Shown here one piece after another: positions 1 to 32,000 of a stretch of DNA of 32,000 nt. The translations under genes were made by a program, and so were the position numbers. The stretch covers positions 120,001 through 152,000 of the forward strand of contig NC_017262.1 of NCBI RefSeq assembly GCF_000175255.2, given 5' to 3'. Positions within the stretch are counted from its first letter, which is position 1. Each line of letters starts with the position of its first letter. The notes under the pieces are model-generated. The model saw only the letters and a list, made by a program, of their open reading frames with translations. It was not told the DNA's origin and did no database searches. The DNA is from Zymomonas mobilis subsp. mobilis ATCC 10988. GTDB taxonomy: Bacteria; Pseudomonadota; Alphaproteobacteria; Sphingomonadales; Sphingomonadaceae.

Positions 1-100
1 TTTTTTCTTCGATAATAGAGGTTGCCGTAGCGGCAAGCCCATCGACCTGCGTCTGTGCAAGGTCCTGACGGGCAAGAAACACATGCTCGTAAAGAGGCAT
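1..100 (-). CDS. rpsF: 30S ribosomal protein S6, N-terminal fragment (gene runs off the left edge)
   Basis: Not in the ORF track because it is open at the edge. The reverse complement of 1-100 reads ATG CCT CTT TAC GAG CAT GTG ... = [33 protein letters not shown], the conserved S6 N-terminus. An AAGGA Shine-Dalgarno (rc of 107-111) lies 6 nt upstream. Confidence 0.85.
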
Positions 101-621
101 CGTCTGTCCTTAAATATTGGCCGATCGCTGACGTGGCACCATGCCAACGCCCCTCCGGCTGTCGTTTACTTAATTCGGGCCATTAAAAAATAACCGCCTC
201 AAACTAAGACGATCATTAAAAGATCATTGAATGGATAAAATCTTTTCCACTCAAAAACGCCCAGACATTTATAGGTCTGATAGGTGGGAGGCAATGCCGC
301 ATTTCGTCCTGTTTTGCAAGATGTTTTATAAAAAGAACATAATCGCGACTATCTTTTCCAAAAGACCGGATAGGCTTCCAAATAATCGGTTTATAAAACG
401 CAAAAGCCTTTTTCCCCGAAACAAAGCAATATTGTCAGCCATGACCAGCTGATATAAAGCCTATGGCATTATTATTTCTAAATAACGCGCTTTCCATAAA
501 GACAGAGGAAAGACCAAGGCTTTTCGACTGCTATGGGATATTGGCTCTTGCCATCGGTTATTTTTTTTGGCTGATATTCGGCCATTCTGTTTCAAGATAA
601 AATATATAAGGAATCTGATCC

Positions 622-1557
622 ATGCGTGCCTTTATCTTTCCCGGACAAGGAAGCCAGTCTGTCGGCATGGGGCAAGCGCTCGCAGATGCCAGTTTGGCGG
701 CTCGTCATGTTTTTGAAGAAGTCGATGAGGCGCTCAAACAAAATCTATTCCGCCTGATGTCGCAAGGTCCCGAAGAAGAATTACGGCTGACCGAAAATGC
801 CCAACCCGCGATCATGGCACATTCGATGGCCGTTCTCGCTATGCTTGAAAAAGAAGGCAATATCCGGCTGACAGATGCGGCCTCTTTTGTCGCTGGTCAC
901 AGCCTTGGTGAATATAGCGCTTTAGCCGCCGCCGATGCTTTTAATCTCCCGACTACAGCACGCCTATTGAAAAAACGCGGTCAAGCAATGCAGGCTGCGG
1001 TTCCCGTTGGGGAAGGCGGTATGGCCGCTATTTTGGGTCTGGATTTTGAAACAGTAGAATCCATTGCGCAAGAAGCTGCCGAAAATGATATCTGCCAAGC
1101 CGCTAATGATAATGCACCGGGGCAGGTCGTTATTTCGGGAAGCTTGGCCGCTATCGAACGCGCGGTTGCCCTTGCCAAAGACAAAGGCGCAAGACGAGCG
1201 GTTATGCTCGATGTGTCTGCGCCTTTCCATTGTAGCCTGATGCAGCCCGCTGCCGATGTCATGGCCAAAGCCTTACAAGAAAATAGGCCACGTCAGCCTA
1301 TCGTTCCCGTTTTTGCCAATGTGTCGGCTACGGCTGAAACTGACCCGACAAAAATCATGAATTTACTGGTGGAACAGGTAACCGGACGGGTGCGCTGGCG
1401 TGAATCCATTGCCGCGATGGCGGCCGCTGGCGTTGAGGAATTTGTTGAATTCGGCGGCAAGGTGCTTGCCCCGATGATTAAACGGATTGCCCCTGATTGC
1501 AAAGCCACCAGCCTGATCGCACCGGCTGACATCGAAAATTTTGCTGCCAGCTTATAA
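622..1557 (+). CDS. fabD: malonyl-CoA:ACP transacylase
   Basis: 311-aa ORF with N-terminal FPGQGSQ and the active-site GHSLGEYSA motif. It is followed by fabG. Confidence 0.95.
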   Translation: MRAFIFPGQGSQSVGMGQALADASLAARHVFEEVDEALKQNLFRLMSQGPEEELRLTENAQPAIMAHSMAVLAMLEKEGNIRLTDAASFVAGHSLGEYSALAAADAFNLPTTARLLKKRGQAMQAAVPVGEGGMAAILGLDFETVESIAQEAAENDICQAANDNAPGQVVISGSLAAIERAVALAKDKGARRAVMLDVSAPFHCSLMQPAADVMAKALQENRPRQPIVPVFANVSATAETDPTKIMNLLVEQVTGRVRWRESIAAMAAAGVEEFVEFGGKVLAPMIKRIAPDCKATSLIAPADIENFAASL

Positions 1558-1626
1558 TTCTATAGACTTTAATCAGCCCCTCTTCTGGTTCTATACTCTA
1601 ACCAGACAGGGGGCAGGAGAAAATCA

Positions 1627-2364
1627 ATGTTTGATCTTAATGGCCTGACTGCTCTTGTGACGGGTGCCTCTGGCGGCATTGGCTCTGCCATCGCCAAAGC
1701 CTTGGCCGATCAAGGCGCACAGGTTGCCTTATCGGGTACCCGTGAATCTGCGTTAAAAGAAGTCGCGGCAATTTTACCGAATGATCCGATTATTCTTCCC
1801 GCTAATCTCGGCCAAAAAGAAGATGTCGAACAGCTTGTCCCGCGCGCTTTAGAAAAGCTCGGCAAAATTGACATTCTGGTTAATAACGCCGGTATCACGC
1901 GCGACGGTTTAATGATGCGCATGAAAGATGAAGATTGGGCGGATGTTATCGCGCTTAATCTGGAATCCGTTTTCCGTCTTAGCCGTGCCGTCATCAGACC
2001 GATGATGAAGACCCGCTTTGGCCGCATTATCAATATCAGTTCAGTCGTCGGCCAGACCGGTAATGCCGGACAAGCCAATTATGCTGCGGCAAAGGCCGGC
2101 ATGATCGGCATGTCCAAATCACTGGCACGGGAAGTCGCCAGCCGTGGCATTACGGTGAACTGCATTGCTCCGGGTTTTATCGAAACCAAAATGACGGAGA
2201 TTCTTTCCGAACAACAGAAAGAAGCCGCCAAAAGCCAGATTCCGGCGGGTCGCTTTGGGGATATTCAGGATATCGCCGCTGCCGCTGTCTATCTTGCTTC
2301 CAAGGAAGCAGGCTATATGACAGGTCAAACACTCAGCGTTAACGGCGGCATGTCGATGCTTTAA
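1627..2364 (+). CDS. fabG: 3-oxoacyl-ACP reductase (SDR family)
   Basis: 245-aa ORF with TGASGGIG Rossmann motif, NNAGITRD, and catalytic YAAAKAG (YxxxK). It lies immediately downstream of fabD. Confidence 0.93.
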   Translation: MFDLNGLTALVTGASGGIGSAIAKALADQGAQVALSGTRESALKEVAAILPNDPIILPANLGQKEDVEQLVPRALEKLGKIDILVNNAGITRDGLMMRMKDEDWADVIALNLESVFRLSRAVIRPMMKTRFGRIINISSVVGQTGNAGQANYAAAKAGMIGMSKSLAREVASRGITVNCIAPGFIETKMTEILSEQQKEAAKSQIPAGRFGDIQDIAAAAVYLASKEAGYMTGQTLSVNGGMSML

Positions 2365-2425
2365 GCCGAAAAGACGGCATCATCAGAGGCATGGCCTTTG
2401 ATCTCGTATTCATAAGACGTTGTCA

Positions 2426-2465
2426 GGAACAGGATATCATCATATCCTGTTCCCGATTTTCTATT
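2426..2465 (+). terminator. rho-independent terminator of fabD-fabG
   Basis: Perfect 12-bp stem GGAACAGGATAT (2426-2437) / ATATCCTGTTCC (2442-2453) with a 4-nt loop, followed by the T-rich CGATTTTCTATTCTT. Confidence 0.8.
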
Positions 2466-2515
2466 CTTGGCCGTTTATGGCGTTTTTTTTCATCCCGTTA
2501 TTTTCTGGGGGTCAC

Positions 2516-3178
2516 TTGTCGATTTTTAAGTCCGGCTTTGCGCCTGTCATTACCCTGTCGCTTGCATCGCTTTTGCTCGGCGGTTGTGTCGTTCATCATG
2601 GCCAATTTGACGAAATGGGGTCAATGACTGTCCGGCGCAGCAGTTGTCCGGCTGTCGCGGTGCCTGACTATACCGGCGATGTCACGCTTTTTAATCCGTC
2701 CGATCAACGCACCGCTTCGGCTATTGATATCGAAGCCGTCATCACCAAATTAAGACCGAAATGCGATGATACCGCTTCTGGGCCCGTCGTCACGCATCTG
2801 ACCTTCACCGTTCAGGCAAGAAGACGCCATGTCGGCGGCGCAAGGGATATCACCTTACCTTATTTTGTGGCTGTTATGCGGGCAGGGACGCGGCTTCTTT
2901 CCAAAGAAATGGGAACGGTCAGAATCCATTTTGAACCCGGCCAGATGGCAACCGATACCGAAGTTACCACCAGTTCGGCCATTGACCACGATTCCGCCAC
3001 TTTGCCACGGGATATCATCCGGCAGTTGAACAAAGTCAGACAGGTTACCGATGTTGATGCCTCGGTTGACCCGACCAACGACCCGAAAGTCAGAGCTGCG
3101 ATGAAAGAGGCCAGCTTTGAAATGCTGGTCGGTTTCCAATTAACGGAACCTCAATTGGCCTATAATGCCACGCGGTAA
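2516..3178 (+). CDS. hypothetical lipoprotein
   Basis: The ORF-track start (2420) lies inside the fabG terminator stem. TTG at 2516 is preceded by GGGGG (2506-2510) and gives a canonical lipoprotein signal (M)SIFKSGFAPVITLSLASLLLGG-C. ATG at 2477 is the alternative start. I recognise no family. Confidence 0.6.
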   Translation: MSIFKSGFAPVITLSLASLLLGGCVVHHGQFDEMGSMTVRRSSCPAVAVPDYTGDVTLFNPSDQRTASAIDIEAVITKLRPKCDDTASGPVVTHLTFTVQARRRHVGGARDITLPYFVAVMRAGTRLLSKEMGTVRIHFEPGQMATDTEVTTSSAIDHDSATLPRDIIRQLNKVRQVTDVDASVDPTNDPKVRAAMKEASFEMLVGFQLTEPQLAYNATR

Positions 3179-3330
3179 CATTATTTAAGAAAAATCGGCT
3201 GGAATTTCGGCTAAAGAGAGCCGAATAAAAAATTAGGCAGATAAATGCGCTATCTTCTGGTAGAGAAGCGCAAATTTCGTCATTATAAGAAGATATAGAC
3301 CTTATTTTCGGGGTTTAGGGAGATTTCGAC

Positions 3331-3594
3331 ATGGGCGGCATGAGTATTACACATTGGATCGTTGTTGCGGTCGTCGTAATGATCTTTTTCGGAAAAGGTC
3401 GTTTTTCCGATATGATGGGCGATGTCGCAAAAGGCATTAAAAGCTTCAAAAAAGGCATGTCCGAAGACGATACCACGCCACCGGCAGCCCCACCGGCTCC
3501 GGCACCTCGCTTGGAAAATCAGCCCCTTCCGCCAGAAAACACGACGCAAAATGTGGCACAGAATGTGCCAAACGACATCAAAAACAATCAATAA
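3331..3594 (+). CDS. tatA: twin-arginine translocase subunit TatA/E
   Basis: [25 protein letters not shown]... has the typical TatA TM helix followed by an amphipathic helix. It precedes tatB-tatC. Confidence 0.93.
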
Positions 3595-3678
3595 CTGATT
3601 GTTCGAACAGAATATTACCTCAAACGGTCAGAAGGCTTAACGGCTTTCTATCCTTTGGCAGGTCGTGCGGATTTTTAA

Positions 3679-4137
3679 ATGTTTGATGTCGCCCCTTCAG
3701 AACTTTTACTCGTTGCGGTGGTCGCCTTGGTGGTGATCGGGCCCAAAGACCTACCCCGCGCTATGCGGGTCGTCGGTCGATGGCTCGGGAAAGCACGGAA
3801 ATTGAGCCGTCATTTCCGTTCCGGTATTGATGAAATGATTCGTCAATCCGAAATGGAAGATATGGAAAAACGCTGGGCAGAAGAAAACGCCAAGCTGCTT
3901 GCCGAAAATCAGGGGCAGGGCAATCAAACCGCTTCGACTTCTTCGCCAGCTACCCCATCGCCTGTTTCCGATGATCCAGCCGAACAAAATATTGTCTTCG
4001 CGTCTCCCGCTGATTTGGAAGTGAATACGGCAGACACAAGCCATCTTGCCGCCAATCATACGGAAACAGCCGCAACGACCGCTGCCTCGACTCCGGCCAC
4101 GCCCAAAGAAGCCGACCAGCAGGAAAAACAATCATGA
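3679..4137 (+). CDS. tatB: twin-arginine translocase subunit TatB
   Basis: MFDVAPSELLLVAVVALVVIGPKDLPRAMRVVGRWLGKAR is the TatB-type N-terminus. The gene overlaps the tatC start by 4 nt. Confidence 0.9.
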   Translation: MFDVAPSELLLVAVVALVVIGPKDLPRAMRVVGRWLGKARKLSRHFRSGIDEMIRQSEMEDMEKRWAEENAKLLAENQGQGNQTASTSSPATPSPVSDDPAEQNIVFASPADLEVNTADTSHLAANHTETAATTAASTPATPKEADQQEKQS

Positions 4138-4922
4138 GCGAGACGGACGACATTCATGACGAAGTGGATGAAAGCGCAGCCCCGCTGCTCGATCATCTTC
4201 TTGAATTACGAAAAAGACTACTCATCAGCTTGGTCGCCCTAGGCATAGCGTTCCTGCTTTGCCTCCATTTTTCCCGCTCTATTTTTGCGTTTCTGGTGCA
4301 ACCCTTACTTCGGGCAGGACAGGGCAGGCTGATCTATACTGATATTTTTGAAGCCTTTTTTGTCGATATCAAGGTGGCCTTTTTCGCCGCTATCATGCTC
4401 GCTTTTCCGATTGTCGCCATGCAGATATGGCGCTTTATCGCTCCGGGGCTTTACAGCAATGAAAAAAGGGCTTTCCTGCCTTTCTTGGTCATGACGCCGC
4501 TGTTATTTTTGGTCGGTGCCTCTATGGCCTATTATGTCGCCATGCCTATCGCCCTTCATTTTCTGCTCGGCTATCAAGGCAATATTGGCGGCGTGCAGCA
4601 AACGGCTCTACCCGCAGTCGGTAATTACCTGAATTTTGTGACAAAATTCATCTTCGGCTTTGGTGTCGCTTTTCTTCTGCCCCTCGTGCTGCTGCTGCTG
4701 GAACGGGCAGGCTTTGTCACTCGCCAACAATTGGTTGCAGGCCGTCGCTATGCGATTGTCGCCTCTGTGGCCATCGCTGCGGTTTTAACCCCGCCTGATA
4801 TCGTTTCACAATTATTGCTTGGGGTGCCTCTGATCCTGCTTTATGAAATGGCCTTGCTCGCTATGCTTTTCGGCGAAAAACGCCGCAAAAAAGAGACCGA
4901 CCTCGTCGTTGCAGAAGACTAA
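4134..4922 (+). CDS. tatC: twin-arginine translocase subunit TatC
   Basis: 262-aa polytopic membrane protein, N-terminal LLDHLLELRKRL motif, position after tatAB. Confidence 0.95.
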   Translation: MSETDDIHDEVDESAAPLLDHLLELRKRLLISLVALGIAFLLCLHFSRSIFAFLVQPLLRAGQGRLIYTDIFEAFFVDIKVAFFAAIMLAFPIVAMQIWRFIAPGLYSNEKRAFLPFLVMTPLLFLVGASMAYYVAMPIALHFLLGYQGNIGGVQQTALPAVGNYLNFVTKFIFGFGVAFLLPLVLLLLERAGFVTRQQLVAGRRYAIVASVAIAAVLTPPDIVSQLLLGVPLILLYEMALLAMLFGEKRRKKETDLVVAED

Positions 4923-4963
4923 ACCCCAATAAAAGATAAACCGTTTTTTCAATAAAAATCTTA

Positions 4964-4990
4964 AAAAAAGAGGGCGTTATGCCCTCTTTA
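4964..4990. terminator. bidirectional hairpin shared by tatC (plus) and the CRISPR array (minus)
   Basis: GAGGGC (4971-4976) / GCCCTC (4982-4987) stem. Seven A precede it on the plus strand, which gives a U7 tail on the minus-strand transcript. Only TTT follows it on the plus strand. Confidence 0.6.
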
Positions 4991-5011
4991 AAACCACCCC
5001 AATGCAATAAA

Positions 5012-5405
5012 ATCTAAGCAACTGCCTGCGCGGCAGTGAACAGATTTATCCACGCGCCAAGTCTTCCGTGGTCATTTCTAAGCTGCCTGTGCGGCAGTGA
5101 ACAGCCTGTCGCTGGTGGCCGGTAGCCTGTCGCTTTTCTAAGCTGCCTGTGCGGCAGTGAACTCTTGGTGTAGGACCGGTCGGCATAGGATTAAATTTCT
5201 AAGCTGCCTGTGCGGCAGTGAACTTGCAAGTTTAACTTCACATCAATCTGTAAAATTTTCTAAGCTGCCTGTGCGGCAGTGAACTTACCTATCCGCTTAT
5301 TTGAAGCGAACAATATTTTCTAAGCTGCCTGTGCGGCAGTGAACCGACTGCCGGACGTTCTGCGACACCTGAAATATTTCTAAGCTGCCTGTGCGGCAGT
5401 GAACT
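5012..5405 (-). CRISPR. type I-F CRISPR array, 7 repeats / 6 spacers, transcribed on the minus strand
   Basis: 28-nt repeat TTTCTAAGCTGCCTGTGCGGCAGTGAAC at 5076, 5136, 5197, 5258, 5318 and 5378. Its reverse complement, GTTCACTGCCGCACAGGCAGCTTAGAAA, is the I-F (Cas6f hairpin CTGCC...GGCAG) repeat family. A degenerate terminal copy sits at 5012-5042 (3-nt insertion, T>C). Spacers are 33/32/33/33/32/32 nt: 5043-5075, 5104-5135, 5164-5196, 5225-5257, 5286-5317, 5346-5377. Confidence 0.97.
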
Positions 5406-5560
5406 AGAGGCAAAAGATAGAATTGCCCCTAAAATAAAGGGATATCTCGCCAAAAAGGCAAAATAACCCTAAAAAATACGCCCATATGTAACATATTGAA
5501 TTGAAAGGATTTTTTATACCCTCGAAAAAAGAGGGTCAAAATAAGGGTCAAATTTGATCC
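5406..5560 (-). promoter_or_regulatory. CRISPR leader (A/T-rich) with candidate promoter and IHF-like site
   Basis: It abuts the intact, non-degenerate end of the array. On the minus strand there is TTGACC (rc 5535-5540; a second copy at rc 5547-5552), a 15-nt spacer, then TATAAA (rc 5514-5519). ATTCAATATGTTA on the minus strand around 5486-5498 matches the IHF consensus WATCAANNNNTTR with one mismatch. A 13-bp palindrome ATATGTAACATAT lies at 5485-5497. Confidence 0.55.
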
Positions 5561-5924
5561 CGCAAGAATCTTCACAATATCAAAAAGCCATCAATTCTTT
5601 AGGCCATGCTAATAAGAAAATCCATACTCAAGGCTAATACACACCGCTATTCTCTCGACCAATCTTCAGCGATGGGCAGCATTGAATGGCTCTTATTACC
5701 GTCTATCTTCGCTATGCTAGGGCTGAAAACTAAACGCATCCATTCCAAGACCTTCACTCGGCCATAAGGATGCCAACGTCAGAAAATAGGATATCGCGCA
5801 TTATCCGCGGTTAAAACAGCTTACAAAGGCAGCCATGCCGCAACAGGCCAAAATTAAACTCAATTTCGGCTATGCTTCAAAAATATACGGCGGTGTCTAA
5901 TCCAAAACCACGCGATAAAAGGAT

Positions 5925-5953
5925 AAAAAAGGCCGCTCTTCAAAAGAGCGACC
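5925..5953 (-). terminator. rho-independent terminator of the small lipoprotein gene
   Basis: The minus strand reads GGTCGCTCT-TTTGA-AGAGCGGCC (9-bp stem including one G.U) followed by TTTTTTATCC. It begins 8 nt after the stop codon at 5961. Confidence 0.75.
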
Positions 5954-5960
5954 TTATATT

Positions 5961-6095
5961 TTATTTATTTCTTTCAGCCGAATTAGACATCGACTGTCCG
6001 GCAGAAGAAAGATCTTGCCCGAAACCCTGTACCGTATTGCAAGCCGCCAAGGCCAAAACAGCGGATGCCATTAAACAATGTATCAAAATACGCAT
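5961..6095 (-). CDS. entericidin A/B-family small lipoprotein (44 aa)
   Basis: Below the ORF-track size cutoff. The reverse complement translates to MRILIHCLMASAVLALAACNTVQGFGQDLSSAGQSMSNSAERNK. It has a lipobox LAAC, and CNTxxGxGxDlxxxGxxisxxA resembles E. coli EcnA/EcnB. A GGGGGA SD lies 4-5 nt upstream, and a dedicated terminator follows. Confidence 0.8.
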   Translation of the reverse strand: MRILIHCLMASAVLALAACNTVQGFGQDLSSAGQSMSNSAERNK

Positions 6096-6224
6096 TATTC
6101 CCCCATCCGGTGCCTTATCTGCACCTTGTTCCAGATTTCATAAACGCTCTGGCATATGAAGAAATCGCCTTCACAGCAAAGTTCTTTTACTGAATTTATA
6201 TGAACCACAGAATAATGAAAAAAC

Positions 6225-6332
6225 ACAAAAAAATGACCCGGAATGTCAGTGAGGGGGGAGGAGGAGACATTCCGGATCATGAATTTTAAGAAAGTCAGGC
6301 TAAGGGGGGATAAGCCTACGGACAATCTTGCC
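6225..6332 (-). ncRNA. candidate ~105-nt sRNA with C-rich anti-SD loops (CcsR/cuckoo-like)
   Basis: Minus strand. Hairpin 1 is AGGCT/AGCCT (6317-6313 / 6301-6297) with loop UAUCCCCCCUU. Hairpin 2 is a perfect 10-bp stem CCGGAATGTC/GACATTCCGG (6275-6266 / 6247-6238) with the 18-nt loop UCCUCCUCCCCCCUCACU, followed by GUCAUUUUUUUGUGUUUUUUC. The ends are estimates: the 5' end from the upstream promoter-like motif and the 3' end from the U-tract. Confidence 0.5.
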
Positions 6333-6337
6333 AATAG

Positions 6338-6362
6338 AACTGACCGTGAAAAGGAAAGTTCC
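6338..6362 (-). promoter_or_regulatory. sigma-EcfG-type promoter candidate (GGAAC-N16-AGTT) upstream of the sRNA
   Basis: Minus strand: GGAAC (6362-6358), 16 nt, AGTT (6341-6338). The published alphaproteobacterial GSR promoter consensus is GGAAC-N16-17-CGTT. There is one mismatch, at the C. Confidence 0.4.
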
Positions 6363-6463
6363 AAGCTCCCGCATTATTTTTGTCGATTTTTAAGCACGCC
6401 CATAAAAAGGCATATCAGAACAAAAATATCGCCTATCACAAAGCCGACAACGTTTATCAGGGC

Positions 6464-8116
6464 TTAATCCGGCAATATATCGATATCGTAGTAATAATAG
6501 CCGTCTTCTTCTTTCTCTACCGATTTACCGCCTAACTGCCGCCCAAAGGCGCTGATAATCCGCCGAATAACTTCATTGCCCTTACGGGAAGATAGCTGTT
6601 TCAAGGCCTCGGCTCGGATCTCCAAGCCCGCATGGTCGGGGGTATTTTCAAATTCGGCGCTATGACGATGCAAAATAATGGTGATCGGTAACAACGGATC
6701 AACCGCCAAAGAAAAATCGACAATTTCGACCAGAATAAAGGCAATCGGCATCGCCTTTTCCAAAGGTACAAAAACCTGATCTATCTCGGTTTCAATCTGA
6801 AAATTCTTTTCAAATGTCTGCAAACTGGTTTGTAACCCGTTGACCAATTCCTTAATCAGCAAGGATAAATCCAGCCCTTGGCCTTTATCTAGCTCATTAT
6901 AATATTGGCGCTGAACAATCGCCAAAGCATTTACCCGCCGCTGGATAGTCGCATAGGCGGATTTTTCTTTAGCGGTTTCAGCTCGACGGCTGTGAATACT
7001 CAATAGGCTGGACACAACTTGAAGGTTGTTTTTCACCCGATGATGCACTTCACGGGTCAACATTTTTTGATGCTGTAAGGCATTGCGGAGGGCGCGTTCA
7101 TGGGCAGCCAATCTAACCGCAACATGATAAAAGGCCTTGCTAACCTGCCTAATTTCTCTTGCCGCCCCAATCGAAGCCGGTTTTATCTTTTGTATTTCGC
7201 CCGTCTTGCCATAATCGACAATCGCCCTTTGGGTGCGCCGCAAGGGGCGCAACAGCATATAATGGACAACAACCCAACCAATGCTCGCCGTCATAAACCA
7301 GATCAACACGGGCAACAAAACAAACAGCAAATCGACTTTTCTAAAGGGGGGCAGGTTGTTATCGTAAATCAGGTTAATAGAATTATCAAAAGTCGGAATA
7401 ACAACCGGATGGCTTTGCTTTAATAAAGGCTTCTTCGGCGAAATTAACGGCAATAAATGGCTTTTTTGGGCTAGAAAAAGCGCCGATCCATCCGGCACAA
7501 CCTTCCGCTCGATTATTTTCAATAAAGAATCTCGGCCAATCTGTCCGACAACCAGATATTTTGACAGCGGATAATGCCCACCCAGAAAAGAGAATTGAAG
7601 CTGTCCCTCATTTTCCAGAATATCGACATTATAAAAGTTATTTGCACCCAGCGGCTTAAAAGGCAAAAGCACGGCCGTATTCACTTTAAAATTGTCGCTT
7701 TTGCACAGTAAACGCCCCGATGTATCCATCAAGGCATAATCCACTGGGACGAAACCAAGGCTTTGCATATGCTGAATCAGAAGGGAACATTCGCCCATAT
7801 CGGCAAAATCATAGCTACCTTCTTCGTCAAAGATATTTCTGACATCATAGGCCAAAATATCGATAGAATCGTCAATCGTGCGCGCGCTCTCAGTCGCAAT
7901 AAGCTGCGCTTCTTTTTGGTGATTAAGGCGGTATTGATGGGACGAAGCGATAAACGCCCCAAGTGCAACAAAACTCGGCGGAAGCTGTGCCAAACTTAAA
8001 ACCACCAACATCCGAAACCATGTAGGCATGGAAACGAAAAGCAGAAATAACCGACGGGTCAAAAGCTGCTTTTTGTGGAAGGTTTTTGAAGGCGAATTTT
8101 TAAAAAATGCCTTCAT
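6464..8116 (-). CDS. membrane HisKA_2 histidine kinase-like protein, PhyT/PhyP-like (catalytic domain apparently degenerate)
   Basis: 550 aa with two TM segments flanking a ~220-aa periplasmic region and a HAMP-like linker. The H-box is EVHHRVKNNLQVVSSLL (HisKA_2 type). In the C-terminal region, by-eye alignment finds no N-box Asn (VEIVDFSL where ELvtNAlK is expected) and no DxGxG G1 box. It lies 26 nt downstream of the nepR-like ORF. Confidence 0.85.
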   Translation of the reverse strand: MKAFFKNSPSKTFHKKQLLTRRLFLLFVSMPTWFRMLVVLSLAQLPPSFVALGAFIASSHQYRLNHQKEAQLIATESARTIDDSIDILAYDVRNIFDEEGSYDFADMGECSLLIQHMQSLGFVPVDYALMDTSGRLLCKSDNFKVNTAVLLPFKPLGANNFYNVDILENEGQLQFSFLGGHYPLSKYLVVGQIGRDSLLKIIERKVVPDGSALFLAQKSHLLPLISPKKPLLKQSHPVVIPTFDNSINLIYDNNLPPFRKVDLLFVLLPVLIWFMTASIGWVVVHYMLLRPLRRTQRAIVDYGKTGEIQKIKPASIGAAREIRQVSKAFYHVAVRLAAHERALRNALQHQKMLTREVHHRVKNNLQVVSSLLSIHSRRAETAKEKSAYATIQRRVNALAIVQRQYYNELDKGQGLDLSLLIKELVNGLQTSLQTFEKNFQIETEIDQVFVPLEKAMPIAFILVEIVDFSLAVDPLLPITIILHRHSAEFENTPDHAGLEIRAEALKQLSSRKGNEVIRRIISAFGRQLGGKSVEKEEDGYYYYDIDILPD

Positions 8117-8142
8117 AAAGCACCGATCCGTATCGTTATCAA

Positions 8143-8355
8143 TTAGTTGAGTTTTGCCAAAAGGGCTAGAAGGTCATCAGGCACCGCTTCTTCAACCGTC
8201 TGCTGATAGACATTACGCAAGGCAAAACCGATTGCGTTTTTTCGATCTTCCGCCTGTTTTGCCGATTCATCAGCATGTGCGGCATTTCCGGAAGAAGCCG
8301 GTAATTCTTGGGATACTGGCCTTTTATGGTTATGTGCTGTCATGCTGCCATTCAT
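8143..8355 (-). CDS. nepR: NepR-family anti-sigma factor (anti-sigma-EcfG) candidate
   Basis: 70-aa ORF whose C-terminal AIGFALRNVYQQTVEEAVPDDLLALLAKLN fits the NepR signature (IG..LR..Y......P.P..F..LL..L). The N-terminus is disordered and charged. The size is typical and it is co-oriented with a HisKA_2 kinase. Confidence 0.7.
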   Translation of the reverse strand: MNGSMTAHNHKRPVSQELPASSGNAAHADESAKQAEDRKNAIGFALRNVYQQTVEEAVPDDLLALLAKLN

Positions 8356-8593
8356 CTTAGTTATTCTATGATTGGGTCGGATACGGTTCAGTCTTACCGA
8401 GGTAATCTATCTTTCTTATTATAAGATCCATTCATTCTGTCCAGAATCATTATAAAATTTCAACCACAAAAAATGGCTGGATTGATAAGAATTTTTAAAT
8501 TTGATCTACCTCGAAAAAATTTTTCCCTTTTATCCGGATTACAAAATGTCTGACTGGCATTTTCGGTCAGAAAGTGCCAGACTTCATAAAAGA

Positions 8594-8618
8594 AACAAAA
8601 TATTATAGGCTTTGTTCC
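8594..8618 (-). promoter_or_regulatory. sigma-EcfG-type promoter candidate (GGAAC-N16-TGTT) upstream of nepR, overlapping a TATAAT hexamer
   Basis: Minus strand: GGAAC (8618-8614), 16 nt, TGTT (8597-8594). A perfect TATAAT (rc of 8602-8607) lies inside the spacer. The motif is ~240 nt upstream of the nepR ATG. Confidence 0.3.
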
Positions 8619-8699
8619 TGTCCTATTTCGGGATCTCTTTTATTTTCTCAAAATTTAACGATTAAATCGTTAACCTAAAAAGAAAAAAGTCTACAGGAA

Positions 8700-10220
8700 T
8701 TAGTCTTTCTTGGCGTTTCTCGCGGTTGTTTTCGGCACGGAATAGTTCAAAAACGGCGGAATCGGGCCATTCCAATCAATTGCCGTTTCCAAAGCAACCG
8801 GCTTCACACGCCGTAAATTTTCAGGCCGCAATGCCCGTTCCTGAGTCCGCGCCTTGCTAACAGGACGCGAAGCCGTGTTTCTTGGGGCTTGGTTTTTAGG
8901 AAAGTCACTTTCAACACTATCCAGCCGATCCTCTGGTGATTTTTTCGGAGTTTCGGCCTTTCTTGGGGCTTTCCTTGGGCTAGGCGCGGCTGATTTCTCT
9001 TGCGCAGGCTTTGCTTGTTTGGGGCTAACTGCTTCTTCGCTTTTAGACGGATGGGCATTTTTCTTTCTGTTCCCTAATCGAGGAATCTCGACGCCCATCA
9101 ATTTTTCAATCGCGGCTATCGCCTCTTCATCAGCAGGGGTAACAAAGGTCAAAGCCTCTCCACTAGCGCCGCCGCGTCCGGTGCGGCCAATGCGATGGAT
9201 ATAGTCATCAGGATGGGTCGGCACGTCAAAATTAAAGACATGACTGATCCCTTTAACATCCAATCCTCTTGCGGCGATATCGGAAGCAACCAGAACGCTG
9301 ATCTGACCATTTTTGAAGCGCTCAAGCTCACTGCCACGCTCTGGCTGGCTCATATCGCCATGAATCTGACCGACGGAAAAGCCTTGCTGCTCCAAGGTTG
9401 TTGCCAACTGTCTCACGGTCGTTTTACGGTTGCAAAAGATAATCGCCGTATGGTCTTTTTCCGCCCGCAGCATATCGCACAGCTTCTTTTTCTTCGAGCG
9501 GGGCGATACTTCAATCAAACGCTGATCAATCAGGGTATTGGCCGTTGCAGGACGACTGATTTCAATTTGTTTCGGGTTGGACAAGAAACGATCAGCCAGC
9601 TTTTTAATCGCAGGCGGCATCGTCGCTGAAAAAAGCAAAGTCTGACGACTGGTCGGCAATTTCGTGCAAATGGTTTCAATATCGGGAATAAATCCCATAT
9701 CGAGCATCCGGTCAGCTTCATCAATGACCAGCATTTCACAGCTTGAAAGCAGGATTTTCCCCCGCTCGAACAAATCAAGCAAACGTCCGGGGGTTGCAAT
9801 CAAAACATCCACCCCTTTTTCAAGGGCGGCTTGCTGTTCTGCCATCGGGACACCCCCGATTAGCAAAGACATCGATAATTTATGATATTTTCCGTATTTC
9901 TCGAAATTTTCGGCGACTTGAGCGGCCAATTCCCGCGTTGGTTCCAAAATTAGGGAACGCGGCATTCTTGCGCGACACCGCCCATGCGCCAAAATATCAA
10001 TCATCGGCAGAACAAAACTAGCCGTTTTGCCGGTGCCGGTTTGGGCAACCGCGATCAGGTCACGCATCATCAAAACAGACGGGATAGCCGTTGCCTGAAC
10101 AGGGGTGGGTTCTTCATATCCCAATTCGGCAACTGCTTGCAGTAGTTCTTTTGAAAGGCCTAGATCGGCAAAGCTCATGAAATATCTGACCAGAAACAGG
10201 CGATAATCCTTATCGGACAT
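8700..10220 (-). CDS. DEAD-box ATP-dependent RNA helicase (RhlE-like, basic C-terminal tail)
   Basis: Contains AQTGTGKT (motif I), VIDEADRML (DEAD), SAT, HRIGRTGR and a lysine/arginine/proline-rich tail. The conserved N-terminus MSFADLGLS suggests the true start may be ATG 10178 rather than 10220. Confidence 0.93.
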   Translation of the reverse strand: MSDKDYRLFLVRYFMSFADLGLSKELLQAVAELGYEEPTPVQATAIPSVLMMRDLIAVAQTGTGKTASFVLPMIDILAHGRCRARMPRSLILEPTRELAAQVAENFEKYGKYHKLSMSLLIGGVPMAEQQAALEKGVDVLIATPGRLLDLFERGKILLSSCEMLVIDEADRMLDMGFIPDIETICTKLPTSRQTLLFSATMPPAIKKLADRFLSNPKQIEISRPATANTLIDQRLIEVSPRSKKKKLCDMLRAEKDHTAIIFCNRKTTVRQLATTLEQQGFSVGQIHGDMSQPERGSELERFKNGQISVLVASDIAARGLDVKGISHVFNFDVPTHPDDYIHRIGRTGRGGASGEALTFVTPADEEAIAAIEKLMGVEIPRLGNRKKNAHPSKSEEAVSPKQAKPAQEKSAAPSPRKAPRKAETPKKSPEDRLDSVESDFPKNQAPRNTASRPVSKARTQERALRPENLRRVKPVALETAIDWNGPIPPFLNYSVPKTTARNAKKD

Positions 10221-10347
10221 CGCGGATTAAATAAAATAAGATGCGGCATCCACATCTTGATAAGTGAAATTCTGCTATAGCAACGGATATCCAACCCCGC
10301 AAATTAAAGTGAATCTTAATTCACCGTCGCGGTCATGCCCGAGCCTT

Positions 10348-10857
10348 TTAGTGTTTAAAAACACCTTCAACCACACGGAATCGGTTAATCAGACATTCGC
10401 CACCCCATCTGGCATAAACAGGATCACGCTTGGCGCATATCTGTCCATCACGGCCTGCATGGACATAAAAACCGGAATAAAAATCAAGGGCAGGGCAATG
10501 CTCCAGATGCGCTCTTATCCGGCTGCCCCCTTTTAACATCAAATCAACGCTATCTTTTTCAGAAACAGCGGCGGCACCAATATCTTCTGGTGAGACGCAT
10601 TTCGGGCCCTTTTTCTCATGCCAGACCGCTTCAGGCGGAGGTGGCGGGGCATTATAGGGCGAATCCGGTGGCGGAGGCGGCGGAGGCAAAGGTCTTTGGT
10701 TGCGACCATTGGCATTTCTGACATTCAAATGGATTTCCATCACACCGGAATGTGGAAAATGGCGGGGCGGCATAGCCGACAGAGGCAAGGAAAAAAACAG
10801 GCATCCCCCGATAACGGGGCGAAGCAAAAATGCGCATCCCTTTTCTATCAATGACAT
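10348..10857 (-). CDS. hypothetical secreted protein with polyproline tract
   Basis: The ORF-track start at 10947 is a TTG. ATG 10857 gives MSLIEKGCAFLLRPVIGGCLFFSLPLSA, which looks like a signal peptide. It is followed by PLPPPPPPPDSPYNAPPPPP and a Cys-containing C-terminal domain. I recognise no family. Confidence 0.5.
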   Translation of the reverse strand: MSLIEKGCAFLLRPVIGGCLFFSLPLSAMPPRHFPHSGVMEIHLNVRNANGRNQRPLPPPPPPPDSPYNAPPPPPEAVWHEKKGPKCVSPEDIGAAAVSEKDSVDLMLKGGSRIRAHLEHCPALDFYSGFYVHAGRDGQICAKRDPVYARWGGECLINRFRVVEGVFKH

Positions 10858-11104
10858 AATCTTGGCATAAGACCGCAAATTTCCCCTTGCTTTCGCCAGA
10901 GCATGGCAAAAAAAATATGAATTTCCGATGAATCTGATTGAAGTCAATCCATAAAATCCATCAAGATAGAAATAGCTGTTTCTACTTAATTATTCTTTTC
11001 AGTTCTTGTTATTCGTCCTACTATCTCTTCACTTTGACCAAAACGAAACCTACATTCGTTTGGCAAAGAAATGACAAGCCATATTCATTTAGGAGAGCGT
11101 TGTT

Positions 11105-12628
11105 ATGGCAAGAATCGCAAATAAAGCAGCCATAGATGCTGCATGGAAACAGGTTTCCGCTTGCTCAGAAAAAACTTTAAAACAGCTTTTTGAAGAAGAC
11201 AGTAACCGTCTTTCAGGTCTGGTTGTGGAGACAGCAAAACTCCGTTTTGATTTTTCCAAAAATCACCTTGATAGCCAGAAGCTGACTGCCTTCAAAAAGC
11301 TGTTAGAGGCTTGTGACTTTGATACCAGAAGAAAAGCGCTCTTTGCCGGTGAAAAAATCAATATAACAGAAGACCGTGCAGTTGAGCATATGGCCGAACG
11401 TGGACAGGGTGCCCCTGCCAGCGTCGCCCGCGCCAAAGAATATCATGCCCGGATGCGTACGCTGATCGAAGCTATCGATGCGGGTGCCTTCGGTGAAGTC
11501 AAACATTTATTGCATATCGGCATTGGCGGTTCTGCTCTCGGCCCCAAATTGCTGATTGATGCCCTGACTCGTGAATCTGGCCGCTATGATGTTGCGGTTG
11601 TTTCCAATGTTGACGGTCAGGCTCTGGAAGAAGTCTTCAAAAAATTCAATCCGCATAAAACCCTGATTGCGGTTGCTTCCAAGACCTTCACTACCGCAGA
11701 AACCATGCTGAACGCAGAATCCGCGATGGAATGGATGAAGAAGCATGGCGTCGAAGATCCTCAGGGTCGCATGATTGCCCTTACCGCCAATCCGGCGAAG
11801 GCTTCTGAAATGGGTATTGATGATACCCGCATCCTGCCTTTCGCAGAAAGCATCGGCGGCCGCTATTCTCTGTGGTCTTCCATCGGTTTTCCGGCGGCGC
11901 TGGCTCTTGGATGGGAAGGCTTCCAGCAGCTTCTCGAAGGTGGCGCGGCTATGGATCGCCATTTCCTCGAAGCCGCTCCTGAAAAGAACGCGCCTATTCT
12001 GGCTGCTTTTGCTGACCAGTATTACAGCGCCGTCCGCGGTGCGCAGACTCATGGCATTTTCGCCTATGACGAACGCCTGCAACTTTTGCCTTTCTATCTC
12101 CAGCAGTTGGAAATGGAATCCAATGGTAAACGCGTTGACCTCGATGGCAATCTGATTGATCATCCCAGCGCTTTCATCACTTGGGGCGGTGTCGGCACCG
12201 ATGCCCAACATGCGGTATTCCAGCTTTTGCATCAGGGAACGCGTCTGGTTCCGATCGAATTTATCGCTGCTATCAAAGCAGACGATACTTTAAATCCGGT
12301 GCATCATAAAACCTTGCTGACCAACGCCTTCGCACAGGGTGCCGCCCTGATGAGTGGCCGCGACAACAAGGATCCGGCACGTTCTTATCCGGGTGACCGT
12401 CCGTCAACGACGATCCTGATGGAAGAATTGCGTCCGGCTCAGTTGGGTGCTTTGATTGCCTTCTACGAACATCGCACTTTCACGAATGGTGTTCTTTTGG
12501 GCATCAACAGCTTTGACCAGTTCGGTGTTGAACTCGGAAAAGAAATGGCTCACGCCATTGCCGATCATCCTGAAAATTCCGATTTCGACCCGTCAACCAA
12601 GGCTTTGATTGCGGCTGCTTTGAAATAG
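11105..12628 (+). CDS. pgi: glucose-6-phosphate isomerase
   Basis: 507 aa with HIGIGGSALGP, the LEMESNGK motif, and a GAALMSG...YEHRTF...INSFDQFGVELGK C-terminal signature. AGGAGA SD upstream. Confidence 0.97.
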   Translation: MARIANKAAIDAAWKQVSACSEKTLKQLFEEDSNRLSGLVVETAKLRFDFSKNHLDSQKLTAFKKLLEACDFDTRRKALFAGEKINITEDRAVEHMAERGQGAPASVARAKEYHARMRTLIEAIDAGAFGEVKHLLHIGIGGSALGPKLLIDALTRESGRYDVAVVSNVDGQALEEVFKKFNPHKTLIAVASKTFTTAETMLNAESAMEWMKKHGVEDPQGRMIALTANPAKASEMGIDDTRILPFAESIGGRYSLWSSIGFPAALALGWEGFQQLLEGGAAMDRHFLEAAPEKNAPILAAFADQYYSAVRGAQTHGIFAYDERLQLLPFYLQQLEMESNGKRVDLDGNLIDHPSAFITWGGVGTDAQHAVFQLLHQGTRLVPIEFIAAIKADDTLNPVHHKTLLTNAFAQGAALMSGRDNKDPARSYPGDRPSTTILMEELRPAQLGALIAFYEHRTFTNGVLLGINSFDQFGVELGKEMAHAIADHPENSDFDPSTKALIAAALK

Positions 12629-12710
12629 GTTTCCGCTTTCTTCAATCGCTCTGATCGTGATCCTTAGCTGGATTTCACTATCTGAAACGGTCATTCTTCA
12701 CTTTATCAGC

Positions 12711-12741
12711 AACCGATATCCGTTCTCTTCGGATATCGGTT
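12711..12741 (+). terminator. strong 3' hairpin after pgi (no U-tract)
   Basis: Perfect 12-bp stem AACCGATATCCG / CGGATATCGGTT with a 7-nt loop. It is followed by AAAAAGG, so it is not a canonical intrinsic terminator. Confidence 0.35.
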
Positions 12742-12790
12742 AAAAAGGAAAGGCAGCCATTCTGCCCAACCGGATAAGGGAAGATGAAAT

Positions 12791-14137
12791 ATGACAGATT
12801 ATGATTTCGATCTTTTTGTGATCGGAGCCGGATCGGGAGGTGTCAGAGCCTCCCGCATTGCCGCTTCTCATGGGGCATCCGTAGCCATTGCGGAAGAATA
12901 CCGTATCGGCGGCACCTGCGTCATACGGGGCTGCGTTCCCAAAAAAATGCTTTATTACGCCGCCGATTTCGCGGCAGATCTGAAAAAAGCCCAGCGCTTC
13001 GGCTGGACATTACCCGAAAAAAAATTCGACTGGTCAACGCTTCGCGATGTCGTTTTATCCGATGTAACGCGGCTTGAAGGTCTCTATACTCAAACGCTCG
13101 ATAATAATCATATCACCCATTACAAAGAACATGCGGTGATCGAAGGCGCGAATCAGATTCGTTTAGCCAGCGGTAAAAAAATTACGGCGCGTTATATTCT
13201 GGTCGCAGTGGGAGCAGAGCCGGCTAAACTCGACATTCCGGGGGCAGAATATGCCGTCACTTCCAATGAAATGTTTCTGCTGCCTTCCTTGCCCAAGCGC
13301 GCTTTAGTCGTCGGCGGTGGCTATATCGCTAATGAATTTGCCGGAATTTTGAATAGCTTTGGCGTCGAAACCACCATAGCCACGCATGGCGACCGTATTT
13401 TACGCGGCTATGATGAAGAAATCGCTGCAAGACTGGTTGAGATAGGGCAGGGGCATGGCATCGATTACCGTTTCAATGCCGATATTGCTCGCATCGACAA
13501 AGACTCATCCGGCCGTCTTACCACTCATTTCAAAGATGGCAGCCAGATAGAAAGCGATCTTGTCTTATTCGCGATTGGACGGGTCGCCAAAAGCCGTGAC
13601 CTCGGCTTGGACAAGGCTGATGTCAAAACCAATGATCGCGGGGCTATTCTGGTCGATGAAGAAAATCGGACAAGCTGCCCCTCTATTTATGCTGTCGGCG
13701 ATGTCACCGATCGGGTGCAATTAACGCCGGTCGCCATTCGGGAAGGACAAGCCTTTGCGGATCGGGTTTTCGGTCATAAAGCGGCCTCGGTCGATTATGA
13801 TACTATTCCGACGGCGGTTTTCTCTCACCCGCCTCTCGCCAGCGCAGGTCTGACCGAAGAGGAAGCCAAAAAACGCTATAAAAATATTAAGATCTATAAA
13901 TCCAATTTCCGGCCGATGCGGAATGCTTTGATCGACAGCCCCGATCGCGCGCTTTATAAAATGGTTGTTGATGGTGACAGCGATAAAGTCTTGGGTCTCC
14001 ATCTGATCGGTCAGGATTCTCCTGAAATTATCCAGTTGGCAGCGGTCGCTATCAAGGCAGGCTTAACGAAACAGGCCTTCAACGACACGGTCGCTCTCCA
14101 TCCCAGTAGCGCTGAAGAACTTGTTTTAATGCGATAA
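12791..14137 (+). CDS. gor: glutathione-disulfide reductase (pyridine nucleotide-disulfide oxidoreductase class I)
   Basis: GAGSGGVRA FAD motif, redox-active GGTCVIRGCVPKK, C-terminal ALHPSSAEELV (His-Glu dyad region), 448 aa. Confidence 0.88.
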   Translation: MTDYDFDLFVIGAGSGGVRASRIAASHGASVAIAEEYRIGGTCVIRGCVPKKMLYYAADFAADLKKAQRFGWTLPEKKFDWSTLRDVVLSDVTRLEGLYTQTLDNNHITHYKEHAVIEGANQIRLASGKKITARYILVAVGAEPAKLDIPGAEYAVTSNEMFLLPSLPKRALVVGGGYIANEFAGILNSFGVETTIATHGDRILRGYDEEIAARLVEIGQGHGIDYRFNADIARIDKDSSGRLTTHFKDGSQIESDLVLFAIGRVAKSRDLGLDKADVKTNDRGAILVDEENRTSCPSIYAVGDVTDRVQLTPVAIREGQAFADRVFGHKAASVDYDTIPTAVFSHPPLASAGLTEEEAKKRYKNIKIYKSNFRPMRNALIDSPDRALYKMVVDGDSDKVLGLHLIGQDSPEIIQLAAVAIKAGLTKQAFNDTVALHPSSAEELVLMR

Positions 14138-14225
14138 TTTGGCGCTCTCGCAAATCGCTTTTGGTCAAAAAAGAGGCGTATTCCGATAAAATACTGTTTT
14201 TTATTCATCTTTCTTTTGAAATCTC

Positions 14226-14254
14226 TTGACCAAAACGAAAACACAATTTAATTG
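14226..14254 (+). promoter_or_regulatory. candidate sigma70 promoter of tRNA-His
   Basis: TTGACC (14226-14231), 17 nt, TAATTG (14249-14254), about 55 nt upstream of the tRNA. It shares a 15-mer with the pgi upstream region. Confidence 0.4.
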
Positions 14255-14311
14255 AGCCGGACATCCACGGACATGCATCAAGTTTTCTTCCGCTGTCCGG
14301 CTCGATATTAT

Positions 14312-14389
14312 GGCGATCGTAGCTCAATTGGTTAGAGCGCCGGTTTGTGGTACCGGAGGTTGCGGGTTCAATTCCCGTCGATCGCCCCA
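14312..14389 (+). tRNA. tRNA-His (GTG)
   Basis: Hand-folded cloverleaf: encoded G-1 opposite C73, acceptor GCGATCG/CGATCGC, D arm GCTC..GAGC, anticodon stem CCGGT/ACCGG with loop TTGTGGT, T arm GCGGG-TTCAATT-CCCGT, and an encoded CCA. Confidence 0.93.
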
Positions 14390-14603
14390 TTTTTCCTTAA
14401 AAAATATCTCTTTATGCGCCAAATCACATGTAATTTATTCTGCAATATTATATTTTTCTTGCAGAATGGCTCATATCGTGATTGTTGCAAGAACAGCAGA
14501 GGGTCATAATCCCTTTTTTGCTTTCGGTTCATTTGCGGGAAATATTATTTTTTAGCTCTTTTTTGCAAAGAACCTTTTTTTTATCGATAAAACGGAGATC
14601 GTT

Positions 14604-16562
14604 ATGAGTAACGATACTTCCCCGGGGACATCATCTGTGGATAGCAAATCTTCAGATCCCTCTTATGGGGTTCCCGGACATAGTCATAGCGACAAAGATC
14701 TATTGAAATTGTCGCTAGGGGCAATCGGTATTGTTTTTGGTGATATCGGTACCAGCCCTCTCTATGCACTGAAAGAATGTTTCAAAGGTCATCACCAACT
14801 TCCGGTGGATGATTTTCATATATATGGCTTGGTCAGCCTCATCTTCTGGACGATGGGGTTGGTCGTTACGGTCAAATATGTGATGTTTATTATGAAGGCC
14901 GATAATAAGGGCGAGGGCGGCAGTATGTCGTTGCTATCTCTTATTATCCGCGGAGCCAATCCGAAACTCAGCCGATGGCTGATTGTGCTCGGGGTGTTTG
15001 CTACGGCGCTTTTCTACGGCGACAGCATGATTACCCCTGCGATGTCGGTGCTTTCTGCGGTCGAAGGTCTAACGGTTATCGAACCCTCTTTTGACAGTTG
15101 GGTGCCACCGGTTTCCGTGGTTATTCTCATCGGCCTGTTTTGTATTCAGGCGAGGGGAACGGAATCAGTGGGTCGGCTTTTCGGGCCCATTATGCTGGTT
15201 TATTTTGCGACATTGGCCATTTTGGGTGCCTTTAACATCATCACCCGCAGCCCAGCCATCCTTCTCGCACTTAATCCCTATTATGCCATTCATTTCTTTG
15301 TATCTGATCCGTTGCAGGGCTTTTGGGCATTGGGATCGGTTGTGCTTTCAGTAACAGGTGCCGAGGCGCTTTATGCTGATATGGGGCATTTTGGACGGCA
15401 ACCGATTTCTCTTGGTTGGTATTGGGTGGTTTTTCCGGCTTTAACGCTGAATTATCTCGGACAATGCGCGCTTCTTAGTGCTGACCACGAAGCCATCGCC
15501 AATCCCTTCTATTTTCTGGCACCGGATTTCTTGCGTGTGCCGTTGATTATTCTCGCAACCTTTGCGGCGGTTATTGCCAGTCAGGCGGTTATCACCGGAG
15601 CCTTCTCGGTTACGCAACAGGCCATTCAGCTCGGTTATATCCCGCGTTTGCGCGTGAACCATACCAGCGCCAGCACTGTCGGGCAGATTTACATCCCTTC
15701 GGTTAATTGGGTCTTGATGTTTATGGTCATGGTGCTGATCGCCATGTTCAAAAACTCGACTAATCTAGCGAATGCTTACGGTATCGCTGTGACCGGTACG
15801 ATGTTTATCACTTCCTGTATGATGGGGGTTCTGGTTCATCGGGTTTGGCATTGGAAGGCATGGCAATCCATTCCTTTGGTTTCCTTCTTCCTTTTGATCG
15901 ACGGCGCTTTCTTCCTGTCCAACGTGACAAAGATTCCTGAAGGCGGTTGGTTCCCGCTTTTGGTCGGCTTCGTTGTTTTCACGATGCTGATGACTTGGTC
16001 ACGCGGTCGCCATTTAATGGCGGAAAGAATGCGGCAGGTCGCCATGCCGATCCAGCTTTTCATCCGCTCGGCAGCGGCTTCGGCTGTCCGTATTCCGGGA
16101 ACGGCTATCTTCCTCACGCCAGAAGATGATGGCGTGCCTCATGCGCTGCTTCACAATCTCAAACACAACAAGATTCTTCACGAAAGAGTTATTCTTCTGA
16201 CCGTGAAAATCGAAGATGTGCCTTATGTGGATCCGCATTATCGCGCCAGCATGAGCAGCCTTGAAGATGGCTTCTATCGCCTGATCGTGCGTTACGGCTT
16301 TATGGAAGAACCTGACGTGCCTTTGGCACTCAATAAAATCGAACAGTCGGGGCCCATGCTCCGAATGGACGATACCAGCTTCTTTATCTCTCGTCAGACA
16401 CTTATCCCGTCAACCCATACCAGTATGGCAATTTGGCGCGAAAAGCTGTTTGCATGGATGCTACGTAACTCTGAAAGTGCAACAGAGTTCTTTAAACTGC
16501 CTAGCAACCGCGTGGTTGAATTGGGTAGCCAGATCGAACTCGTCGGCAGTAACGGAAAATAG
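14604..16562 (+). CDS. kup: KUP/HAK/KT potassium uptake transporter
   Basis: 652 aa with [15 protein letters not shown]-type signature ([15 protein letters not shown]), ~12 TM segments and a cytoplasmic C-terminal domain. GGAG SD upstream. Confidence 0.95.
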
Positions 16563-16672
16563 GGCAGGGGAAAGATGGGATAAAAAGAATGGTTGTTCTT
16601 CTATCCTATCGGAAGACAGCCTCTTCCACTCAGGATTGAGGCCTTCTTCTTTAACCTTTCCCTCCTAAAAAA

Positions 16673-16708
16673 ACGCTGTTCCGATTATTCGGAGCAGCGT
16701 TTTTCTTT
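16673..16708 (+). terminator. rho-independent terminator of kup
   Basis: 11-bp stem ACGCTGTTCCG / CGGAGCAGCGT (one G.U), 6-nt loop, then TTTTCTTT. Confidence 0.85.
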
Positions 16709-17195
16709 GTCCTGCTATCACCCTATCGCAGAGGCTACAGACGATAATCACGGTTTCTATCGTAAGCGTTTTTATATCTCAAACTAGCCCATCACGTCCT
16801 TAAGAAGGGCTTCTCCTAGTCCGTACCTCTTGCGGCTCAAATTCATCCATCTAGCTGCATGGAGGAAAAGACCTATCCCACTAGAGACCAATCTCCGTGC
16901 AAAAATTCACGGCTTCTTTTCTGGCCAAGGAAATCAAAATCCTTATCCAAATCACCAGATAGTGGCCATCATTTCTCTTTCGGGTATTTTCGGGCTAGTT
17001 TTTACCCTTGTTTGTCTCAAAAGGCTCTCTTTAAAAGCCAATCAAAAGATATTGGGCTTTTCTTCGCTCATAGCTCAAAATAGCTTTTTCATCCAAAAGC
17101 CGGATAAAGCAGGCCTTCATTCTCGCGCTAAGAATCCCAAACTCGATTTTTCTTAAAAAAAACAAACAGAAATAACAAAATACCGAAAAAAACAG

Positions 17196-17224
17196 TTGAC
17201 CAAATACCTGCCTTTCTCTTATAC
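17196..17224 (+). promoter_or_regulatory. candidate sigma70 promoter of tRNA-Met
   Basis: TTGACC (17196-17201), 17 nt, TTATAC (17219-17224), about 40 nt upstream of the tRNA. Confidence 0.55.
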
Positions 17225-17266
17225 GCACGCCTCGTCAGCTAATAAATTTTGCGACGCAAAATGAAT

Positions 17267-17343
17267 GGCGGAGTAGCTCAGCTGGTTAGAGCAGCGGAAT
17301 CATAATCCGCGTGTCGGGGGTTCAAGTCCCTCCTCCGCTACCA
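17267..17343 (+). tRNA. tRNA with CAT anticodon (elongator Met, or Ile2 if lysidine-modified; not initiator)
   Basis: Cloverleaf: acceptor GGCGGAG/CTCCGCT (G1.U72 wobble), D arm GCTC..GAGC, anticodon stem GCGGA/TCCGC with loop ATCATAA, T arm GGGGG-TTCAAGT-CCCTC, and an encoded CCA. It lacks the initiator features (C1xA72 mismatch and three G-C pairs at the anticodon stem base). Confidence 0.9.
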
Positions 17344-17480
17344 TCCTTAAAATTAAATCTTCCCAAAAAATAAATGGCTCATTCCAGATTATTTCTGCGC
17401 CATTTTATCCGCCTCCCCATAACAAATGGACGCCTTAATTCCTTAGCGCTTATGGCGGTATCATCGCTATAACACCGCCA

Positions 17481-17516
17481 TAAAAACAAAAACCGCTCAA
17501 TTTTAATCTAATTGAG
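17481..17516 (-). terminator. possible terminator of the nitrilase gene
   Basis: Minus strand: an AT-rich stem CTCAATT/AATTGAG spans the stop codon, followed by CGGTTTTTGTTTTT. Confidence 0.4.
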
Positions 17517-18501
17517 AGATCTCACTATCGGAGACAGGCTTCTTCTCTGTTGCCGGATCGCGGGAAAATTGATCTGTAATGACTTGATGTGATTGGCGAT
17601 CGACCTTGATTTCAAAAATATCGGGCCGCCCATAATGACCTGATACATCCAAATCATAGCGCGCCTTGATCGTGTCTGATAAATCAATATCTGCTACCAG
17701 AACACCTTCCTGACCATAGAGGGGGCCCGCCAAAATATTGCCCATCGGGTCGATGATGACACTTCCGCCCGCAATCAGTTCTGTTTCTGGATCATTGCCC
17801 TGTATGCAATCATAGTCTGCGGGCGCATCTGCTCGCGTCATATATTGGCAGGCACTCAAAACAAATAATCGACCTTCATAAGCAATATGGCGCATAGATA
17901 CCTGCCATATCTCCCGCTGATCGACTGTTGGCGCACACCAAATATTGACACCGCCCGCATACATAACCTGACGCAGCGCAGGCATATAATTTTCCCAGCA
18001 GATAGCCGCGCCCAATTTTCCAACGGCCGTATCCAAAATTTCTATGGTTGACCCATCACCTTGCCCCCATACCAGCCGTTCAGTCGCTGTAGGCATCAAT
18101 TTGCGATGTTTGCCTATCAATGTCCCGTCGGGGGCAAAAAACAAAGCGGTGCAATAAAGCGTCGCTTCCGAACGCTCGATTACACCCACCACTAAATAGG
18201 CTTTCATTTTGGCAGCAAAGCTACCTATGCGAGCCGTTTCTTTTCCGGGGACATCAATAGCCGCTTTCCAATAACGCAAGAAATCTTCTCGTCCGGCTTC
18301 TGTCCGTGTGCCCATTCTCGCGCCAAAGTCTAACCCTTTGGGGTATCCTCCAATATAGGCTTCAGGAAAAACGGCCAACTCAACATTCTGCTCTGCGGCC
18401 TGACAGCAAAGCGCTTCCATTCGATCCAATGTTTTTTCAGTATCAAACAGGCTGGTTCCAGCTTGGATAACTGCTACGCGATGACAACTCATTCTATTCA
18501 T
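17503..18501 (-). CDS. nitrilase (CN-hydrolase superfamily, branch 1)
   Basis: 332 aa with catalytic-triad contexts FPEAYIGGYP (Glu), HRKLMPT (Lys) and AAICWENYMP (Cys-Trp-Glu). Confidence 0.9.
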   Translation of the reverse strand: MNRMSCHRVAVIQAGTSLFDTEKTLDRMEALCCQAAEQNVELAVFPEAYIGGYPKGLDFGARMGTRTEAGREDFLRYWKAAIDVPGKETARIGSFAAKMKAYLVVGVIERSEATLYCTALFFAPDGTLIGKHRKLMPTATERLVWGQGDGSTIEILDTAVGKLGAAICWENYMPALRQVMYAGGVNIWCAPTVDQREIWQVSMRHIAYEGRLFVLSACQYMTRADAPADYDCIQGNDPETELIAGGSVIIDPMGNILAGPLYGQEGVLVADIDLSDTIKARYDLDVSGHYGRPDIFEIKVDRQSHQVITDQFSRDPATEKKPVSDSEISQLD

Positions 18502-18537
18502 CTCCTTAATAAGCTGTCGGAAATATTGCGCTTGGCC

Positions 18538-18566
18538 ATCATATCATTCAAATCGAATGATATGAT
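18538..18566. promoter_or_regulatory. perfect 12-bp inverted repeat (candidate LysR operator) in the nitrilase/LysR divergent region
   Basis: ATCATATCATTC (18538-18549), AAATC, GAATGATATGAT (18555-18566). The right arm contains the LysR ATG (18562-18564). Confidence 0.5.
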
Positions 18567-19512
18567 TCGTAAAATCAATATAAGTGATATTACCCGCTTT
18601 GATTTTAATCTGGTGATTACCTTCTTGGCCTTGTGGCATGAAAGAAGCGTAACCAAAGCGGCGGCCCGTCTTTCGCTAAGCCAATCCGCTGTCAGTGCCT
18701 CTTTAAGCCGCCTCCGGCAGGCTGCGGATGACCTGCTTTTCATCCGAACTCGCCAAGGCATGGAACCGACACAACGTGCCATAGATATGGTTGAATCTCT
18801 ATCCGAAGGCGCAACTCTTATTTACAACGCCTTTATTTCTGAAAATGAATTCGACCCAGCCCGATGTAACAGGCATTTTTCAATCGGAATGTCCGATGAT
18901 TTCCAATTAGCTCTGGGATCAGAAATATCGAAACAAATACAGGCTATCGCCCCAGATGCCTCGGTCGTCTATCGGCAAACAAACCGCTACACAGCGCAAC
19001 AGATGCTCGAAAATAATGATATTGATCTGGCTATTGTTACAGCTTCGCTGCCTCGTCGGGGATTATGGCAACAAGTCATCGGAGAAGGCGGTTACGCTTG
19101 TCTATGCGATGCCCAAAGCTGCGGTTTTTCTGAAAATCCGACATTGGAGGCGTATCTTTCACTGCCGCATATCTTGGTTTCTTATTCAGGCAGGGAAGGG
19201 CTGGTTGATGAAATATTATCAATAATGGGACGGTCTCGAAAAATTCAGACGGCTCTGACTCATTTCGCGGCACTTCCACCTTTTCTGCTTGGGTCAAAAA
19301 GCATCGCGACTATTCCAAGCCATGCCGCTATCAGCCTTGCTGGATATACCGGATTAACGATATTTGAGGCACCTTTGGAATTAACAGCCTACCCCATCAT
19401 CGCAACGATGCGCTTATCCTCACAAAAAGACACCGCCCTTTTATGGCTGTTTCAAATTATAAAACAGGCCATCAGGGTTCAACAGAATATCTTACCGCCA
19501 CCACAATCTTAA
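18562..19512 (+). CDS. LysR-family transcriptional regulator
   Basis: ATG 18562 gives MIRKINISDITRFDFNLVITFLALWHERSVTKAAARLSLSQSAVSASLSRLR, a canonical LTTR wHTH at the normal distance from the N-terminus. The ORF-track start at 18463 would overlap the nitrilase start. It is divergent from the nitrilase. Confidence 0.85.
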   Translation: MIRKINISDITRFDFNLVITFLALWHERSVTKAAARLSLSQSAVSASLSRLRQAADDLLFIRTRQGMEPTQRAIDMVESLSEGATLIYNAFISENEFDPARCNRHFSIGMSDDFQLALGSEISKQIQAIAPDASVVYRQTNRYTAQQMLENNDIDLAIVTASLPRRGLWQQVIGEGGYACLCDAQSCGFSENPTLEAYLSLPHILVSYSGREGLVDEILSIMGRSRKIQTALTHFAALPPFLLGSKSIATIPSHAAISLAGYTGLTIFEAPLELTAYPIIATMRLSSQKDTALLWLFQIIKQAIRVQQNILPPPQS

Positions 19513-19675
19513 GGCTTTTTCTGGTATATTGACTGATATTTTTGACCCGACAGCTTCACATTACCCAAGATATTCATCTGTCATCCCTATCTTTTTGATG
19601 GCAGATATCAAAGTCTGACTATTCTTATACTTTTGGTGATCTCGGATAAGAATGAAACAACGAGGGTGGCGAAAT

Positions 19676-19860
19676 TTATTTACGTCAATCATGATATATA
19701 ATAAAATAAAAAAACTATAAATAATTACAATATTTTACATTTCTTTTGTAAAATTTTATTTATTTTTCATTTTTTAAAAAATAAGTTTAATTTGAAAGGC
19801 TATAAAAAATTTACAGCAAAAAAATTATCTTAAAATAAGGAAGGAAAAGGGCAGTTTAAA
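19676..19860. other. extreme A+T tract
   Basis: By hand count there are 8 G/C in the 100 nt at 19691-19790. It contains the inverted repeat TTTTACA-N7-TGTAAAA (19732-19752). Confidence 0.9.
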
Positions 19861-20001
19861 AAAAGGCATTAAGAACAATCTGTTACCTTTTTTTCGGCTA
19901 ATTATATCTATCAGGGTGCATAGCCATTTTTCTGTAACCCTATTAAGATACAGAGCAACTAATCATCCCTTAAATCATTTTTTTAAAAAAAGGGTGGAAA
20001 C

Positions 20002-20319
20002 ATGAATCTGATACAAAAGCTTTTATATTTCTTAGGCTGGAAAACAAAAAAACATACGGAGACAGAGCCTGCTACCCATCATCCGATTATTCCGCATGAC
20101 GTGAATTGCTACAGTTCTGATTTCCCGCCTGCATTGATGCAAAATTTTACCTTGCTTGAAGAGGCATGGGAAAAAGGCCTGCTAACGGAAGATGAATTTC
20201 TGCTTGCAGAAGACAAGGCCGTGCGCCTTTATCAGGATATTACGAAAACCAGCGAATATTTTTACGAGACCTATCGCTTGGCGATCCAGCGCGTTGGCAA
20301 TCTTCCTGTTGAAGAATAG
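20002..20319 (+). CDS. hypothetical protein with SHOCT-like segment
   Basis: 105 aa with a good SD, GGGTGGA, 5 nt upstream. LLEEAWEKGLLTEDEFLLAEDKAV resembles the SHOCT short C-terminal domain pattern (L..L...G.it..EF...K). There is no other recognisable domain. Confidence 0.55.
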   Translation: MNLIQKLLYFLGWKTKKHTETEPATHHPIIPHDVNCYSSDFPPALMQNFTLLEEAWEKGLLTEDEFLLAEDKAVRLYQDITKTSEYFYETYRLAIQRVGNLPVEE

Positions 20320-20394
20320 TAAACCCCAAAAATGGATTGGCCTCCCTTTTTTAAAAAGGTAAAATAGGCCAGCTTGGCAATCAGGAAATCGAAA

Positions 20395-20568
20395 TTGGCC
20401 AATAACGTAATAACAGACCAAACATCGCATCAAAACAATATCACAGAACAACCAGACCCTTTTGATCCGGCACCGCATCGGGATGTTTCTTTCTCGACTA
20501 TCCTGCTCTTTTGTCTGGCATTGGGGGTGGTCATTTTCAATTTTGCTGCCAACCGCCTAAAAAAATAG
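20395..20568 (+). CDS. hypothetical small tail-anchored membrane protein
   Basis: The ORF has no ATG. TTG 20395 is preceded by AGGA (20383-20386). The C-terminal hydrophobic segment is FSTILLFCLALGVVIFNFAA, followed by NRLKK. The evidence is weak. Confidence 0.3.
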   Translation: MANNVITDQTSHQNNITEQPDPFDPAPHRDVSFSTILLFCLALGVVIFNFAANRLKK

Positions 20569-20695
20569 CCCGACAAGACTATCCCCCTTCTTATAGGGGC
20601 TATGCCCATAAATTTTACAAAGTTTTTACGGGCATTATAATTCTTATCAGGTCTTCGCCCTCAATTGATAGAATAGCTCATCTTTTAAGAATTAC

Positions 20696-21427
20696 TCACC
20701 CTTTATGGGCATTATGTCTTGGTTTTTCCAAGGTTGAAAGCACGCCCCGCAATGTCCGTATCTCCATGCTATTCCATGATGGCTTTGTCAAAAGCGTCCG
20801 CAAAGTTCTTTTGATTGTCGGGATACGCGGTATCGGGAAAAAATAGCCATTTTTATCAAGCATATTTTCCAAATGCCCGATCATGGCTTCCAATTCTTCT
20901 TGGGGGGCCGGCGGTTCCATGTCCACTTTTGTCGGCTGGGCTAAAGTTTGCCCTTTTGACCATTCATAAGCCACAAGAATAACAGCCTGCGCTAAATTCA
21001 GACTTGAAAATTCGGGATTAACCGGAACCGTAATGATCGTTCTTGCCAAAGCGACATCATCCGTTTCCAATCCGGCTCTTTCGGGGCCAAACAGGATACC
21101 AACGCCACCTTCTTGCTCGTGAATAGTTTGCGCTGCCTGTTCAGGCGTCATCACCGGCTTGGTCACACCACGCTTGCGGACTGTTGTGGCATAGACATGC
21201 GCACAATCCGCCACAGCTTCTGCGACTGTCGGAAAAACGCGCGCTTGTTGTAATACGCGATCAGCCCCGCTCGCAGCAGGGCCCGCCGAAGGATTGGGCC
21301 ATCCATCACGGGGCGCAACAAGACGCAAATCATCCAGCCCAAAATTGAGCATAGCTCTTGCCGCTTTACCGATATTTTCGCCCAATTGCGGACGGACGAG
21401 GATAATAGCAGGTACAGCTTTACTCAT
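20696..21427 (-). CDS. trmJ: SpoU/TrmH-family RNA 2'-O-methyltransferase (TrmJ-like)
   Basis: 243 aa. [33 protein letters not shown] and [20 protein letters not shown] match the TrmJ/SpoU motifs. Its ATG overlaps the nrdR stop (ATGA). Confidence 0.8.
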
Positions 21428-21894
21428 TCTTTGACAGCTTCAATAACAGAACGGACAGATCGAGCGAAATCTTCGAAATCACGGGCTTCGGTAAAGTCCT
21501 TATAGACGCTGGCAAAACGAATATAAGCAACACTATCGAGCGTCCTCAATCCTTCCATCGTCATTTCACCAAGGCGAACAGCCGTAATCTCGCTTTCGCC
21601 CGAAGCCTCAATTTTCTGTTGGATAGAATTGACCAAAAGCTCGATCTGATCGGGCGATACAGGCCGCTTCCGGCATGCAATCGAGACCGAACGTATCAGC
21701 TTGCTCCGATCAAAAGGCTGGCGGTGGTCATCTTTTTTGATAACGACAATATCGCGCATATGGATACGCTCAAAAGTCGTAAATCGCGCACCGCATTCTT
21801 CACATTGCCGCCGCCGACGGATAGCCGTCCCATCTTCAGTGGGACGACTATCTTTCACTTGGCTATTTTCACAAGAACAAAAAGGACAGCGCAA
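21424..21894 (-). CDS. nrdR: transcriptional repressor NrdR
   Basis: Zinc ribbon (M/L)[16 protein letters not shown]...[12 protein letters not shown] followed by an ATP-cone. The conserved N-terminus begins at TTG 21894, 4 nt after the glyA stop. The ORF-track ATG at 21978 would add 28 non-conserved residues overlapping glyA. Confidence 0.9.
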
Positions 21895-21898
21895 GAGA

Positions 21899-23188
21899 TT
21901 ACAATTCCGGATAAAGTGGGAAGCGATCACAAAGCGCTTCGACACGCTGACGAACAGCGGTTTCAACCGCCGGATCACCTTGTTCGCCCTTGCTGCTCAA
22001 CGCATCAAGAACATCAGCAATCATATCAGCGACCTGAAGGAATTCCGCTTTACGGAAACCGCGGGTCGTCGCCGCAGGCGATCCCAGACGGATACCGGAG
22101 GTTTTAACTGGCGGTAACGGATCGAAAGGAATACCGTTTTTGTTGCAGGTGATACCGGCGCGTTCCAAAGCGCAATCAGCATCACGGCCAGTCACACCCA
22201 AAGGCCGAAGATCAACCAAAGCCAGATGCGTATCCGTGCCACCCGTTACGAGATCGCTACCGCGTTCTTTCAAGCGCGCTGCCAAGGCTTGAGCATTTTC
22301 GACAACAGCTTTTGCATATTCCTTGAAAGAAGGCTGCAAGGCCTCACCGAAAGCAACTGCTTTTGCCGCGATGACATGCATCAAGGGGCCACCCTGCATA
22401 CCAGGGAAGACAGCCGAATTGATTTTCTTTGCCAAAGCCGGATCATCAGTCAAGATCATACCACCGCGCGGGCCCCGCAAGGTCTTATGCGTCGTCGTGG
22501 TCGTGATATGCGCATGTGGCACAGGTGAAGGATGAACACCGCCAGCAACCAGACCCGCAAAATGCGCCATATCAACCATAAAGGTAGCTCCGACTTCATC
22601 GGCAACCTTACGGAAGAAGGCGAAATCGATATGACGGGGATAGGCTGAGCCACCCGCAATGATAACGCGCGGCTTGTTTTTCAAAGCCAGATCGCGCACC
22701 TGATCGTAATCGATCAACTGGGTTTCAGGATGCACCGCATACTGAACTGCATTGAACCATTTGCCAGACATGGCCGCCTTGGCACCATGGGTCAAATGCC
22801 CACCGGCATCCAAAGACAGACCCATAATGGTATCGCCGGGCTTCGCGACCGCTAAAAGAACGGCACCATTTGCCTGAGCGCCGGAATGCGGCTGAACATT
22901 GACGAATTCGCTGCCGAATAATTTCTTGGCGCGTTCGATAGCCAGCGTTTCGATTTCATCGGAAGGGGCGCAACCCTGATAATAGCGCTTACCGGGATAG
23001 CCTTCAGCATATTTATTGGTAAAGACAGAACCTTGCGCTTCTAGAACAGCACGGCTGACAATATTTTCAGAAGCGATAAGCTCGATCTGCTTGCGCTGGC
23101 GGTTCAATTCATGATTGATCGCTGTCAACACATCGGGATCAGCCGCAGCCAAGCGATCGGTAAAGAAAGATGCCGTTTCTTTAGTCAT
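21899..23188 (-). CDS. glyA: serine hydroxymethyltransferase
   Basis: 429 aa with the PLP-lysine motif [14 protein letters not shown] and [10 protein letters not shown] near the N-terminus. Confidence 0.97.
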
Positions 23189-23207
23189 AGAGGATTAAGC
23201 CCTTAAA

Positions 23208-23681
23208 CTAGATATTGAACTGAGGATTCGAAAGTTTATCGATGCGGCGAACATGACGTTCACCTCCAAACGGCGTTGCAAGGAAAGCTGAAATACAATC
23301 CTTAGCGGTTTCAATGCCGATCAATCTCGCACCCATAGCGATAACATTGGCATTGTTATGTTCTCTTGCCAAACGGGCGGTAAGGTTATCCGTAATCAAA
23401 GCGCAACGGGCAGCCGGATGGCGATTGACAGCGATCGAGATACCGATTCCCGAGCCACATAAAGCAATACCGAAATCAGCGGTTTTTTCCGCGATAGCGA
23501 CAGCCAACTTATAACCGTAATCGGGATAATCGACTGAATGGTTTTCATGAGGGCCAAGGTCTTCGACCTCATGACCAAGCTCTTTCAGCCAAGTAATCAA
23601 GGTTGATTTCAACTCAAATGCTGCGTGATCGGAAGCAATCACCAGCTTTTTTTTCGTATTTGATGGCACAGCAGAGGTCAC
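23208..23681 (-). CDS. rpiB: ribose-5-phosphate isomerase B
   Basis: 157 aa of the RpiB/LacAB family: KLVIASDHAAFELK and CGSGIGISIAVNR. The start is a GTG, with GGGGA upstream. A 19-nt gap separates it from glyA. Confidence 0.9.
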   Translation of the reverse strand: MTSAVPSNTKKKLVIASDHAAFELKSTLITWLKELGHEVEDLGPHENHSVDYPDYGYKLAVAIAEKTADFGIALCGSGIGISIAVNRHPAARCALITDNLTARLAREHNNANVIAMGARLIGIETAKDCISAFLATPFGGERHVRRIDKLSNPQFNI

Positions 23682-23825
23682 CTAAATTTTCCCCAAGTCA
23701 AACCTTGTCTGTTTTTTTATCCAGCAAGATAAAATTCCAGAAAGCAAGCCCTTTCAGGCCTTAAAGCGCCTTTGTTCTTAAGCATTTCAATCAGGAATGA
23801 AAACCATTTGCTATAATCAAAAGCA

Positions 23826-23865
23826 GAAAAAACCGACCTGAGAGCAAAAACAGGTCGGTTTTTAT
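23826..23865. terminator. bidirectional rho-independent terminator downstream of hemA
   Basis: AACCGACCTG (23831-23840) / CAGGTCGGTT (23851-23860) stem, flanked by an A-run on one side and a T-run on the other. Confidence 0.8.
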
Positions 23866-23899
23866 CATTATTTAACAAAAATTAAAATAAAATAATAAA

Positions 23900-25114
23900 T
23901 TATGCGGCAAAACGCATATCAAGGCGATGCCAAATCGCAACCAGAGAGTCAGTTAATTCACGCAGCATCGCTTCATTATGGGTCGGGCCCGGTGTAAAGC
24001 GCAGTCTTTCGGTGCCACGCGGGACAGTCGGGAAATTGATCGGCTGGACATAAGCGCCATATTCATTCAGCAAAATGTCTGAAATCCGCTTGGTCTTGAC
24101 CGCATCACCGACAAATAACGGGACAATATGGGTCGTCGTTGCCATGACCGGCAAACCGGCATCCTTAAACATCTGCTTTAATAAAGCGGCATGCTTCTGC
24201 TGGGCTTCCCGTTCTTTAGAAGATATCTTCAAATGGCGGATACTGGCCAAAGCGCCTGCGGCCAATACCGGTGCAAGCGAAGTGGAAAAGATAAAGCCCG
24301 GAGCATAGGAACGAATGACATCCACGATCAACTGATCGGCGGCGATGTAGCCGCCCATCACACCAATCGCCTTCGCCAAGGTGCCTTCAATGATGGTCAG
24401 ACGATCGGCCAAGCCTTCACGATCGGCGATACCGGCACCACGCGGGCCATACATACCGACGGCATGAACTTCATCGAGATAGGTAATGGCATTGTATTTG
24501 TCGGCAAGGTCACAAATTGCCGCAATAGGGGCAATATCGCCTTCCATAGAATAAACGCTTTCAAAAGCGATCAGCTTCGGCAGGTCTGGATTTTCAGCCG
24601 CCAGCAATTCTTCCAGATGGGCAAGATCATTATGCCGATAAATCCGCTTTTCACAACGTGAATTACGGATACCGGCGATCATGGAAGCATGGTTCAATTC
24701 ATCGGAAAAGATAACGCATCCCGGCAAAACCTTAGCAATCGTGGACAAGGTCGCTTCATTGGACACAAAACCGGAAGTAAAGGTAAGCGCGGCTTCTTTG
24801 CCATGCCATTCCGCTAATTCGGCTTCCAATTCGCTATGATAATGGGTGGTTCCGCTGATATTGCGGGTGCCGCCCGAACCTGCACCGACGTTATTCAGGG
24901 CTTCTTCCATGGCCGAAATAACATCGGGATTTTGCCCCATCGACAAATAGTCATTGGAACACCAAACTGTAATTGGGGTCGGGCCATTATGACCGGCGAA
25001 ACAACGGGCATTGGGGAAATGACCTTTATTCCGCAAAATATCGATAAACACACGATAGCGGCCTTCTTTATGCAGGCGCTCAATCGCTTGGCTGAAAATA
25101 TGTTTGTAATCCAA
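23900..25114 (-). CDS. hemA: 5-aminolevulinate synthase
   Basis: 404 aa, alphaproteobacterial ALAS: [33 protein letters not shown] and PLP-lysine EGTLAKAIG. Confidence 0.95.
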
Positions 25115-25249
25115 AGGATGACACTCCTTTTGACGAAAGAGGCTTTTGTGACAGCCTGACTATAAGAAGGAAGAATAGATCCGCTTTTAACCCTGTCTTA
25201 AAGATCAGACTAGGGAAAAAACGAAAAAAACAAAATAATCTGGTCGATT

Positions 25250-26080
25250 TCAGAGAAAGACAATTTCGTTTAATCCCCGCTTCTTAATATTTTCCCTAAA
25301 AGGCATAAGAATTTCAGTCGGTGCCGTATAAAGCAACTGACCCTTAGGGGGGTGTTTTTCATTTGGCTTTACGGGGCATAATGATTTTAATTCGCATTTA
25401 CTCGCTAATTGATCGGCCAAATATCTGGCTCTTCTCGCGATGCCTTCACTGCCATCAATAAATAACAGGGGACGGGGCGAAACCGCCTCCAATTCTTCTT
25501 TGACCAAAGGAAAATGGGTGCAGGCCAAAACCACGACATCAATCTGGTCACCTTCTGGCTGCTGTAACAGACGGTCTAATTCTGCGCGATAAAGGGCAAG
25601 ATCGCTTTTTTCGCCCCGTAATTTGGCTTCGGCCAAAGTTACCAGATTGGCAGAACCTTGCCGTATTACGGTACAATCGCTGGCAAATTCTTCCGACAGA
25701 TGATCGACATAAGGCTGACGAATGGTTGCTTCTGTCCCCAAGACTCCAAAAACGTGACTTTTAGATAATAATGCCGCTGGTTTGATCGCTGGCACCGTGC
25801 CGACAACCGGAATTTGTAACGCTGACCGAATAAAGGGCAGGGCAATAGTCGAGGCGGTATTACAGGCAATCACTAATAAAGCCGGATCATACCGTTCGAC
25901 CAAACGCCCTAATAAGGCCGGCACACGGGTGGCAATCTCTTCTTCGCTTTTGGTGCCATAAGGAAAACCGCCATTATCCGCGACATAAAGGATTGGCGCT
26001 TCCGGCAAAGCCTTTTTGACGGCGGCCAAAACTGACAAACCGCCCACACCAGAATCAAAAAATAAGACAGGACGGGACAT
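25250..26080 (-). CDS. murI: glutamate racemase
   Basis: 276 aa with FDSGVGGLSV, the catalytic Cys motifs IACNTAS and LACTHFP. Confidence 0.93.
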   Translation of the reverse strand: MSRPVLFFDSGVGGLSVLAAVKKALPEAPILYVADNGGFPYGTKSEEEIATRVPALLGRLVERYDPALLVIACNTASTIALPFIRSALQIPVVGTVPAIKPAALLSKSHVFGVLGTEATIRQPYVDHLSEEFASDCTVIRQGSANLVTLAEAKLRGEKSDLALYRAELDRLLQQPEGDQIDVVVLACTHFPLVKEELEAVSPRPLLFIDGSEGIARRARYLADQLASKCELKSLCPVKPNEKHPPKGQLLYTAPTEILMPFRENIKKRGLNEIVFL

Positions 26081-26104
26081 TCTTTATCCTTGAATAGAGT
26101 CTCA

Positions 26105-27553
26105 CTAAGAGCGGTTTTTTCTTAAAATCGGCTTTTTCAGCAAATGCGACAAACTGACCATACAGGCCGCAAAAGCAATAAAAATACCGATCCGCAACGC
26201 GATTTCTGCCCCATGATCGCTCGAAAGATAAAGGCAAAAGGCGACCAATGTCGCGCCAGTAGTCTGTCCCAAAATACGGGAAATCCCTAAAACACCACTT
26301 GCCGCCCCGCTACGGGTCGTCGGCGCACTACTCATCAAGGCGCGTTGATTGGGCGATAGAAAGAAACCAAAACCGCCACCACATAAAGCCATCATGATAA
26401 CGGCTATAATGGGTTTTGTATGGGGCGGTAAAACAGAAATAACACCAATCCCCAATCCTAGAATAGCGAGGCCTATCCCACCCAAAATACCGGCTGGATA
26501 TCGGTCAGACAAACGCCCCGCAATCGGAGCCAGAAACGCCCCCATTAACGGCCAAGGGGCGATTAAAAAACCGGTCATAATGACATCAAATCCAAGCTTG
26601 CCTTGTAACAGAAAAGGCATTGCTACAAAAATCATACCCTGCACAATAAAGGCTAAAAAAGCAGTAATGGCCGATAACGAAAAGAAGGAAATACGGAATA
26701 AATCAACCGCCAATAACGGTCTTTCATGGGAAGACTGCCACCTAACCAGAAATATGCCCAGAATAAGGGCAACTGCCTCTTCAATAATCGGAAGGGACGT
26801 CATGGAACCATGGGCAAGTTGCCCTAAACCATGCACCCATAAAGCAAATAGACTGGCACAGATAACAGCCGGAACAACATCAAATTTCTGACTCTTGCCT
26901 TTATCTTCTTTGGGTAATTTCTGCCATGATAGGAAAAAGGCCAAAATACAGATAGGGACATTGATTAAAAACAACCAATGCCATGATGTGAAAGATAAAA
27001 TAATCGAAGCCATTGGCGGGCCCGCCGCAAAGCTAAAGGCCATAACAAGGGCATTTAGACCAAGACCTCTTCCCAAAATACGGGCAGGATATATTTGACG
27101 GACCAAAGCGGTATTGGCTGACATAATGGCCGCCGCCCCAATGCCTTGCACAAAACGCGCCGCCACTAAACCCAGAAAAGAAGGTGATATACCACAGGCC
27201 AAAGAAGCCAGAATAAACACGCCAAGACCGGTCAGAAAGACTTTCCGATGTCCTTTTAAATCGCCATAAGCGGCAAAAGGCAGCATGGCGGCCACCATAG
27301 ACATTTGATAGGCGGTAATAATCCAGACGGAATCTGAATGGCCAACGCCCAAATCTTTCGCGATTGAAGGGAGGGCGGTGTTGACAATAGCGGTATCAAG
27401 AATGGCCATCGCCACAGAAACCGATATGGCACCCATCGCTTGATTTCTGTTTTGTCGGGTCATCCCTTCAACATCAGAAGAATTTGCTTGGCCGTTCTTT
27501 TGGTCATCTGGCATCATAAAATATCCATCAAGGCTCGACGTAATCTGCTTCAA
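26105..27553 (-). CDS. MFS transporter (EmrB/QacA-like drug:H+ antiporter, 14-TM type)
   Basis: 482-aa polytopic protein. LDTAIVNTALPSIAKDLG and the length are typical of the DHA2 subfamily. The substrate is unknown. Confidence 0.85.
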   Translation of the reverse strand: MKQITSSLDGYFMMPDDQKNGQANSSDVEGMTRQNRNQAMGAISVSVAMAILDTAIVNTALPSIAKDLGVGHSDSVWIITAYQMSMVAAMLPFAAYGDLKGHRKVFLTGLGVFILASLACGISPSFLGLVAARFVQGIGAAAIMSANTALVRQIYPARILGRGLGLNALVMAFSFAAGPPMASIILSFTSWHWLFLINVPICILAFFLSWQKLPKEDKGKSQKFDVVPAVICASLFALWVHGLGQLAHGSMTSLPIIEEAVALILGIFLVRWQSSHERPLLAVDLFRISFFSLSAITAFLAFIVQGMIFVAMPFLLQGKLGFDVIMTGFLIAPWPLMGAFLAPIAGRLSDRYPAGILGGIGLAILGLGIGVISVLPPHTKPIIAVIMMALCGGGFGFFLSPNQRALMSSAPTTRSGAASGVLGISRILGQTTGATLVAFCLYLSSDHGAEIALRIGIFIAFAACMVSLSHLLKKPILRKNRS

Positions 27554-27792
27554 ATCAGAAATTTAACAAGGCCTATATTTTTTATTAGACCGTCTATGTC
27601 TTTAAATTTTGAAAAATACTACCGCCAGACCACAAAATATGTCTCACATGGGTTGTTTTAAAAATTTTCATTACCCAAAAATTGAAATTTGCTTTCTTTT
27701 AATGTGATAACAGGGGGTTTAGCCCGAAATCATTTGACCTTGCTTTCCCTATTTCATTCCGCTTTAAAGCTTCCATTTTGAAGCATATTTGA

Positions 27793-28449
27793 ATGATAAA
27801 GGCGGGTTTCATGTCGCTAGAGATGATTGCAGTTCTGATTTTTACGATGGGCTATCTGTTGGGATCCGTGCCTTTTGGCCTGATTTTAGCTCGTCTTTTC
27901 GGTTCTGTTGATGTCCGGCAGGTCGGTTCAGGTAATATCGGCGCAACCAATGTGCTTAGAACTGGACGGAAAGACTTGGCGGCTCTGACCTTGTTCTTCG
28001 ACATCGGTAAAGGTGCTTTAGCCGTTCTTCTCGCCCATGGCTTTTCCTATCACCTCTATCAACAAACCGGATGCGCTCCCGATCTCACATTGATTGCAGG
28101 GGCGGCGGCTTTTCTGGGACATTGCTATCCGGTCTGGCTCGGCTTCCGCGGCGGAAAAGGGGTCGCTACCATGCTCGGGGTTTCCTTTGCCGCTTGGTGG
28201 GTTGCGGGCGTGGTCTTTGCTGTTGCATGGCTTCTCTCTGCTAAAATCAGCCGTTATTCCTCGGTCGGCGGCATGGTTGGTGCGATTGCGGCTACGATTT
28301 CGGTTATGTTTATGCCTGCATCTCACGAAATTCATCAGGTCTATATTTCGCTTTTCTCTGGTATGACGATTTTATTATTGTGGCGGCATCGCGGTAATAT
28401 CAAAAGACTGTTATCAGGGCAGGAAAGCCGCATCGGCGACCCGCAATAA
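27793..28449 (+). CDS. plsY: glycerol-3-phosphate acyltransferase PlsY
   Basis: GYLLGSVPFGLILARLFG, GSGNIGATNVLRTG and HCYPVWLGFRGGKGVAT motifs. The start may be ATG 27811. Confidence 0.93.
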   Translation: MIKAGFMSLEMIAVLIFTMGYLLGSVPFGLILARLFGSVDVRQVGSGNIGATNVLRTGRKDLAALTLFFDIGKGALAVLLAHGFSYHLYQQTGCAPDLTLIAGAAAFLGHCYPVWLGFRGGKGVATMLGVSFAAWWVAGVVFAVAWLLSAKISRYSSVGGMVGAIAATISVMFMPASHEIHQVYISLFSGMTILLLWRHRGNIKRLLSGQESRIGDPQ

Positions 28450-28498
28450 AGCCCTCATTCAAAGGCGATCCGCGTTCATCCTATAACAGGCAAAGGTT

Positions 28499-29656
28499 AT
28501 GACCTCATCTCGCTTCCCGTCTATGACCGAGGAAGATTACCGCGCCTCTTTACGGCTTATCCGAACGCCCCGTATCGGGGCTGTAACCTATAACCGATTG
28601 ATAACCCGATATTCTTCACCCCAAGAAGCGCTAAAAGCCGTGCCGCTTCTGGCTAAAAGGGGCGGCGGCCAAGCGCCGAAAATCGCCTCGGAAAAAACGG
28701 TCAATGAAGAAATAGAGCAAGTCAAAACTTTAGGCGCGCGTTATATTTTTCGCCATACGCCTTATTATCCGCCGCTTCTCGATCAATTGGATAATGCCCC
28801 TCCGGTTCTCTTGGTGAAAGGGAATCCACGTTTATTGCAAAAACCGGCGATTGCGATGGTCGGGGCAAGAAATGCTTCGGCCGCTGCCTGCCGTTTTGCC
28901 CATGATCTCGGGCAAGAATTAGCGAATAAAGGCTATCCTGTTATCTCCGGTCTGGCACGCGGCATTGATACCGCCGCGCATCAAGGGGCGGGGATAGAGA
29001 AAACGATTGCGGTTATTGCGGGGGGTCTCGATAGCTTTTACCCACCCGAAAACAAAGAATTGCAGCAGGCTATTTCCGAAAAAGGCTTGGTCGTCAGTGA
29101 AATGCCGCCCAAAACCGAACCGAAAGCCCGCCATTTCCCAGCGCGAAATCGGATTATCGCCGGAATTGCCCTTGGCGTTTTGGTCGTCGAAGCCTCTCCT
29201 AAATCCGGTTCACTTATTACCGCCAAATTGGCGACAGAAATCGGGCGGGAAGTCATGGCCATTCCGGGCTTTCCGATGGATGCGCGCAGCCAAGGCTGTA
29301 ACCAACTTATCAGGGAAGGCGCGACACTGATCCAAAATAGTAATCAGATTATCGAGGCGGTTTCTGTCATGGCCGCGCTTTTTGAAGAACCCACCGAAAA
29401 AAGCCCCCTCGAACCGCGTTTTTCCGGCTTGGAAAATGGCCAGATTGGCTATCGTTCTTCTCCGGCCATTGCCGAGGTCAAGGCAAAGGAACGCGAAATT
29501 ATCCAAAGCCTGATTGGTTCAGCTCCTGTCGGGGTAAATGAACTTATCCGGCAATCAGGGCTAGAAAATGCGATAATCCAAACCATCTTATTGGAAATGG
29601 AGCTAGCTGGACGGCTCGAAAGTCATGCAGGCGGACGGGTAAGTCTGCTTTTTTGA
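28499..29656 (+). CDS. dprA: DNA-processing protein DprA (Smf)
   Basis: 385 aa with VGARNASAAACRFA...SGLARGIDTAAHQGA and a Rossmann-like DprA core. It sits in the conserved position between plsY and topA. Confidence 0.9.
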   Translation: MTSSRFPSMTEEDYRASLRLIRTPRIGAVTYNRLITRYSSPQEALKAVPLLAKRGGGQAPKIASEKTVNEEIEQVKTLGARYIFRHTPYYPPLLDQLDNAPPVLLVKGNPRLLQKPAIAMVGARNASAAACRFAHDLGQELANKGYPVISGLARGIDTAAHQGAGIEKTIAVIAGGLDSFYPPENKELQQAISEKGLVVSEMPPKTEPKARHFPARNRIIAGIALGVLVVEASPKSGSLITAKLATEIGREVMAIPGFPMDARSQGCNQLIREGATLIQNSNQIIEAVSVMAALFEEPTEKSPLEPRFSGLENGQIGYRSSPAIAEVKAKEREIIQSLIGSAPVGVNELIRQSGLENAIIQTILLEMELAGRLESHAGGRVSLLF

Positions 29657-29807
29657 ATGATTTTTTGTTGCTTTCAACTCTGCCCCGCGAATACAGAATA
29701 GATCAACGCTTGTCTGTTTATCATTTTTTCAAAGGGATTTTCCCCTTTGATAACGAAAAAAAAGGCTCACTCTCCGCCGTAAATTGCGCGGAATGGTCAG
29801 GAGTATC

Positions 29808-32000
29808 ATGAAACTCGTTGTTGTCGAATCACCGGCCAAGGCCAAAACTATCGAAAAATATCTTGGGTCGGGCTATCAGGTGCTGGCCTCTTATGGTCAT
29901 ATCCGCGATCTTCCCTCCAAGGATGGCTCTGTTAATCCCGACAACGGCTTTTCCATGGTCTGGCAAAATTATCCTGACAAAGCCCACCGCCTGAAAGCGA
30001 TTGAAGACGCGGTAAAAGAGTCTGACAGCCTCATTCTCGCGACTGACCCTGACCGCGAAGGGGAAGCGATCAGCTGGCATATTCTCGAATTGTTAAAGAC
30101 CAAAAAACTGTTACCCGATGATGTCGAACGGGTGACCTTTAACGCTATTACCAAAGCGGCTGTTACCGATGCTATGGCGCATCCTCGCCAACTCGATAAT
30201 GATTTAATCAATGCCTATCTGGCGCGTCGGGCTTTGGATTATCTCGTCGGTTTCACGCTCTCTCCGATTTTATGGCGGAAATTACCGGGCGCAAAATCAG
30301 CCGGACGGGTGCAATCAGTCGCCTTACGGCTGGTGGTTGACCGTGAGCAAGAAATAGAAGGCTTTAAACCGCAAGAATATTGGTCGGTAGAAGCCGATAT
30401 GGAAGCCGACAGTATCGGCTTTACGTCGCGACTTATCCAATGGCGCGGCCAAAAACTCGAAAAGCTGTCTATCGCAGATAAGACGCAGGCCGAGGCCGCT
30501 CAATCCGATGTTGAATCCGGTCATTTCACGGTTTCGAATGTCGAAACCAAACCGGTTTCCCGTAATCCGCAACCGCCTTTCACAACTTCGACCTTGCAAC
30601 AGGAAGCCGCCCGTAAATTGGGTTTTGCGGCCAGCCATACGATGCGCCTCGCTCAAAGCCTTTATGAAGAAGGGCTTATTACCTATATGCGGACGGACGG
30701 GGTTCAGATGGATGAAAGCGCGATTGCCGCGGCTCGAAAAACCATCACCCAACGCTATGACGGCGGCTTTGTGCCGGACAAGCCGAGACAATATCAGGTC
30801 AAAGCTAAAAATGCCCAAGAAGCCCATGAGGCTATTCGCCCAACCGATTTTTCGCGCGACAAAGCGGCCAGCGGCGATCATGCCCGTCTTTATGAACTGA
30901 TCTGGAAGCGCGCCCTTGCCAGCCAAATGGCCTCAGCCAAATTGGAACGGACAACGGTCGATTTAACCGATGGCACGGGGCAAAATGTCTTGCGGGTCAC
31001 GGGGCAGGTCGTCTTATTCTCTGGCTTTCTGACGCTTTATGAAGAAAGCGCTGACGATAACGCCAATGACCGCGATGGCAAAGAAGGCCGCGCCCGTTTG
31101 CCTTTATTACGGGCAGGCAATGCACCTTTGAAAAAAGAAGTCAGGGCAGATCAACATTTCACCCAGCCGCCGCCCCGTTATTCGGAAGCGAGCTTGGTCA
31201 AAAAAATGGAAGATTTGGGCATCGGCCGCCCATCCACTTACGCTTCGGTTATTCAGGTTCTAAAAGACCGCGCCTATGTCACGCTGGAACGCAACCGCTT
31301 CATTCCCAGCGAAGCCGGACGTTTGTTGACGGCCTTTCTTGAACGTTTCTTTGAACGTTATGTCAGCTATGACTTTACCGCGGGCTTGGAAGACAGCCTT
31401 GACGAAATTTCCGGCGGTCGGGCTGACTGGCAAAAAGTCCTTGATGCTTTCTGGCATGACTTCAAACCCAAAACCGCCGAAGTCATGGAACAACAGCCCT
31501 CGGCTATCACCGCAGAATTGGATAAATTCCTTGAACCTTGGCTTTTCCCTGACAAGGGTGACGGCCATGATCCCCGTGAATGTCCCTCCTGCCATACGGG
31601 TCGTTTGGCGTTAAAAGGTGGCCGTTTCGGTGCCTTTATTGCCTGCTCGAATTATCCCGAATGTAAATATACCCGTGGCTTTGGGCAGGGTGAAGACGGC
31701 GTTGACGATAACGAACCCGTCCTGCTCGGTTATATGCCCGAAAATTCGGATGATGACGGCTATATGGCGTTTGCAGACCAAGGGGATATTTCACCCGATA
31801 ACAACGCTTCCACCTCTGAAACAGGCGTTGCTGACGGCGGTGTCGCGGCTAATACGGCCTTTTCTGGCAAGGGGAATAGCGCATCCCATACAGACAGGGA
31901 TGACTTACCTTTTGATCCTGACGAACCCGCCTCTTCAACCGGAAATGTCGCCTCCTCACAATCCCGCATGACAGGTGACGAAACGACTTCTTCCGGTAAT
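29808..32000 (+). CDS. topA: DNA topoisomerase I (5' 731 codons; open at the right edge)
   Basis: Absent from the ORF track because there is no stop in the window. ATG 29808 follows CAGGAG. It reads MKLVVVESPAKAKTIEKYLG (TOPRIM), LILATDPDREGEAISWH, active-site GLITYMRTDG and zinc ribbon CPSCHTGRLALKGGRFGAFIACSNYPECKY. The frame stays open to nt 32000. Confidence 0.95.
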   Translation, partial: MKLVVVESPAKAKTIEKYLGSGYQVLASYGHIRDLPSKDGSVNPDNGFSMVWQNYPDKAHRLKAIEDAVKESDSLILATDPDREGEAISWHILELLKTKKLLPDDVERVTFNAITKAAVTDAMAHPRQLDNDLINAYLARRALDYLVGFTLSPILWRKLPGAKSAGRVQSVALRLVVDREQEIEGFKPQEYWSVEADMEADSIGFTSRLIQWRGQKLEKLSIADKTQAEAAQSDVESGHFTVSNVETKPVSRNPQPPFTTSTLQQEAARKLGFAASHTMRLAQSLYEEGLITYMRTDGVQMDESAIAAARKTITQRYDGGFVPDKPRQYQVKAKNAQEAHEAIRPTDFSRDKAASGDHARLYELIWKRALASQMASAKLERTTVDLTDGTGQNVLRVTGQVVLFSGFLTLYEESADDNANDRDGKEGRARLPLLRAGNAPLKKEVRADQHFTQPPPRYSEASLVKKMEDLGIGRPSTYASVIQVLKDRAYVTLERNRFIPSEAGRLLTAFLERFFERYVSYDFTAGLEDSLDEISGGRADWQKVLDAFWHDFKPKTAEVMEQQPSAITAELDKFLEPWLFPDKGDGHDPRECPSCHTGRLALKGGRFGAFIACSNYPECKYTRGFGQGEDGVDDNEPVLLGYMPENSDDDGYMAFADQGDISPDNNASTSETGVADGGVAANTAFSGKGNSASHTDRDDLPFDPDEPASSTGNVASSQSRMTGDETTSSGN

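Follow-up and report, generated by a model that had tools for sequence, protein, structure and literature searches.

The block of genes in Zymomonas mobilis subsp. mobilis ATCC 10988 that encodes a NepR anti-sigma factor, a HisKA_2 kinase-like protein, a predicted small RNA (sRNA), and an entericidin-family lipoprotein is the ordinary nepR–phyT half of a sphingomonad general-stress-response (GSR) locus, split from phyR and ecfG. We consider it highly probable that the block represents the nepR-phyT-sRNA-ecn arm of a canonical Sphingomonadaceae GSR locus and that a rearrangement in the Zymomonas lineage detached it from the phyR-ecfG arm. The novel part of the locus is the sRNA, a diverged member of an RNA family that is widespread in sphingomonads and has no Rfam entry. 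The analysis establishes the gene identities, the orthology by synteny, and the presence of phyR and ecfG elsewhere in Zymomonas; it also shows that both promoters are conserved, that the RNA forms a structured family, and that the three open reading frames (ORFs) are under purifying selection. A preliminary description of the 32-kb window (the whole stretch of DNA that was analyzed) had placed a NepR ORF, a HisKA_2 gene, a two-hairpin RNA, an entericidin gene, and two GGAAC-N16-NGTT motifs on the minus strand, between a DEAD-box helicase gene and a CRISPR array, and had read them as a GSR module. All of these elements and neighbors were found as placed (Table 1), and the reading as a GSR module is supported.

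Table 1. Positions of the block's features and of its neighbors in the window
Feature	Position	Strand	Basis or remark
tatABC	3679-4922		Kept in the window along with nepR-kinase-ecn
CRISPR array	5075-5404		Neighbor of the block
Intrinsic terminator of ecn	5929..5955	(-)	12-bp stem, then TTTTAT
ecn, entericidin-family lipoprotein, 44 aa	5961..6095	(-)	Pfam Entericidin PF08085; lipobox LAAC
sRNA U-tract	6225-6231	(-)	
sRNA, ~105 nt, predicted	6226..6332	(-)	Fold, covariance model, position, promoter
sRNA hairpin 2	6233-6280	(-)	Loop 6248-6265, UCUCCUCCUCCCCCCUCA
sRNA hairpin 1	6288-6329	(-)	Loop 6302-6312, UAUCCCCCCUU
EcfG-type promoter motif of the sRNA, GGAAC-N16-AGTT	6338..6362	(-)	Motif match
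phyT (formerly phyP) ortholog, ZMO1216, 550 aa	6464..8116	(-)	HisKA_2 match and synteny
nepR, anti-sigma factor, 70 aa	8143..8355	(-)	Pfam NepR PF18557
TATAAT hexamer within the block TTTTATAATGATTCT.GACAG	8449..8454	(-)	Alignment of three Zymomonas-lineage sequences, conserved in all
EcfG-type promoter motif of nepR-phyT, GGAAC-N16-TGTT	8594..8618	(-)	Exact motif match
DEAD-box helicase gene	8700-10220		Neighbor of the block

Protein-coding genes and promoters of the block

Profile searches confirmed all three ORF calls. The nepR product matched the Pfam NepR profile over residues 41-69 (35.3 bits, cut-off 25.7) and scored only 29.7 bits against the NCBIfam NepR equivalog, under its cut-off of 100, which indicates a diverged subfamily. 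The ORF that follows after a gap of 26 nt matched HisKA_2 (64.7 bits) and HWE_HK (32.6 bits) in Pfam and gave no HATPase_c match at E ≤ 1. In 22 of its orthologs, no HATPase_c-type Pfam match was obtained at E ≤ 0.1 and no conserved G1/G2 glycine motifs were present in the C-terminal third, while the DHp sequence LTREVHHRVKNNLQ, containing HRxxN, was invariant (E356-V-H-H-R-V-K-N-N in all 22). Two hydrophobic segments, as read from the sequence, lie around a periplasmic region (residues ~60-265) with two invariant Cys residues, and HAMP was found in 15 of the 22 orthologs. The predicted product is thus a membrane-anchored HisKA_2/HWE protein with a degenerate ATPase domain and a putative PhyT ortholog, and its HRxxN DHp without a detectable ATPase domain matches PhyT/PhyP as described previously (PMC5898713). 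Z. mobilis proteins, among them AAV89840.1 of ZM4, share 99% identity with it, and its tie to PhyT of Sphingomonas melonis is through synteny with #1443/#1444 and not through direct sequence comparison. The 44-aa ecn product matched the Pfam Entericidin profile (33.7 bits, cut-off 23.3), scoring 29-30 bits against NCBIfam equivalogs with cut-offs of 86-94. The domain and the link to the stress response are shared with EcnA/EcnB of Enterobacteria, but there is a single gene here and not an ecnA/ecnB antidote-toxin pair.

The GGAAC-N17-GTT pattern occurs exactly twice in the 32 kb, at the two EcfG-type promoter motifs of Table 1, and this count alone is not significant (0.68 expected; at least two in 14 of 100 shuffles). 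The placement of the motifs is meaningful because each has a conserved EcfG-type promoter of other sphingomonads as its ortholog, and at nepR even the unusual TGTT form is shared. The nepR motif is identical in a relative of 89% identity (L003), and GGAAC-N16/17-NGTT precedes nepR in 59 of 59 sphingomonad loci, 49 of which have the TGTT form; the distance from its GGAAC to the kinase start downstream is 337-542 nt in these loci and 502 nt in the window. Closer to nepR, the conserved TATAAT hexamer may serve as a housekeeping -10 element that provides basal expression of nepR-phyT.

Synteny of the block and location of phyR and ecfG

The block had been described as an uncharacterized arrangement, with nepR away from its normal place beside ecfG. 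Its order is, however, that of the characterized GSR locus of S. melonis Fr1 (#1442; #1443, PhyT; #1444, NepR; #1447, ecfG; PMC6599016; PMC5898713), where nepR, a PhyT-type HisKA_2 protein with an HRxxN motif and a degenerate ATPase domain, and a small lipoprotein follow one another with tatC downstream, and where EcfG-type promoters stand before nepR-phyT and the small protein gene. Nor is nepR beside ecfG the rule in Sphingomonadaceae: a PhyT-type gene follows nepR, and phyR and ecfG lie across a divergent promoter region. Among metagenomic sphingomonad loci with enough upstream sequence, phyR was divergent beside nepR in 63 of 63 and ecfG came after phyR in 51 of 51, and the kinase gene was directly downstream of nepR in all loci, with a NepR ORF preceding the kinase in essentially all related ones. 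The same organization (ecfG, a small transmembrane ORF, phyR, divergent nepR-kinase-ecn, and then tatCBA) was found in S. prati, S. profundi, S. nostoxanthinifaciens, and a JGI contig. The standard sphingomonad order is nepR–kinase–small lipoprotein–tatC, and the nepR-kinase pairing is normal. Zymomonas departs from S. melonis in that phyR and ecfG are not adjacent to the block, having moved beside a Peptidase_M23 gene; that ecn and tatC are separated by an inserted CRISPR array; and that the ecn-specific EcfG promoter is degenerate.

The reported absence of phyR and ecfG held locally, in that tblastn with Sphingomonas PhyR and EcfG queries found nothing in the 32-kb window, but not genome-wide: Zymomonas encodes a bona fide PhyR adjoining an EcfG-type sigma factor elsewhere in its genome. 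In Zymomonas sp. W26, a qPCR primer for sigE (ZMO1404) of ZM4 (PMC7546472) maps 138 nt downstream of a gene for a 264-aa PhyR. This protein carries PhyR_sigma2, PhyR_sigma-like, and Response_reg domains, and its 90% cluster includes AAV90029.1 of ZM4. In subsp. pomaceae, phyR, the product of which scores 358.6 bits with the NCBIfam PhyR model (cut-off 240), is followed by a gene for a 233-aa ECF sigma factor, 70% identical to EcfG of S. prati and also matching PhyR_sigma2, and then by the Peptidase_M23 gene. The EcfG-type sigma factor beside PhyR is ZMO1404, named rpoE/sigE in the Zymomonas literature; the tag ZMO1405 for phyR was inferred from accession arithmetic and neighbor annotation. In the two Zymomonas-lineage loci that were inspected, neither phyR nor ecfG had a canonical EcfG motif upstream, and the autoregulatory wiring may therefore differ from that in S. 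melonis.

These results bear on two other readings of the block. It could be a self-contained or rewired stress module that combines NepR with a kinase-like protein and dispenses with PhyR and EcfG, so that NepR would hold another sigma factor or the kinase would act on NepR. The lack of phyR and ecfG in the window and of an EcfG-type motif upstream of the relocated pair would fit such a module, but the intact and adjacent phyR and EcfG-type sigma factor genes elsewhere in Z. mobilis, subsp. pomaceae, and strain W26 largely refute it, and the sphingomonad nepR-kinase design and the retention of both EcfG-type promoters in orthologous positions also make it highly improbable. It is likewise conceivable that the genes are a decaying remnant, non-functional leftovers after separation from phyR-ecfG, given that the locus is split and that the Zymomonas lineage no longer has the -10 element of the ecn-specific EcfG promoter. 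We regard this as extremely improbable: each of three diverged Zymomonas-lineage sequences has intact nepR, kinase, and ecn ORFs, and their dN/dS values are 0.04-0.16 (nepR, 0.13-0.15; kinase, 0.07; ecn, 0.04-0.16); the promoters and RNA hairpins are conserved, with compensatory changes; and ZMO1216 is expressed and regulated, its transcript being higher in aerobic stationary culture (PMC2651186). Across strains, no frameshifts occurred among the 21 members of the 90% cluster, only differences in length or annotated start. In the text of the Zymomonas TSS and sRNA supplements, neither locus tags nor sequences of the block were found. The GSR locus in Zymomonas is split, not reduced.

A conserved sphingomonad sRNA between phyT and ecn

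The segment 6215-6340 (minus strand) folds into two hairpins and a U-tract at -35.4 kcal/mol (z = -5.8), and none of 200 shuffles folded as well. Of the 64 loci in which the downstream sequence was long enough, 56 have a homologous RNA of ~100 nt between the kinase gene and ecn, as do two cultured Sphingomonas species. When 81 loci were scanned with a covariance model, 61 of them gave a total of 62 strong matches (56-116 bits), every one on the strand of the kinase gene, and GGAAC-N16/17-NGTT stood upstream of every copy (62/62; CGTT in 49, GGTT in 8, and AGTT in 5). Within the family, 97.7% of cells were paired and 12 pairs were changed on both sides (observed values reached by 0 of 500 shuffles), whereas slid controls were only 30-46% paired; the second stem covaries strongly, both loops carry C runs (consensus GCCCCCCCGC and UCCUCCCCCCC), and conservation is highest in the loop sequences. 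No family in Rfam 15 matched this sRNA. Taken together, the two-hairpin RNA is supported as a real, conserved element.

The window sRNA, the 5' end of which was predicted from the -10 element, shares with the family its two hairpins, its length of ~100 nt, and a run of at least five C in both loops, six consecutive C in loop 1 and the nonamer CCUCCUCCC in loop 2. A covariance model built without Zymomonas matched it at 6226-6322 (minus strand) with 23.0 bits (E = 3e-4), with hairpin 1 poorly aligned, a score no higher than that of antisense matches of true copies (20-30 bits); the copies in L003 and L009 scored 23.4 and 33.0 bits. Its family membership therefore rests on the score together with its position between the phyT ortholog and ecn, its strand, the promoter directly ahead of it (-10 element GGTT in L003 and AGTT in L009), and the intermediate L009 copy. 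The hairpin 1 stem of the Zymomonas copy differs from the near-invariant sphingomonad hairpin 1. The hairpin 2 stem shows compensatory changes relative to L009.

Two other identities for this RNA were weighed. As a cis element, it would either belong to ecn, as its 5' leader or as an attenuator, or provide the phyT transcript with a terminator and processing signal. The RNA is invariably located between phyT and ecn and shares their strand (the sRNA and ecn starts are a median of 214 nt apart), the tail after hairpin 2 in GC-rich sphingomonads (AAAUUGUAUUU) is a weak U-tract, and Zymomonas ecn has no recognizable EcfG promoter of its own, all of which would suit a cis role. Against this, an EcfG-type promoter of its own precedes every one of the 62 copies, a further, distinct one serves ecn in most loci, and the conservation peaks in the loops, as is typical of seed regions; moreover, locus L011 has two tandem copies, each with a promoter, four loci have the sRNA without a detected ecn, S. 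prati has ecn without the RNA, and the Zymomonas copy ends in a strong terminator. A cis role is thus unlikely. Membership in the cuckoo family of CCUCCUCCC sRNAs (CcsR1-4/RSs0680, ar14, ar7) is very unlikely. Cuckoo RNAs also have adjacent hairpins, C-rich anti-Shine-Dalgarno-like loops, and a link to stress, and the exact nonamer is found in loop 2 of the Zymomonas copy. However, it is found neither in loop 1 nor in the sphingomonad consensus loops, and the Rfam matches (ar7, 17.4 bits; CcsR1, 13.4 bits; ar14, 12.9 bits) were far below the cut-offs of 60, 65.3, and 58.8 bits. The only groups for which cuckoo RNAs have been reported are Rhodobacteraceae and Rhizobiales, where their genomic neighborhoods are different (PMC4615179); they adjoin DUF1127 genes rather than the GSR locus. 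The nonamer in loop 2 is a Zymomonas-lineage variant of the C-run loop.

The closest known parallel to a trans-acting sphingomonad sRNA is GsrN of Caulobacter crescentus, one of the EcfG-dependent sRNAs with an exposed C-rich loop that are usually encoded beside the GSR locus and which pairs with G-tracts in target leaders (PMC5869019). GsrN and the window sRNA have in common a length of ~100 nt, an EcfG-type promoter, a position beside core GSR regulators, a 5' hairpin loop exposing six or seven consecutive C, and a terminal intrinsic terminator; unlike GsrN, the sphingomonad RNA has C-runs in both loops, and the likeness is one of description, not of sequence comparison. By this analogy, the sRNA most likely acts like GsrN. 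[quoted passage not shown]

Expression of ecn and proposed working of the split locus

An orthologous ecn ORF follows the sRNA in 49 of 53 loci, and the syntenic S. melonis gene #1442 is EcfG-dependent (log2 -4.7; PMC6599016). The sRNA promoter had been proposed to drive the entericidin gene as well, which does not agree with the ancestral design, in which ecn has its own GGAAC promoter: most sphingomonad loci carry GGAAC-N16-(G/T)CATT downstream of the sRNA, of which the -10 element is missing in the Zymomonas lineage. The ecn promoter is ancestral and has decayed in Zymomonas, where expression of ecn probably depends on read-through of the terminator or on a housekeeping promoter.

By analogy with S. 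melonis Fr1, we infer the biochemical steps, the stress induction, and the trans-action and targets of the sRNA as follows. Stress kinases would pass phosphate to a single-domain response regulator, from there to the membrane phosphotransferase PhyT, and on to PhyR. A PhyT would be expected to take this phosphate from SdrG and to be essential in cells with a functional GSR. Phospho-PhyR would capture NepR, thereby freeing sigma-EcfG, and EcfG-RNA polymerase would act at the two motifs of the block, making more NepR and PhyT (a negative feedback) from GGAAC-N16-TGTT and the ~105-nt sRNA from GGAAC-N16-AGTT. The C-runs in both sRNA hairpin loops would most likely pair with G-rich leader or Shine-Dalgarno sequences of target mRNAs. 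The rearrangement that split the locus would have had its breakpoint in or adjoining the old divergent phyR/nepR promoter region, now flanked by the DEAD-box helicase gene, and the phyR-ecfG arm survives ~190 genes away as ZMO1405-ZMO1404.

Stress-response locus of the window

The order of nepR, a kinase-like gene and an entericidin-family lipoprotein gene (ecn) is the ordinary, published arrangement of the sphingomonad general stress response (GSR) locus, the protein architecture of which was already known. In Sphingomonas melonis Fr1, #1444 is NepR, #1443 PhyT (formerly PhyP) and #1447 ecfG (PMC6599016; PMC5898713), and #1442 ("predicted small secreted protein") depends strongly on EcfG and carries the motif GGAACGAATGGCCCGACCGATCATT (PMC6599016; PMC5898713). 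Homologues of the kinase-like protein occur across Sphingomonas at 30-36% identity over their full length, and in S. prati, S. profundi, S. nostoxanthinifaciens, and a JGI contig, ecfG, a 45-47-aa membrane ORF, and phyR lie on one strand, with nepR, the kinase gene, and an entericidin ORF divergent from the phyR side; next come tatC-tatB-tatA, in the opposite orientation. A JGI metagenome scan with an alignment of 22 kinase orthologues yielded 80 further loci, in which phyR was divergent wherever at least 1,100 nt lay upstream of nepR (63/63) and ecfG was present wherever at least 2,300 nt did (51/51). The novelty claimed in the preliminary description, which had seen a nepR coupled to a kinase gene in a system lacking phyR and ecfG, is not supported. 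The 45-47-aa ORF between phyR and ecfG (L001:4507-4644, L010:2840-2983, L091:1957-2094, and L092:1943-2080, all retrieved loci) is hydrophobic in its C-terminal half and had no Pfam match; the Zymomonas phyR-ecfG spacer of ~100 nt does not contain it.

The elements first read from the window (nepR, the kinase-like ORF, a two-hairpin RNA, ecn, its terminator, and two GGAAC motifs) all lie on the minus strand, and profile searches bore out the three ORFs.

Features of the window and of the relocated Zymomonas genes
Feature	Position	Strand	Evidence or remark
nepR ORF, 70 aa	8143-8355	minus	Pfam NepR 35.3 bits (cut-off 25.7)
Kinase-like ORF, 550 aa	6464-8116	minus	HisKA_2 64.7 bits, HWE_HK 32.6 bits
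ecn ORF, 44 aa	5961-6095	minus	Pfam Entericidin 33.7 bits (cut-off 23.3)
ecn terminator	5929-5955	minus	directly 3' of ecn
Two hairpins and U-tract	6215-6340	minus	fold z = -5.8; between kinase gene and ecn
GGAAC-N17-GTT motifs	8594-8618 and 6338-6362	minus	only two in 32 kb
tatB and tatC	3679-4922		kept beside nepR-kinase-ecn
CRISPR array	5075-5404	minus	6 repeats matching Rfam CRISPR-DR4; adjoining stretch 5405-5925
tRNA genes	14313-14386 and 17267-17340	plus	Rfam tRNA, 70.4 and 65 bits; unrelated to the stress locus
Zymomonas phyR/sigma-factor sites	L004:1576-2370; L005:10001-11590; ZM4 ZMO1404/ZMO1405		

The kinase-like ORF starts 26 nt behind nepR, and its product is 99% identical to Z. 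mobilis proteins, with AAV89840.1 of strain ZM4 in its 90% cluster; the homologue search returned no kinase homologue of NCBI origin at 68-89% identity. Compared with the S. melonis-type locus, a DEAD-box helicase gene occupies the place of phyR in Zymomonas, and a CRISPR array separates ecn from tatC. The distance from ecn to tatC, which lies on the opposite strand, is short in other sphingomonads, and in L003, a Zymomonas-lineage relative (89% identity), a carboxylesterase-family gene (Pfam COesterase/Abhydrolase_3) stands at the spot of the array. Within the Zymomonas lineage, dN/dS of 0.04-0.16 indicates purifying selection on nepR, the kinase gene, and ecn, which argues against a relic. 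Between the window and L003, dS was 0.16 for nepR (8143-8355 versus L003:8812-9024), 1.0 for the kinase gene, and 1.1 for ecn, and the leader upstream of nepR is likewise well kept; the low nepR value, a noisy estimate from 70 codons only, could reflect nucleotide-level constraint or recent exchange.

By synteny and shared architecture, the kinase-like protein fits an orthologue of S. melonis PhyT. As published, PhyT is anchored in the membrane and has a periplasmic domain; its DHp domain carries an HRxxN motif, and its ATPase domain is degenerate (PMC5898713). A Pfam search found no ATPase-domain match in the window protein, and none of the 22 aligned orthologues gave a HATPase_c-type Pfam match at E ≤ 0.1; the segment LTREVHHRVKNNLQ is invariant across all 22, and 15 have a HAMP domain. 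Two cysteines of the predicted periplasmic domain, C110 and C138, are likewise invariant in this alignment and could form a disulfide or redox-sensing site. In Z. mobilis, the ZMO1216 transcript is higher in aerobic stationary cultures (PMC2651186).

phyR and ecfG lie elsewhere in Zymomonas

The preliminary description had the module lacking phyR and ecfG, which holds within the 32-kb window, where tblastn with Sphingomonas queries found neither PhyR nor EcfG, and fails for Zymomonas as a whole. A qPCR primer for ZM4 "sigE" (ZMO1404; PMC7546472 supplement), scanned against species-representative genomes, matched one contig, from Zymomonas sp. W26. [quoted passage not shown] Subsp. pomaceae has, in this order, genes for an abhydrolase, PhyR, an ECF sigma factor of 233 aa, and a Peptidase_M23 protein; its PhyR reaches 358.6 bits with the NCBIfam PhyR model (cut-off 240), and its sigma factor is 70% identical to S. 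prati EcfG over 193 residues. Since ZMO1403 has been called a peptidase (PMC12502597), this and the accession offsets would make phyR ZMO1405 and ecfG ZMO1404. The latter is the rpoE/sigE of the Zymomonas literature, called sigma-70 in one paper. Because ZMO1404 lies directly 3' of a bona fide phyR and its pomaceae orthologue is 70% identical to EcfG, it is, judged by sequence, an EcfG-type general-stress sigma factor and not an E. coli-type envelope-stress sigma-E. The Zymomonas GSR locus is therefore split, not reduced, and the split is a lineage-specific rearrangement. Our search of the Zymomonas literature for PhyR, NepR, or EcfG found nothing relevant, the "PhyR" matches being the word "Phyre2."

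Two Zymomonas-lineage loci (L005:9765-10000 and 10790-10888; L007:9772-10000) were read for GGAAC-N15-18-NGTT ahead of the relocated phyR and ecfG; none was found on the coding strand, and EcfG autoregulation of both genes may have been lost with the rearrangement. A minus-strand GGAAC near the pomaceae phyR was set aside as a chance occurrence, since it is absent from W26.

Predicted promoters of nepR and of the RNA

By chance, 0.68 copies of GGAAC-N17-GTT are expected, and at least two arose in 14 of 100 shuffles; the count by itself is not unusual, and the weight of the two window motifs comes from comparison with orthologous promoters. All 59 loci with coordinates have GGAAC-N16/17-NGTT upstream of nepR, with the -10 element TGTT in 49, GGTT in 6, and AGTT in 4; the window shares the unusual TGTT, and the motif is identical in L003. 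From GGAAC to the kinase start there are 337-542 nt (median 419) in these loci and 502 nt in the window. Similarly, each of 62 copies of the two-hairpin RNA (sRNA) lies directly behind GGAAC-N16/17-NGTT (CGTT 49, GGTT 8, AGTT 5), the -10 element being AGTT in the window, GGTT in L003, and AGTT in the more distant Zymomonas-lineage relative L009 (68% identity). Both window motifs are thus predicted EcfG-type promoters, orthologous to conserved sphingomonad ones, and the block stands as a GSR module, as had been proposed.

The GGAAC nearest to ecn no longer has a -10 element in Zymomonas, so ecn is probably expressed there via read-through or a housekeeping promoter. A block TTCATATAA(A/T)T just 3' of the sRNA terminator (window 6195-6204, minus strand) is kept in the window, L003, and L009 and could be a housekeeping -10 element of ecn. 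A second GGAAC stands exactly 10 nt upstream of the sRNA promoter at L003:10883-10895 and L010:6373-6387 (TTGGAACGGTTGGAAC and CAGGAACCCGTCGGAAC); its window counterpart is degenerate (GGGAGC).

A conserved RNA family between phyT and ecn

What the comparison adds to the known protein locus is the sRNA, a new RNA family of a familiar type. In L010, a JGI contig with a kinase 36% identical to that of the window, the 454-nt kinase-ecn spacer holds, in order, GGAAC-N16-CGTT, a hairpin with loop ..GCCCCCCCGC.., a hairpin with loop AUCCUCCCCCC and a short U-tract, and a separate GGAAC-N16-TCATT promoter for ecn. This design recurred in all 19 loci first inspected and, by a strict regular expression, in 50 loci. 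R1, a covariance model built from 44 distinct non-Zymomonas copies with no Zymomonas sequence inside, gave 62 strong plus-strand matches (56-116 bits) in 61 of 81 loci and further matches in two cultured species (S. profundi CP046535, 88 bits; S. nostoxanthinifaciens CP082839, 85 bits); in S. prati, ecn was present and the sRNA was not found. Where at least 350 nt lay downstream of the kinase gene, the sRNA was present in 56 of 64 loci, and the other eight also had no ecn or tatC. In the model, 97.7% of cells were paired, against 92.2% in shuffles and 30-46% in slid controls, and none of 500 shuffles attained any of the observed structure values. Double-sided changes were seen at 12 pairs, and hairpin 2, which has 15 pairs, contributes 11 of these; hairpin 1 and the two loops hardly vary.

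The window RNA, with loops UAUCCCCCCUU and UCUCCUCCUCCCCCCUCA, matched R1 at 6226-6322 on the minus strand with 23.0 bits (E = 3e-4), a score that is weak by itself because antisense strands of genuine copies also reach 20-30 bits; L003 scored 23.4 and L009 33.0 bits. Its place in the family is carried by position, strand, promoter, C-runs in both loops, and compensatory change in hairpin 2 (CCGG/CCGG in the window, CUGG/CCAG in L009).

Two tandem copies ~217 nt apart, each with its own GGAAC-N16-(C/G)GTT promoter, occur in one locus (L011:5569-5917). In four others (L056, L060, L067, and L069) the kinase gene ends at ~5530 and the sRNA lies at ~7700, the sRNA-ecn-tatC block being ~2.2 kb downstream; here an insertion separates phyT from the sRNA, and the RNA stays with ecn, not phyT.

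No family of Rfam 15 matched the sRNA at the gathering threshold in the window and seven related loci. Scr3202, ar7, CcsR1, and ar14 appeared by E-value search only, far under their cut-offs, and membership was rejected; the likeness of L037:5566-5664 to the Streptomyces sRNA Scr3202 (30.3 bits, cut-off 52, E = 0.012), which also has two hairpins with C-run loops, is probably convergence. Cuckoo RNAs are known only from Rhodobacteraceae and Rhizobiales (PMC4615179), and the window RNA falls outside their definition, its exact CCUCCUCCC being a lineage variant of the C-run loop. SuhB of Sphingopyxis granuli, LysR-regulated and largely GSR-independent, is a different RNA. The supplement text of the Zymomonas TSS and sRNA studies, as far as it was accessible, contained neither the locus tags of this block nor its promoter or sRNA sequences (PMC7566282, PMC6970203). 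A limited search of the accessible literature found no description of the family, and an earlier one elsewhere is possible.

Proposed function of the RNA

The main rival to a trans-acting RNA is that the two hairpins form a cis-acting leader of ecn. Against this reading, ecn is served by its own promoter in most loci, the sRNA is tandemly duplicated in L011, sRNA and ecn are each found in loci that lack the other, and a strong terminator closes the Zymomonas copy. The closest functional precedent for a trans-acting RNA is GsrN of Caulobacter, which is ~100 nt long, directly sigma-T/EcfG-dependent, and pairs with G-tracts, such as that of the katG leader, through an exposed 5' loop containing six consecutive C; GsrN-like genes usually adjoin the GSR locus, and none was seen in Erythrobacter litoralis (PMC5869019). 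On the S. melonis model, PhyT would relay phosphate to PhyR, phospho-PhyR would sequester NepR, and the freed EcfG would transcribe nepR-phyT as feedback; given the GsrN precedent, we propose that the sRNA would be EcfG-dependent and trans-acting, with its C-rich loops as seeds.

A candidate target is nepR. In the 230-nt initiation segments scanned (L001 and L017-L084, e.g., L018 and L037), 34 of 71 distinct sphingomonad loci have a G5-7 run placed 8-12 nt before an in-frame TTG start of nepR (consensus CAGCGGGGGGCGGUCGGUUUG), and these runs make up 34 of the 46 G-runs there. Their sequence complements that of the sRNA loop GCCCCCCCGC. For Caulobacter, nepR mRNA was recovered together with GsrN, and a site GGGGGGCG was predicted (PMC5869019 Table 1). 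Zymomonas nepR, with an ATG start, has no G5-7 run, and S. prati nepR has one although its sRNA is absent. Pairing of the loops with the G5 run of the Zymomonas ecn ribosome-binding site was rejected, as it amounts to ~6-7 bp by eye and is not kept in L009.

Taken together, the phyT-ecn RNA may be an undescribed, Sphingomonadaceae-wide, EcfG-dependent riboregulator, analogous and perhaps anciently related to GsrN, whose C-rich loops pair with G-rich translation-initiation regions, nepR maybe among them; in Zymomonas, this RNA and ZMO1404 would belong to one GSR behind the reported ethanol and inhibitor tolerance phenotypes. We hold this joint reading tentatively, as somewhat likelier to fail than to stand in full.

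Implications for sphingomonads and Zymomonas

The protein genes offer nothing out of the ordinary. The sRNA, highly conserved and defined by its promoter, lies within the sphingomonad GSR locus, in cultured Sphingomonas as well; experiments in S. melonis Fr1 or in Sphingopyxis granuli TFA could test it directly, and it would carry the GsrN concept into an order in which no such RNA had been seen before. If nepR is its target, a post-transcriptional feedback loop would lie inside the core GSR switch. For Zymomonas, the sigma factor studied for ethanol, furfural, and acetate tolerance, ZMO1404, is EcfG-type, with PhyR adjoining and NepR/PhyT being ZMO1215-1216, and this set provides an industrially used organism with a concrete regulatory model.

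Follow-up and report, generated by a model that had tools for sequence, protein, structure and literature searches.

What is made from the gap between a GSR kinase gene and an entericidin gene of Zymomonas mobilis subsp. mobilis ATCC 10988, and how does it relate to the RNA families already described? A sequence-only reading of a 32,000-nt stretch of this genome (the window, in whose positions coordinates are given unless marked otherwise) had placed a CcsR/cuckoo-like sRNA there, wedged between these two genes. Domain matches bear out the flanks. Upstream of the sRNA, on the minus strand, lies a gene for a PhyK-like HWE/HisKA_2 sensor kinase (6464..8116; Pfam HisKA_2 and HWE_HK), whose top NCBIfam match is PhyK, under the curated cut-off, and whose orthologue in locus L003 adjoins phyR-nepR-ecfG. 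The first gene of the nepR-kinase operon encodes the NepR anti-sigma factor (8143..8355, minus strand; Pfam NepR, 35.3 bits; NCBIfam NepR), and ecfG and phyR are absent from the window. Downstream of the sRNA, the minus strand carries an entericidin-family lipoprotein gene (5961..6095; Pfam Entericidin) with its own terminator at 5955-5929. The three ORFs that overlap the sRNA region have no Pfam match, and the window and its close relatives differ within them by several 1-nt indels, which are incompatible with coding. These two observations rule out a protein-coding reading of the region, in agreement with the earlier view that the ORFs lack coding support.

The window sRNA runs on the minus strand from about 6331 to 6228 and consists of two hairpins followed by U7. 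The stems, loops and U-tail that had been described are all present on this strand. In the 3' hairpin, the inner stem CCGGAATGTC (6275-6266)/GACATTCCGG (6247-6238) encloses the 18-nt loop UCCUCCUCCCCCCUCACU (6265-6248), which holds an exact CCUCCUCCC at 6264-6256 and a C6 run at 6258-6253, and the stem is followed by the tail GUCAUUUUUUUGUGUUUUUUC. In the 5' hairpin, the inner stem AGGCU (6317-6313)/AGCCU (6301-6297) closes the apical loop UAUCCCCCCUU (6312-6302), with C6 at 6309-6304. Folding, which had been proposed as a check, gives the two-hairpin structure and lengthens both elements: the 3' helix grows to 15 bp (6280-6266 with 6247-6233), making hairpin 2 an intrinsic terminator at 6233..6280, and the 5' hairpin extends outward via GUC/GAC and AAGA/UCUU, making hairpin 1 an element at 6288..6329 in both the MFE and the centroid structures. 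Between them lies the AU-rich, single-stranded linker AAAAUUC (6281..6287). The folding energy of the 105-nt RNA is -35.4 kcal/mol, compared with -15.6 +/- 2.7 kcal/mol for its shuffles (z = -7.3; 0/200 shuffles as good). Within the window, CCTCCTCCC occurs once versus 0.15 expected, and C6 runs are rarer than expected (6 versus 16.8), two of the six being the two loops of the sRNA. A simple terminator scan missed the hairpin 2 terminator because its loop is longer than the scanner's limit.

Published end-mapping in strain ZM4, placed on the window by the relation genome = 1250758 - window, shows that a discrete, terminated small RNA is indeed made, as had been proposed. The term-seq 3' ends TERM_1250-1255 (ZM4 1244525-1244530, + strand) correspond to window 6233-6228, within the U7 tract of the terminator (6227..6233, minus strand), and are found in all six ZM4 samples (A-F). 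With a 5' end predicted 7-9 nt past the -10 box, the transcript spans 6228..6331 on the minus strand and measures ~98-104 nt. ProSite_1298 (ZM4 1244474, + strand), a 5'-monophosphate processing site (Vera et al. 2020, Data Set S3), maps to window 6284, inside the AU-rich linker, indicating endonucleolytic cleavage after CUUAAA (CUUAAA/AUUC). Since the six term-seq samples are non-stress samples, 3' ends in all of them indicate substantial basal expression, a further promoter, or transcription running on from the kinase gene. The sRNA probably overlaps possRNA204, an untested candidate window from the REFINE RNA-seq work. A comparison with published Zms coordinates, suggested earlier, yields no named counterpart: among the 11 Zms in the REFINE paper (ten in its Table 2 and Zms1 in its Discussion, Zms2 and Zms9 not being included), none has coordinates near 1.244 Mb, and identity with a named Zms sRNA of this set is rejected.

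By pattern match, an EcfG-type promoter, GGAAC-N16-AGTT, lies ahead of the sRNA at 6338..6362 on the minus strand (-35 GGAAC at 6362-6358, -10 AGTT at 6341-6338), and a sigma-70 promoter scan found none for the sRNA. A second EcfG-type motif, GGAAC-N16-TGTT (8594..8618, minus strand; pattern match), stands upstream of nepR-kinase and is kept in locus L001 and in the distant locus L003. The number of such motifs in the window (2 versus 2.3 expected) is not significant in itself. In relatives, GGAAC-N16/17-NGTT occupies the same position in 59 loci, 8-10 nt before hairpin 1, and the -10 box is CGTT, the EcfG consensus, in 52 of these 59; the upstream motif had been called EcfG-like rather than RpoH-like, and the relatives' copies agree. 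The -10 box of the Zymomonas lineage is AGTT or GGTT, not CGTT; in the GSR of Sphingopyxis the -10 box is flexible and GGAAC near-invariant (PMC7083833).

To follow the RNA across the Sphingomonadaceae, we anchored 83 loci on the orthologous PhyK-like kinase gene. MAFFT misaligned hairpin 1 of Zymomonas with that of GC-rich relatives, so we built a covariance model, R1, from a seed without Zymomonas sequences, which thereby serves as an independent test. R1 finds a single match in the window, at 6224-6298 on the minus strand (32.8 bits, E = 7e-7), the next best scoring 10 bits; it gives 37.5 bits on locus L002 and 30.6 bits on L001. The Z. mobilis match covers hairpin 2 alone because hairpin 1 of this copy has diverged; hairpin 1 is also skipped in L001 and is aligned in L002. 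Compared by eye, AAGAUUGUC/GACUUUCUU of the window copy resembles GGAUAGCGA/UCGCUAUCC of the relatives, and CUUAUCCCCCC resembles CUUAUGCCCCCCC. Judged by these sequences, hairpin 1 of the window appears to be the homologue of the relatives' 9-bp GGAUAGCGA/UCGCUAUCC hairpin with its UUUUGCCCCCCCGCUC loop, and L002 bridges both forms. Overall, R1 finds the sRNA in 61 of the 83 kinase-anchored loci, always as a single copy on the kinase strand just downstream of the kinase gene, next to the kinase and entericidin genes or tatC; the single copy and the missing DUF1127 gene noted earlier thus hold per locus. In about 20 kinase-anchored loci of Sphingobium type, the RNA was not found downstream of the kinase gene.

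The two-hairpin structure has been preserved while its sequence changed. Both sides are altered in a compensatory manner at 17 of 23 base pairs, observed values that 0/500 shuffles reach; such changes affect 6 of 9 pairs in the relatives' helix homologous to hairpin 1 and 11 of 14 in their hairpin 2 helix. When 29 relatives are aligned with MAFFT, pairing holds in 95.3% of the cells, versus 27-44% when the partners are slid. A compensatory change is also seen within the Zymomonas lineage, where CCGG/CCGG becomes CUGG/CCAG in L002, and six family members folded singly, the window copy included, take the same two-hairpin shape. These data provide the covariance support in homologous intergenic regions on which the sRNA reading had been made to depend. 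Among the unpaired parts of the RNA, the loops are the most conserved, and the C/U-rich loops that had drawn attention are its conserved, exposed parts. Conservation in them amounts to a plain run of C, with C7 in loop 1 (53/60 members) and C5-13 in loop 2; CCUCC occurs in the 3' half of 47/60. At gathering threshold, Rfam gives no match in the window or in 15 sphingomonad loci, and membership in any Rfam family is rejected, its look-alikes (ar7, Scr3202, 6C and CC3664) being at noise level. On the strength of this comparative sequence evidence, the window sRNA is apparently a member of an undescribed family across the Sphingomonadaceae.

We consider it probable that the region encodes an independently transcribed, trans-acting GSR sRNA of ~100 nt, belonging to this Sphingomonadaceae family and having a GsrN-like role but a different fold. 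Its conserved promoter motif suggests that RNA polymerase with an EcfG-type sigma factor would start at GGAAC-N16-AGTT (6362-6338) and would terminate at the hairpin 2/U7 intrinsic terminator, where term-seq places the 3' ends. The two hairpins, which covariation supports, would hold the cytosine runs single-stranded in their apical loops. The mapped cut in the AU-rich linker, probably made by RNase E, would leave two halves with one C-rich loop each. By analogy with GsrN and 6C RNA, the loops may act as seeds for G-rich stretches, including Shine-Dalgarno sequences, in the leaders of target mRNAs, and pairing would alter the translation or stability of the targets; Hfq, binding the U-tail and the AU-rich linker, would probably take part.

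Such an RNA is a well-supported candidate for the missing GSR riboregulator across the Sphingomonadaceae, a family that spans plant-leaf Sphingomonas, pollutant degraders and the ethanol producer Z. mobilis. Alphaproteobacteria rely on the GSR as their main survival programme, and the only riboregulator characterised in it is GsrN of Caulobacter. Stress tolerance of Z. mobilis is an engineering goal for which sRNAs already serve as levers, and an abundant, conserved stress-locus sRNA outside the 11 Zms of the REFINE paper (Zms2 and Zms9 not included) is a practical target. Direct deletion experiments are possible, since the gene model is precise, a covariance model is available and end-mapping data have been published.

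We also weighed whether the RNA serves chiefly as a cis-acting 5' leader or attenuator for the entericidin gene, with the EcfG-initiated transcript either stopping at hairpin 2 or reading into ecn, and the C-rich loops masking the G-rich ecn RBS in cis; this RNA might also act in trans, as an antitoxin-like repressor of a small lytic lipoprotein. In 34 of 60 members, the sRNA is followed on its own strand, at a distance of 70-183 nt, by an entericidin gene, and the interval almost never holds a separate EcfG motif. The U-tract is weak in many GC-rich relatives, where read-through into the entericidin gene is therefore plausible, and the entericidin locus is cited in the Sphingopyxis GSR-regulon paper (PMC7083833). 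In Zymomonas, the SD region of the entericidin gene, AUGGGGGAAUAAUG, is complementary to loop 1, and an exploratory target prediction over the 25 genes of the window, suggestive only, returned the fabG and entericidin leaders, with duplex energies of -12.7 and -16.7 kcal/mol for the latter (q about 0.025). However, the G-run of the ecn leader is not conserved, and in about 20 members no same-strand gene follows the sRNA, the next gene being a convergent tatC, yet the RNA is intact there and scores 98-111 bits. The Zymomonas terminator is also strong (15 bp plus U7), with 3' ends in 6/6 samples versus 2/6 at the ecn terminator. We therefore regard a mainly cis-acting role as unlikely, if the best placed of the alternatives, and the trans-acting GSR sRNA as the better account of the locus.

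A more elaborate form of the trans-acting reading holds that the Sphingomonadaceae have a GSR sRNA of their own that arose independently of GsrN and converged on its G-C7-G seed, that processing parts its two seeds into two regulators, that a second role is to restrain the lipoprotein toxin of the adjacent entericidin gene, and that the length of the loop 2 C-run, 5 to 13 C among relatives, tunes its target range. As a whole, this combination seems to us unlikely. Under it, the arrangement would amount to an antitoxin-like sRNA co-transcribed with its target through terminator read-through.

GsrN itself is the next comparison, since the RNA could be a true GsrN orthologue that has diverged past recognition. 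In Caulobacter crescentus, six tandem cytosines of an exposed GsrN loop bind katG and other G-rich targets (PMC5869019). Tien et al. 2018 took a sigma-EcfG promoter and proximity to GSR regulators as the marks of a "GsrN-like" gene and reported none in the single Sphingomonadales genome that they examined (PMC5869019). By these marks the sphingomonad RNA is GsrN-like, having an EcfG consensus promoter and lying, as GsrN usually does, beside GSR regulators. It further shares with GsrN, whose own sigma-EcfG/SigT promoter is GGAAC-N16-CGTT, a length of about 100-106 nt, endonucleolytic cleavage near the middle of the molecule, an intrinsic terminator and, in the 5' half, an exposed run of 6-7 cytosines between G residues, in the form G-C7-G (UUUUGCCCCCCCGCUC in sphingomonads, GACGCCCCCCCGACUUGA in GsrN). 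To obtain GsrN sequences, we inferred the loop from published target sites and ran a pattern scan of metagenomes, which gave at least 120 loci. The Rfam family RF01529 ("CC3552") scores 64-114 bits on 11 of 11 GsrN loci, and by this covariance match GsrN is RF01529. In contrast, at E<=10 RF01529 matches neither the window region nor locus L080, and at gathering threshold it matches none of the 15 sphingomonad loci; R1, run on 32 GsrN loci, scores no higher than 21 bits, its best match lying away from the GsrN position. The folds also differ, as seen when GsrN (locus L084) is set against the window copy and its relatives: the C-run of GsrN is internal to a long 5' stem, by a small hairpin, whereas that of the sphingomonad RNA is in the apical loop of a 9-12 bp hairpin, and the GsrN terminator loop has 4 nt, whereas the sphingomonad one is long and C-rich and is proposed as a second seed. 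As neither covariance model recognizes the other's loci and the folds differ, membership in GsrN is rejected and orthology is improbable. GsrN is nonetheless the closer functional comparator than CcsR/cuckoo, the likeness being one of logic and not of fold.

It is quite improbable that the RNA is merely a processed 3' UTR or terminator of the nepR-kinase mRNA, with neither promoter nor function of its own. The sRNA does lie 100 nt past the kinase stop on the same strand, with no predicted terminator in between, and a 5'-P processing site is present. However, this site is internal to the RNA and not at its 5' end, a consensus EcfG promoter precedes hairpin 1 by 8-10 nt in 59 loci, and hairpin 1 and both loops are conserved far beyond what a terminator needs.

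Finally, membership in the CcsR/cuckoo family (Rfam ar14), as the sequence-only reading had suggested, is largely refuted and hardly credible: no ar14/CcsR-type family is found at gathering threshold in the window or the 15 loci, nor even at E<=10 in the cmscan comparison that had been proposed (window 6100-6480; L080 3850-4100), and none of the family's defining features, which are the motif in every loop, clustering, a DUF1127 neighbourhood and an RpoHI/HII promoter (PMC8034643, PMC4615179), is present. The resemblance that had prompted the assignment is real in outline. Both CcsR1-4/cuckoo and the window sRNA are stress-linked alphaproteobacterial RNAs in which two hairpins display C/U-rich anti-SD loops. 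The cuckoo matcher accepts a hairpin only if its loop has 9-27 nt and its helix 6 bp or more; in the window sRNA, loop 1 has 11 nt and loop 2 has 18 nt, the linker does not exceed 10 nt, and loop 2 contains the exact CCUCCUCCC. In contrast to cuckoo, loop 1 of the window sRNA (UAUCCCCCCUU) lacks the motif, and of 60 family members just two, Z. mobilis and the relative nearest to it, carry the exact CCUCCUCCC. The sphingomonad RNA is moreover single-copy, with neither a cluster nor a DUF1127 neighbour, and its promoter is, at the sequence level, of EcfG type instead of RpoHI/HII; the published range of CcsR/cuckoo comprises only Rhodobacteraceae and Rhizobiales.

The remaining look-alikes lie below Rfam thresholds. 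The best sub-threshold match on the window is ar7 (RF02342; 17.4 bits versus a gathering threshold of 60, E = 0.25), which scores 14.4 bits on L080. The ar7 hairpin has a loop consensus, CCUuAUcCCCCUCUCC, that is similar to GCUUAUCCCCCCUU, and it is followed by a terminator hairpin; ar7 is a Rhizobiales family for which no GSR link was found, and the match is below membership level. On L080, a typical family member, the best sub-threshold look-alikes are 6C (RF01066; 15.6 bits versus 47) and Streptomyces Scr3202 (RF02833; 25.9 versus 52), both far below gathering, and RF01066 is not among the Rfam matches for the window. The actinobacterial 6C RNA binds multiple mRNAs through two C-rich loops (PMC6486639) and, like the sphingomonad RNA, has two hairpins whose loops each hold at least six C. 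Unlike the sphingomonad RNA, 6C and Scr3202 belong to another phylum and have no EcfG/GSR link, and their likeness to it is architectural and probably convergent. C-run seeds have likely arisen convergently in three lineages, those of GsrN, 6C and the sphingomonad family.

The candidate sRNA is encoded on the minus strand, and the bases that the sequence-only reading had quoted for its stem, loop, tail and upstream hairpin are all present there within 5700-6800. The core of the 3' hairpin is a 10-bp stem, CCGGAATGTC/GACATTCCGG (6275-6266/6247-6238), which encloses the 18-nt loop UCCUCCUCCCCCCUCACU (6265-6248), with an exact CCUCCUCCC inside it at 6264-6256, and is followed by the tail GUCAUUUUUUUGUG. 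The upstream hairpin, AGGCU/AGCCU, shows UAUCCCCCCUU in its loop. Once folded, the 3' helix extends to 15 bp and the 5' hairpin is lengthened through GUC/GAC and AAGA/UCUU, giving the 105-nt RNA an energy of -35.4 kcal/mol (z = -7.3 relative to dinucleotide shuffles). The window contains CCTCCTCCC once (0.15 expected) and fewer C6 runs than expected (6 vs 16.8), two of the six being the loops of the sRNA. ORFs overlapping the sRNA have no Pfam match. By pattern matching, an EcfG-type promoter motif, GGAAC-N16-AGTT, lies at 6362-6338 on the same strand.

Published data from strain ZM4 show that the sRNA is a real transcript with discrete 3' ends and an internal cleavage. Anchored on a terminator sequence that Vera et al. 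2020 give in their Data Set S3 (PMC7566282), the coordinate map sets ZM4 genome position equal to 1250758 minus window position, and the minus strand of the window is the plus strand of the genome. The term-seq 3' ends TERM_1250-1255 of that data set (ZM4 1244525-1244530, plus) therefore map to 6233-6228, within the U7 tract. Three of these ends appear in every one of the six samples (A-F), and in the parts of the table covered most sites carry marks for just one or two samples (PMC7566282). The 5'-monophosphate processing site ProSite_1298 at ZM4 1244474 (PMC7566282) corresponds to 6284, in the AU-rich stretch that links the two hairpins, where the cut falls between CUUAAA and AUUC. Comparison with published Zms coordinates, a check that the sequence-only reading had proposed, placed none of the Zms sRNAs obtained near the site. 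A tRNA yields an estimate of 2325-2452 nt for the offset between assemblies, and on that basis the site is probably overlapped by possRNA204, a candidate window from RNA-seq.

The sRNA is located downstream of general stress response (GSR) genes on its own strand, namely nepR (8143-8355) and a gene for a PhyK-like HWE/HisKA_2 kinase (6464-8116), and is followed by an entericidin-family lipoprotein gene with its own terminator (5961-6095, minus). A second EcfG-type motif, GGAAC-N16-TGTT (8618-8594, minus), is found ~240 nt upstream of the nepR-kinase operon. This motif, including its unusual TGTT -10 box, is kept in a close relative (L001, position 3497) and a distant one (L003, position 3519), which suggests that the operon may be autoregulated and carry a long leader.

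We examined conservation in contigs anchored on homologues of the kinase, whose identities run through 99%, 89% and 68% before falling steeply to ~36%. The 89%, 68% and 36% relatives (L001-L003) keep one shared order downstream of the kinase: GGAAC-N16-(A/G/C)GTT, a C-run-loop hairpin, a short linker, a long hairpin with a CCUCCCC-type loop, a U-rich tail and the entericidin gene. The kinase of L003 adjoins phyR, nepR and ecfG, and the sRNA promoter motif of this relative matches GGAAC-N16-CGTT perfectly. Scanning species-representative genomes with the kinase as anchor added 80 Sphingomonadaceae loci, and a simple pattern scan found the promoter-plus-RNA arrangement in 59 loci, with a spacer of 16 nt in 46 and 17 nt in 13 and a CGTT -10 box in 52.

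The sRNA represents Zymomonas in a widespread Sphingomonadaceae family, whose fold is conserved and whose exposed C-runs are its most conserved unpaired parts. We aligned 29 GC-rich copies with MAFFT, leaving Zymomonas out, and RNAalifold returned two helices. Paired cells make up 95.3% of this alignment, compared with 27-44% after a shift of the 3' partners by 1-3 columns, and both sides change in 17 of 23 pairs, compared with 3-6 after the shift; none of 500 shuffles attained the observed values. A covariance model derived from the alignment (R1) gives a single significant match in the window, on the minus strand at 6224-6298 (32.8 bits, E = 7e-7, with the runner-up at 10 bits). Divergence keeps R1 from aligning hairpin 1 of the Z. 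mobilis copy, and L002, matched over its full length at 37.5 bits (L001, 30.6 bits), links this hairpin to the family. Six members folded individually, the window copy included, all adopt the two-hairpin shape. Searched against all 84 sources, R1 matches the window and 61 further loci, one copy per locus and always on the kinase strand, with GC-rich members scoring 78-116 bits. Among the 60 full-length members (the 62 matches minus two copies truncated at contig ends), loop 1 is nearly fixed at C7 (53/60), and the homopolymeric C-run of loop 2 ranges from 5 to 13 C (columns 75-97 of the family alignment A3); CCUCC occurs in the 3' half of 47, and the exact CCUCCUCCC is limited to Z. mobilis and its 89% relative. 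No copy follows the kinase homologue in about 20 of the kinase-anchored loci, most of them from Sphingobium (L006, L014, L018, L024, L029-L031, L039, L040, L042, L043, L046, L048, L051, L060, L062, L067, L071 and L076); the anchor in these loci may be a kinase paralogue, or they may have lost the RNA or carry it at another place.

We considered whether the RNA is only a leader of the entericidin gene. That gene lies 70-183 nt downstream on the same strand in 34 of the 60 members and almost never has a separate EcfG motif, so read-through co-expression is plausible there. In ~20 other members, the RNA runs straight into the end of a convergent tatC gene and is fully conserved, which argues that it is selected for in its own right. 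The RNA is thus an independent gene and not only a leader. The entericidin Shine-Dalgarno (SD) region, AUGGGGGAAUAAUG (leader 6095-6130, minus), is complementary to loop 1 (UUAUCCCCCCUU); L001 keeps the G-run of this leader, which is not general across the family. The published 'sRNA candidate' window negsRNA241 of REFINE (ZM4 old coordinates 1242258-1242458, minus; ~5850-6175 here, by the estimated assembly offset) is probably the small entericidin gene and not an sRNA.

No Rfam 15 family reaches its gathering threshold in the window or 15 relatives. Sensitive scans list weak look-alikes only: ar7 (17.4 bits in the window and 14.4 in the relative L080; gathering score 60), Scr3202 (25.9; gathering 52), 6C (15.6; gathering 47) and CC3664 (12.2 bits). 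The GSR sRNA GsrN of Caulobacter crescentus is sigma-T/EcfG dependent, mostly encoded beside GSR regulators and ~106 nt long, with cleavage near nucleotide 53 and six exposed cytosines that bind G-rich targets such as katG (PMC5869019). With its loop inferred from published target sites, we scanned metagenomes for GGAAC-N16-17-CGTT-N15-45-CCCCCCGACTTGA and recovered at least 120 loci (L084-L203) with one conserved RNA; all 11 tested match Rfam RF01529 'CC3552' (64-114 bits), which we take to be GsrN from its promoter, inferred loop and 106-nt model length. By this recovery, GsrN ranges among environmental Caulobacterales-like genomes far beyond the handful of genera that the original paper lists. 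At every threshold tried RF01529 fails to match the sphingomonad RNA, R1 reaches no more than 21 bits across 32 GsrN loci, and the folds differ; thus the two RNAs have regulatory logic and a G-C7-G seed in common, with no detectable common ancestry. By analogy, the sphingomonad family would be the equivalent of GsrN in function, though not in fold. Its closest architectural analogue is the 6C RNA of Actinobacteria, which has C-rich loops on two hairpins in its Rfam model and binds several mRNAs through them (PMC6486639). The sequence-only reading had favored the cuckoo/CcsR RNAs of Rhodobacteraceae and Rhizobiales, which carry CCUCCUCCC in each hairpin loop, are often clustered, lie beside DUF1127 genes and are RpoHI/HII-controlled (PMC8034643, PMC4615179); this assignment fails, as the ar14/CcsR-type family is absent from the sensitive scans and none of these features is found here beyond the motif in one loop of one lineage, while the predicted stress-linked character, anti-SD-like loops and EcfG promoter motif stand.

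In the literature searched, GsrN and any sphingomonad genus are not mentioned together. A Sphingopyxis GSR regulon study covers annotated genes only, and a December 2025 preprint gives SuhB, which is LysR-regulated and outside the GSR, as the only characterised sRNA in that Sphingopyxis strain. Tien et al. (PMC5869019) report no gsrN-like gene in Erythrobacter litoralis. Within this literature and Rfam 15, the family is apparently undescribed.

The conserved sequence predicts that EcfG-RNA polymerase would start ~7-9 nt past the -10 box, near 6331. If the sRNA acts as GsrN and 6C do, its loops would base-pair with mRNAs at G-rich or SD sequences, Hfq would bind the U-tail and AU linker, and RNase E would make the internal cut, leaving halves of ~47 and 52-57 nt, each with one seed. 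Exploratory duplex scans of 25 translation-initiation regions, all within the window, pair the fabG leader CAGGGGGCAGGAGA (1600-1630, plus; gene 1627-2364) with loop 2 at -23.8 kcal/mol (q = 0.002, top 0.2% of window background), making fabG mRNA a possible target; the entericidin leader reaches q ~0.025. We treat both duplexes as leads, not findings.

Elsewhere in the window, a CRISPR array of six repeats (5075-5404, minus; Rfam CRISPR-DR4, 50.1 bits each) lies ~500 nt beyond the entericidin terminator; the REFINE paper notes a re-annotation of 'Zms14' as CRISPR. A 199-aa ORF between a DEAD-box helicase gene and pgi (10348-10947, minus) contains the proline-rich stretch PPPPPPPDSPYNAPPPPPE and has no Pfam match. 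Two tRNA genes are present on the plus strand (14313-14386 and 17267-17340; Rfam tRNA, 70.4 and 65.0 bits), one of which served to estimate the offset between ZM4 assemblies.
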